Virus record (IMG/VR): IMGVR_UViG_3300032038_008756
Length of the DNA stretch: 20,000 nt
Source: an uncultured virus (IMG/VR IMGVR_UViG_3300032038_008756)
Lineage: Duplodnaviria; Heunggongvirae; Uroviricota; Caudoviricetes
Strand: one strand, 5' to 3'
Part shown: piece by piece, positions 1 through 20,000 of the stretch
How the letters are laid out: each line of letters begins with the position of its first letter
Numbering within the stretch: position 1 is the stretch's first letter
Position numbers and translations under genes: made by a program
Notes under the pieces: model-generated
Told to the model about the DNA's origin: nothing
The model's database searches: none
What the model saw: only the letters and a program-made list of their open reading frames with translations

Positions 1-2
1 AA

Positions 3-419
3 GAAGCACTTAAGTTTAAAAATTTATGTGATGACGAAAATATAATATCAGATCTTTGTAAGTATGAAAACAAAGAAAGTGTATTTCATCTTAGAGTTTG
101 GTTTGAAATAAAATTCCTAAATATTTATAATGTTACTGAAACTTCAAATGAACTTAAAAGATGTATGAAGTGCGTTGGAAAGTATGCTTTCTTAGATAAC
201 TTTTTTAAAGATAAAGAATTTACTGAGGTAGATCTTTCTTTAAATTTAGATGAAATTTGGAAATACAAAGCAAGTCGAAGTCTAGATAAAATTAAACCAT
301 ATGAATGTGAAATCTTTAATAAAACTATATGGAGATGGTACAGAAATAGTTCTTGGTACAATAAAAACCTACTTTATAGATTTATAGAATATGATAGAGA
401 TAGGTGTTGGCCCAAGTGA
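3..419 (+). CDS. 5'-partial hypothetical protein, FIEYD-tag family
   Basis: The frame of track ORF 165..419 is open back to position 3 (EALKFKNLCDDENII...), so the gene starts outside the window. Ends ...YRFIEYDRDRCWPK. Confidence 0.8.
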   Translation, partial: EALKFKNLCDDENIISDLCKYENKESVFHLRVWFEIKFLNIYNVTETSNELKRCMKCVGKYAFLDNFFKDKEFTEVDLSLNLDEIWKYKASRSLDKIKPYECEIFNKTIWRWYRNSSWYNKNLLYRFIEYDRDRCWPK

Positions 420-822
420 TAAAATGTATCTTCGTGTCATCTTAGTTGGGGAACTCGAAGAAATTAATTTATTCCTAAATGATAAACCAATACCTCATAA
501 AAATACTAAAGTTGGTCCTTATAAACTAGATGGATGGGTTCATATAGGAGGTAAAATGATGTTTAGATTATTGGAATATCAGGAAGATTATTATCATGTA
601 GTCCAATTCGTAGATAACTTATTTTATCCAAAAGAAATAAAAGAATCCTTTAAGGCAACATATCACATTGATTGTGATCTGGAAAAAGCGTGGAGAGGAA
701 TAACCTATGATAATGAAGATATATATGAGAGGACTATTCAAGAAAGAATTAGAATTTTAAACATACGGGAATTATCATTAAGAGATTATAATCCTAAACA
801 ACGATTTATAGAATATGATTAG
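391..822 (+). CDS. hypothetical protein, FIEYD-tag family
   Basis: 143-aa ORF; its ATG lies in the upstream gene's TTTATAGAATATGAT; ends ...QRFIEYD*. Confidence 0.85.
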   Translation: MIEIGVGPSDKMYLRVILVGELEEINLFLNDKPIPHKNTKVGPYKLDGWVHIGGKMMFRLLEYQEDYYHVVQFVDNLFYPKEIKESFKATYHIDCDLEKAWRGITYDNEDIYERTIQERIRILNIRELSLRDYNPKQRFIEYD

Positions 823-1411
823 AGTAGTATATATAAATGTAGATGGTGGAAGAAATTCAATCTGGGTAAGAATCCCACTAGTTCTAAATTTAGATGCAAT
901 TAAGAAAGAGGAGTTTTTTGGAAAAAGCGGTTCTTTTTTGATCGATAAAAGGTGGGATAGTAATAGATCAGCTACAGAATTTCTAAAGCATAGTGGAGCA
1001 ATAAAGACTTATGCATCTATAGGAGAATTGAAATTCATATCTCGACTATGTTCGGATTTAAATAATATAAAGCCTTTTATATTTTTCCCATACTTAAAAC
1101 TAGATGTTAAAGGAAGATCTTCTAATAAACCTTTTTCTAGAGATAGGATAAAAGAATTAATGAAGGCTAATAAATTATTTATGGGAACTCAACTAGCAGG
1201 TCCTGGAATGGAGACCAATGCTAGAACTATTATTACTGATGCTTTTAATGTAAGGGAATATGAAAATGTCAAAGATCTTTTTAGTAATACAAATTTACCA
1301 AAAGGTGATGCAATTTCCTTTCTAAACCTTATTAATGATAGCGAGCGGTATTTTGGTAAACTATATCAGCAAAGTTTTATAGAATATGATTGGCCGCTCG
1401 ATAAACTTTAA
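815..1411 (+). CDS. hypothetical protein, FIEYD-tag family (paralogue of 2063..2590)
   Basis: 198-aa ORF with KPFIFFPYLKLDVK and QLAGP; ends QSFIEYDWPLDKL*. Confidence 0.85.
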   Translation: MIRVVYINVDGGRNSIWVRIPLVLNLDAIKKEEFFGKSGSFLIDKRWDSNRSATEFLKHSGAIKTYASIGELKFISRLCSDLNNIKPFIFFPYLKLDVKGRSSNKPFSRDRIKELMKANKLFMGTQLAGPGMETNARTIITDAFNVREYENVKDLFSNTNLPKGDAISFLNLINDSERYFGKLYQQSFIEYDWPLDKL

Positions 1412-1425
1412 GAAATCATAGTAAT

Positions 1426-2073
1426 ATGTTAAGAGAATATGAATTTTTTGTAGAAACCAGTTATTATCCACGACTCTTTATTAAAACTAATTTAAAATGG
1501 AATACAGCTTTCGTTAATGAGTATCTTCAAGTAGGTTGGAGAGCGGAAGACAAGCTATTTATGGCAACTTCAACTAATATTAAACATCTAGCACGCTTTT
1601 TAGAGAAGTCTGTTGCTGAAAATGCAATGGTAGTTATGGCTTGTGCGAAAAAGCTCCTTACGAAGGATGAAATAAGAGACTGGTTTGATCTATGTGATTT
1701 AACAACAGAACATTGGATTAAGGTAGGAACAGGAACTTATAACCATTCATTGCAACAGGATTTTAAGGAGTTTGTAAAAACTGGTAATGATAAACTCGTT
1801 ATGAAGTATTTATCAAATCCAGAATTAGTTAGTTTTGCAACTCCTAGAATTGCCGGTCCTAAATGGAAACCGAAAAAAGGAAGAGGTTTTAAAACTTTTT
1901 ATGATATGGATCCTGTATTTGAAGCTGAAATATCCAGAGTTAAGAATCAACATTTAAGAGGGGGTCGTGGACAAGAGGAATTATTAATTAATGGAATTAA
2001 AAATTGGCAAACTGTATTTAACTTAGGGGATTCAGTTTGTTATAAATATAGATTTGTAGAGTATGAAGTATAA
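1426..2073 (+). CDS. hypothetical protein, FIEYD-tag family
   Basis: 215-aa ORF with RIAGPK; ends YRFVEYEV*. Confidence 0.85.
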   Translation: MLREYEFFVETSYYPRLFIKTNLKWNTAFVNEYLQVGWRAEDKLFMATSTNIKHLARFLEKSVAENAMVVMACAKKLLTKDEIRDWFDLCDLTTEHWIKVGTGTYNHSLQQDFKEFVKTGNDKLVMKYLSNPELVSFATPRIAGPKWKPKKGRGFKTFYDMDPVFEAEISRVKNQHLRGGRGQEELLINGIKNWQTVFNLGDSVCYKYRFVEYEV

Positions 2074-2590
2074 GATTGTTAATAAGTACAGTACTATCTA
2101 TCTTCAGGTAAGAATAAAATTTTACAAAGAGAGTATCCCTTTCCTAAAAACATTATTTCGTATAAAAGGGTGGAATCTTATGCCTAAAAATACAGAGAGG
2201 TTTTTAAAGAATAGTGTCAGTGAGTATAACTACCTTGCAATGTATACTTCTTCAGATTGGACAAGTAAGGTAAAAAATATTAGTGATGTTTGTGGAAATA
2301 AACCATTTTATTGGTCACCTTATATTAAAATTAATATAAAAAATCCTGATATTGTTGAATATAGGAAAACTCACGATTTAAAAATTTTCTTAAAAGCCTT
2401 GAAAGAGAAGAATGTATCACTGGAATGGGAGCTTGCAGGTCCTAAGAGTATGAAAAAAGGTAACTATAGTGAAGTTGAATTAGAAGAAAATATCGAAAAT
2501 TACCTAATCCGACTTAATGACACTAAAGCAAAAATAATAGGAACTCTAATTTATGAATGTAATAGACATAAATTTATAGAGTTCGAATAA
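2063..2590 (+). CDS. hypothetical protein, FIEYD-tag family (paralogue of 815..1411)
   Basis: 175-aa ORF with KPFYWSPYIKINIK and ELAGPK; ends HKFIEFE*. Confidence 0.85.
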   Translation: MKYKIVNKYSTIYLQVRIKFYKESIPFLKTLFRIKGWNLMPKNTERFLKNSVSEYNYLAMYTSSDWTSKVKNISDVCGNKPFYWSPYIKINIKNPDIVEYRKTHDLKIFLKALKEKNVSLEWELAGPKSMKKGNYSEVELEENIENYLIRLNDTKAKIIGTLIYECNRHKFIEFE

Positions 2591-2642
2591 AAAGATAGAC
2601 GTAAGTAGTTTAAATAATTACTTATATCTATCTATTTTTTTT
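2591..2642. terminator. bidirectional intrinsic terminator between convergent genes
   Basis: AGATAGACGTAAGTAGTT-TAAAT-AATTACTTATATCTATCT inverted repeat, with an A-run on the left and a T-run on the right. Confidence 0.8.
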
Positions 2643-3355
2643 TAATATTCAATATATTTATACTTATCTCTGCTATTAAAAATTTTTTCTTCTGAAATAG
2701 ACTTTACAATAGCTTTCAAATCATCTCCAATATGCATCCATGTTTTATTAATATCATTCCACTGTCTAATCATAACACACTTTTCTGTGCAATTTATTAC
2801 ACTAAGCTTTAAGTATATCATATTATCAGCTTCACCATTTCCACATCCACAAGTTATAGGATATATCTTAGAGTACACGGGAGAATTATTATAAGTTTCT
2901 TCGCCAATAATAGTGACCCTATTATTTGTAAAGAAAGAATCCCTGTCTGGAACATACCCATTCATATAGATTGGAAATTCCTCTTTTTCTGTAGAGGTTA
3001 GTCCTTCAAGGTGGTTTGGAATTGAGATTGTCTCTTTAATATAAATATAGATCTTTTGTTTAAGGTCTTTTTCTAACTGCTCTAAGTAAAAAACTTCTTT
3101 ATTTTTATAGAAACAGCTTAAAGCAGTACTTAAGTCATCAAGAGTCTTTAATGCATATTCAGGAATTAAAAGATAATCTTCTCTTTGATTTTCTAATATA
3201 GAATAATATCTTCGATTAAATCGAGTATAAACTACTACTGTATAGGATTTATCATACCTTTCTATATACGCCTTTGTATTACTATTATATATAGATATTA
3301 TAAAATCCTTTCTATCCTTATTATAATCTTTTAAAATGTCATCAAACATAATCAA
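2642..3355 (-). CDS. hypothetical protein with FIEYD-like C-terminus
   Basis: 237-aa ORF; ATGA overlap with upstream gene; has CGC; ends DKYKYIEY*. Confidence 0.85.
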   Translation of the reverse strand: MIMFDDILKDYNKDRKDFIISIYNSNTKAYIERYDKSYTVVVYTRFNRRYYSILENQREDYLLIPEYALKTLDDLSTALSCFYKNKEVFYLEQLEKDLKQKIYIYIKETISIPNHLEGLTSTEKEEFPIYMNGYVPDRDSFFTNNRVTIIGEETYNNSPVYSKIYPITCGCGNGEADNMIYLKLSVINCTEKCVMIRQWNDINKTWMHIGDDLKAIVKSISEEKIFNSRDKYKYIEY

Positions 3356-4278
3356 GGATAAAGTTGATATATCATTACATCATCTTCTTGTAAGTTTTCG
3401 ATTGTCTTTTTCCAAATATCCATTTGTTGTTTATAAAATTCTTCTGAAAATTTATCTTTATTATAATAAGTGTACGCTGGAACTAACATTTCTCTTATTA
3501 ATTCTTTTTGGGATTCTGTTGCTGTATCATATGTAAAGAAGGATTTAAGTTGAACTTCTTTATTCCCATGTAAAATTCCGGTAAAGTATCCCATAGCTGT
3601 TTTAAGAATCATTTGAGAAAGTAGTTCTTGTTCTGTATATTTATGTATAGGAATTTCCGATTTAGTAGTAGATGCCCGTTGTTCTTTTTTATACATAGCC
3701 CAAACCTCTTCAGCACTTGGAATATAATCTTCGGGTAATTCTTCTACTACTATTTCTTTTTTCTTAGCTTCGTCTTCCTTTTCTTTGATCCAATTATACG
3801 GAAAGTATACTGAAATTTCTGATCTATCAAATATTCTAGAAATTACTTCATCTGCAGACATAGAACTATCAATATCAGTGCATCTTTCTCTAATTCGTTT
3901 CAGTACATGTGAGTTGACCGTTGTAATATAATGACCAACCCTACCGTCAACTCTATACTTTAGGCCTCTAAAAATTACATAGAAGCTAGAACCATTCGAA
4001 GTAATTCCTTTACAGTGAATATGTGTATCATTAAGTGGCTTTTCTGGTTGTCCCTTCATTCCAGTTTTTATAAACCACTTATTAAAAGTTTTAGAAGAGG
4101 TTATAGTAACTGAACTATAAATCCAATCTTCAATAATTTTCCCCGGCACATTCTTTCTCTTACTTAGATATGGTTTTCTAAGTTTTTCTCTTTCTCTTTT
4201 AATTATCTTCTTGACAAAATCTAGATCAATACTAAGATCTCTGTACAAGTCATTTCCTGTTAATTTTTCTGTTATCAT
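3352..4278 (-). CDS. hypothetical protein
   Basis: 308-aa ORF starting 7 nt downstream of a CCTTATATATG motif; contains SHVLKRIRER. Confidence 0.85.
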   Translation of the reverse strand: MITEKLTGNDLYRDLSIDLDFVKKIIKREREKLRKPYLSKRKNVPGKIIEDWIYSSVTITSSKTFNKWFIKTGMKGQPEKPLNDTHIHCKGITSNGSSFYVIFRGLKYRVDGRVGHYITTVNSHVLKRIRERCTDIDSSMSADEVISRIFDRSEISVYFPYNWIKEKEDEAKKKEIVVEELPEDYIPSAEEVWAMYKKEQRASTTKSEIPIHKYTEQELLSQMILKTAMGYFTGILHGNKEVQLKSFFTYDTATESQKELIREMLVPAYTYYNKDKFSEEFYKQQMDIWKKTIENLQEDDVMIYQLYP

Positions 4279-4285
4279 AATTTTT

Positions 4286-4296
4286 CATATATAAGG
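4286..4296 (-). promoter_or_regulatory. repeated promoter-like motif CCTTATATATG
   Basis: Minus strand reads AAAGCCTTATATATG-AAAAATT-ATG(4278). Confidence 0.7.
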
Positions 4297-4300
4297 CTTT

Positions 4301-4462
4301 AAAGAAAAAAAAGAAAAAGGGAAGGGCGCGATATGCCCTTTATTGTCCTGACTGTGGGCGTTAATAGTTGCGTAGTCCTTTCTTAAGATTTAAATGAGTT
4401 ATATTAGGCGCGTGAACTGCCGCTTACTCATACTACGGCATGTGCCGCTTCCCTTCTTTCAC
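4301..4462 (-). ncRNA. candidate structured small RNA (about 160 nt), unknown family
   Basis: Locally GC-rich and without a long ORF; lies between a motif copy (4460-4470) and a hairpin plus U-tract; 5' AAGAAGGGAAG is complementary to 3' CTTCCCTTTTT. Confidence 0.55.
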
Positions 4463-4470
4463 ATATAAGG
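4460..4470 (-). promoter_or_regulatory. repeated promoter-like motif CCTTATATGTG
   Basis: Minus strand reads TGAAAACCTTATATGTGAAAGAAG; faces the candidate RNA and is divergent from the copy at 4496. Confidence 0.65.
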
Positions 4471-4495
4471 TTTTCAATACCTTTTCAGCCGTAAC

Positions 4496-4506
4496 CCTTA
4501 TATATG
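4496..4506 (+). promoter_or_regulatory. repeated promoter-like motif CCTTATATATG
   Basis: CCTTATATATGTTATGAT, 18 nt identical to 15411-15428; the ATG of nadE follows 2 nt after the motif. Confidence 0.7.
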
Positions 4507-4508
4507 TT

Positions 4509-6401
4509 ATGATGAATAGAAAAGAAGCAAAATTAATAAGAGTATGTGCAGCTATACCAAAAGTAAAAGTTGCAAATGTAGATTATAATGTAGAGCAAAT
4601 TATCAAATTAGTTGATAAAGCTTATAAACAAGATGTAGACGTTATAGTATTTCCGGAGCTTTGTGTAACAGGTTATACTTGTGGAGATCTATTTCACCAA
4701 GAAACCTTAATAGAGGCTGCCGATAAAGGAATTTCTAAAATTCAAGCGGCATCTTTTAAAGCAAAAGAAATGATAATTATAGTTGGTTCTCCTATTCGAG
4801 AATATGGAAGGTTATTTAATTCAGCCGTTGTTATCCAAAATGGAGATCGAATTGGTACTGTTGGAAAAAAGTATCTTCCAGGTTATAAAGAATTTTATGA
4901 AGAACGATGGTTCAGTAAAGATAATCGACCAGCACAAATCTTTAAGACTCCTGATTTTAAGTTTGGAATCGAAATTTGTGAAGATGTTTGGTCAGTAGTA
5001 CCACCTTCTTGTAGGCTGGTTCAAAAAGGCGCTGAGATAATATTTAATTTGTCAGCTTCTAATGAGCTTATTGGAAAGCATGAGTATCTTATGGACCTTC
5101 TTAAACAACAAAGTGCAAGAACAATTGGCGGTTATGTGTATGCTTCATCTGGTTATGGGGAGTCCTCTCAAGATGTAGTTTATGCAGGAAATGCAATTAT
5201 CTATGAAAATGGAAAACTTCTTGCTCAAAGTGAAAGATTTAAAATGGATGAGCAGATAATAGTTCAGGATATTGATTTGGAGTCTATACAAAATGAAAGA
5301 ACTGTTAATACATCATTTGCTAAGTATGTTGGGGCTCTTAAAGCATACCCTAATGAAATTTATCTTCCACTTATCAAAAATCCAAAAGAAGATACTTTGA
5401 GAAAGTATAACGGTCAACCATTTGTTCCAAAGGGTGAAGAACTTAAGAAACGTTGTCAAGAAATTCTTGATATCCAGGTACATGCATTAGCTAAGAGGCT
5501 TGAACATACTGAAATGAAACCAGTAATTGGTGTATCTGGTGGCTCTGATTCGACTTGGGCATTGATAGTAATTATTGAATCGATGAAAAAACTTGGTCGA
5601 CAAATGAGTGATATTGTTGGAGTAACTATGCCAGGTTTTGCTACTAGTTCTAGAACTAAAAATAACTCAAACCTTTTATTTGAGGGTTTTGGAATTACTG
5701 GTAAAGAAATTGATATCAAGGGAATTTGTGAAGCAGAATTAACTGCTCTTGGTCATGATAAAGAGACACAAGATATTACCTTTGAGAATGTTCAAGCAAG
5801 AACTAGAACACAAATTCTAATGAATATTAGTAATCAAGAGGGTGGTCTAGTAATTGGAACAGGTGATCTCTCAGAATTAGCACTTGGTTGGTGTACCTAT
5901 AATGCTGACCATATGAGTATGTATGGAGTTAATGCAAGTATTCCGAAGACACTCATTAAGTCTCTTATTAGGTGGTATGCAGAAGAAAAAGCTGAAGAAA
6001 ATGTACGTGTAGTATTATTAGACATTCTTAATACACCTGTTAGTCCAGAATTAACTGGTAGTGGTGCTGAAGGACAGAATGCACAAGTAACTGAGGATAA
6101 TATTGGTCCGTATGAATTACATGACTTTTTCCTGTATAACATGCTAAGACATGGGTTTGGGCCGAAGAAAATTCTATATCTAGCGAAACATGCAGAATTC
6201 TCTAAGACTTATACACTAGCTGAGCTGAAAAAATGGTTAGAGGTCTTTATAAAGAGATTCTTTTCACAACAATTTAAGAGAAGTTGTCTTCCAGATGGCC
6301 CTAAAGTAGGTAGTATTAGTCTTAGCCCCAGGGGAGATTGGAGAATGCCAAGTGATGCTTGTAAAGATGAATGGTTTAAACAAATAAAGGATTTTCAATG
6401 A
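4509..6401 (+). CDS. nadE: glutamine-dependent NAD+ synthetase (nitrilase-type glutaminase domain plus synthetase domain)
   Basis: E-K-C triad motifs FPELCVTGY, KKYLPGYKEFYEERWF, EICEDVW; synthetase motifs GVSGGSDST, ENVQARTR, GTGDLSE, FKRSCLPDGPKVG. Start moved from 4440 to ATG 4509 (or 4512), just after the motif. Confidence 0.97.
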   Translation: MMNRKEAKLIRVCAAIPKVKVANVDYNVEQIIKLVDKAYKQDVDVIVFPELCVTGYTCGDLFHQETLIEAADKGISKIQAASFKAKEMIIIVGSPIREYGRLFNSAVVIQNGDRIGTVGKKYLPGYKEFYEERWFSKDNRPAQIFKTPDFKFGIEICEDVWSVVPPSCRLVQKGAEIIFNLSASNELIGKHEYLMDLLKQQSARTIGGYVYASSGYGESSQDVVYAGNAIIYENGKLLAQSERFKMDEQIIVQDIDLESIQNERTVNTSFAKYVGALKAYPNEIYLPLIKNPKEDTLRKYNGQPFVPKGEELKKRCQEILDIQVHALAKRLEHTEMKPVIGVSGGSDSTWALIVIIESMKKLGRQMSDIVGVTMPGFATSSRTKNNSNLLFEGFGITGKEIDIKGICEAELTALGHDKETQDITFENVQARTRTQILMNISNQEGGLVIGTGDLSELALGWCTYNADHMSMYGVNASIPKTLIKSLIRWYAEEKAEENVRVVLLDILNTPVSPELTGSGAEGQNAQVTEDNIGPYELHDFFLYNMLRHGFGPKKILYLAKHAEFSKTYTLAELKKWLEVFIKRFFSQQFKRSCLPDGPKVGSISLSPRGDWRMPSDACKDEWFKQIKDFQ

Positions 6402-6775
6402 TAACATATATTATTAGAGAAGGTAGTATTAAAAGAGTAGATCTTACTGTTACTACTGAGAAAGAAGGGGATATTAGTCTTGGACCTAATCCAGAGATAT
6501 TGTGTGATTTGAAAATTATCAGCGTAGGATTAACTGGATTTAATGGTAGTGGTCTTTCTTTCGGTGTAAAATTTAAAAAGATCTATGATGAGAGTCTAGT
6601 TAAGTTAGACGGATTAAATACAAATCTAGTTTATCATATTTATATAAATAAAACAAATAATTTTGGAATGGATATTATAAACAAAGCCGTTAATGGAATA
6701 GTTAGTAAAGTTACGGTTGGACTTGTATACAAAAGTCGTGCTCAATATCCTATATCATTATCCTTAATACAATGA
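6398..6775 (+). CDS. hypothetical protein
   Basis: 125-aa ORF; ATGA overlaps at both ends. Confidence 0.8.
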   Translation: MITYIIREGSIKRVDLTVTTEKEGDISLGPNPEILCDLKIISVGLTGFNGSGLSFGVKFKKIYDESLVKLDGLNTNLVYHIYINKTNNFGMDIINKAVNGIVSKVTVGLVYKSRAQYPISLSLIQ

Positions 6776-7287
6776 ACGAGTTTAAAGATTTAGTAGATTT
6801 TGTCATCAATAAGCTTAAATTAAAGGGAGATCAATGTTTCTTCTTTGTAGGATATGATGGTAAAGATGACGTAACATTAATGACTCCAAGTAAAGAGAAA
6901 ATTCTTGGAAACTGTATATGGAATATGATGAATGAGCCTACTCGTCGAAGAGTATTAACAAGTGGCGTTTTATCGTGGCTCAGAGAAAAAGGTCTTATTG
7001 ATCTAAGTGGTATGCTTTATTTCTTAGTGGAAGATGGTTATAATCCAAAAACAAATACTGTTTGGTATAATTTCATAAAAGCTAAGAGTCAAGAGGATGC
7101 TGAAAAAATTGCTACAGATCACAAACTAGATCCTTCAACGATAGAACCAGTTCATGGTCAAAATCTAATGGAAGCTATCGGTTATGCAATGGCGATAATG
7201 GGTTATCCTCAATATTCACTTAAGCCGTTAGTAACCTGTGATGATGAACGAGATATAGAAACCATTAAACAGAGAATTTATAAATGA
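6772..7287 (+). CDS. hypothetical protein
   Basis: 171-aa ORF; ATGA overlaps at both ends. Confidence 0.85.
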   Translation: MNEFKDLVDFVINKLKLKGDQCFFFVGYDGKDDVTLMTPSKEKILGNCIWNMMNEPTRRRVLTSGVLSWLREKGLIDLSGMLYFLVEDGYNPKTNTVWYNFIKAKSQEDAEKIATDHKLDPSTIEPVHGQNLMEAIGYAMAIMGYPQYSLKPLVTCDDERDIETIKQRIYK

Positions 7288-7664
7288 ATTTTTATGTAGC
7301 AGCGGATTATAATGGTCAGGTTTGGGTTCATATTAACAAACCAAATAATAAAGAAGGTTGGATTTGGCATAGCCCTGGGATTAGTATACAAATTAATGCG
7401 AAACACTATCCAAAATTAAAATGGCCTAATCCTTTCCAGATCGTACAAAAGAATGCTCCAGAGCTAGAATCATTAATACAAGAATTAAAAGATAAACCAA
7501 AGCCACCTGCTTTACAACTTCCATGTACTGTTAGAGAATATAACTCTTGGTTTAAGACAAAAATGGAATACAATAAGTTTGCAAAACTTCAAAAGAGCAA
7601 AATTCGTAAGGCGGTAAAAGAGCTTTGGAAAACCGAAAGAGGAGGAATAATGTGCTATGATTGA
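7284..7664 (+). CDS. hypothetical protein
   Basis: 126-aa ORF coupled to its neighbours. Confidence 0.8.
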   Translation: MNFYVAADYNGQVWVHINKPNNKEGWIWHSPGISIQINAKHYPKLKWPNPFQIVQKNAPELESLIQELKDKPKPPALQLPCTVREYNSWFKTKMEYNKFAKLQKSKIRKAVKELWKTERGGIMCYD

Positions 7665-8085
7665 AAAAGAAATTAATATTTTCCCCACCGCAGAAGAAAC
7701 TAGACAACGTGGGGTAGGTAAGGAAAAAGTTTGGATAGAGGAGCAAGTAAAGGAAATACTGGATGACCTCAAGCAGAGAATTGACGAGAGAAGTGAACTT
7801 GGAGATACAAAAGCATCTACCACGTACAAGTTTGGCACAGATAATACAGATATTTATTCTAAAATTAACCTTAGATTGAAGGAAATTTTAGGAAATTCTG
7901 GATATAATGTTTCTTTTGGTTACCCAGATGAGTATACTACTTATCATCGGGTTATTGTAGACTGGACTTCAGATGAGGAGAAAAAGTGTCAAAAGAAAAA
8001 TAGGATTCAAGCAGTATTTATGTGTATCCTGCTACTCTCTTCGCTAATAATTTTCTATTTTATTGTAAGATTACTTGTGTTATGA
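7657..8085 (+). CDS. hypothetical protein with C-terminal transmembrane segment
   Basis: 142-aa ORF ending AVFMCILLLSSLIIFYFIVRLLVL. Confidence 0.8.
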   Translation: MIEKEINIFPTAEETRQRGVGKEKVWIEEQVKEILDDLKQRIDERSELGDTKASTTYKFGTDNTDIYSKINLRLKEILGNSGYNVSFGYPDEYTTYHRVIVDWTSDEEKKCQKKNRIQAVFMCILLLSSLIIFYFIVRLLVL

Positions 8086-8331
8086 AGAATTATCAAGCAA
8101 AATTTTTTAGGTAAGAAGTGGAATATATTCCGGAAAGAAATTACAGGCTTAACAACTAGAGTTAAACAGCTTAATAGTGTTAAGAGGGATATTAATCTGA
8201 CTTCAAGTGAATTAAGGAATATTGAATTAGAAATTCATGACTTGAAGGAAGTTAGAAAAAATCTTATACCTGTCTGCATCTATTATAAAAAGAGATATAA
8301 GAACTCTTTAAACAATAATAAAGTGGATTAA
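8082..8331 (+). pseudogene. frameshifted (or read-through) gene of about 82 aa missed by the ORF track
   Basis: ATG 8082 overlaps the upstream TGA and stops after 10 codons. Removing one T from T6 (8103-8108) joins it to an ATG-less frame open to TAA 8329-8331. Confidence 0.6.
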
Positions 8332-8344
8332 TTTCCACTTTTTT

Positions 8345-8355
8345 CCTTATATATG
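8345..8355 (+). promoter_or_regulatory. repeated promoter-like motif CCTTATATATG
   Basis: TTTTCCTTATATATGTGAAA; the last G is the first base of the GTG start of 8355..8543. Confidence 0.7.
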
Positions 8356-8543
8356 TGAAAACAAAAGAAGAATTAGAATTTGAAGATGATTTGAAAATAA
8401 CTACAAAGAAAGTAGGAAATAAATGGACTTTCGAAGTTTTTGAAAATGGAAAGTCTAGAATTACTACTCCAGAATATTTCAACACTGATAAAGAAGCTGA
8501 AGAGTCTGGTATAGAAGCAGCAAATTTATATATTAGGATATGA
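8355..8543 (+). CDS. small acidic hypothetical protein
   Basis: 62-aa ORF with GTG start at the motif and ATGA overlap downstream. Confidence 0.7.
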   Translation: MKTKEELEFEDDLKITTKKVGNKWTFEVFENGKSRITTPEYFNTDKEAEESGIEAANLYIRI

Positions 8544-8770
8544 TAGATATTATATTGACAACTTATTTAGTAGGTGTTATTTTAAACCTAGTATTAGTGG
8601 TAATAGAAGAAAGCAAGTTTTCTAAACCAATATGGTGGCTAATATTTAATGAACCGAAGAAGAAGACCACATGGTTTGCAGTATTAGATAAATTTATCTT
8701 TATTGCATGTTCTTGGATCAGCTATTTGATATTCGGTATTATGTATTATATAGAACATTGGCGAGAATGA
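8540..8770 (+). CDS. small membrane protein (two hydrophobic segments)
   Basis: IILTTYLVGVILNLVLVVI and FIFIACSWISYLIFGIMYYI. Confidence 0.75.
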   Translation: MIDIILTTYLVGVILNLVLVVIEESKFSKPIWWLIFNEPKKKTTWFAVLDKFIFIACSWISYLIFGIMYYIEHWRE

Positions 8771-8958
8771 AGGTAGTTTTTAAGATTGAGGGTAAAGAGG
8801 ATAAAGTTGAATTTTTACCTGCTGGGTATCCAATCCCCCTTCCAAATGAAGAAGTATCCTTTCCGGATTCGGATGAAATGTATAAAGTACAAAAGCGTAT
8901 TTTTGATTTTGGAGAATTTAGTGAAAGTACCGGTATAATAATTTGGCTTACAAAATGA
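8767..8958 (+). CDS. small hypothetical protein
   Basis: Start reassigned from 8707 to ATG 8767 (ATGA overlap); 63 aa, MKVVFKIEG...PIPLPNEEV. Confidence 0.75.
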   Translation: MKVVFKIEGKEDKVEFLPAGYPIPLPNEEVSFPDSDEMYKVQKRIFDFGEFSESTGIIIWLTK

Positions 8959-9266
8959 GAATAGTAGTAATTATATTAATGATAGTAGGTCTCATTTCTG
9001 TAATTTTGCTATTAATTGCTTGGATAGTTAAAAAGAATGATACCGGTGAGTATAGAATTGTAAAGAAACAACCTGTTGATTTTCAAGGCGACTATGCTAT
9101 TCAGAGGCGGAATAAAATTATAGGTTGGAGAGAAATATACTCTATTTGGGGTTTTAGATCTGCAAAAGAAGTACTTGGACAAATTGAAAAGTATGGAGCT
9201 CCTGGAGTAGTAGATTCAGTTGATATAGATAATAAAATGTCAACTGAAAGAAATAAGGGGAGATAA
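8955..9266 (+). CDS. hypothetical protein with N-terminal membrane anchor
   Basis: Start reassigned to ATG 8955 (ATGA overlap); MRIVVIILMIVGLISVILLLIAWIV. Confidence 0.8.
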   Translation: MRIVVIILMIVGLISVILLLIAWIVKKNDTGEYRIVKKQPVDFQGDYAIQRRNKIIGWREIYSIWGFRSAKEVLGQIEKYGAPGVVDSVDIDNKMSTERNKGR

Positions 9267-9288
9267 CACCTCTCCTTTTATTTTATTT
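9251..9288 (+). terminator. intrinsic terminator
   Basis: AAGGGGAG-ATAACAC-CTCTCCTT imperfect stem followed by a T-rich tract, directly before the next motif copy. Confidence 0.65.
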
Positions 9289-9299
9289 CCTTATAATTG
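9289..9299 (+). promoter_or_regulatory. promoter-like motif variant CCTTATAATTG
   Basis: Followed after 2 nt by ATG 9302, the same spacing as at 4496 and 15411. Confidence 0.6.
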
Positions 9300-9301
9300 A
9301 G

Positions 9302-9853
9302 ATGTTTTTATATGAAGTAATAACAAGAAAACGTAAATATGCATTAATTATATTAGATAAATATAAGTTTATTGGTATTGATGTTCCAACAATAAAAACA
9401 AAGATAAATAAAGAGGAATATCAATATCTCTTAGGCTTAATAAAACATAAAAAATATGATGAGGCAAAAAAGTCAATGGATATATTAAACTTTGATAAAA
9501 GTAAAACATTGCCTCTTTATATATTTCTTAGGGTTGAGATTCCTATGTGGAAACGACTTGTTCCTTGCTCATTGTTTGAAACTATTAAGTCTATTAGACT
9601 TATCCCTAGAGGATCTATCAAGTCAATAACAAACCTTGAGCGAGATCATAGAGTAACTAAGAGAAACTTAAATAGTTTGAAGAAATTTGAGGATTTTATT
9701 TACGATTATATTATTTTAAATTACTCAATGCCAAAACATGACTCTTCAGTGTTTAATTCTAATATGCTGGAAGAAGATCTTCTTTGGTTAGCATCAAAAT
9801 ACTATGACTGTTTTAGACCCATTAATAATTTGGATTTGGAAAATAAAAAATGA
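9302..9853 (+). CDS. hypothetical protein
   Basis: 183-aa ORF following the motif. Confidence 0.8.
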   Translation: MFLYEVITRKRKYALIILDKYKFIGIDVPTIKTKINKEEYQYLLGLIKHKKYDEAKKSMDILNFDKSKTLPLYIFLRVEIPMWKRLVPCSLFETIKSIRLIPRGSIKSITNLERDHRVTKRNLNSLKKFEDFIYDYIILNYSMPKHDSSVFNSNMLEEDLLWLASKYYDCFRPINNLDLENKK

Positions 9854-10343
9854 ATTTCCAGATGACGGTTGGACAGTTACTCCTGGATCCAAAGAGGATT
9901 TAGTTAGCCTGGAAATACACCAAATAGAATATCTTATCTGGAGAAAAGGAAAAGATGAATTTTGTATTGGAAATTATTTAGGGGTACTTCTTCAAACAAA
10001 AAATCTAGAAGAAATGAAAAAATTTATTCTCTCTAGATTTGAAAATAAAGAAGACGAACAACCTTTTAAAGATTTCTTTATTTCCTTAATAAACTTTATT
10101 GGGGAGTATCCAAAAATAACAATAAAGTTTAATGAAGGAAAAGAAAACAGAATTGATTTTGGAATTACTAAACGAGAAAAAGATACTGAGATAACACAAT
10201 TCTATACTGCTAAAAGTGATGGTTTCTTTGTAACTCTGACAATAGAGGATAGCACTAACAATGTTGTAGAAGAATTTTACAATGGCAGTAGAGTTGAGTT
10301 TGGAAAATGGTTTATTAATTGGTTAATGGAAGAGTATGGATGA
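9804..10343 (+). CDS. hypothetical protein (start uncertain)
   Basis: Long open frame, but the ATG in the usual ATGA overlap position (9850) is out of frame. Confidence 0.7.
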   Translation: MTVLDPLIIWIWKIKNEFPDDGWTVTPGSKEDLVSLEIHQIEYLIWRKGKDEFCIGNYLGVLLQTKNLEEMKKFILSRFENKEDEQPFKDFFISLINFIGEYPKITIKFNEGKENRIDFGITKREKDTEITQFYTAKSDGFFVTLTIEDSTNNVVEEFYNGSRVEFGKWFINWLMEEYG

Positions 10344-10620
10344 TATATTTATTAACATAGTTCAAAGTGTAATTGGAATTTCTAGTGAATCAGAGTATCT
10401 AAAATCTTTAGGTATCCCAACTGTAATGTATAATGGGGCCAGGGACGTGATAGGTCTTAATCAAACTTATTTCATATTTGAAGATAATGCTTACCTAGTT
10501 GAGACTAAAGAGAAAAAACTATGGAAATTAAATTTAAATCAGAAGGGCGGTTTATTGAATAAGACATTAATTTATGATGGTGATAAAATTGATTTTGAAA
10601 TAATAAAACTATTCTTATAA
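10336..10620 (+). CDS. hypothetical protein (probable paralogue of 10621..10911)
   Basis: 94-aa ORF with FINIVQSV...LGIPTVMYNG. Confidence 0.8.
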   Translation: MDDIFINIVQSVIGISSESEYLKSLGIPTVMYNGARDVIGLNQTYFIFEDNAYLVETKEKKLWKLNLNQKGGLLNKTLIYDGDKIDFEIIKLFL

Positions 10621-10911
10621 ATGTCTGAATTAATCAACATAATAAATCACGTATTTGATGATTTTGGTCTACCTCCAGCCTTATATGGGACTAAACGATT
10701 TCTAAGTGATGAGATTTGTGAACTTATCCTTGAGAGTGGTATACATTATAATATAAGTATGGTCGGTATAGACGAAGTTGAAGTTACCCAAGATGAAAAT
10801 GTAGTTATAACAAAACCTCATATGGTAACTACAAGAACAAAAGAGATCTTTCGCGGTTCAATAGAAAACTTTGAAAGATGGATAATAGAACTTTATATTT
10901 ATGACCTATGA
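10621..10911 (+). CDS. hypothetical protein (probable paralogue of 10336..10620)
   Basis: 96-aa ORF with LINIINHV...FGLPPALYG. Confidence 0.8.
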   Translation: MSELINIINHVFDDFGLPPALYGTKRFLSDEICELILESGIHYNISMVGIDEVEVTQDENVVITKPHMVTTRTKEIFRGSIENFERWIIELYIYDL

Positions 10912-11438
10912 CAACAATTAATGGTGGAACAGCAGAAACAAGAGAATTTATTGAAGGTGTTCTTTGGAAAATGAAGAAATTCCTTCCAATTGATCCATTT
11001 GATGGAAAACTCTTAGTAGTAGAGGAAGAGACTGAAAATCAAATTGAACTCAGTAATGGCGAGGCTGATGATAATAGACGAGAATATACCATAAATAAAA
11101 TAAGCACCAAGAAAAATGGTTTTGATATTTATGATTGGGTATTTAAAGCGGGCGATGTTATTATTGATGAAGGCAAAGCTGTATCTAGTTCATCGGGTTT
11201 ACATGTTCTCCCTAGTACAATGAAAGATGCGATAGTAGTTATTACTGGAACTCTTACTTATACTAGATCACGTTATGAAACAATCATAACTAATATGGGA
11301 GGCATTAATGGACGAGGAATGACAAAGAAAACTGATTTTCTAATTGTTGGTGTTAATTCAGGAAGTAAATTAGCTAAGGCTAAAGCACTAGGGACAGCTA
11401 TAATTGGAGAAAAGGAGTTCCTTGCAGTTTACGGCTGA
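10908..11438 (+). CDS. BRCT-domain protein (LigA-type BRCT fused to unknown acidic N-terminal domain)
   Basis: VVITGTLTYTR...MGG...MTKKTDFLIVGVNSGSKLAKAKALGTAIIGEKEFL matches the C-terminal BRCT of NAD-dependent DNA ligase; no ligase catalytic domain. Confidence 0.88.
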   Translation: MTTINGGTAETREFIEGVLWKMKKFLPIDPFDGKLLVVEEETENQIELSNGEADDNRREYTINKISTKKNGFDIYDWVFKAGDVIIDEGKAVSSSSGLHVLPSTMKDAIVVITGTLTYTRSRYETIITNMGGINGRGMTKKTDFLIVGVNSGSKLAKAKALGTAIIGEKEFLAVYG

Positions 11439-11441
11439 AAT

Positions 11442-11452
11442 CCTTATATATG
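11442..11452 (+). promoter_or_regulatory. repeated promoter-like motif CCTTATATATG
   Basis: TGAAATCCTTATATATG; the TGA is the stop codon of the BRCT gene. Confidence 0.7.
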
Positions 11453-11560
11453 AATATAAATGACAGGTCAGCGGATCTGTCTTACTCAATTAATTACGAT
11501 AAATCGGTTAATTATTAATTAGTAAAGGTAGGGCGTAGTGATTACGGTCTATCTTTTTTT
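11453..11560 (+). ncRNA. candidate small RNA (about 110 nt, three hairpins) or micro-ORF transcript
   Basis: GACAGGTC-AGCG-GATCTGTC hairpin, an AT-rich hairpin, then AAAGGTAGGGCGTA-GTGAT-TACGGTCTATCTTT plus T-run. Confidence 0.5.
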
Positions 11561-11567
11561 CTTATGT

Positions 11568-11610
11568 AAAAAAAATAAAGAGAGCTTAGGTTATTTACCT
11601 TTACTCTCTT
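11568..11610 (-). terminator. intrinsic terminator of the minus-strand unit
   Basis: AAGAGAG..AGGT/ACCT..CTCTCTT inverted repeat with an A8 tract on the left (U-tract on minus). Confidence 0.65.
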
Positions 11611-11616
11611 ATTATT

Positions 11617-12195
11617 TTATTCCGGCAATTGCAATCCCTGAATTTGTTGAAAACCAGGAATATACGAGAACATAGTCTGCAGTACTGACAATACATCACC
11701 AGCTCTTCCCTCTGGTAAAAGAGGAATTTGAAACCTTTGACACATATATCGTACTGTAGCCTCATGTATATATTCACCAGGACATCTTACTACTGTCTTA
11801 CCACTTCTTACAATATATCCGAATTCCATAAGAGGAAGAACATCAGTACTCTTCTTAAGGAAATTACAAAATATACCATCACAATATTCTATAGCATCCA
11901 TTTTCCAATTTTGTGCTAAGACAAATTCTGGATTTTCTATTGAACGCTCGTGATTCAATATTTGTGATCTAGGATTACATATCACAAAACGCTTCCCCTT
12001 AAATTGAAGAAGTGCCTTTTGACTACTAGGATCTGTCAGAATTTGAAGTCCATTAATAAACTTTGATTGCCAATCAAATGCATCTCCTTCTGCAATTGAC
12101 ATACAGCCAGCTAAATAAATCTTAAGTGCACCTGGACTTTCAATAAAATTATCTCCAGGACTTAATACCACTATGTTTTCTGAAATATTAATCAT
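11617..12195 (-). CDS. nucleoside 2-deoxyribosyltransferase-like protein (Nuc_deoxyri_tr2-like)
   Basis: KIYLAG...DWQ...ICNPR...W..DAIEYCD.I...PLMEFG...KTVVRCP motif order. Confidence 0.75.
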   Translation of the reverse strand: MINISENIVVLSPGDNFIESPGALKIYLAGCMSIAEGDAFDWQSKFINGLQILTDPSSQKALLQFKGKRFVICNPRSQILNHERSIENPEFVLAQNWKMDAIEYCDGIFCNFLKKSTDVLPLMEFGYIVRSGKTVVRCPGEYIHEATVRYMCQRFQIPLLPEGRAGDVLSVLQTMFSYIPGFQQIQGLQLPE

Positions 12196-12238
12196 ATCTT
12201 TTAATAATTTTAAAAAAGAGAAGAGATATTTCTCCTCC

Positions 12239-12823
12239 TTAGGTCCACTCAGTAACCTTAAGTTTATCTGTATAAAGTTTTCTGAGTGTTTTCATATCTC
12301 CGGTTTCTATTAGTATTGCAACATCTGCATATTCATCCGTCTTAGGCTCGACAATGTATTGATTATATACATAATCTCTTTTCTGTTCTGCTTGTTTAAG
12401 ATAATTATCATATGTATCAATAATACAAAAACGTCGCCCTGCAGTAATTGCCTTCTTAATATCTTCCTTCAAGTCTTTCAACGGATAACCGACAAGTGGT
12501 ATAAATTCTGTTGTTTTAAATTCTTTTCTAATAGCAGAATTTACAAACTTAGAAATTACATTCATGACATCATCCATCACTCTTTTATCAATCCCAATCA
12601 TTGCACGTTGCATTTCTTTATGCACCTGAATTTGACTCTTTGGTACAGGAAATGCCACAATAGCCGTATTTTTACTTCTCTGTGTAACTGTAAGTCCTTC
12701 TGGTTTGTTTTTTGTTGCAAGAAACATTCCTTCAAGATTAGTATAATACTTAATCAAGAGATTAGTTTCAACTGCAATTGTCATACAGCTACTATCTGGA
12801 TCAAAACCGGTTTGTATATTCAT
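12239..12823 (-). CDS. hypothetical protein
   Basis: 194-aa ORF downstream of the motif copy at 12854. Confidence 0.85.
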   Translation of the reverse strand: MNIQTGFDPDSSCMTIAVETNLLIKYYTNLEGMFLATKNKPEGLTVTQRSKNTAIVAFPVPKSQIQVHKEMQRAMIGIDKRVMDDVMNVISKFVNSAIRKEFKTTEFIPLVGYPLKDLKEDIKKAITAGRRFCIIDTYDNYLKQAEQKRDYVYNQYIVEPKTDEYADVAILIETGDMKTLRKLYTDKLKVTEWT

Positions 12824-12853
12824 ATTCTTTTTCTTTTAAGTTTAATTTCATTC

Positions 12854-12864
12854 CATGTATAAGA
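12854..12864 (-). promoter_or_regulatory. promoter-like motif variant TCTTATACATG
   Basis: Minus strand reads TGAAATTCTTATACATGG; the TGA is the stop of 12868..13452. Confidence 0.55.
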
Positions 12865-12867
12865 ATT

Positions 12868-13452
12868 TCACAACCCTTTTTTCTTCAAGTATTGTTCTAA
12901 GTCTGTCGTGAAGTTAAGAGGCTGTGGATTAGGATCAGGAACTGATGACTGTAGTAATGCTGTAAGTTCATGAAACCTTCCCTTCTGTACAGATTCTTTT
13001 TGAAAATCTTTAATACGAAATGTTTGAATCCCATGAGCTTGTGATAAGTAGTCATCCCTAACTTTGTCTTTAACTGGATCATGATAATCACTATCCAATT
13101 CTATTGCTAACTTAAGAGATGGAAAATAGTAATCTAGAAGAGCAAATAATCCCTTTGTCATACCAGGTAATCGTTTACTATTTTCAAATACTATTGGCAT
13201 CTCTTTAATAACATCTCCAAGACCGTTAAAATACCCAATATTTATAAGCATATCAAAAAGACGTGCTTGAGTACTTCTTCGAACTAACTGCTTCCTTCTA
13301 GTATACTTCTTAGCTGATTTAGGAGACGGATAGACCATTGCCTCAAAGTTTACTAATTTACCAGATTTAGAAATTGCATAGGTTGGAAAAGACATGAAAG
13401 AAATTCCTGGAATCCAAAATTTTCTTCTATAATCTTCTACCATACGCTTCAT
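12868..13452 (-). CDS. DUF559/Vsr-like PD-(D/E)xK endonuclease domain protein
   Basis: LDYYFPSLKLAIELDSDYHD...RDDYL...GIQTFRI. Confidence 0.8.
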   Translation of the reverse strand: MKRMVEDYRRKFWIPGISFMSFPTYAISKSGKLVNFEAMVYPSPKSAKKYTRRKQLVRRSTQARLFDMLINIGYFNGLGDVIKEMPIVFENSKRLPGMTKGLFALLDYYFPSLKLAIELDSDYHDPVKDKVRDDYLSQAHGIQTFRIKDFQKESVQKGRFHELTALLQSSVPDPNPQPLNFTTDLEQYLKKKGL

Positions 13453-13457
13453 TGTTT

Positions 13458-13491
13458 AAAAAATAGAGAACATAGATGATCTACATTCTCT
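13458..13491 (-). terminator. intrinsic terminator-like hairpin
   Basis: Minus strand AGAGAATGTAGA-TCA-TCTATGTTCTCT-ATTTTTT (two G-U pairs). Confidence 0.7.
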
Positions 13492-13508
13492 TGTCAAATG
13501 TTATCTTC

Positions 13509-13519
13509 CATGAATAAGG
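13509..13519 (-). promoter_or_regulatory. promoter-like motif variant CCTTATTCATG
   Basis: Intergenic; minus strand reads GCCTTATTCATGGAA. Confidence 0.5.
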
Positions 13520-13547
13520 CAACTAAGCTTTGATAGCCGCATTTTAT

Positions 13548-14120
13548 TCATTTCAGATATTTATTTAGGTAGTTTTCTCCTTCTAAGACTTTTAAAATAT
13601 CATTTAACCCTTGAAGTTGTATAAGACAGTCTAAACATAATTCTATACTGCTCTGTTTACTACCAAATGCCAAAAATTCTTTTTTCTCTTTTTCTTCCAG
13701 TTGAGGAAACTTTTTACATTCTTCTGTCCACACATCGAAGTGATATATAATCTTATCACATAGAGCACATTTCTCCTTAAACCTTCCAATTAATGGAAAA
13801 ACAAGTTCTGGATTCAGGAAAGAGTGCAATAGATGTCTCATAAATCTATTATATTGTTGAGATCTCCATCCCCACAATAAAATAACTAATTCACTATCTT
13901 CTGGTTCTAACCAGCCCTTTATGTTTTTTGTTTTTGCTCTATTTGATAAAATTTTTTGACCTATTTGTCTATCTAAGAGAGTTGGTGGAAATAGATATAC
14001 GAATACCGCATTTCTTTCATTCTCACTGATAGTATAATCCTCTTGTAAGTCTTGTATAACTTCTTTCTGTGAATGACCTACATATTTCTTAATAAGCTCT
14101 TTAACTCGTAATATGTTCAT
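13548..14120 (-). CDS. hypothetical protein, putative C4 zinc-binding
   Basis: 190-aa ORF with CALC and CLDC pairs. Confidence 0.8.
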   Translation of the reverse strand: MNILRVKELIKKYVGHSQKEVIQDLQEDYTISENERNAVFVYLFPPTLLDRQIGQKILSNRAKTKNIKGWLEPEDSELVILLWGWRSQQYNRFMRHLLHSFLNPELVFPLIGRFKEKCALCDKIIYHFDVWTEECKKFPQLEEKEKKEFLAFGSKQSSIELCLDCLIQLQGLNDILKVLEGENYLNKYLK

Positions 14121-14137
14121 AATAAATGTATGAAATT

Positions 14138-14171
14138 AAAGGACTCCTAAGTTTTATCTCCAAGAGTCCTC
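14138..14171 (-). terminator. terminator-like hairpin
   Basis: AGGACTC...GAGTCCT inverted repeat followed on minus by TTAATTT. Confidence 0.55.
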
Positions 14172-14182
14172 ATTTAGGTTGT

Positions 14183-14335
14183 TTAAAAGTACAATTCTGG
14201 GCCTGCAATGATACACATGTTAGTTTTACCTAACTGTTTACTAATAGGCACTATTGTAGTTTCCTCAACTTTGCTTACTTCTACTTTTTTACCAGTAGGG
14301 TAATCATTTCTAAAAAAGTAATTTTCGTTCTTCAT
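14183..14335 (-). CDS. small hypothetical protein (50 aa) not in the ORF track
   Basis: MKNENYFFRNDYPTGKKVEVSKVEETTIVPISKQLGKTNMCIIAGPELYF*; fills the gap, is co-oriented, has an A-rich leader and a hairpin after the stop. Confidence 0.65.
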   Translation of the reverse strand: MKNENYFFRNDYPTGKKVEVSKVEETTIVPISKQLGKTNMCIIAGPELYF

Positions 14336-14355
14336 TTTCTTCTATTTTAGTATTA

Positions 14356-14781
14356 TTAAACTTTTTCATCATTAAGGATTTGAGCTATTTTCTTCAGATA
14401 TATTTCTTCAGAATAATCACCCTGTAGTTCTATAGGACAATCTTCCTTAAATTGATTTCTATAATCATCAATTTCTAGAATTATTTCATTAAAGTCACCG
14501 TTTTTATTTGACTCCTTGCAGTAAAGAAGAAGTTCTCTAAGATAAAGACGGTCTAACTGATATGAAATAACAAGACCTAAGTGTTTTATAGAAAGAATGA
14601 TCTTATCTTGATAATCTATAATTTCGCTTATTTGGTATAAGGAGGTATCTGATTCTAGGCTAAATGCTATTGATACTCCTTTTTCTGAGTTTACCAACAT
14701 TACCCGTATTATTCTTTCTATACTTACTCTGAGGTCTTTATATAGTTTATTATAAGTTTTATAAAACTGTTCTTTCCCCAT
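14356..14781 (-). CDS. hypothetical protein
   Basis: 141-aa ORF overlapping the end of the upstream gene. Confidence 0.8.
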   Translation of the reverse strand: MGKEQFYKTYNKLYKDLRVSIERIIRVMLVNSEKGVSIAFSLESDTSLYQISEIIDYQDKIILSIKHLGLVISYQLDRLYLRELLLYCKESNKNGDFNEIILEIDDYRNQFKEDCPIELQGDYSEEIYLKKIAQILNDEKV

Positions 14782-15394
14782 AATTAATTCTAATTGATTG
14801 AAGTATTCTAAGTGAATTAAAACACTCCATAGTTGTTATATTATATTCCCCTCCATTAAGACTTATTAATCTTTTATCCTGATCATAAGAAAACGAATTT
14901 ACTCCAAATCCCATCCATGTTGGATCATAGAAAAATAAGTCCGAGAATCCATAAATATTATCAATCTTCCCTTGTGAAACTGCATCAGAATATATGTTTG
15001 TAAGATCTATCATAAAAGATTTATCAACTTTAAGAACCGCTGCCTCTATAATTAAATGAATTCGAGGATATTTTCTTTTCATTTCATCATTTCCAAAGAC
15101 TATCCATAAATCCCTAGGGGCTGTCATCATAAAATCAAAATCTTTAATTGATTGCTGACCATTTAATCCCATATTTCGGGTAAGAACAGAATCTATAAAT
15201 AAATTATCTCCTATTTCTTTAATATCACAAATAAGATTAGAGCCAAACTTAATATGTTTAGTTGCCTGCTCATCATCAAATAAACAGGTCATTAAAATTT
15301 CATATTTAAGTTTATTTCTAAATCTGAGATATATAGGTTCATAAGATTGCTGCAACCTTATTAAACTTTCTATTACTGTTTTATCTTCAACCAT
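14759..15394 (-). CDS. hypothetical protein
   Basis: Start reassigned from TTG 15400 to ATG 15394 (MVEDK), 1 nt after the motif. Confidence 0.85.
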   Translation of the reverse strand: MVEDKTVIESLIRLQQSYEPIYLRFRNKLKYEILMTCLFDDEQATKHIKFGSNLICDIKEIGDNLFIDSVLTRNMGLNGQQSIKDFDFMMTAPRDLWIVFGNDEMKRKYPRIHLIIEAAVLKVDKSFMIDLTNIYSDAVSQGKIDNIYGFSDLFFYDPTWMGFGVNSFSYDQDKRLISLNGGEYNITTMECFNSLRILQSIRINYGERTVL

Positions 15395-15395
15395 A

Positions 15396-15421
15396 CACAA
15401 ATAAGGATTTCCTTATATATG
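15396..15421. promoter_or_regulatory. back-to-back divergent motif pair (CCTTATTTGTG minus, CCTTATATATG plus)
   Basis: CACAAATAAGG-ATTT-CCTTATATATG fills almost the entire 29-nt gap between two divergent ATGs. Confidence 0.75.
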
Positions 15422-15423
15422 TT

Positions 15424-15810
15424 ATGATATATTTTATTTCAGGACATAGAGATATAAAAGAAGAAGAATTCAAATTGTGGTATGAACCAAGATTAGAAAA
15501 TATATTAGGTCTTGATATTGAAGCTAGATTTGTAGTTGGAGACTGTAAAGGAGTAGATCAAATGGCACAGGCTTGGCTAAAAGATCATATATTAGATAAA
15601 ACAAGAGTAACTGTATATCACATGTTAGAGAAACCTAGAATTTTAGAAGATAGAAATTTTAATACTATAGGTGGTTTTAAAAGTGATGTAGAAAGAGATA
15701 CTGTAATGACATTATCTAGTGATATGGATATAGCATTTATTGGTAAAGGTAGATGGACTTCTGGAACCGCACAAAACATTCTTAGAAGATATGAACGAAA
15801 CCGACTTTAA
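15424..15810 (+). CDS. SLOG-superfamily (SMF/DprA/LOG, YspA-like) protein
   Basis: YFISGHRD...FVVGDCKGVDQMA...ERD..MT..SD..IAF...SGTAQNI motif order. Confidence 0.7.
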   Translation: MIYFISGHRDIKEEEFKLWYEPRLENILGLDIEARFVVGDCKGVDQMAQAWLKDHILDKTRVTVYHMLEKPRILEDRNFNTIGGFKSDVERDTVMTLSSDMDIAFIGKGRWTSGTAQNILRRYERNRL

Positions 15811-16207
15811 GCTTTTAAAAGAAATGGTTCAAGACTCTAATCAGGCTGAATCATATGCTTGGTTAAAGAAAGACAGTAAAGGATATTTCCTAGAATGGGT
15901 GTTAAAGGATGGAGTTCCAAAAGGTAATAGAATAATTAATCTAAACCGATATAAAAAGTCCACTCTTGATGAATATATAGGGGATATCTTTAAAGTGGAT
16001 ATGATTAATTGTAGACGTAAGGATTGTTGGCCAGGTCATCCAAAATCAGGCTGTGAAGCACAAACTGATACGTGCTGTTGTTGGAGCTTAACAAAAAGGG
16101 TCGGACAAATCGACCAATTAGTCGAACAGCTTCAAGTTCCGCTTAAATTAAAAGATGTAAAGCATTTGTTATATAAATATGGGGTTGATTACCTAGAGGA
16201 AGAATAA
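15791..16207 (+). CDS. Cys-rich hypothetical protein
   Basis: Start reassigned to ATG 15791 (MNETDF); contains CRRKDCWPGHPKSGC...TCCCW. Confidence 0.8.
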   Translation: MNETDFKLLKEMVQDSNQAESYAWLKKDSKGYFLEWVLKDGVPKGNRIINLNRYKKSTLDEYIGDIFKVDMINCRRKDCWPGHPKSGCEAQTDTCCCWSLTKRVGQIDQLVEQLQVPLKLKDVKHLLYKYGVDYLEEE

Positions 16208-16209
16208 AT

Positions 16210-16249
16210 AAAGAAGGGATAAGATTTAATTCTTATCTCCTCTTTGTTT
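16210..16249. terminator. bidirectional terminator between convergent genes
   Basis: AAAGAAGGGATAAGA-TTTAAT-TCTTATCTCCTCTTT. Confidence 0.75.
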
Positions 16250-16285
16250 CGTTATTCTCTATTAAAGAAGTCAGTCATTCAAACA

Positions 16286-16813
16286 TCAACAATTACTCCC
16301 GATAATTGTTCTGTTAAAACTATTTTTTGTAGTGACAGGAACTTCAATGTATGTCCTCCTTTCAGTCTTTCTACGAACTGTTGTAGAAATTACCTCAATA
16401 TTAGGTATTTTTAACAGAATGTTTCGATAGTATTTGTCATAAAGGCCAAATCTATGGAGCATACCTTCTAACTCCTTATCAGTTTTTGGCGCAAGGGCTA
16501 ATAATGTCTTATTGACTGGAAGATATTTAAGAGCGGTTTCATAAATTCTCTTGATAAATTCTTTTGAATCAGCTGGTAAATTATCTTCGCCTTCTAGGAT
16601 TTCAGCGACAAGAATTTTCATCTTATCGTTGTTAGTTTCGTTCACGCTTACTGTTTTACTTGATCTTTTAAGTGTTCTGTCTTTTTCTCTTTTTACCTCC
16701 TTTTCATTCATATTCTTATCACCACCGAGCACTTCATAAAGACTCAAGATTCCAAGAGATATTACTGTTGTTCCTATAAATATCTCTGCAAGATTCAACT
16801 TACTATTTTCCAT
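16286..16813 (-). CDS. hypothetical protein with N-terminal membrane anchor
   Basis: ATG 16813 (MENSK) preferred over TTG 16867; IFIGTTVISLGILSLY hydrophobic segment. Confidence 0.75.
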   Translation of the reverse strand: MENSKLNLAEIFIGTTVISLGILSLYEVLGGDKNMNEKEVKREKDRTLKRSSKTVSVNETNNDKMKILVAEILEGEDNLPADSKEFIKRIYETALKYLPVNKTLLALAPKTDKELEGMLHRFGLYDKYYRNILLKIPNIEVISTTVRRKTERRTYIEVPVTTKNSFNRTIIGSNC

Positions 16814-16929
16814 AATTAATAGAGATTTTGGGTTCTTTGTTATTTTTATAACTTTAACTCTTCTCAATTTTGTTAAACCTCTTTATATATAACATCTTTA
16901 TCATAATACTATTTTGTTATTTTTGACCA

Positions 16930-17156
16930 TGTCTATTAAGATTATATAATCTCATAAGAGATTACTTTCTATAAGTACTCTAGTATAGACTCTATAGGAT
17001 AGAATTTATACCTTCGCGGAGTTTGGCTTCACAACTTTAGTGCTACCACTAGACCACTATGCCACGTTGAGGCACTCCGATATATAGTGGAAAAGAAGAA
17101 ACCAGTTGCAACATCTACCTTATATATGTATGTGTTGTACTTAATTTCTTCTTCAC
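16930..17156 (-). ncRNA. candidate structured RNA or long structured leader
   Basis: Starts at the motif 17154-17164; 70-nt hairpin (17087-17156), CGGAGT/ACTCCG-closed multibranch domain (17017-17079) and further small hairpins. The 3' end is uncertain. Confidence 0.5.
17118..17128 (+). promoter_or_regulatory. motif copy CCTTATATATG, antisense to flanking genes
   Basis: Perfect copy on plus, convergent with the copy at 17154. Confidence 0.4.
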
Positions 17157-17164
17157 ATATAAGG
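17154..17164 (-). promoter_or_regulatory. repeated promoter-like motif CCTTATATGTG
   Basis: Minus strand reads TGAAATCCTTATATGTGAAGAAG; the TGA is the stop of truncated grpE. Confidence 0.7.
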
Positions 17165-17167
17165 ATT

Positions 17168-17431
17168 TCAGGGTTTTCCCAGAATCCTTTTAAATTTTTC
17201 CAATATTAAACCAAGACCACTAGGATCTCCAGCTTTCATTGCTCTTTCAAGATCATCTAGAACTGGTAATACAGACTTAATAACATCCTCACCAGCATAT
17301 TTCTTTAGATCTGAAAGTTCTTTTGCACTGCGAATCTTATAATTTTCAAATTCACGTTTGGTCTGTGCTATCCTCTCCTTCAAGATTTTAATCTCTTCTT
17401 GATACTCTGCCAAGCTCTTATAATCATCCAT
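17168..17431 (-). CDS. grpE: GrpE nucleotide exchange factor, helical part only (truncated)
   Basis: EFENYKIRSAKE...KYAGEDVIKSVLPVLDDLERA...GLGLILEKFKRIL; the C-terminal beta domain is absent. Confidence 0.8.
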   Translation of the reverse strand: MDDYKSLAEYQEEIKILKERIAQTKREFENYKIRSAKELSDLKKYAGEDVIKSVLPVLDDLERAMKAGDPSGLGLILEKFKRILGKP

Positions 17432-18123
17432 GGTAAATTATTATAATCACTAAATCCGTATAACCCACAACTAAAGAATTCATGAACCTCTATAATAGTT
17501 GTTTCAAAAAATGATTCATGTGAATAAACTGCAAAGTCTATTGAGTAAGCTTCACAATTCATTATCCCATTTTTAACTTTTTCTCGTATTACTTCGGGAT
17601 TCGGAAATCTTAATGGATCTCCTGAATAATTTTGAACTCCTAGTATTTGCTTGTTTCTTATAAATACTCTCCATTCAGATTCAATAGTAAGAGGTCGTCG
17701 TACTTGATATATTATATTCGGATTTATTTTATCAGGATCCAAAATTCCATTTTCTGGAGCTTTAAATTCTACCGTTGACTTAATATAATATTTTCCTTTC
17801 CTACTAACTAAATCTTTTCCTAAAACTTCCTCTACACCAGCCCAACTTTTAAATGGAACTGGAACGTTTAATGGCTTTATTACTTTATGGTCTCCTAGAA
17901 AAATATCTATAAAAGTAAAAACATACTCTAATGTTCCTACTGGGATATAGTCCCTCCAATTTTCATCTTTTAAAGTTCTTAGTTCTTCAAGGCCTACAAA
18001 TTCAAAATCAAATTGAGATTGGCCATTATTCTTCCAAGTATGATATTCGAAAGACCTTAGAAGCTCAAAAACAAAATCTAATGTTACTTCACCGTTTATT
18101 GTTTGTAATAAAAATTTTATCAT
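17380..18123 (-). CDS. ATP-grasp domain protein, DUF4343/R2K-like
   Basis: IPVGTLEYV, YYIKS, SEWRVFI, AYSIDFAV, IIEVHEFFSCGLYG. Confidence 0.8.
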   Translation of the reverse strand: MIKFLLQTINGEVTLDFVFELLRSFEYHTWKNNGQSQFDFEFVGLEELRTLKDENWRDYIPVGTLEYVFTFIDIFLGDHKVIKPLNVPVPFKSWAGVEEVLGKDLVSRKGKYYIKSTVEFKAPENGILDPDKINPNIIYQVRRPLTIESEWRVFIRNKQILGVQNYSGDPLRFPNPEVIREKVKNGIMNCEAYSIDFAVYSHESFFETTIIEVHEFFSCGLYGFSDYNNLPWMIIRAWQSIKKRLKS

Positions 18124-18188
18124 AATCTATTTAGTTTTTACTAAGGTATCAGGAATATTCTCAATACCAACCTTCAAAATTGCTTTCT

Positions 18189-19601
18189 TTATAATACTCC
18201 AATTTCTCTTGCTTTTTGATATAATAATTCTTTAAGAGGTTCTGGTTCATTTGGAACAGTATTATCTAAGACAGCATCCTTTAAAGCCTGTTTTAAGATA
18301 CCAACTTCACGAGAAGGTCTTAGATTGAGAAGCTCCATAATCTGATTTCCATCAATACAAGGTTGAAAAAGTCGTTTAAAGTCTCGTTGTTTTAAATCTT
18401 CGATCATTTCTCTAACCTTTTTAAAGTTATTTAGGAAATGCTGTTTTTTCTCTAAGTTTCTGGTAGTAAGATCACATTCACATAGTGTCATAAGATCATC
18501 TATATAATCTCCTGCATCACTACATAATCTTCTTACAGCACTATCTGTAACCTGATCATTGGCAATAATTTGAGGTCTCATATGAAGTTCTACCAATGTT
18601 TGAACATATTTCATCTCTTCTCCTAAAGGTTGTTTCATTCTAGCGAAGAGTTTTGGTATCATCCTAGCACTCATATGTTCATGATCATAAAATGTCCAAC
18701 CCTTTACAGGATCATGCCTTTTTGTAGGTTCTTTGCCAATATCGTGAAGCAATGCCGCCCATCTTATCCACAACCCATCAGATCTTTTGGCCATATTATC
18801 TAAAACGTTAACACTATGCCAAAAATTATTTTTGTGGAAATCAACATAATCTTCACCAACCTTATCATTTGTATCCAGTACTGTCAGTTCAGGAATAATC
18901 TGCTGTAATAATCCAGCCTCTTTTAGAAGAACAAATCCTCTCTTAGGATCTGAACTAAGAATAATCTTATTAAGTTCATCCGTAATTCTTTCCTGCACGA
19001 TTATCTTTAAACGTTGTGAATTTTGACATACACCTTGCCAAGTAATCTGATCAATATCAAAACCAAACCTAGTTGCAAACCTAATACATCTAAGCATGCG
19101 AAGAGGATCATCTGAAAAAGTAATCGTGGGATCAGTTGGAGTTCTAATTATACCATTCTTTAGGTCTTCTATGCCATTAAAAGGATCAACTAATTCTCCA
19201 AATCTGCTCTTGTTTAAACAAATAGCCATAGCATTAATTGTAAAGTCTCTTCTAAGCTGATCATCTTCTAGAGTTCCATTTTCTACAATAGGATTTCTAG
19301 ACCCTCTTTCATATGATTCTTTCCTTGCTCCAACAAACTCTACCTCAATGCCATTATAATTAACCATTGCTGTTCCATAAGATTGATAAATACTAAGTTT
19401 ACCACCAACTCTTTTATGAAATGCTTTAGCCATCTGTATCCCAGATCCAACTACTACAATATCAATGTCATGACTAGGATAACCTAAGATTAAGTCTCTA
19501 ACGTATCCACCTATTACATAACATTCAATTCCAAGTTGATCCGCTATATCAGAAATATCTTTAAAGACTTTTTGTTTCTCTAATTCACTAAATATTTTCA
19601 T
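18189..19601 (-). CDS. cca: tRNA nucleotidyltransferase (CCA-adding/poly(A) polymerase family) with HD domain
   Basis: GGYVRD..DIDI, EFVGARKESY, RRDFTINAMA, DDPLRMLR, LLHDIGK; resembles the Bacteroidota-type enzyme. Confidence 0.92.
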   Translation of the reverse strand: MKIFSELEKQKVFKDISDIADQLGIECYVIGGYVRDLILGYPSHDIDIVVVGSGIQMAKAFHKRVGGKLSIYQSYGTAMVNYNGIEVEFVGARKESYERGSRNPIVENGTLEDDQLRRDFTINAMAICLNKSRFGELVDPFNGIEDLKNGIIRTPTDPTITFSDDPLRMLRCIRFATRFGFDIDQITWQGVCQNSQRLKIIVQERITDELNKIILSSDPKRGFVLLKEAGLLQQIIPELTVLDTNDKVGEDYVDFHKNNFWHSVNVLDNMAKRSDGLWIRWAALLHDIGKEPTKRHDPVKGWTFYDHEHMSARMIPKLFARMKQPLGEEMKYVQTLVELHMRPQIIANDQVTDSAVRRLCSDAGDYIDDLMTLCECDLTTRNLEKKQHFLNNFKKVREMIEDLKQRDFKRLFQPCIDGNQIMELLNLRPSREVGILKQALKDAVLDNTVPNEPEPLKELLYQKAREIGVL

Positions 19602-19999
19602 AAATCCTCCCCTAAGTGATTAATTAATGCATTAATAACAAGCTTACTCGTAGAATGAATCTTCTCATCAGCTTTCTCTGGATTCATAAATTCATTCCAT
19701 AAAGTTTCAAGTTTTCCATGATCTATCTCCAACTCTAGTTCCTCAATTTTAATTATAGGACCATCAACGAAATATGCCTGAAGATTTTCTAATGTTACCT
19801 TTTCTTCAGGATAAACTACTGGTTGAGTAAAATATACATTATTCTCTATATAATTTACTATAGAAGTTGGAGTGAGGCGCTTAATATTGAACGCTGGCCA
19901 TTGAATAGATGTAAAAATTCTCTTAGTGATTGATTTTCCACCGCCATCTAAGATATCTTCTCCCCAATATGCCATTTTCTCAGAATCATCTACTATAGA
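19598..19999 (-). CDS. hypothetical protein, probably 5'-partial
   Basis: The frame of track ORF 19598..19975 stays open to the window edge (SIVDDSEKMAYW...); ATGA overlap with cca. Confidence 0.75.
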   Translation of the reverse strand, partial: SIVDDSEKMAYWGEDILDGGGKSITKRIFTSIQWPAFNIKRLTPTSIVNYIENNVYFTQPVVYPEEKVTLENLQAYFVDGPIIKIEELELEIDHGKLETLWNEFMNPEKADEKIHSTSKLVINALINHLGEDL

Positions 20000-20000
20000 C

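Follow-up and report, generated by a model that had tools for sequence, protein, structure and literature searches.

Nine adjacent, mostly dissimilar phage genes share a conserved C-terminal [RKS][FY][IV]E[YF] motif

Genes, junctions and regulatory elements at the locus

The window analysed here, 20,000 nucleotides of DNA from an uncultured Caudoviricetes virus, opens with six adjacent genes, A to F, and the six open reading frames and tails proposed for them in the initial annotation were found to be correctly placed, with a real C-terminal motif. Gene A (3..419, plus strand; dN/dS 0.09), truncated by the window edge to the 3' part of a gene whose complete protein has 193-194 aa, carries RFIEY at 378-392, 8 residues before its C-terminus. 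Gene B (391..822, plus strand; 143 aa; dN/dS 0.12) has RFIEY at 802-816, then D and the stop, and gene C (815..1411, plus strand; 198 aa; dN/dS 0.11), a paralogue of E, has SFIEY at 1373-1387, then DWPLDKL. Gene D (1426..2073, plus strand; 215 aa; dN/dS 0.49), a probable paralogue of E, has RFVEY at 2050-2064 and then EV, and gene E (2063..2590, plus strand; 175 aa; dN/dS 0.26) has KFIEF at 2570-2584, then E and the stop; it holds no nested start, and no gene follows it on the same strand. Gene F (2642..3349, minus strand; dN/dS 0.26), which lies on the strand opposite to A-E and is convergent with E, ends in KYIEY at 2645-2659 immediately before the stop; the chance of finding the motif in one given tail is about 0.0013. 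Its start is most likely the ATG at 3349, on which 13 of 13 full-length homologues agree, and this gives 235 aa. The tail of C does lie one substitution (TAG to TGG) from a terminal tag, as was pointed out earlier, but WPLDKL is invariant in 15/15 homologues and is thus a fixed extension of C. At the sequence level, A-F are under purifying selection.

The array continues beyond the window edge. In contig AUXO015727460.1 (L001), where the gene order is identical to that of the window, the three genes directly upstream (X, Y and Z) are likewise motif-bearing; this served as an out-of-sample test, and the probability of at least three of ten upstream genes carrying the motif by chance is about 3e-7. 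The adjacency and the motif first reported for six tagged proteins therefore hold, but not the count, as the array consists of nine adjacent genes with otherwise very divergent bodies and the common C-terminal motif [RKS][FY][IV]E[YF]. A scan of 44 genes (9,138 aa) gave nine matches, all at the nine array termini, and none in the remaining 35 genes, and in a six-frame translation of the 20-kb window [FY][IV]E[YF] occurs six times, every one at the C-terminus of A-F. The motif lies 0-8 residues from the C-terminus (0, 1, 1, 2, 3, 3, 7, 7 and 8 across the nine proteins), and it is followed by D, D, D, E, G, E, C, L or the stop, so the acidic end implied by the earlier name 'FIEYD' does not belong to the true motif.

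The ATG of the next gene is nested within the motif in four of the nine genes (Y, A, B and D), spanning the motif Tyr codon and the codon after it, so that in most cases the D or E that follows simply results from the next start. Such nesting would also be expected if the conserved entity were a nucleic-acid signal at the junctions (initiation or coupling, a promoter or a recombination site) that incidentally reads FIEY. A signal of this kind would account for D, E or G after the Tyr, and it is consistent with a direct repeat of 19-20 nt at four junctions of the window and with the A at -3 of the nested starts, which is a positive determinant of initiation in Bacteroidetes (PMC6847099, in excerpt), the group of the presumed host. 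However, only two of the four favoured adenine positions are occupied (-3 and -13); the motif core is also kept in X, Z, C, E and F, including both convergent ends, where the next annotated gene starts elsewhere; the third codon positions vary with local codon use, with one synonymous AGA/CGA change; and the common gene order of the window and L001 speaks against it as well. On balance, we consider a nucleic-acid signal highly improbable.

Between the convergent genes E and F, a hairpin at 2593..2633 with flanking A and T runs (-17.3 kcal/mol on the plus strand and -13.4 on the minus strand) is a probable two-way terminator, judging from its sequence, and is not among the matches of a terminator consensus scan. 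A weak candidate internal promoter element, a near-match to the recurrent CCTTATWTDTG, lies within C upstream of D-E (1327..1337, plus strand), and RNA-library contigs from two studies both start near it, at 1350/1351. A promoter-like element at 4286..4296 on the minus strand lies upstream of the gene preceding F (3352-4278, 308 aa). The idea of a promoter at every junction was rejected, since a perfect TAnnTTTG was found in the motif of D only. No joints were seen in 1-4400 in the contigs of four runs mapped there, a material that cannot show absence.

Constraint on the motif peptide

The motif is retained in 146 of 147 distinct full-length homologues, and its Glu is invariant across all nine proteins. 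The initial annotation had suggested selection on the peptide, and this was borne out: eight of the nine distinct codon variants within the motif are synonymous or conservative, compared with 38% expected (p=0.0025), which indicates that selection acts on the peptide, and variable columns amount to 2/45 in the motif against 382/1702 elsewhere (p=0.001), or against 155/784 when only other F/Y/I/V/E/R/K columns are counted (p=0.004). Across the nine proteins, no other strand or block with exact residues is as conserved as the motif, and the best 10-residue block common to the nine bodies scored 404, which is inside the range of the control sets (maximum 416). We infer that exact identity limited to one pentapeptide would exceed what the upkeep of a fold usually leaves. 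The 8 residues preceding the motif are variable in X, Y and Z, slightly variable in D and E, and invariant in A, B, C and F, and the motif of these last four proteins is not an isolated conserved island. The pre-motif segment has a polar fraction of 0.47-0.67, and one Z homologue has a deletion in it with the motif itself unchanged.

These data bear on the possibility of a paralogue family in which the motif simply closes the core of a shared fold as its final strand, or belongs to an active site to which its Glu contributes, and binds nothing outside the protein. The paralogy of C and E, collinear as far as the motif, agrees with this, as does the absence of the motif outside the cluster in the 44 genes; the free distance of 0-8 residues to the C-terminus would suit a structural strand, and both AlphaFold2 models, of low confidence, place a helix before the motif (E, 46 rows, pLDDT 44.8; B, 27 rows, pLDDT 38.8), in which the motif itself is unresolved. 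But the motif is steadier than comparable residues elsewhere, a second strand with exact residues is lacking across the nine proteins, and the pre-motif segment of X, Y and Z accepts changes and a deletion, so that we regard a purely internal strand as somewhat unlikely. Fold searches with the E and B models found nothing that reached Z>=5 or E<=0.001, and as the models are below usable confidence this excludes nothing; the complex prediction for C and E gave no answer (score 0.00, partner fold uncertain) and carries no weight here. The motif has some likeness to those of ADP-ribosyltransferase or PD-(D/E)xK nuclease folds, for which the E and B models are too poor a basis of comparison.

Kinship of the proteins and of the phage

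With the motif removed, the bodies of C and E align at z=7.9 (hhalign E=8e-5) and those of D and E at z=5.9 (range 4.1-5.9; weak hhalign E=0.075), compared with z=2.7 for the best of 108 controls, and direct similarity of C to D is nil (z=-0.2). C, D and E are collinear end to end, up to the motif, and have FL..S, C and AGP in common. Homology outside the motif, the mark of tandem paralogues, was thus found for C-E and probably for D-E, and alignment identifies C and E as paralogues; Z and D (z=5.8, E=3e-4), and also A and B, are possibly paralogous. The bodies had been described as mostly unalignable, which does not hold for C-E and D-E and does hold for X, Y and F, whose similarity to the remaining members was not detectable by body alignment or hhalign. 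The link of A/B to C/D/E is weak: it was equalled in 2 of 300 shuffles, yet a control gene reached 4/300 against the C/D/E profile, and with the A/B profile unrelated ORFs scored above C. A second, N-terminal strand is alike in Y, Z, A and B when C, D or E is added to them, a subset picked by eye; 0-2 of 40 shuffles and 0-5 of 60 control sets did as well, and the N-terminal similarity of all nine together was equalled by 6 of 60 control sets.

The array is surrounded by metabolic genes (purA-like, nadD-like, gltX, fmt and nadE), the nadD-like and nadE genes flanking it near each other. This resembles the NAD-jumbo phages that Li et al. (2024, PMC11662467) described from animal guts, in which nadD-like and nadE genes are also close together; they match the phage type but not the array, and genes like those of the array are unmentioned in the abstract and early Results of that report. 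The nine proteins had no match in Pfam, PHROGs, NCBIfam or PADLOC at the curated cut-off or E<0.01, and the array proteins had no significant match to PF12699 or other described families, nor in structure-sequence libraries. Among 1.84 billion representatives, a C/D/E profile retrieved five proteins, three of which are the C, D and E proteins of the clade itself, the other two being a probable chimera with the C-terminal half of D and a spurious repeat protein. Word-index searches returned close relatives (79-97% identity) or fragments only, tblastn of D and the 308-aa neighbour against 50,697 phage records gave no match, and the ESM Atlas gave no usable match for D and B. Locus scans with the array proteins found none in viral contigs, species genomes and a first metagenome set, and one locus in a second metagenome set. 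When gltX, a nuclease-like gene and the 308-aa neighbour of F were used to look for further relatives of the phage, the scans yielded nothing, or only one 305-kb record. Searches of the literature outside subscription journals brought up no such array, and papers with 'FIEYD' were unrelated by their titles and the start of their abstracts. To judge from these searches, the array is an orphan family of a clade of gut jumbo phages of >370 kb, cluster members having been located on a contig of 373,550 bases.

A predicted docking element and comparison with known phage systems

The reading to which we give nearly even chances is that of a gene family that was duplicated and then diverged, with its last strand held constant for docking. 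Most or, as we infer, all of the nine genes would then descend from one orphan gene of a gut jumbo phage through an old tandem expansion, with bodies diverged close to or past recognition, and a C-terminal helix-loop-strand ending in [RKS][FY][IV]E[YF] would have been kept constant as the common working surface of the family. The short terminal strand is predicted to dock each protein on one shared partner, which could be a hub protein of the host or the phage or else a sister paralogue, and the variable body would give each protein its differing specificity, the site of action probably being the infected cell and not the virion. The four nested starts may have arisen because duplication copied the gene junction along, placing the next ATG inside the Tyr codon and the following codon, where it would couple translation and fix the residue after Tyr as D, E or G. 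The varying residues ahead of an unchanged motif in X, Y and Z favour this reading; against it count the lack of detectable body similarity of X, Y and F, the weak A/B link, the nil similarity of C to D, and the invariant pre-motif residues of A, B, C and F. The shared docking or interaction signal proposed in the initial annotation fits this reading, since no other part of the nine proteins matches the conservation of the motif, but the carriers are not all unrelated cargo: C is a paralogue of E, D probably is one too, and the motif is confined to one cluster in 44 genes, which does not support a tag addressing a set of variable cargo proteins. A C-terminal degron is read at the free carboxyl end, with its position fixed at the extreme C-terminus, and the degron also proposed in the initial annotation is unlikely because 0-8 unrelated residues trail the motif.

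The original proposal, taken as a portable address label that 3'-end recombination has carried to unrelated proteins and that directs their loading, sorting or turnover, appears quite improbable. It is favoured by X, Y and F, which bear the motif without detectable body homology; F is also encoded on the other strand, and its N-terminus shows a weak resemblance to a gene outside the array (z=3.7, hhalign E=0.012). A precedent also exists in T4 gp43, gp55 and gp33, unrelated proteins with a C-terminal sliding-clamp epitope behind a divergent connector, for which binding and interchangeability have been shown (PMC2988020, in excerpt), and the array resembles this epitope in having a short hydrophobic and acidic motif at several C-termini under protein-level selection. 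However, the array carriers are all adjacent, with 0/35 among the other genes, several of them are paralogues, the offset from the C-terminus is variable, and, unlike in T4, the sequence is a different one and docking is a prediction.

Much of the genome of jumbo phages is given to arrays of uncharacterised paralogues. Paralogue families of jumbo phages (PMC5694885, PMC7824862) include paralog family B of SPN3US, with 20 head proteins (gps 83, 138-154, 161 and 237), family A of the same phage (PF12699), and a zinc-ribbon expansion of about 35 copies in Bacillus phage G. The array is similar in that, at least in part, it consists of neighbouring copies of an uncharacterised gene that have diverged and are restricted to one lineage of giant phages, but it has no sequence link to these families, and its array-wide conservation has shrunk to five residues. 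SPN3US families A and B are also shown virion proteins, whereas the array is known from its genes, which lie among metabolic genes. With the shared constraint nearly all collapsed onto five residues, nine uncharacterised proteins offer one testable surface. Should they prove to be docking tags, the hub that they address in gut bacteria could be identified with short synthetic peptides; if they are fold remnants only, the array would be another orphan family of modest interest.

In the related 305-kb phage, the same purA-nadE interval holds an independent array of eleven adjacent genes with a different exact terminal peptide, the ends being exactly G[IV]LF and preceded by variable linkers. No homology of the two arrays was detected (the highest z among 121 pairs was 3.9, and profiles gave no match), and by sequence comparison the G[IV]LF array is an analogy only. 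As a parallel case it lends support to the docking reading, and its tails look like true terminal tags, which is a further point in favour of a portable label. We speculate, and hold it to be rather unlikely, that the label differs between lineages ([RK]FIEY here and [K]G[IV]LF in the 305-kb relative) and that diverged accessory proteins plug via a terminal strand into a single host or phage hub. Phages of this group would then have a modular adaptor or sorting system of a kind not described in them, and both peptides would be ready baits for finding the hub.

Extent of the array and relatedness of its proteins

Translating the window in all six frames yields the pattern [FY][IV]E[YF] six times, each time at the C-terminus of one of six adjacent genes, A (3-419), B (391-822), C (815-1411), D (1426-2073), E (2063-2590) and, on the minus strand, F (2642-3349). 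Because the pattern was defined on A-F themselves, an independent test was sought in the related contig AUXO015727460.1 (L001), which carries A-F in identical order plus three genes directly upstream: X (179 aa, ending RFIEYCFI), Y (227 aa, ending RFIEYGNIQDNE) and Z (183 aa, ending KYIEFLYI). Scanning 44 genes (34 from the window and 10 upstream genes of L001; 9,138 residues) with the core [RKS][FY][IV]E[YF] gave nine matches, one in each gene of this contiguous block of nine and each 0-8 residues before the gene's end. At least three matches would fall in the 10 upstream genes by chance with a probability of about 3e-7, and F by itself would carry one with a probability of 0.0013. The C-terminal motif is real, and the initial annotation correctly placed it at all six C-termini, but the array (hereafter the FIEY array) is larger than first seen, with nine genes, and paralogy explains part of it.

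The protein bodies of A-F had been described as mostly unalignable by eye. For X, Y and F no link to other array proteins was detectable, but C-E reached z=7.9 and D-E z=5.9 when scored without the motif; 0/500 shuffles matched either pair, and the highest z in 108 control pairs was 2.7. With other orthologues D-E drops to z=4.1, and a 36-residue Z-D match, offset in register, reaches z=5.8. Profile comparison gave E=8e-5 for C-E, 3e-4 for Z-D, 0.075 for D-E and 0.08 for A-B. The end-to-end alignment of C, D and E has FL..S, Cys and AGP positions in common; C and D compared alone showed no similarity. An ISDLC-like segment common to A, C and E by eye did not outscore a control gene. If the subset is picked by eye, a second N-terminal strand looks similar in Y, Z, A, B and C/D/E; across all nine the similarity was not convincing. 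The best internal block common to the nine proteins outscored 40 shuffles, not the control sets. Part of the array is thus a paralogue family, and the other genes may be older members of that family or carriers unrelated to it. That unrelated proteins bear a portable tag, which would suit the bodies of X, Y and F and not the C-E similarity, is in our judgement quite unlikely.

Two possible chimeras were noticed. There is a hint of one in F, whose first 40 residues (window 3240-3349) show a weak resemblance (z=3.7; hhalign E=0.012) to residues 36-72 of an upstream gene outside the array, at L001 3957-4694. P0011, a single member from a 1.3-kb contig, joins an unrelated N-terminal half to the C-terminal half of D, and is probably a misassembly, possibly a real chimera.

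Selection on the motif and its possible role

Among the homologues listed (up to 15 per cluster, clusters of 1-28 members), the motif is retained in 146 of 147 distinct full-length sequences, the exception being an A homologue with an altered, probably frameshifted end, which was excluded from the column count. Variable motif columns number 2/45, against 382/1702 other columns (p=0.001) and 155/784 columns matched for residue type (p=0.004) in these listed homologues, all conservation figures coming from one close clade (79-100% identity) and long-term stability lying beyond their reach. When the window is compared with L001, A-F have dN/dS values of 0.09-0.49 and 12 neighbours values of 0.09-0.50; A-F are under ordinary purifying selection, and a hypervariable locus is not indicated.

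The next gene's ATG spans the Tyr codon and the following codon in Y, A, B and D, so the residue after Tyr is D, E or G; where the next gene starts elsewhere, C, L, E, a stop or (in C) D follows. These nested starts satisfy two of the four adenine positions given as favoured in Flavobacterium (PMC6847099). The motif core is selected as a peptide, as had been proposed, because it is kept in 9/9 genes, E and F with their convergent ends included, because eight of nine distinct codon variants are synonymous or conservative against 17/45 possible single changes (p=0.0025), and because motif codon choice tracks local codon use; translational coupling accounts for the last letter only. A nucleic-acid signal, for which the nested starts might be cited, is accordingly very improbable. 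An ATG retained in the motif of C opens an 11-codon frame only (1386-1421), ending 4 bases before the start of D, possibly a relic or coupling mini-ORF.

Family libraries, a sequence search of solved structures and a deep profile search did not place the array proteins, an orphan family within the collections searched; no account of the FIEY array was found in the literature searched, and it corresponds to no described family. Exact residues, the invariant Glu included, survive only at the terminal motif, and we therefore lean, with chances a little short of even, towards duplication and divergence, which would have produced a protein set with unlike bodies whose constant terminal strand docks on a common partner or on sister array proteins. 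An internal structural or catalytic strand, which would also account for conserved residues, we regard as rather unlikely. Both structure models are of low confidence, with the motif position settled in neither. Paralogue expansions in giant phages (PMC5694885, PMC7824862) and a C-terminal docking epitope common to several T4 proteins (PMC2988020) are already known, and the docking hypothesis is testable for the FIEY array.

Phage, promoters and genomic setting

At 28-35% GC the window is AT-rich. Besides many unknown ORFs it codes for a glutamine-dependent NAD synthetase, a tRNA nucleotidyltransferase, a BRCT protein and an ATP-grasp protein; no capsid gene was seen in it. The source is most likely a jumbo phage, because cluster members of the array proteins sit on a 373,550-base contig. 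The stretch is present, whole or in part, in 20 of 24 listed runs, and four runs compared with it (one gut, three bovine gut metagenome; two of them RNA libraries) cover it piecewise at high identity.

On one side of the array lie purA-like, nadD-like, gltX and fmt genes, on the other a 308-aa gene (3352-4278) and nadE. Host-like metabolic and translation genes are dense at L001 1444-7128 and window 4440-6401 and 17168-19601 (purA-like, nadD-like, gltX, fmt, nadE, GrpE-like by eye, ATP-grasp, tRNA nucleotidyltransferase), a set that fits the NAD-jumbo phage type.

The element CCTTAT[AT]T[AGT]TG has nine window copies (4296-, 4470-, 4496+, 8345+, 9289+, 11442+, 15411+, 17118+, 17164-; the sign gives the strand), two in L001 (1431+, 7653+) and 21 in the related phage IMGVR_UViG_3300045988_177552; the shorter CCTTATWT was matched 12 times, where 3.85 matches were expected. 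It sits at transcription-unit starts, often just 2 bases ahead of the start codon, and is probably a promoter resembling the Bacteroidetes -7 box, which would imply very short leaders. From its resemblance to the TAnnTTTG box of Bacteroidota (PMC2483708), and from this element only, we infer a Bacteroidota host. RNA-library contigs from two studies start at 1350/1351 and run through D into E (1350-2285), just downstream of a near-match at 1327, a weak hint of an internal D-E transcript. The position of the array among metabolic genes, behind host-type promoter-like elements, suggests that its proteins act inside the infected cell; virion packaging is neither supported nor excluded by the sequence findings.

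A G[IV]LF array in a related phage

A nadE search returned six loci, one of them IMGVR_UViG_3300045988_177552 (304,892 bases), which has at least 11 genes in common with the window and L001, the 308-aa neighbour included. It contains no FIEY array (of 546 ORFs, one has a terminal match). The interval between its purA-like gene and nadE region holds 11 consecutive minus-strand genes of 98-219 aa (L018:3685-8427, in the record about 193,685-198,427), all 11 ending exactly in [KEA]G[IV]LF; no such end was found outside them (0.014 expected among 378). Codons, stop codons and linkers vary, and nested starts are absent. The bodies, with an invariant Trp and a common helix-strand-strand pattern, look like one family, with a faint, non-significant resemblance to PF17482, the tail-sheath C-terminal domain (E=0.029 in 1/11; two sheath chains, E=0.6-0.9), and no detectable relationship to the nine FIEY-array proteins. 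The likeness is one of analogy, but it shows that arrays in which a terminal pentapeptide is the most constant part are kept in this phage group. As a true terminal tag, G[IV]LF is the stronger candidate of the two motifs; its final LF is reminiscent of sliding-clamp-binding motifs.

The large unknown protein at L001 1-1413, without a Pfam match, has three homologues of 649-727 aa in the same phage (33-40% identity), and together they form another small expanded family.

Follow-up and report, generated by a model that had tools for sequence, protein, structure and literature searches.

A report on jumbo-phage small RNAs (PMC11512511) describes 11 such RNAs for Pseudomonas phage 201phi2-1, three of them intergenic and eight generated by premature termination in 5'UTRs, and a small RNA upstream of gp182 in phiKZ; the definition of these units relied on the mapping of both RNA ends, 5' as well as 3', and conservation across genera applies to one of them. 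According to PMC7598289, the promoter motifs of jumbo phages that encode their own polymerases are short, AT-rich and conserved, and in phiKZ the conserved, AT-rich early motifs comprise about 10 nt and the late motif reads T(-3)ATG(+1) (PMC7598289, PMC7618050). The phage investigated here belongs to an uncultured rumen group that is unrelated to 201phi2-1. A classic attenuator consists of a promoter, a leader of about 150 nt, a terminator and an ATG shortly after it, and the 6S RNAs (RF00013 and relatives) have a length of about 150–180 nt with 5' and 3' ends that form a closing helix around the interior, an arrangement that is reminiscent of the element described below.

The DNA stretch that we analyzed, in the following called the window, comprises 20,000 nt of an uncultured virus (IMG/VR record IMGVR_UViG_3300032038_008756). 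It is AT-rich (mean 31.3% G+C) and densely coding, and the majority of its proteins belong to no family. The recognizable products include a glutamine-dependent NAD synthetase with CN_hydrolase and NAD_synthase domains (nadE; 4509–6401, plus strand), a BRCT-domain protein, a nucleoside deoxyribosyltransferase-like protein, a GrpE-like fragment and a tRNA nucleotidyltransferase. Relatives of the nadE protein with 43–65% identity are located on IMG/VR contigs of 13–355 kb, four of which range from 218 to 355 kb, and the identity reaches up to 70% among metagenome contigs. The public runs that contain window DNA stem from 13 studies and are mostly labelled as bovine-gut or gut metagenomes. Based on the large IMG/VR contigs of the nadE relatives and the labels of these runs, the window is assigned to an uncultured rumen jumbo-phage lineage. 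The GrpE-like fragment is an 87-aa ORF (17168–17431, minus strand) that matches only the N-terminal coiled-coil of GrpE (PF01025 positions 19–83 of 165, E 1.7e-15) and is predicted to be a truncated, phage-borne GrpE-like protein.

The element under study, designated unit A, is located in the 230-nt gap between nadE and a 308-aa gene on the minus strand (3352–4278), which are arranged back to back. On the minus strand, the gap begins with the reversed copy of a promoter-like motif that heads nadE (4496–4506, plus strand, 3 nt before the ATG at 4509), followed by a 25-nt spacer and the back-to-back motif copy P1 retrieved by our motif scan (CCTTATATGTG, 4470–4460), whose extended form TGAAAACCTTATATGTGAAAG resembles the copies at the head of two other non-coding units of the window (units B and C, see below). 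Downstream of P1 and the adjoining AAAGAAGGGAAG, a CGGC-ACAU-GCCG hairpin (4436–4447, -5.0 kcal/mol alone) precedes a domain at 4373–4435, in which UAGU/ACUA (4435–4432/4376–4373) encloses AUGAGU/ACUCAU (4431–4426/4399–4394). An interrupted arm, the terminator hairpin AAGGGC-AUAUCGC-GCCCUU (4322–4340; 6 bp, 4 of them G-C, -8.0 kcal/mol) and its tail of CCC and a long U-rich tract that extends to near 4301 (4301–4321) come next, and the series ends with the second motif copy P2 (CCTTATATATG, 4296–4286), which precedes the start codon of the 308-aa gene (ATG at 4278) by 8 nt. The terminator tail overlaps the 3' arm of a putative end-to-end helix, whose 5' arm AAGAAGGGAAG (4448–4458) pairs with CTTCCCTTTTT at 4324–4314. 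The predicted transcript (4303–4460, minus strand) is free of ORFs and has a length of about 150–158 nt, with both ends predicted: the 5' end is placed on the final G of the motif or directly behind it, by analogy with T(-3)ATG(+1) of phiKZ (PMC7618050, PMC7598289), and the 3' end within the U-tract.

This architecture agrees with most of the sequence-only reading that drew attention to the locus. Its 11-bp pairing of the two ends with one G-U can be read directly from 4458–4448 and 4324–4314, and the CGGC-ACAT-GCCG hairpin, the nested TAGT/ACTA and ATGAGT/ACTCAT pairings and the CGC..TAT..GCCC / GGGC.ATA..GCG arm are all present, as are the two motif copies of the same orientation that bracket unit A (P1 at 4470–4460, P2 at 4296–4286). 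The longest ATG-initiated ORF is indeed the decapeptide MSKRQFTRLI, which is situated within the UAGU/ACUA domain. No credible ORF of at least 25 aa was found in unit A under translation table 11, with TAG read as Q or under table 4, and the longest frames amount to 9–10 codons (minus strand) and 24 aa (plus strand). The proposed GC-richness was borne out as well: the core at 4319–4458 contains 47.1% G+C and represents the top 140-nt stretch of the 20 kb (next-best 44.3%), and the gap as a whole contains 38%, compared with 18–31% in the other eleven gaps of at least 30 nt. The proposal of an ORF-free minus-strand unit, which follows a motif copy and closes in a good intrinsic terminator, is supported.

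The firmest result of our analysis is that the motif CCTTATAT(A/G)TG represents a gene-start-linked signal. A scan of the window with CATATATAAGG, i.e., the motif on the opposite strand, retrieved 28 matches at no more than two mismatches versus 12.3 ± 3.9 in shuffled sequence, and none of 200 shuffles reached 28. All eight copies with zero or one mismatch are intergenic, each aimed at a gene start or a non-coding unit. CCTTAT[AT] sites are intergenic in 11 of 19 cases, though intergenic DNA accounts for roughly 7% of the window; all 11 aim at a downstream unit, seven of them ending 0–8 nt before a start codon and one 57 nt before it, and the remainder head ORF-less stretches. Two copies directly follow the terminators at 8320–8341 and 9255–9277. 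The motif (CCTTATA..TG) recurs in six loci of relatives (L005, L007, L008, L012, L014 and L015); in L005 and L015 it is located upstream of nadE, about 30 nt before the ATG, and near-matches are found there in L001 and L018. In the relatives, between 2 and about 60 nt separate it from the ATG, a variability to be expected of a transcription start but not of a translation signal. Given the intergenic placement, the aim at gene starts, the copies after terminators, the recurrence in relatives and the variable spacing, it is reasonable to regard the motif as a putative promoter of this phage. Like the phiKZ-type promoters, it is short, AT-rich, highly conserved, located directly at gene starts and ends in TATG or TGTG; unlike them, it has the sequence CCTTATAT(A/G)TG. 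One relative with many motif copies, a 305-kb IMG/VR contig with a 59% identical nadE (G005), carries coding pieces that resemble the RNA polymerase subunits beta (PF00562, 57.6 bits) and beta' (PF00623, about 25 bits; 41047–42030, 50327–50485), a feature shared with those jumbo phages that possess a multisubunit polymerase; the window is without a polymerase gene of its own.

Several features of the start regions accompany the motif. Its copies at 4496, 8345, 9289 and 15411 on the plus strand and at 4296 and 15406 on the minus strand end 0–8 nt before start codons, and the GTG start of the gene at 8355 shares the last G of the motif. Shine-Dalgarno sequences are almost absent among the 34 genes of the window, and many mRNAs of this phage would be leaderless or nearly so if the motif is the promoter. 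Units A, B and C share the extended motif TGAAAnCCTTATAT(A/G)TGAA, and a 12-mer, TTACGGCTGAAA, is present upstream of the motifs of unit A (4482–4495, minus strand, 25 nt upstream) and unit B (11428–11441, plus strand, adjacent); in the latter case the stop codon of the gene in front forms part of it. Both words could constitute an extended promoter form for non-coding units or be a coincidence. At the left end of the window, consecutive genes on the plus strand exhibit a second recurring word, GATTTATAGAATATG with the variants TTTGTAGAGTATG and ATCATAGTAATATG, right at their start codons (375–396, 799–820, 1370–1391 and about 2048–2065), which may represent a translation-coupling or internal start signal.

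The predicted terminator of unit A is of good quality. In a scan of the window for terminator-like sites, the hairpin at 4340–4322 with its tail CCCTTTTTCT was the second in a listing of 15 sites (7.5 ± 2.5 in shuffles), and upstream of it there is no other minus-strand gene that it could serve. The hairpin and the long U-tract of the alternative terminator fold proposed earlier are present; its mutual exclusivity with the end helix is not strict. If the terminator is enforced, the 5' end pairs farther down the U-tract at -37.3 kcal/mol versus a minimum free energy of -38.4 kcal/mol, so that the two structures are nearly isoenergetic in the folding model and can coexist in a shifted register. 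The end-to-end helix is, in part, the one element that exceeds chance: among the 39,980 11-mers of the window only two can pair with its 3' arm, namely its own complement and the 5' arm, and 40 separate window sites can pair somewhere within the 27-nt U-rich 3' region. The purine-rich start GTGAAAGAAG also recurs behind the motif in unit C, at the gene at 8355 and in leaders of the relatives. Since it is common to other motif-led transcripts, part of the end helix may be a by-product of a promoter-linked sequence that meets a U-tail.

Less can be said in favor of the fold as a whole. The 170-nt minus strand folds at -38.4 kcal/mol with a z-score of -1.18, and 24 of 200 dinucleotide shuffles were at least as good, i.e., the fold is no better than that of shuffled sequence, which had been named beforehand as an outcome that refutes the label of a structured RNA. 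Trimming to the likely transcript (4303–4459) results in a z-score of -1.9, and the interior without the end helix is worse than the shuffles (z +0.3 to +0.6). The plus strand folds slightly better, at -47.3 kcal/mol with a z-score of -2.14, which 6 of 200 shuffles equalled. The claim of a special folding of unit A is thus weak and not demonstrable.

A comparison with the 4227 models of Rfam 15 yielded no match in the window at gathering thresholds, in accordance with the earlier statement that unit A cannot be assigned to a known RNA family. At E-values of up to 10, four matches were obtained in 4200–4560, with 13.8–17.3 bits versus thresholds of 41–55. These matches include neither NAD-riboswitch models (nadA and pnuC-type motifs) nor any cis-regulatory family above noise. 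The suggested connection to NAD metabolism is not supported, because the motif is present upstream of nadE in relatives without such a unit and no NAD riboswitch was matched. No 6S model of Rfam matched even at E-values of up to 10, and an architecture of central bubble and terminal arm was not predicted. ARAGORN detected no tRNA or tmRNA gene in the window at default settings and none in 4300–4470 at relaxed settings, which gave scattered low scores elsewhere only. A retron msr-msd RNA was also considered and rejected, as the downstream 308-aa protein and its 15 relatives are without an RVT domain and its translation contains no YxDD.

Among the described systems, unit A most closely approaches the small-RNA units of 201phi2-1 (PMC11512511). 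It shares with them a length below 250 nt, a terminator soon after the start, the lack of an ORF and the intergenic or 5'UTR location. The operational definition of the 201phi2-1 units asks for a mapped start directly in front, a termination site no more than 250 nt away, an enrichment of RNA reads and the lack of a protein-coding frame; the predicted terminator of the likewise non-coding unit A follows about 120–158 nt after the motif. It differs from these units in that its ends are predicted only, that no homologue was found in the searched data and that the promoter-like motif is a different one. The likeness to attenuators and riboswitch leaders consists in a leader of about 150 nt, an intrinsic terminator, a start codon about 20 nt further on and a pairing that competes for the 5' arm of the terminator. 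Unlike attenuators, unit A has no recognizable aptamer or leader family, and a second promoter-like motif (4296–4286) is located between terminator and gene, which would be a promoter at a site where attenuators have none, provided that the motif acts as such.

No homologue of unit A was retrieved by exact patterns, blastn, nhmmer or a covariance model. An exact 35-mer of the unit is absent from IMG/VR, and an exact 29-mer from the GTDB genome contigs. A blastn search of 4290–4480 against five related contigs found motif-level matches only, the best one (E 0.004) in the last 35 nt of the query, i.e., the end with the P2 motif. Neither blastn nor nhmmer detected the body of unit A in 94 loci, blastn against 50,697 phage records (INPHARED) yielded a single 22-nt chance match, and a covariance model built from the single sequence had no match in four related contigs, a set that does not include L018, and found only itself in 14 sources. 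The route via nadE led to six IMG/VR and 80 metagenome loci with a best identity of 70%; unit A is absent from all four closest ones examined, and synteny is not maintained, as nadE is preceded by other genes in the relatives. Units B and C are likewise missing from the five relatives, which indicates that these are too distant for any intergenic feature and that the negative result for unit A is a weak one.

A closer comparison is provided by a related strain in DNA run X5 (95–99% identity, about 97%), in which unit A is kept nearly unchanged. Only one of 158 positions differs, compared with 14 of 341 in the adjacent 308-aa gene and 5 of 363 in nadE; this variant density is marginally lower than in the 308-aa gene (p = 0.045) and statistically indistinguishable from that of nadE (p = 0.67) and of both flanking genes together (p = 0.15). 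The single change, at position 4325, disrupts the G-C pair in the middle of the hairpin of the terminator (from -8.7 to -4.3 kcal/mol), and it fills a bulge and lengthens the end helix, so that the full fold improves from -38.4 to -40.5 kcal/mol. According to these models the substitution would favor the end helix, which, as a single data point, is no more than suggestive. Another change, at position 4288, turns P2 into the exact form of P1 and shows that A and G are both tolerated at this position of the motif. In RNA runs, the region is represented by contigs that cover 3900–4264 and 4520–4900 (X1), 3900–4070 and 4637–4864 (X2) and 4758–4900 (X8). The interval 4265–4519 is contained in no RNA-run contig and spanned by DNA run X5; with a depth of 2–8, the contigs cannot show the absence or the ends of a small RNA.

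The search for targets within the window remained at chance level. The best duplexfold energy between the body of unit A and the 34 start regions was -28.9 kcal/mol, compared with a null mean of -30.1 kcal/mol, and 56% of the shuffles were as good. The longest Watson-Crick match to a start region comprises 11 nt and is located inside the U-tract, and 9 of 200 shuffles reached at least 11 nt. The complementarity of unit A to these start regions thus does not exceed chance, and we propose no target.

The 308-aa protein encoded downstream gives no clue to the target or role of unit A either. Its family is small, with 15 representatives at E ≤0.001 among 1.84 billion, and two close protein homologues show 93% and 55% identity, neither of which could be linked to DNA. 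No PHROG or Pfam family was matched, its 15 relatives are likewise without a credible Pfam domain, and the comparison with PDB sequences gave no match better than E 0.095. The AlphaFold model is confident (pLDDT 83.9, pTM 0.78), but its function could be assigned neither by family nor by fold: Foldseek against the PDB found no match at E 0.001 or better, the best hit of a wide VIA-align search (Z 5.0) lies within noise, and the ESM Atlas contributed hypothetical-protein clusters only. Used as bait for closer loci, the protein recovered none in IMG/VR and none in the GTDB contigs.

Unit A is accompanied by other motif-led non-coding units in the window. Unit B (11442–11560, plus strand) begins with CCTTATATATG immediately behind the stop codon that closes the BRCT-domain gene and consists of about 100 ORF-less nucleotides with three hairpins, the last of which is followed by a T-run. 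Its fold (11451–11560, plus strand) amounts to -28.8 kcal/mol with a z-score of -4.43, and none of 200 shuffles was as good; no Rfam match above noise and no homologue in the five relatives was found. Judged by the predicted folding, unit B is a much better candidate for a structured small RNA than unit A. Unit C (16868–17164, minus strand) starts with CCTTATATGTG, which precedes about 285 ORF-less nucleotides in front of the gene at 16867. In its first hairpin GAAGAAGAAA pairs with UUUCUUCUU, the fold of 17155–16868 on the minus strand has a z-score of -3.1, and the section 16980–17119 exhibits 42% G+C and a D-arm-like GGTCTAGTGGTAG wording; ARAGORN reported no tRNA in unit C, relaxed settings included. 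Unit D (17118–17198, plus strand) comprises a motif copy that faces the motif of unit C, about 30 nt, a hairpin (AAGGATTTCAGGG-TTTT-CCCAGAATCCTT) and a T-run, and it may correspond to a very short transcript (about 70 nt) that is antisense to the start of unit C.

The reading that we prefer, tentatively and with slightly less than even confidence, is that unit A represents a stand-alone small RNA of the phage that extends from promoter to terminator. The RNA would begin on the minus strand at P1 or directly behind it (about 4460), comprise a GC-enriched body of about 120 nt and terminate at the hairpin 4340–4322 with its U-tract, which gives a length of about 150–158 nt; P2 would serve as the separate motif copy of the 308-aa gene. 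Once the RNA is released, its purine-rich 5' end might pair with the CUUCCC-U tail, thereby enclosing both RNA ends in one stabilizing helix, and the RNA might act in trans on a target of the phage or the host. That such an RNA is produced, where it ends, how it folds and that it has any function is what we infer from the sequence. This interpretation is favored by the behavior of the motif, a terminator without any other minus-strand gene upstream, the lack of an ORF and the top GC stretch of the window. The window offers the 3' arm no 11-nt partner besides the 5' arm and the exact complement; this and the single difference among 158 positions in X5 point in the same direction, as do the other motif-to-terminator units of the window and the small RNAs of 201phi2-1 (PMC11512511). 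The interpretation is weakened by a fold at the level of shuffles, the slightly better fold of the plus strand, the lack of a homologue and the purine-rich start that other transcripts share, and also by a variant density like that of nadE and both flanks together, the lack of a target and the variant that weakens the terminator.

Two competing explanations, each of which we regard as rather unlikely, deserve the most attention. The sequence may represent the 5' leader or attenuator of the 308-aa gene, with transcripts from P1 that mostly stop at the terminator and leave a 5'UTR-derived RNA as a by-product, and a conditional or phase-specific read-through that adds to the expression from P2. 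The succession of promoter, leader of about 150 nt, terminator and an ATG 23 nt past the U-tract corresponds to the classic layout, and the pairing of GCCC (4361–4358) with GGGC (4338–4335) can sequester the 5' arm of the terminator. Real weight is given to this explanation by the relatives, where the motif is followed by a hairpin or terminator-like hairpin and then the gene, e.g., a hairpin with T6 about 20 nt before the ATG in L008 and a leader of about 80 nt with a hairpin in L012, and by 201phi2-1, in which 8 of the 11 small RNAs originate from premature termination in 5'UTRs (PMC11512511). However, the full motif copy P2 between terminator and ATG implies that the 308-aa gene does not need P1, the antiterminator is weak (-4.7 versus -8.0 kcal/mol for the terminator), and no riboswitch or leader family was matched. 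An inert relic, to which we assign a similarly low probability, would consist of a promoter duplicate and of what is left from a cassette that was lost or rearranged, whose terminator only insulates the 308-aa gene and whose RNA, if any, is functionless. The orphan status in all searches, the other genes upstream of nadE in relatives, an interior fold no better than random and a variant density that is not significantly below that of coding sequence overall are in line with such a remnant. Unconstrained DNA of an AT-rich phage would, however, be expected to drift to the background, and unit A has retained the highest GC content of the window compared with 18–31% in other intergenic regions; motif, terminator and end helix are intact, and 157 of 158 positions are identical in X5 versus 14 differences in 341 positions of the neighboring gene.

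The remaining possibilities are considerably less probable. It is a long shot that units A–D form an early small-RNA set, read by the phage's own polymerase from TGAAAnCCTTATAT(A/G)TGAA, in which unit A would be a stable, end-closed decoy or regulator of a phage-specific class without cellular counterpart; under the same speculative proposal, unit A might titrate, for instance, the polymerase itself or an RNA-binding factor of the host that serves in defence or translation. Still less likely is a micro-peptide, possibly a leader peptide, encoded by the 9-codon frame VKEGKRHMP from the GTG of the motif or by the 10-codon MSKRQFTRLI. A GTG embedded in the motif does open a 62-aa ORF at 8355, and unit C harbors a 13-codon frame from the same GTG, but the frames of unit A have 9–10 codons and no homologues, other genetic codes open no longer one, and about 100 nt beyond them would be left unexplained. 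An element of the plus strand, e.g., a NAD-sensing leader of nadE or a site that acts at the DNA level, is the least credible candidate of all: the slightly better plus-strand fold (z -2.14) and the position upstream of nadE speak for it, whereas nadE has its own motif copy downstream of the element and 3 nt before the ATG, no plus-sense motif is present upstream, and the hairpin has no T-run on the plus strand. The lack of NAD-riboswitch or other cis-regulatory matches above noise and the absence of the element from all four closest nadE relatives examined also argue against it.

Taken by itself, unit A is an ordinary, unproven small-RNA candidate, probably of a generally known type. Should the RNA prove real, the few giant phages with known small RNAs would be joined by an uncultured jumbo-phage lineage of the rumen, and together with units B, C and D it would suggest that several promoter copies of these phages serve non-coding products. 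The motif itself provides a handle for the prediction of transcription units, and possibly of leaderless translation, in this phage group.

Follow-up and report, generated by a model that had tools for sequence, protein, structure and literature searches.

The largest gene-free gap in a 20,000-nucleotide stretch of DNA from an uncultured virus (hereafter the window) encoded, on its minus strand, a 74 nt motif (17017-17090) with the nested double pseudoknot of HDV-like ribozymes. Judged from its sequence, the element is probably a variant HDV-like ribozyme that trims the transcript of the membrane-protein gene following it. The explanation that best accounts for the region as a whole, to which we give a probability of roughly 0.6, is that a promoter motif and a leader hairpin precede a self-cutting HDV-like ribozyme directed toward the membrane-protein gene. 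The element matched the family in its helices and core letters, its pairings carried compensatory changes, it was conserved above the level of the flanking genes, and it stayed linked to both the motif and the gene.

The window was AT-rich (approximately 31% G+C) and densely packed with short ORFs over its 20 kb. The encoded products included a glutamine-dependent NAD synthetase, a CCA-adding tRNA nucleotidyltransferase with an HD domain (18189-19601), an R2K ATP-grasp protein and a BRCT protein. The closest phage relatives of a grpE-like product were found in the Prevotella Lak megaphages and the 636-kb uncultured phage LR756504.1 (33-41% identity), and bovine gut metagenome runs contained DNA near-identical to the window, which is read as part of a giant phage infecting a rumen bacterium. 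Two relatives were used for comparison: L015, which was 93-94% identical to the window over 6.6 kb, and G001, a 207-kb IMG/VR phage contig of 31.9% G+C.

The gap spans 16814-17167 (354 nt). A reading made from the letters of the window (the sequence-only reading) had already named it the largest gene-free gap, which held once its bounds had been corrected; the next gene is taken to start at ATG 16813 because L015 (94% identical) has an indel at TTG 16867. The gap begins exactly where a truncated grpE-like ORF stops. This ORF encodes 87 aa and covered only positions 19-83 of the 165 in the GrpE profile, whereas full-length grpE genes are present in the Lak phages and LR756504.1. The gap might on this basis be the decayed 3′ half of grpE, or be coding under another genetic code, but such an origin is scarcely credible. 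tblastn with three full-length GrpE proteins recovered the N-terminal half only, anywhere in the window; the five open segments of the gap had no Pfam match at E values up to 10; and reading TAG as Q or TGA as W opened no long frame. Additionally, the conserved block within the gap was more conserved than third codon positions, and in G001 the element adjoins a different gene. Decayed grpE, a small protein and stop-codon recoding were rejected on the tblastn, Pfam and recoded-frame results, and the check for decayed coding sequence suggested with the sequence-only reading thus returned no GrpE remnant, Pfam match or recoded frame in the gap.

The 295 nt of the minus strand that had been described as one structured stretch folded more stably than shuffles (z -3.18, with 1/200 shuffles as good), but they are a chain of parts with differing conservation and form no single structured unit. 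The plus strand of the gap also folded below its shuffles (z -2.56), and the gap contains several inverted repeats. The GC-richer domain noted previously was readily confirmed, as 17012-17079 is the GC-richest 68-nt window in the whole 20 kb (52.9% vs a mean of 31.3%, sd 5.6). Among the next GC-richest stretches is the other non-coding region fed by a promoter copy, near 4311-4473. The fold of 17012-17079 as originally drawn had a free energy of -14.6 kcal/mol vs an MFE of -21.0 kcal/mol; the helices listed for it exist, but the actual fold is the double pseudoknot of P1 and P2.

The motif has the order P1-J1/2-P2-P3-L3-P3′-P1′-J1/4-P4-J4/2-P2′, as in HDV-like ribozymes, with P2 crossing P1, and can be segmented as CCACTAT/ATAT/CGGAGT/GCC/T/CA/ACGT/GGC/ATAGTGG/TC/25 nt/CCAA/ACTCCG. 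P1 is a 7 bp helix (CCACUAU/AUAGUGG, 17090-17084 with 17060-17054), followed by the 4 nt J1/2 (17083-17080), the 6 bp P2 (CGGAGU/ACUCCG, 17079-17074 with 17022-17017) and the 3 bp P3 (GCC/GGC, 17073-17071 with 17063-17061), which closes the L3 loop UCAACGU (17070-17064). J1/4 is UC (17053-17052), and a P4/L4 insert of 25 nt (17051-17027) separates it from J4/2, CCAA (17026-17023), in which the candidate catalytic C would be at 17026 or 17025. All pairs of P1, P2 and P3 were Watson-Crick, and there were zero nucleotides at the P2/P3 and P3/P1′ junctions. Two of these helices had been recognised before, CGGAGT/ACTCCG as a closing stem, now supported as P2, and the GCC-TCAACGT-GGC hairpin (17073-17061), now supported as P3. 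The pairing drawn as TAGTG..CTA-GTGG-TAG-CACTA is present in the letters but has one uncompensated change in G001, and its TAGTG arm is not a helix of its own: it is the 3′ strand of P1 and pairs with the upstream CCACTAT. The CAAC and GTTG proposed to pair as a pseudoknot are complementary, but they are invariant and hence uninformative, and do not form a covarying knot.

The core letters agreed with those of the family. The HDV-like family descriptor fixes U, C and G in L3 (PMC6326823), the U and G forming a U.G reverse wobble; in the window element, L3 has U as its first letter and CG as its fifth and sixth, all invariant in 3/3 sequences. J4/2, which in the family is a CRRA led by the catalytic C (CNRA in theta rows), was CCAA, or CAA(A) one base on, and was invariant in G001.

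Two features beside the putative cut site departed from the family descriptor, in which +1 is a G with U or C as its partner and P1.1 consists of two C-G pairs (PMC6326823). The first P1 pair was C-G with a 7-bp P1, or A-U with a 5-bp P1, and P1.1, whose two pairs should join L3 to J1/4, set CA against UC to give one A-U pair and a C.C. In the alternative register the 5-bp P1 would put +1 at A17088, with the canonical U-GG next and C-G plus A.G. Both departures, the C-G first P1 pair and the one-pair P1.1, were kept in G001. The literature also describes P1.1 as 'one or two base-pairs' (PMC4908430). These departing pairs could indicate a ribozyme-derived fold that no longer cuts and has another role, for example as a regulatory leader, a site for protein binding or a protective knot resembling a 5′ cap. 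The 25-nt P4 insert points the same way: it is invariant in G001 despite 38% identity of the neighbouring protein, and its invariance suggests a sequence-specific role beyond that of a spacer. We nevertheless find a non-cutting fold unlikely, as the U, C and G of L3, the C-led J4/2 and the 4-nt J1/2 spacer are all kept, and the CPEB3 ribozyme, an active natural member of the family, also has a P1.1 of one G-C plus U-U (PMC4836649).

The element did not fall within the theta subgroup, which is without P4, has a short L4 and is cleaved ≤5 nt from a tRNA 3′ end; 25 nt lie between J1/4 and J4/2, and a hairpin without a tRNA lies upstream. The invariant 25-nt insert contains the tRNA D-loop-like UAGUGGUAG, and at lowered thresholds ARAGORN drew a cloverleaf with a canonical-looking D loop, AGTGGTA. 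That 16980-17064 is a degenerate tRNA or tRNA-like gene is nonetheless next to impossible, as ARAGORN called none in the window at its default thresholds and at the lowered threshold called as many as 28 'genes' in the window, with 721 in 400 kb of shuffled sequence. Furthermore, Rfam gave no tRNA match at E values up to 10 over the 121 nt of 16965-17085, and the 'D arm' 20-mer occurred in 0/185,579 species genomes. A tRNA or pseudo-tRNA was rejected, the ARAGORN call being at noise level and Rfam (RF00005) giving none.

Rfam 15 gave 0 matches at gathering score in the window, so that the Rfam check suggested earlier returned no family, and the matches over 16700-17300 at E values up to 10 were at chance level (E 2.7-8.1); 16965-17085 had 0 matches to any family at that cut-off. 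Covariance models are blind to pseudoknots. Stretches bounded by GUUG...CAAC are reminiscent of CRISPR repeats; the CRISPR-DR families of Rfam had no match in 16700-17300.

The specificity of the motif was assessed with a relaxed descriptor that kept all features of the published rows except the G at +1 and the paired P1.1. A strict descriptor that required both gave 0 matches in the window, and the relaxed descriptor, applied to both strands, gave a single locus, 17017-17090(-). Five loci were found in 150 dinucleotide-shuffled windows and 0 in 3000 shuffles of the 192-nt block described below, and these shuffle figures are optimistic because the two requirements were dropped only after the candidate was seen. 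Among 87 other loci (399 kb) the relaxed descriptor matched only the L015 ortholog and one weak AT-rich sequence that is the same in two loci (L026 and L027); it had 0 matches in all 636 kb of LR756504.1, and in all 207 kb of G001 it recovered the homologue only. The topology alone (Watson-Crick P1 of 7, P2 of 6 and P3 of 3 pairs with loose spacings) occurred at 3 loci in the window and was not significant; the assignment therefore relies on the core letters and on covariation.

Alignment of L015 with the window revealed a block, 16931-17122, with 1 difference in 192 nt and the longest identical run of the whole alignment. Third codon positions differed at 162/1866 (8.7%), and the flanks of the gap at 9/117 (16814-16930) and 5/45 positions; the ribozyme motif had 0 differences in 74 nt. 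The gene for the CCA enzyme contained an identical run of 146 nt relative to L015, nearly as long as that of the block. Searches of the 87 loci by nhmmer and blastn recovered the block from L015 alone, and three Lak genomes and LR756504.1 gave no blastn match to the gap. Searches of a viral contig collection with four single proteins and one alignment found no relatives, and a 24-mer had no match there; a 20-mer and the membrane-protein alignment had no match in a genome contig collection, and a distant-mode search of a phage collection gave one unrelated 80-nt match only.

The second relative, G001, came from a search of IMG/VR for P3-L3-P3′ followed, after seven free letters, by UC; of the 63 places with this pattern, one passed the descriptor; a second pattern, built on the P4 insert, recovered the same IMG/VR contig only. 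A blastn alignment of 16200-18200 of the window with G001 was restricted to 17097-16966 (83% identity) and 54 nt of the membrane-protein gene. The strands of G001 were CCACUGU/GCAGUGG in P1 and CCGAAU/AUUCGG in P2, so that, relative to the window, P1 carries a compensatory and a wobble change and P2 has two compensatory ones. The 8 substitutions within the 74 nt all fell in P1, P2 or J1/2, and P3, L3, UC, the 25-nt insert and CCAA were identical, the finding pattern itself having fixed P3-L3 and UC. Among 34 pairs considered, 97.1% of cells were paired and 6 pairs had changed on both sides (P1, 1; P2, 2; 3′ hairpin, 3) across the window, L015 and G001, which amount to two independent sequences only, L015 being near-identical. 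The covariation asked for with the sequence-only reading was thus found in P1, P2 and the 3′ hairpin. In the controls, 1/500 shuffles reached the tally and slid controls gave 0-1.

These pairings also bear on control at the level of the DNA, in which palindromes ahead of a strongly expressed gene would bind a regulator and have no RNA function. The several inverted repeats, the folding of the plus strand below its shuffles (z -2.56) and the position of the block just upstream of the gene's RNA contig starts are consistent with such an operator. It is very improbable, however, as compensated long-range crossing pairings (P1 with P2) would be meaningless for an operator, several of the kept pairs are G-U on the minus strand only, and the ribozyme core-letter match would be left unexplained.

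Kienbeck et al. 2024 (PMC10879173) tabulated the theta and minimal HDV-like ribozymes of gut Caudoviricetes by segment, in rows laid out as P1/J1/2/P2/P3/T/P1.1/NCGY/P3′/P1′/P1.1′/L4/J4/2/P2′. The helix order of those rows is that of the window element, and the zero-nt P2/P3 and P3/P1′ junctions are common to both (PMC10879173). The P3-L3-P3′ segments compare as GCC-U-CA-ACGU-GGC in the window and GCC-U-CC-ACGU-GGC in a published row, with 12/13 letters equal, and the CCAA of J4/2 is also found in published rows (PMC10879173). The element differs in having C at +1 where G occurs in all of the first 127 of 7,705 and first 71 of 6,037 rows, a G that the published search itself demanded, and in having one standard pair in P1.1, unlike the theta and minimal rows (PMC10879173). 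The theta L4 is 5-8 nt in the first rows, and ≤17 nt in the initial list, vs the invariant insert of 25 nt; the window element also has a 4-nt J1/2 and an upstream hairpin where theta ribozymes have a tRNA (PMC10879173). As far as the rows show, the element would escape the descriptor of Kienbeck et al. (PMC10879173).

The context of the element was similar to that described by Kienbeck et al. The carrier phages have approximately 90% Bacteroidota hosts and a 250-fold enrichment of tRNA nucleotidyltransferase genes; 526 occurrences are likewise without a tRNA, and hits of this kind are for the most part non-coding and in sense orientation to the nearest gene (PMC10879173). The window element likewise belongs to a gut or rumen phage; the promoter motif ahead of it is of the Bacteroidota type, and the element is non-coding and in sense orientation to the next gene. 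The gene for the CCA-adding enzyme 1.1 kb upstream of the element fits the theta-carrier enrichment and proves nothing (PMC10879173). In common with the HDV and CPEB3 ribozymes, the element has a nested double pseudoknot, a 3-bp P3, an L3 of the form U...CG, a C-led 4-nt J4/2, a P4 domain and a P1-P2 spacer (PMC6326823, PMC4836649, PMC4908430), and with CPEB3 it shares a weak P1.1 (PMC4836649). Unlike HDV and CPEB3 as described in these sources, it is without G at +1, its P1.1 is A-U and not C-G, and its P4 region has no obvious single helix.

A promoter-like motif, CCTTATATGTG (AATCCTTATATGTG including flank), lies ahead of the element at 17154-17164(-) and resembles the Bacteroidota -7 box, for which the consensus is TAnnTTTG (PMC7366714). 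The motif and the purine run after it were found at 17164-17154(-) as previously described; its version in L015 is CCTTATACATG, with two changes. The pattern CCTTATAT[A/G]TG had 10 copies in the window at ≤1 mismatch and 14 at ≤2 mismatches, vs 7.0 expected, and the start codons of six genes had a copy 1-7 nt ahead of them. The motif therefore marks promoters in general and not RNAs specifically, and it is taken as the promoter of the phage, yielding nearly leaderless messages. Three copies face non-coding DNA, at 4470(-), ~11439-11442(+) and 17164(-), and these have AATCCTTATAT[G/A]TGAA in common. The suggestion that the stretch has the same 5′ design as an RNA at 4301-4462 consequently stands for the shared motif, but the motif is general to promoters. 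In G001, which has 28 copies of CCTTATAT[AG]TG in its 207 kb, AATCCTTATTAGTG occupies the corresponding place ahead of the element.

Between the motif and the ribozyme is a leader hairpin (AAGAAGAAAUUA...UGGUUUCUUCUU plus UU; 17091-17153, minus strand) that ends 0-2 nt ahead of the ribozyme, with an MFE of -17.1 kcal/mol (z -4.56; 0/200 shuffles). The helix of AAGAAGAAATTA with TGGTTTCTTCTT around CAACA/TGTTG was present on the minus strand as originally proposed, with 12 pairs including two G-U. The L015 changes in the leader hairpin, a 2-nt deletion and one substitution, were confined to the apical loop. The leader of G001 is unrelated in sequence and, in the same place, also forms a hairpin (z -3.48; 1/200 shuffles).

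Directly behind the ribozyme is a 14-pair hairpin with the loop CCU (16982-17012, minus strand). Between the window and G001, 3 of its pairs changed on both sides and 2 departed via unpaired cells, leaving 92.9% of cells paired. This is followed by a conserved unpaired stretch, AGAGUACUUA... (16966-16981, minus strand), in which AGAGTACTT was invariant in the window, L015 and G001, and by the previously listed 7-bp hairpin TAATCTC-TTAT-GAGATTA, found at 16964-16947 (minus strand) with TATAATC after it. The 7-bp hairpin is identical in L015 and, as it is absent from G001, lies outside the conserved core; it may act as a local terminator or belong to a proximal promoter. At its 3′ edge, the conserved block is marked by TTAATAGACATG (16928-16939, minus strand), which is TTTAATAGACATG in G001, and near-identity to L015 stops at 16931. 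The remaining 16814-16927 (minus strand) is a variable leader of the membrane-protein message, with L015 differences at the level of third codon positions. The membrane-protein gene (16286-16813, minus strand) encodes 175 aa with one N-terminal hydrophobic helix and was without a Pfam or PHROG family match. A terminator-like hairpin (16216-16239) lies beyond the region of the gene.

The arrangement common to the window and G001 was the motif, a leader hairpin, the ribozyme, the 14-pair hairpin, AGAGUACUU, UUAAUAGACAUG and the membrane-protein gene, of which the G001 homologue also follows the element (38% identity, E 2e-23). Upstream of the element, G001 has an unrelated gene that is encoded on the opposite strand. 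The association of the element is therefore with the gene downstream rather than with grpE, and the intergenic region between the two G001 genes must contain the start of its transcript.

RNA-library contigs from two studies spanned the membrane-protein gene, with one boundary at 16240-16264 and the other at 16884, 16912 or 16921. Run X5 had two separate contigs, 17079-16929 (151 nt, which may equal one read length) and 16921-16240; those of X16 and X17 stopped at 16912 and 16884, respectively. The ribozyme region thus occurs in an RNA library, in the X5 contig covering 17079-16929. Contigs reveal neither RNA ends nor levels; 17080-17412 was uncovered by the contigs of X5, X16 and X17 and 16913-17568 by those of X16 and X17, from which absence is not inferable, and the contig depths of 12.4, 80.3 and 10.2 over the membrane gene, vs approximately 2.5-3 elsewhere, are unusable for ranking expression. 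As no contig of X5, X16 or X17 bridges the ribozyme and the membrane-protein message, the main message may start at a proximal start site, and a start or processing site of the message may lie near the conserved UUAAUAGACAUG.

These contigs allow a different account, in which the motif promoter drives a stand-alone small RNA of ~160-220 nt ending at ~16930 and the membrane gene, with its own start site a short way downstream, is a mere neighbour. The conserved block stops at 16931, the contigs of both studies begin or end within 16884-16929 with none bridging, and the motif copies at 4470(-) and ~11439-11442(+) also lead into structured or GC-rich non-coding DNA. We regard this account as a serious one but doubtful, as the linkage of element and gene persists in G001 despite replacement of the gene upstream, G001 is missing the 7-bp hairpin at which the small RNA would end, and contigs cannot reveal RNA ends.

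If the element is a self-cutting ribozyme, transcription of the minus strand would start from the motif at 17164-17154, and the first ~60 nt of the transcript would form the hairpin 17153-17091. The ribozyme (17090-17017) would then cut at its own 5′ edge, before C17090 if P1 has 7 bp or before A17088 if it takes up the 5-bp register, which would free the leader hairpin. A 5′-OH RNA would remain, with the ribozyme and the 14-bp hairpin first, running toward ATG 16813; this downstream RNA would be either an extended version of the membrane-protein message or a small RNA in its own right. The purpose may be a defined and protected 5′ end, by analogy with engineered insulators, or the production of such a separate small RNA. 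The sequence-only reading had offered a novel ncRNA, a ribozyme-like element or a regulatory leader of the membrane-protein gene. The evidence points to a ribozyme-type RNA leading into that gene, which makes two of these three options right in kind, but such an RNA would fall in a class already described, HDV-like or theta-like.

HDV-like ribozymes reportedly occur at the 5′ ends of non-LTR retrotransposon RNAs, as Ruminski et al. are said to have described in 2011. In engineered insulators such as RiboJ, a ribozyme is paired with a following hairpin. Both are placed in a leader, as is the window element, and in both cutting strips promoter-proximal RNA and sets the 5′ end of the message. The retrotransposon ribozymes are eukaryotic and RiboJ is synthetic, whereas the window element is phage DNA and its link to a message 5′ end is putative. 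It is possible, though we hold this at less than even odds, that the element represents an active and undescribed HDV-like subclass of giant rumen phages, with a C-G pair at the cut site, a P1.1 of one A-U pair and an invariant insert, which naturally processes or insulates the leader of a strongly expressed membrane-protein gene and would have been missed by published descriptors because they require G at +1 and two pairs in P1.1.

Descriptions of HDV-like ribozymes in phages have so far centred on small theta units, which release the 3′ ends of tRNAs. In the window this core lies in a giant phage, within the leader of a gene that encodes a protein; it has a P4-type insert and altered pairs beside the putative cut site. 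If the element cuts, a G-U wobble and a two-pair P1.1 would not be strict requirements, motif searches that fix both would undercount the family, and the element would be a natural example of a ribozyme that sets where a message begins. Without cutting, it would be a case of a ribozyme fold retained for another use.

The ribozyme's 25-nt insert, UAGUGGUAGCACUAAAGUUGUGAAG (17027-17051, minus strand), occupies the P4/L4 position of the HDV-like motif and contains the tRNA D-loop-like sequence UAGUGGUAG. Every letter of this insert was the same in G001, the 207-kb phage contig that encodes a homologue of the ribozyme, even though the neighbouring protein there shared only 38% identity.

The membrane-protein gene (16240-16921, minus strand) was represented by a single contig in each of three metatranscriptome runs from two studies, two of which were very small (approximately 16-21 million letters). 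This hints at a strongly represented message, the contig data being no proof of level. The database protein P0098, which is related to the membrane protein and was labelled as a sensor kinase by one source, showed likeness confined to the first ~100 residues, followed by unrelated hydrophobic sequence, and may have arisen as a chimera or through a frameshift.

The grpE-like ORF (17168-17431, minus strand) encodes 87 amino acids that correspond to the N-terminal coiled-coil half of GrpE (positions 19-83 of the 165 in the profile). Its length was unchanged in the relatives P0001 and L015 (94% identity), and the changes fell mostly at third codon positions (3/88, 2/88 and 13/88 at positions 1, 2 and 3 respectively). 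The third-position bias and the constant length together indicate that selection acts on this short protein and that it is not a fresh pseudogene. Between its CCA-adding enzyme and ATP-grasp genes, L015 carried two additional genes (L015 positions 3058-4004) that were both missing from the window. On visual inspection, their products resemble a phosphopantetheine adenylyltransferase in one case and an HD-domain protein in the other.

A second copy of the promoter-like motif, on the plus strand at 17118-17128, falls within the leader hairpin's apical loop and is directed toward the grpE-like gene. It is a possible antisense start, and its counterpart in L015 was altered (CCTTACATATG). Two further copies feed non-coding stretches. 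The first stretch (4296-4470, minus strand) is GC-rich, accounting for two of the five 68-nt windows with the highest GC content; a pyrimidine run ahead of its U tract could pair with the purine-rich 5′-end. The second (11442-11616, plus strand) folds with a z of -4.6 and has a hairpin followed by U7 at its 3′-end. The ribozyme descriptor, run on the window, found no match in either stretch.

Six adjacent ORFs (3-2590, plus strand, and 2642-3355, minus strand) had the C-terminal motif (R/K)(F/Y)(I/V)E(Y/F)(D/E) in common and are apparently a paralogous family.

The promoter-like motif, CCTTATAT[A/G]TG, was present in 28 copies in G001 and in none across the 636 kb searched of LR756504.1, an uncultured phage. 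In the window, copies at 4286-4296 and 15396-15406 (minus strand) and at 4496-4506, 8345-8355, 9289-9299 and 15411-15421 (plus strand) lay 1-7 nt before start codons. According to the Bacteroides figures in PMC7366714, nearly leaderless messages are rare, with 5′ UTRs under 10 nt accounting for 3.7%. The spacing of 1-7 nt implies that the genes behind these copies would be expressed from such nearly leaderless messages.
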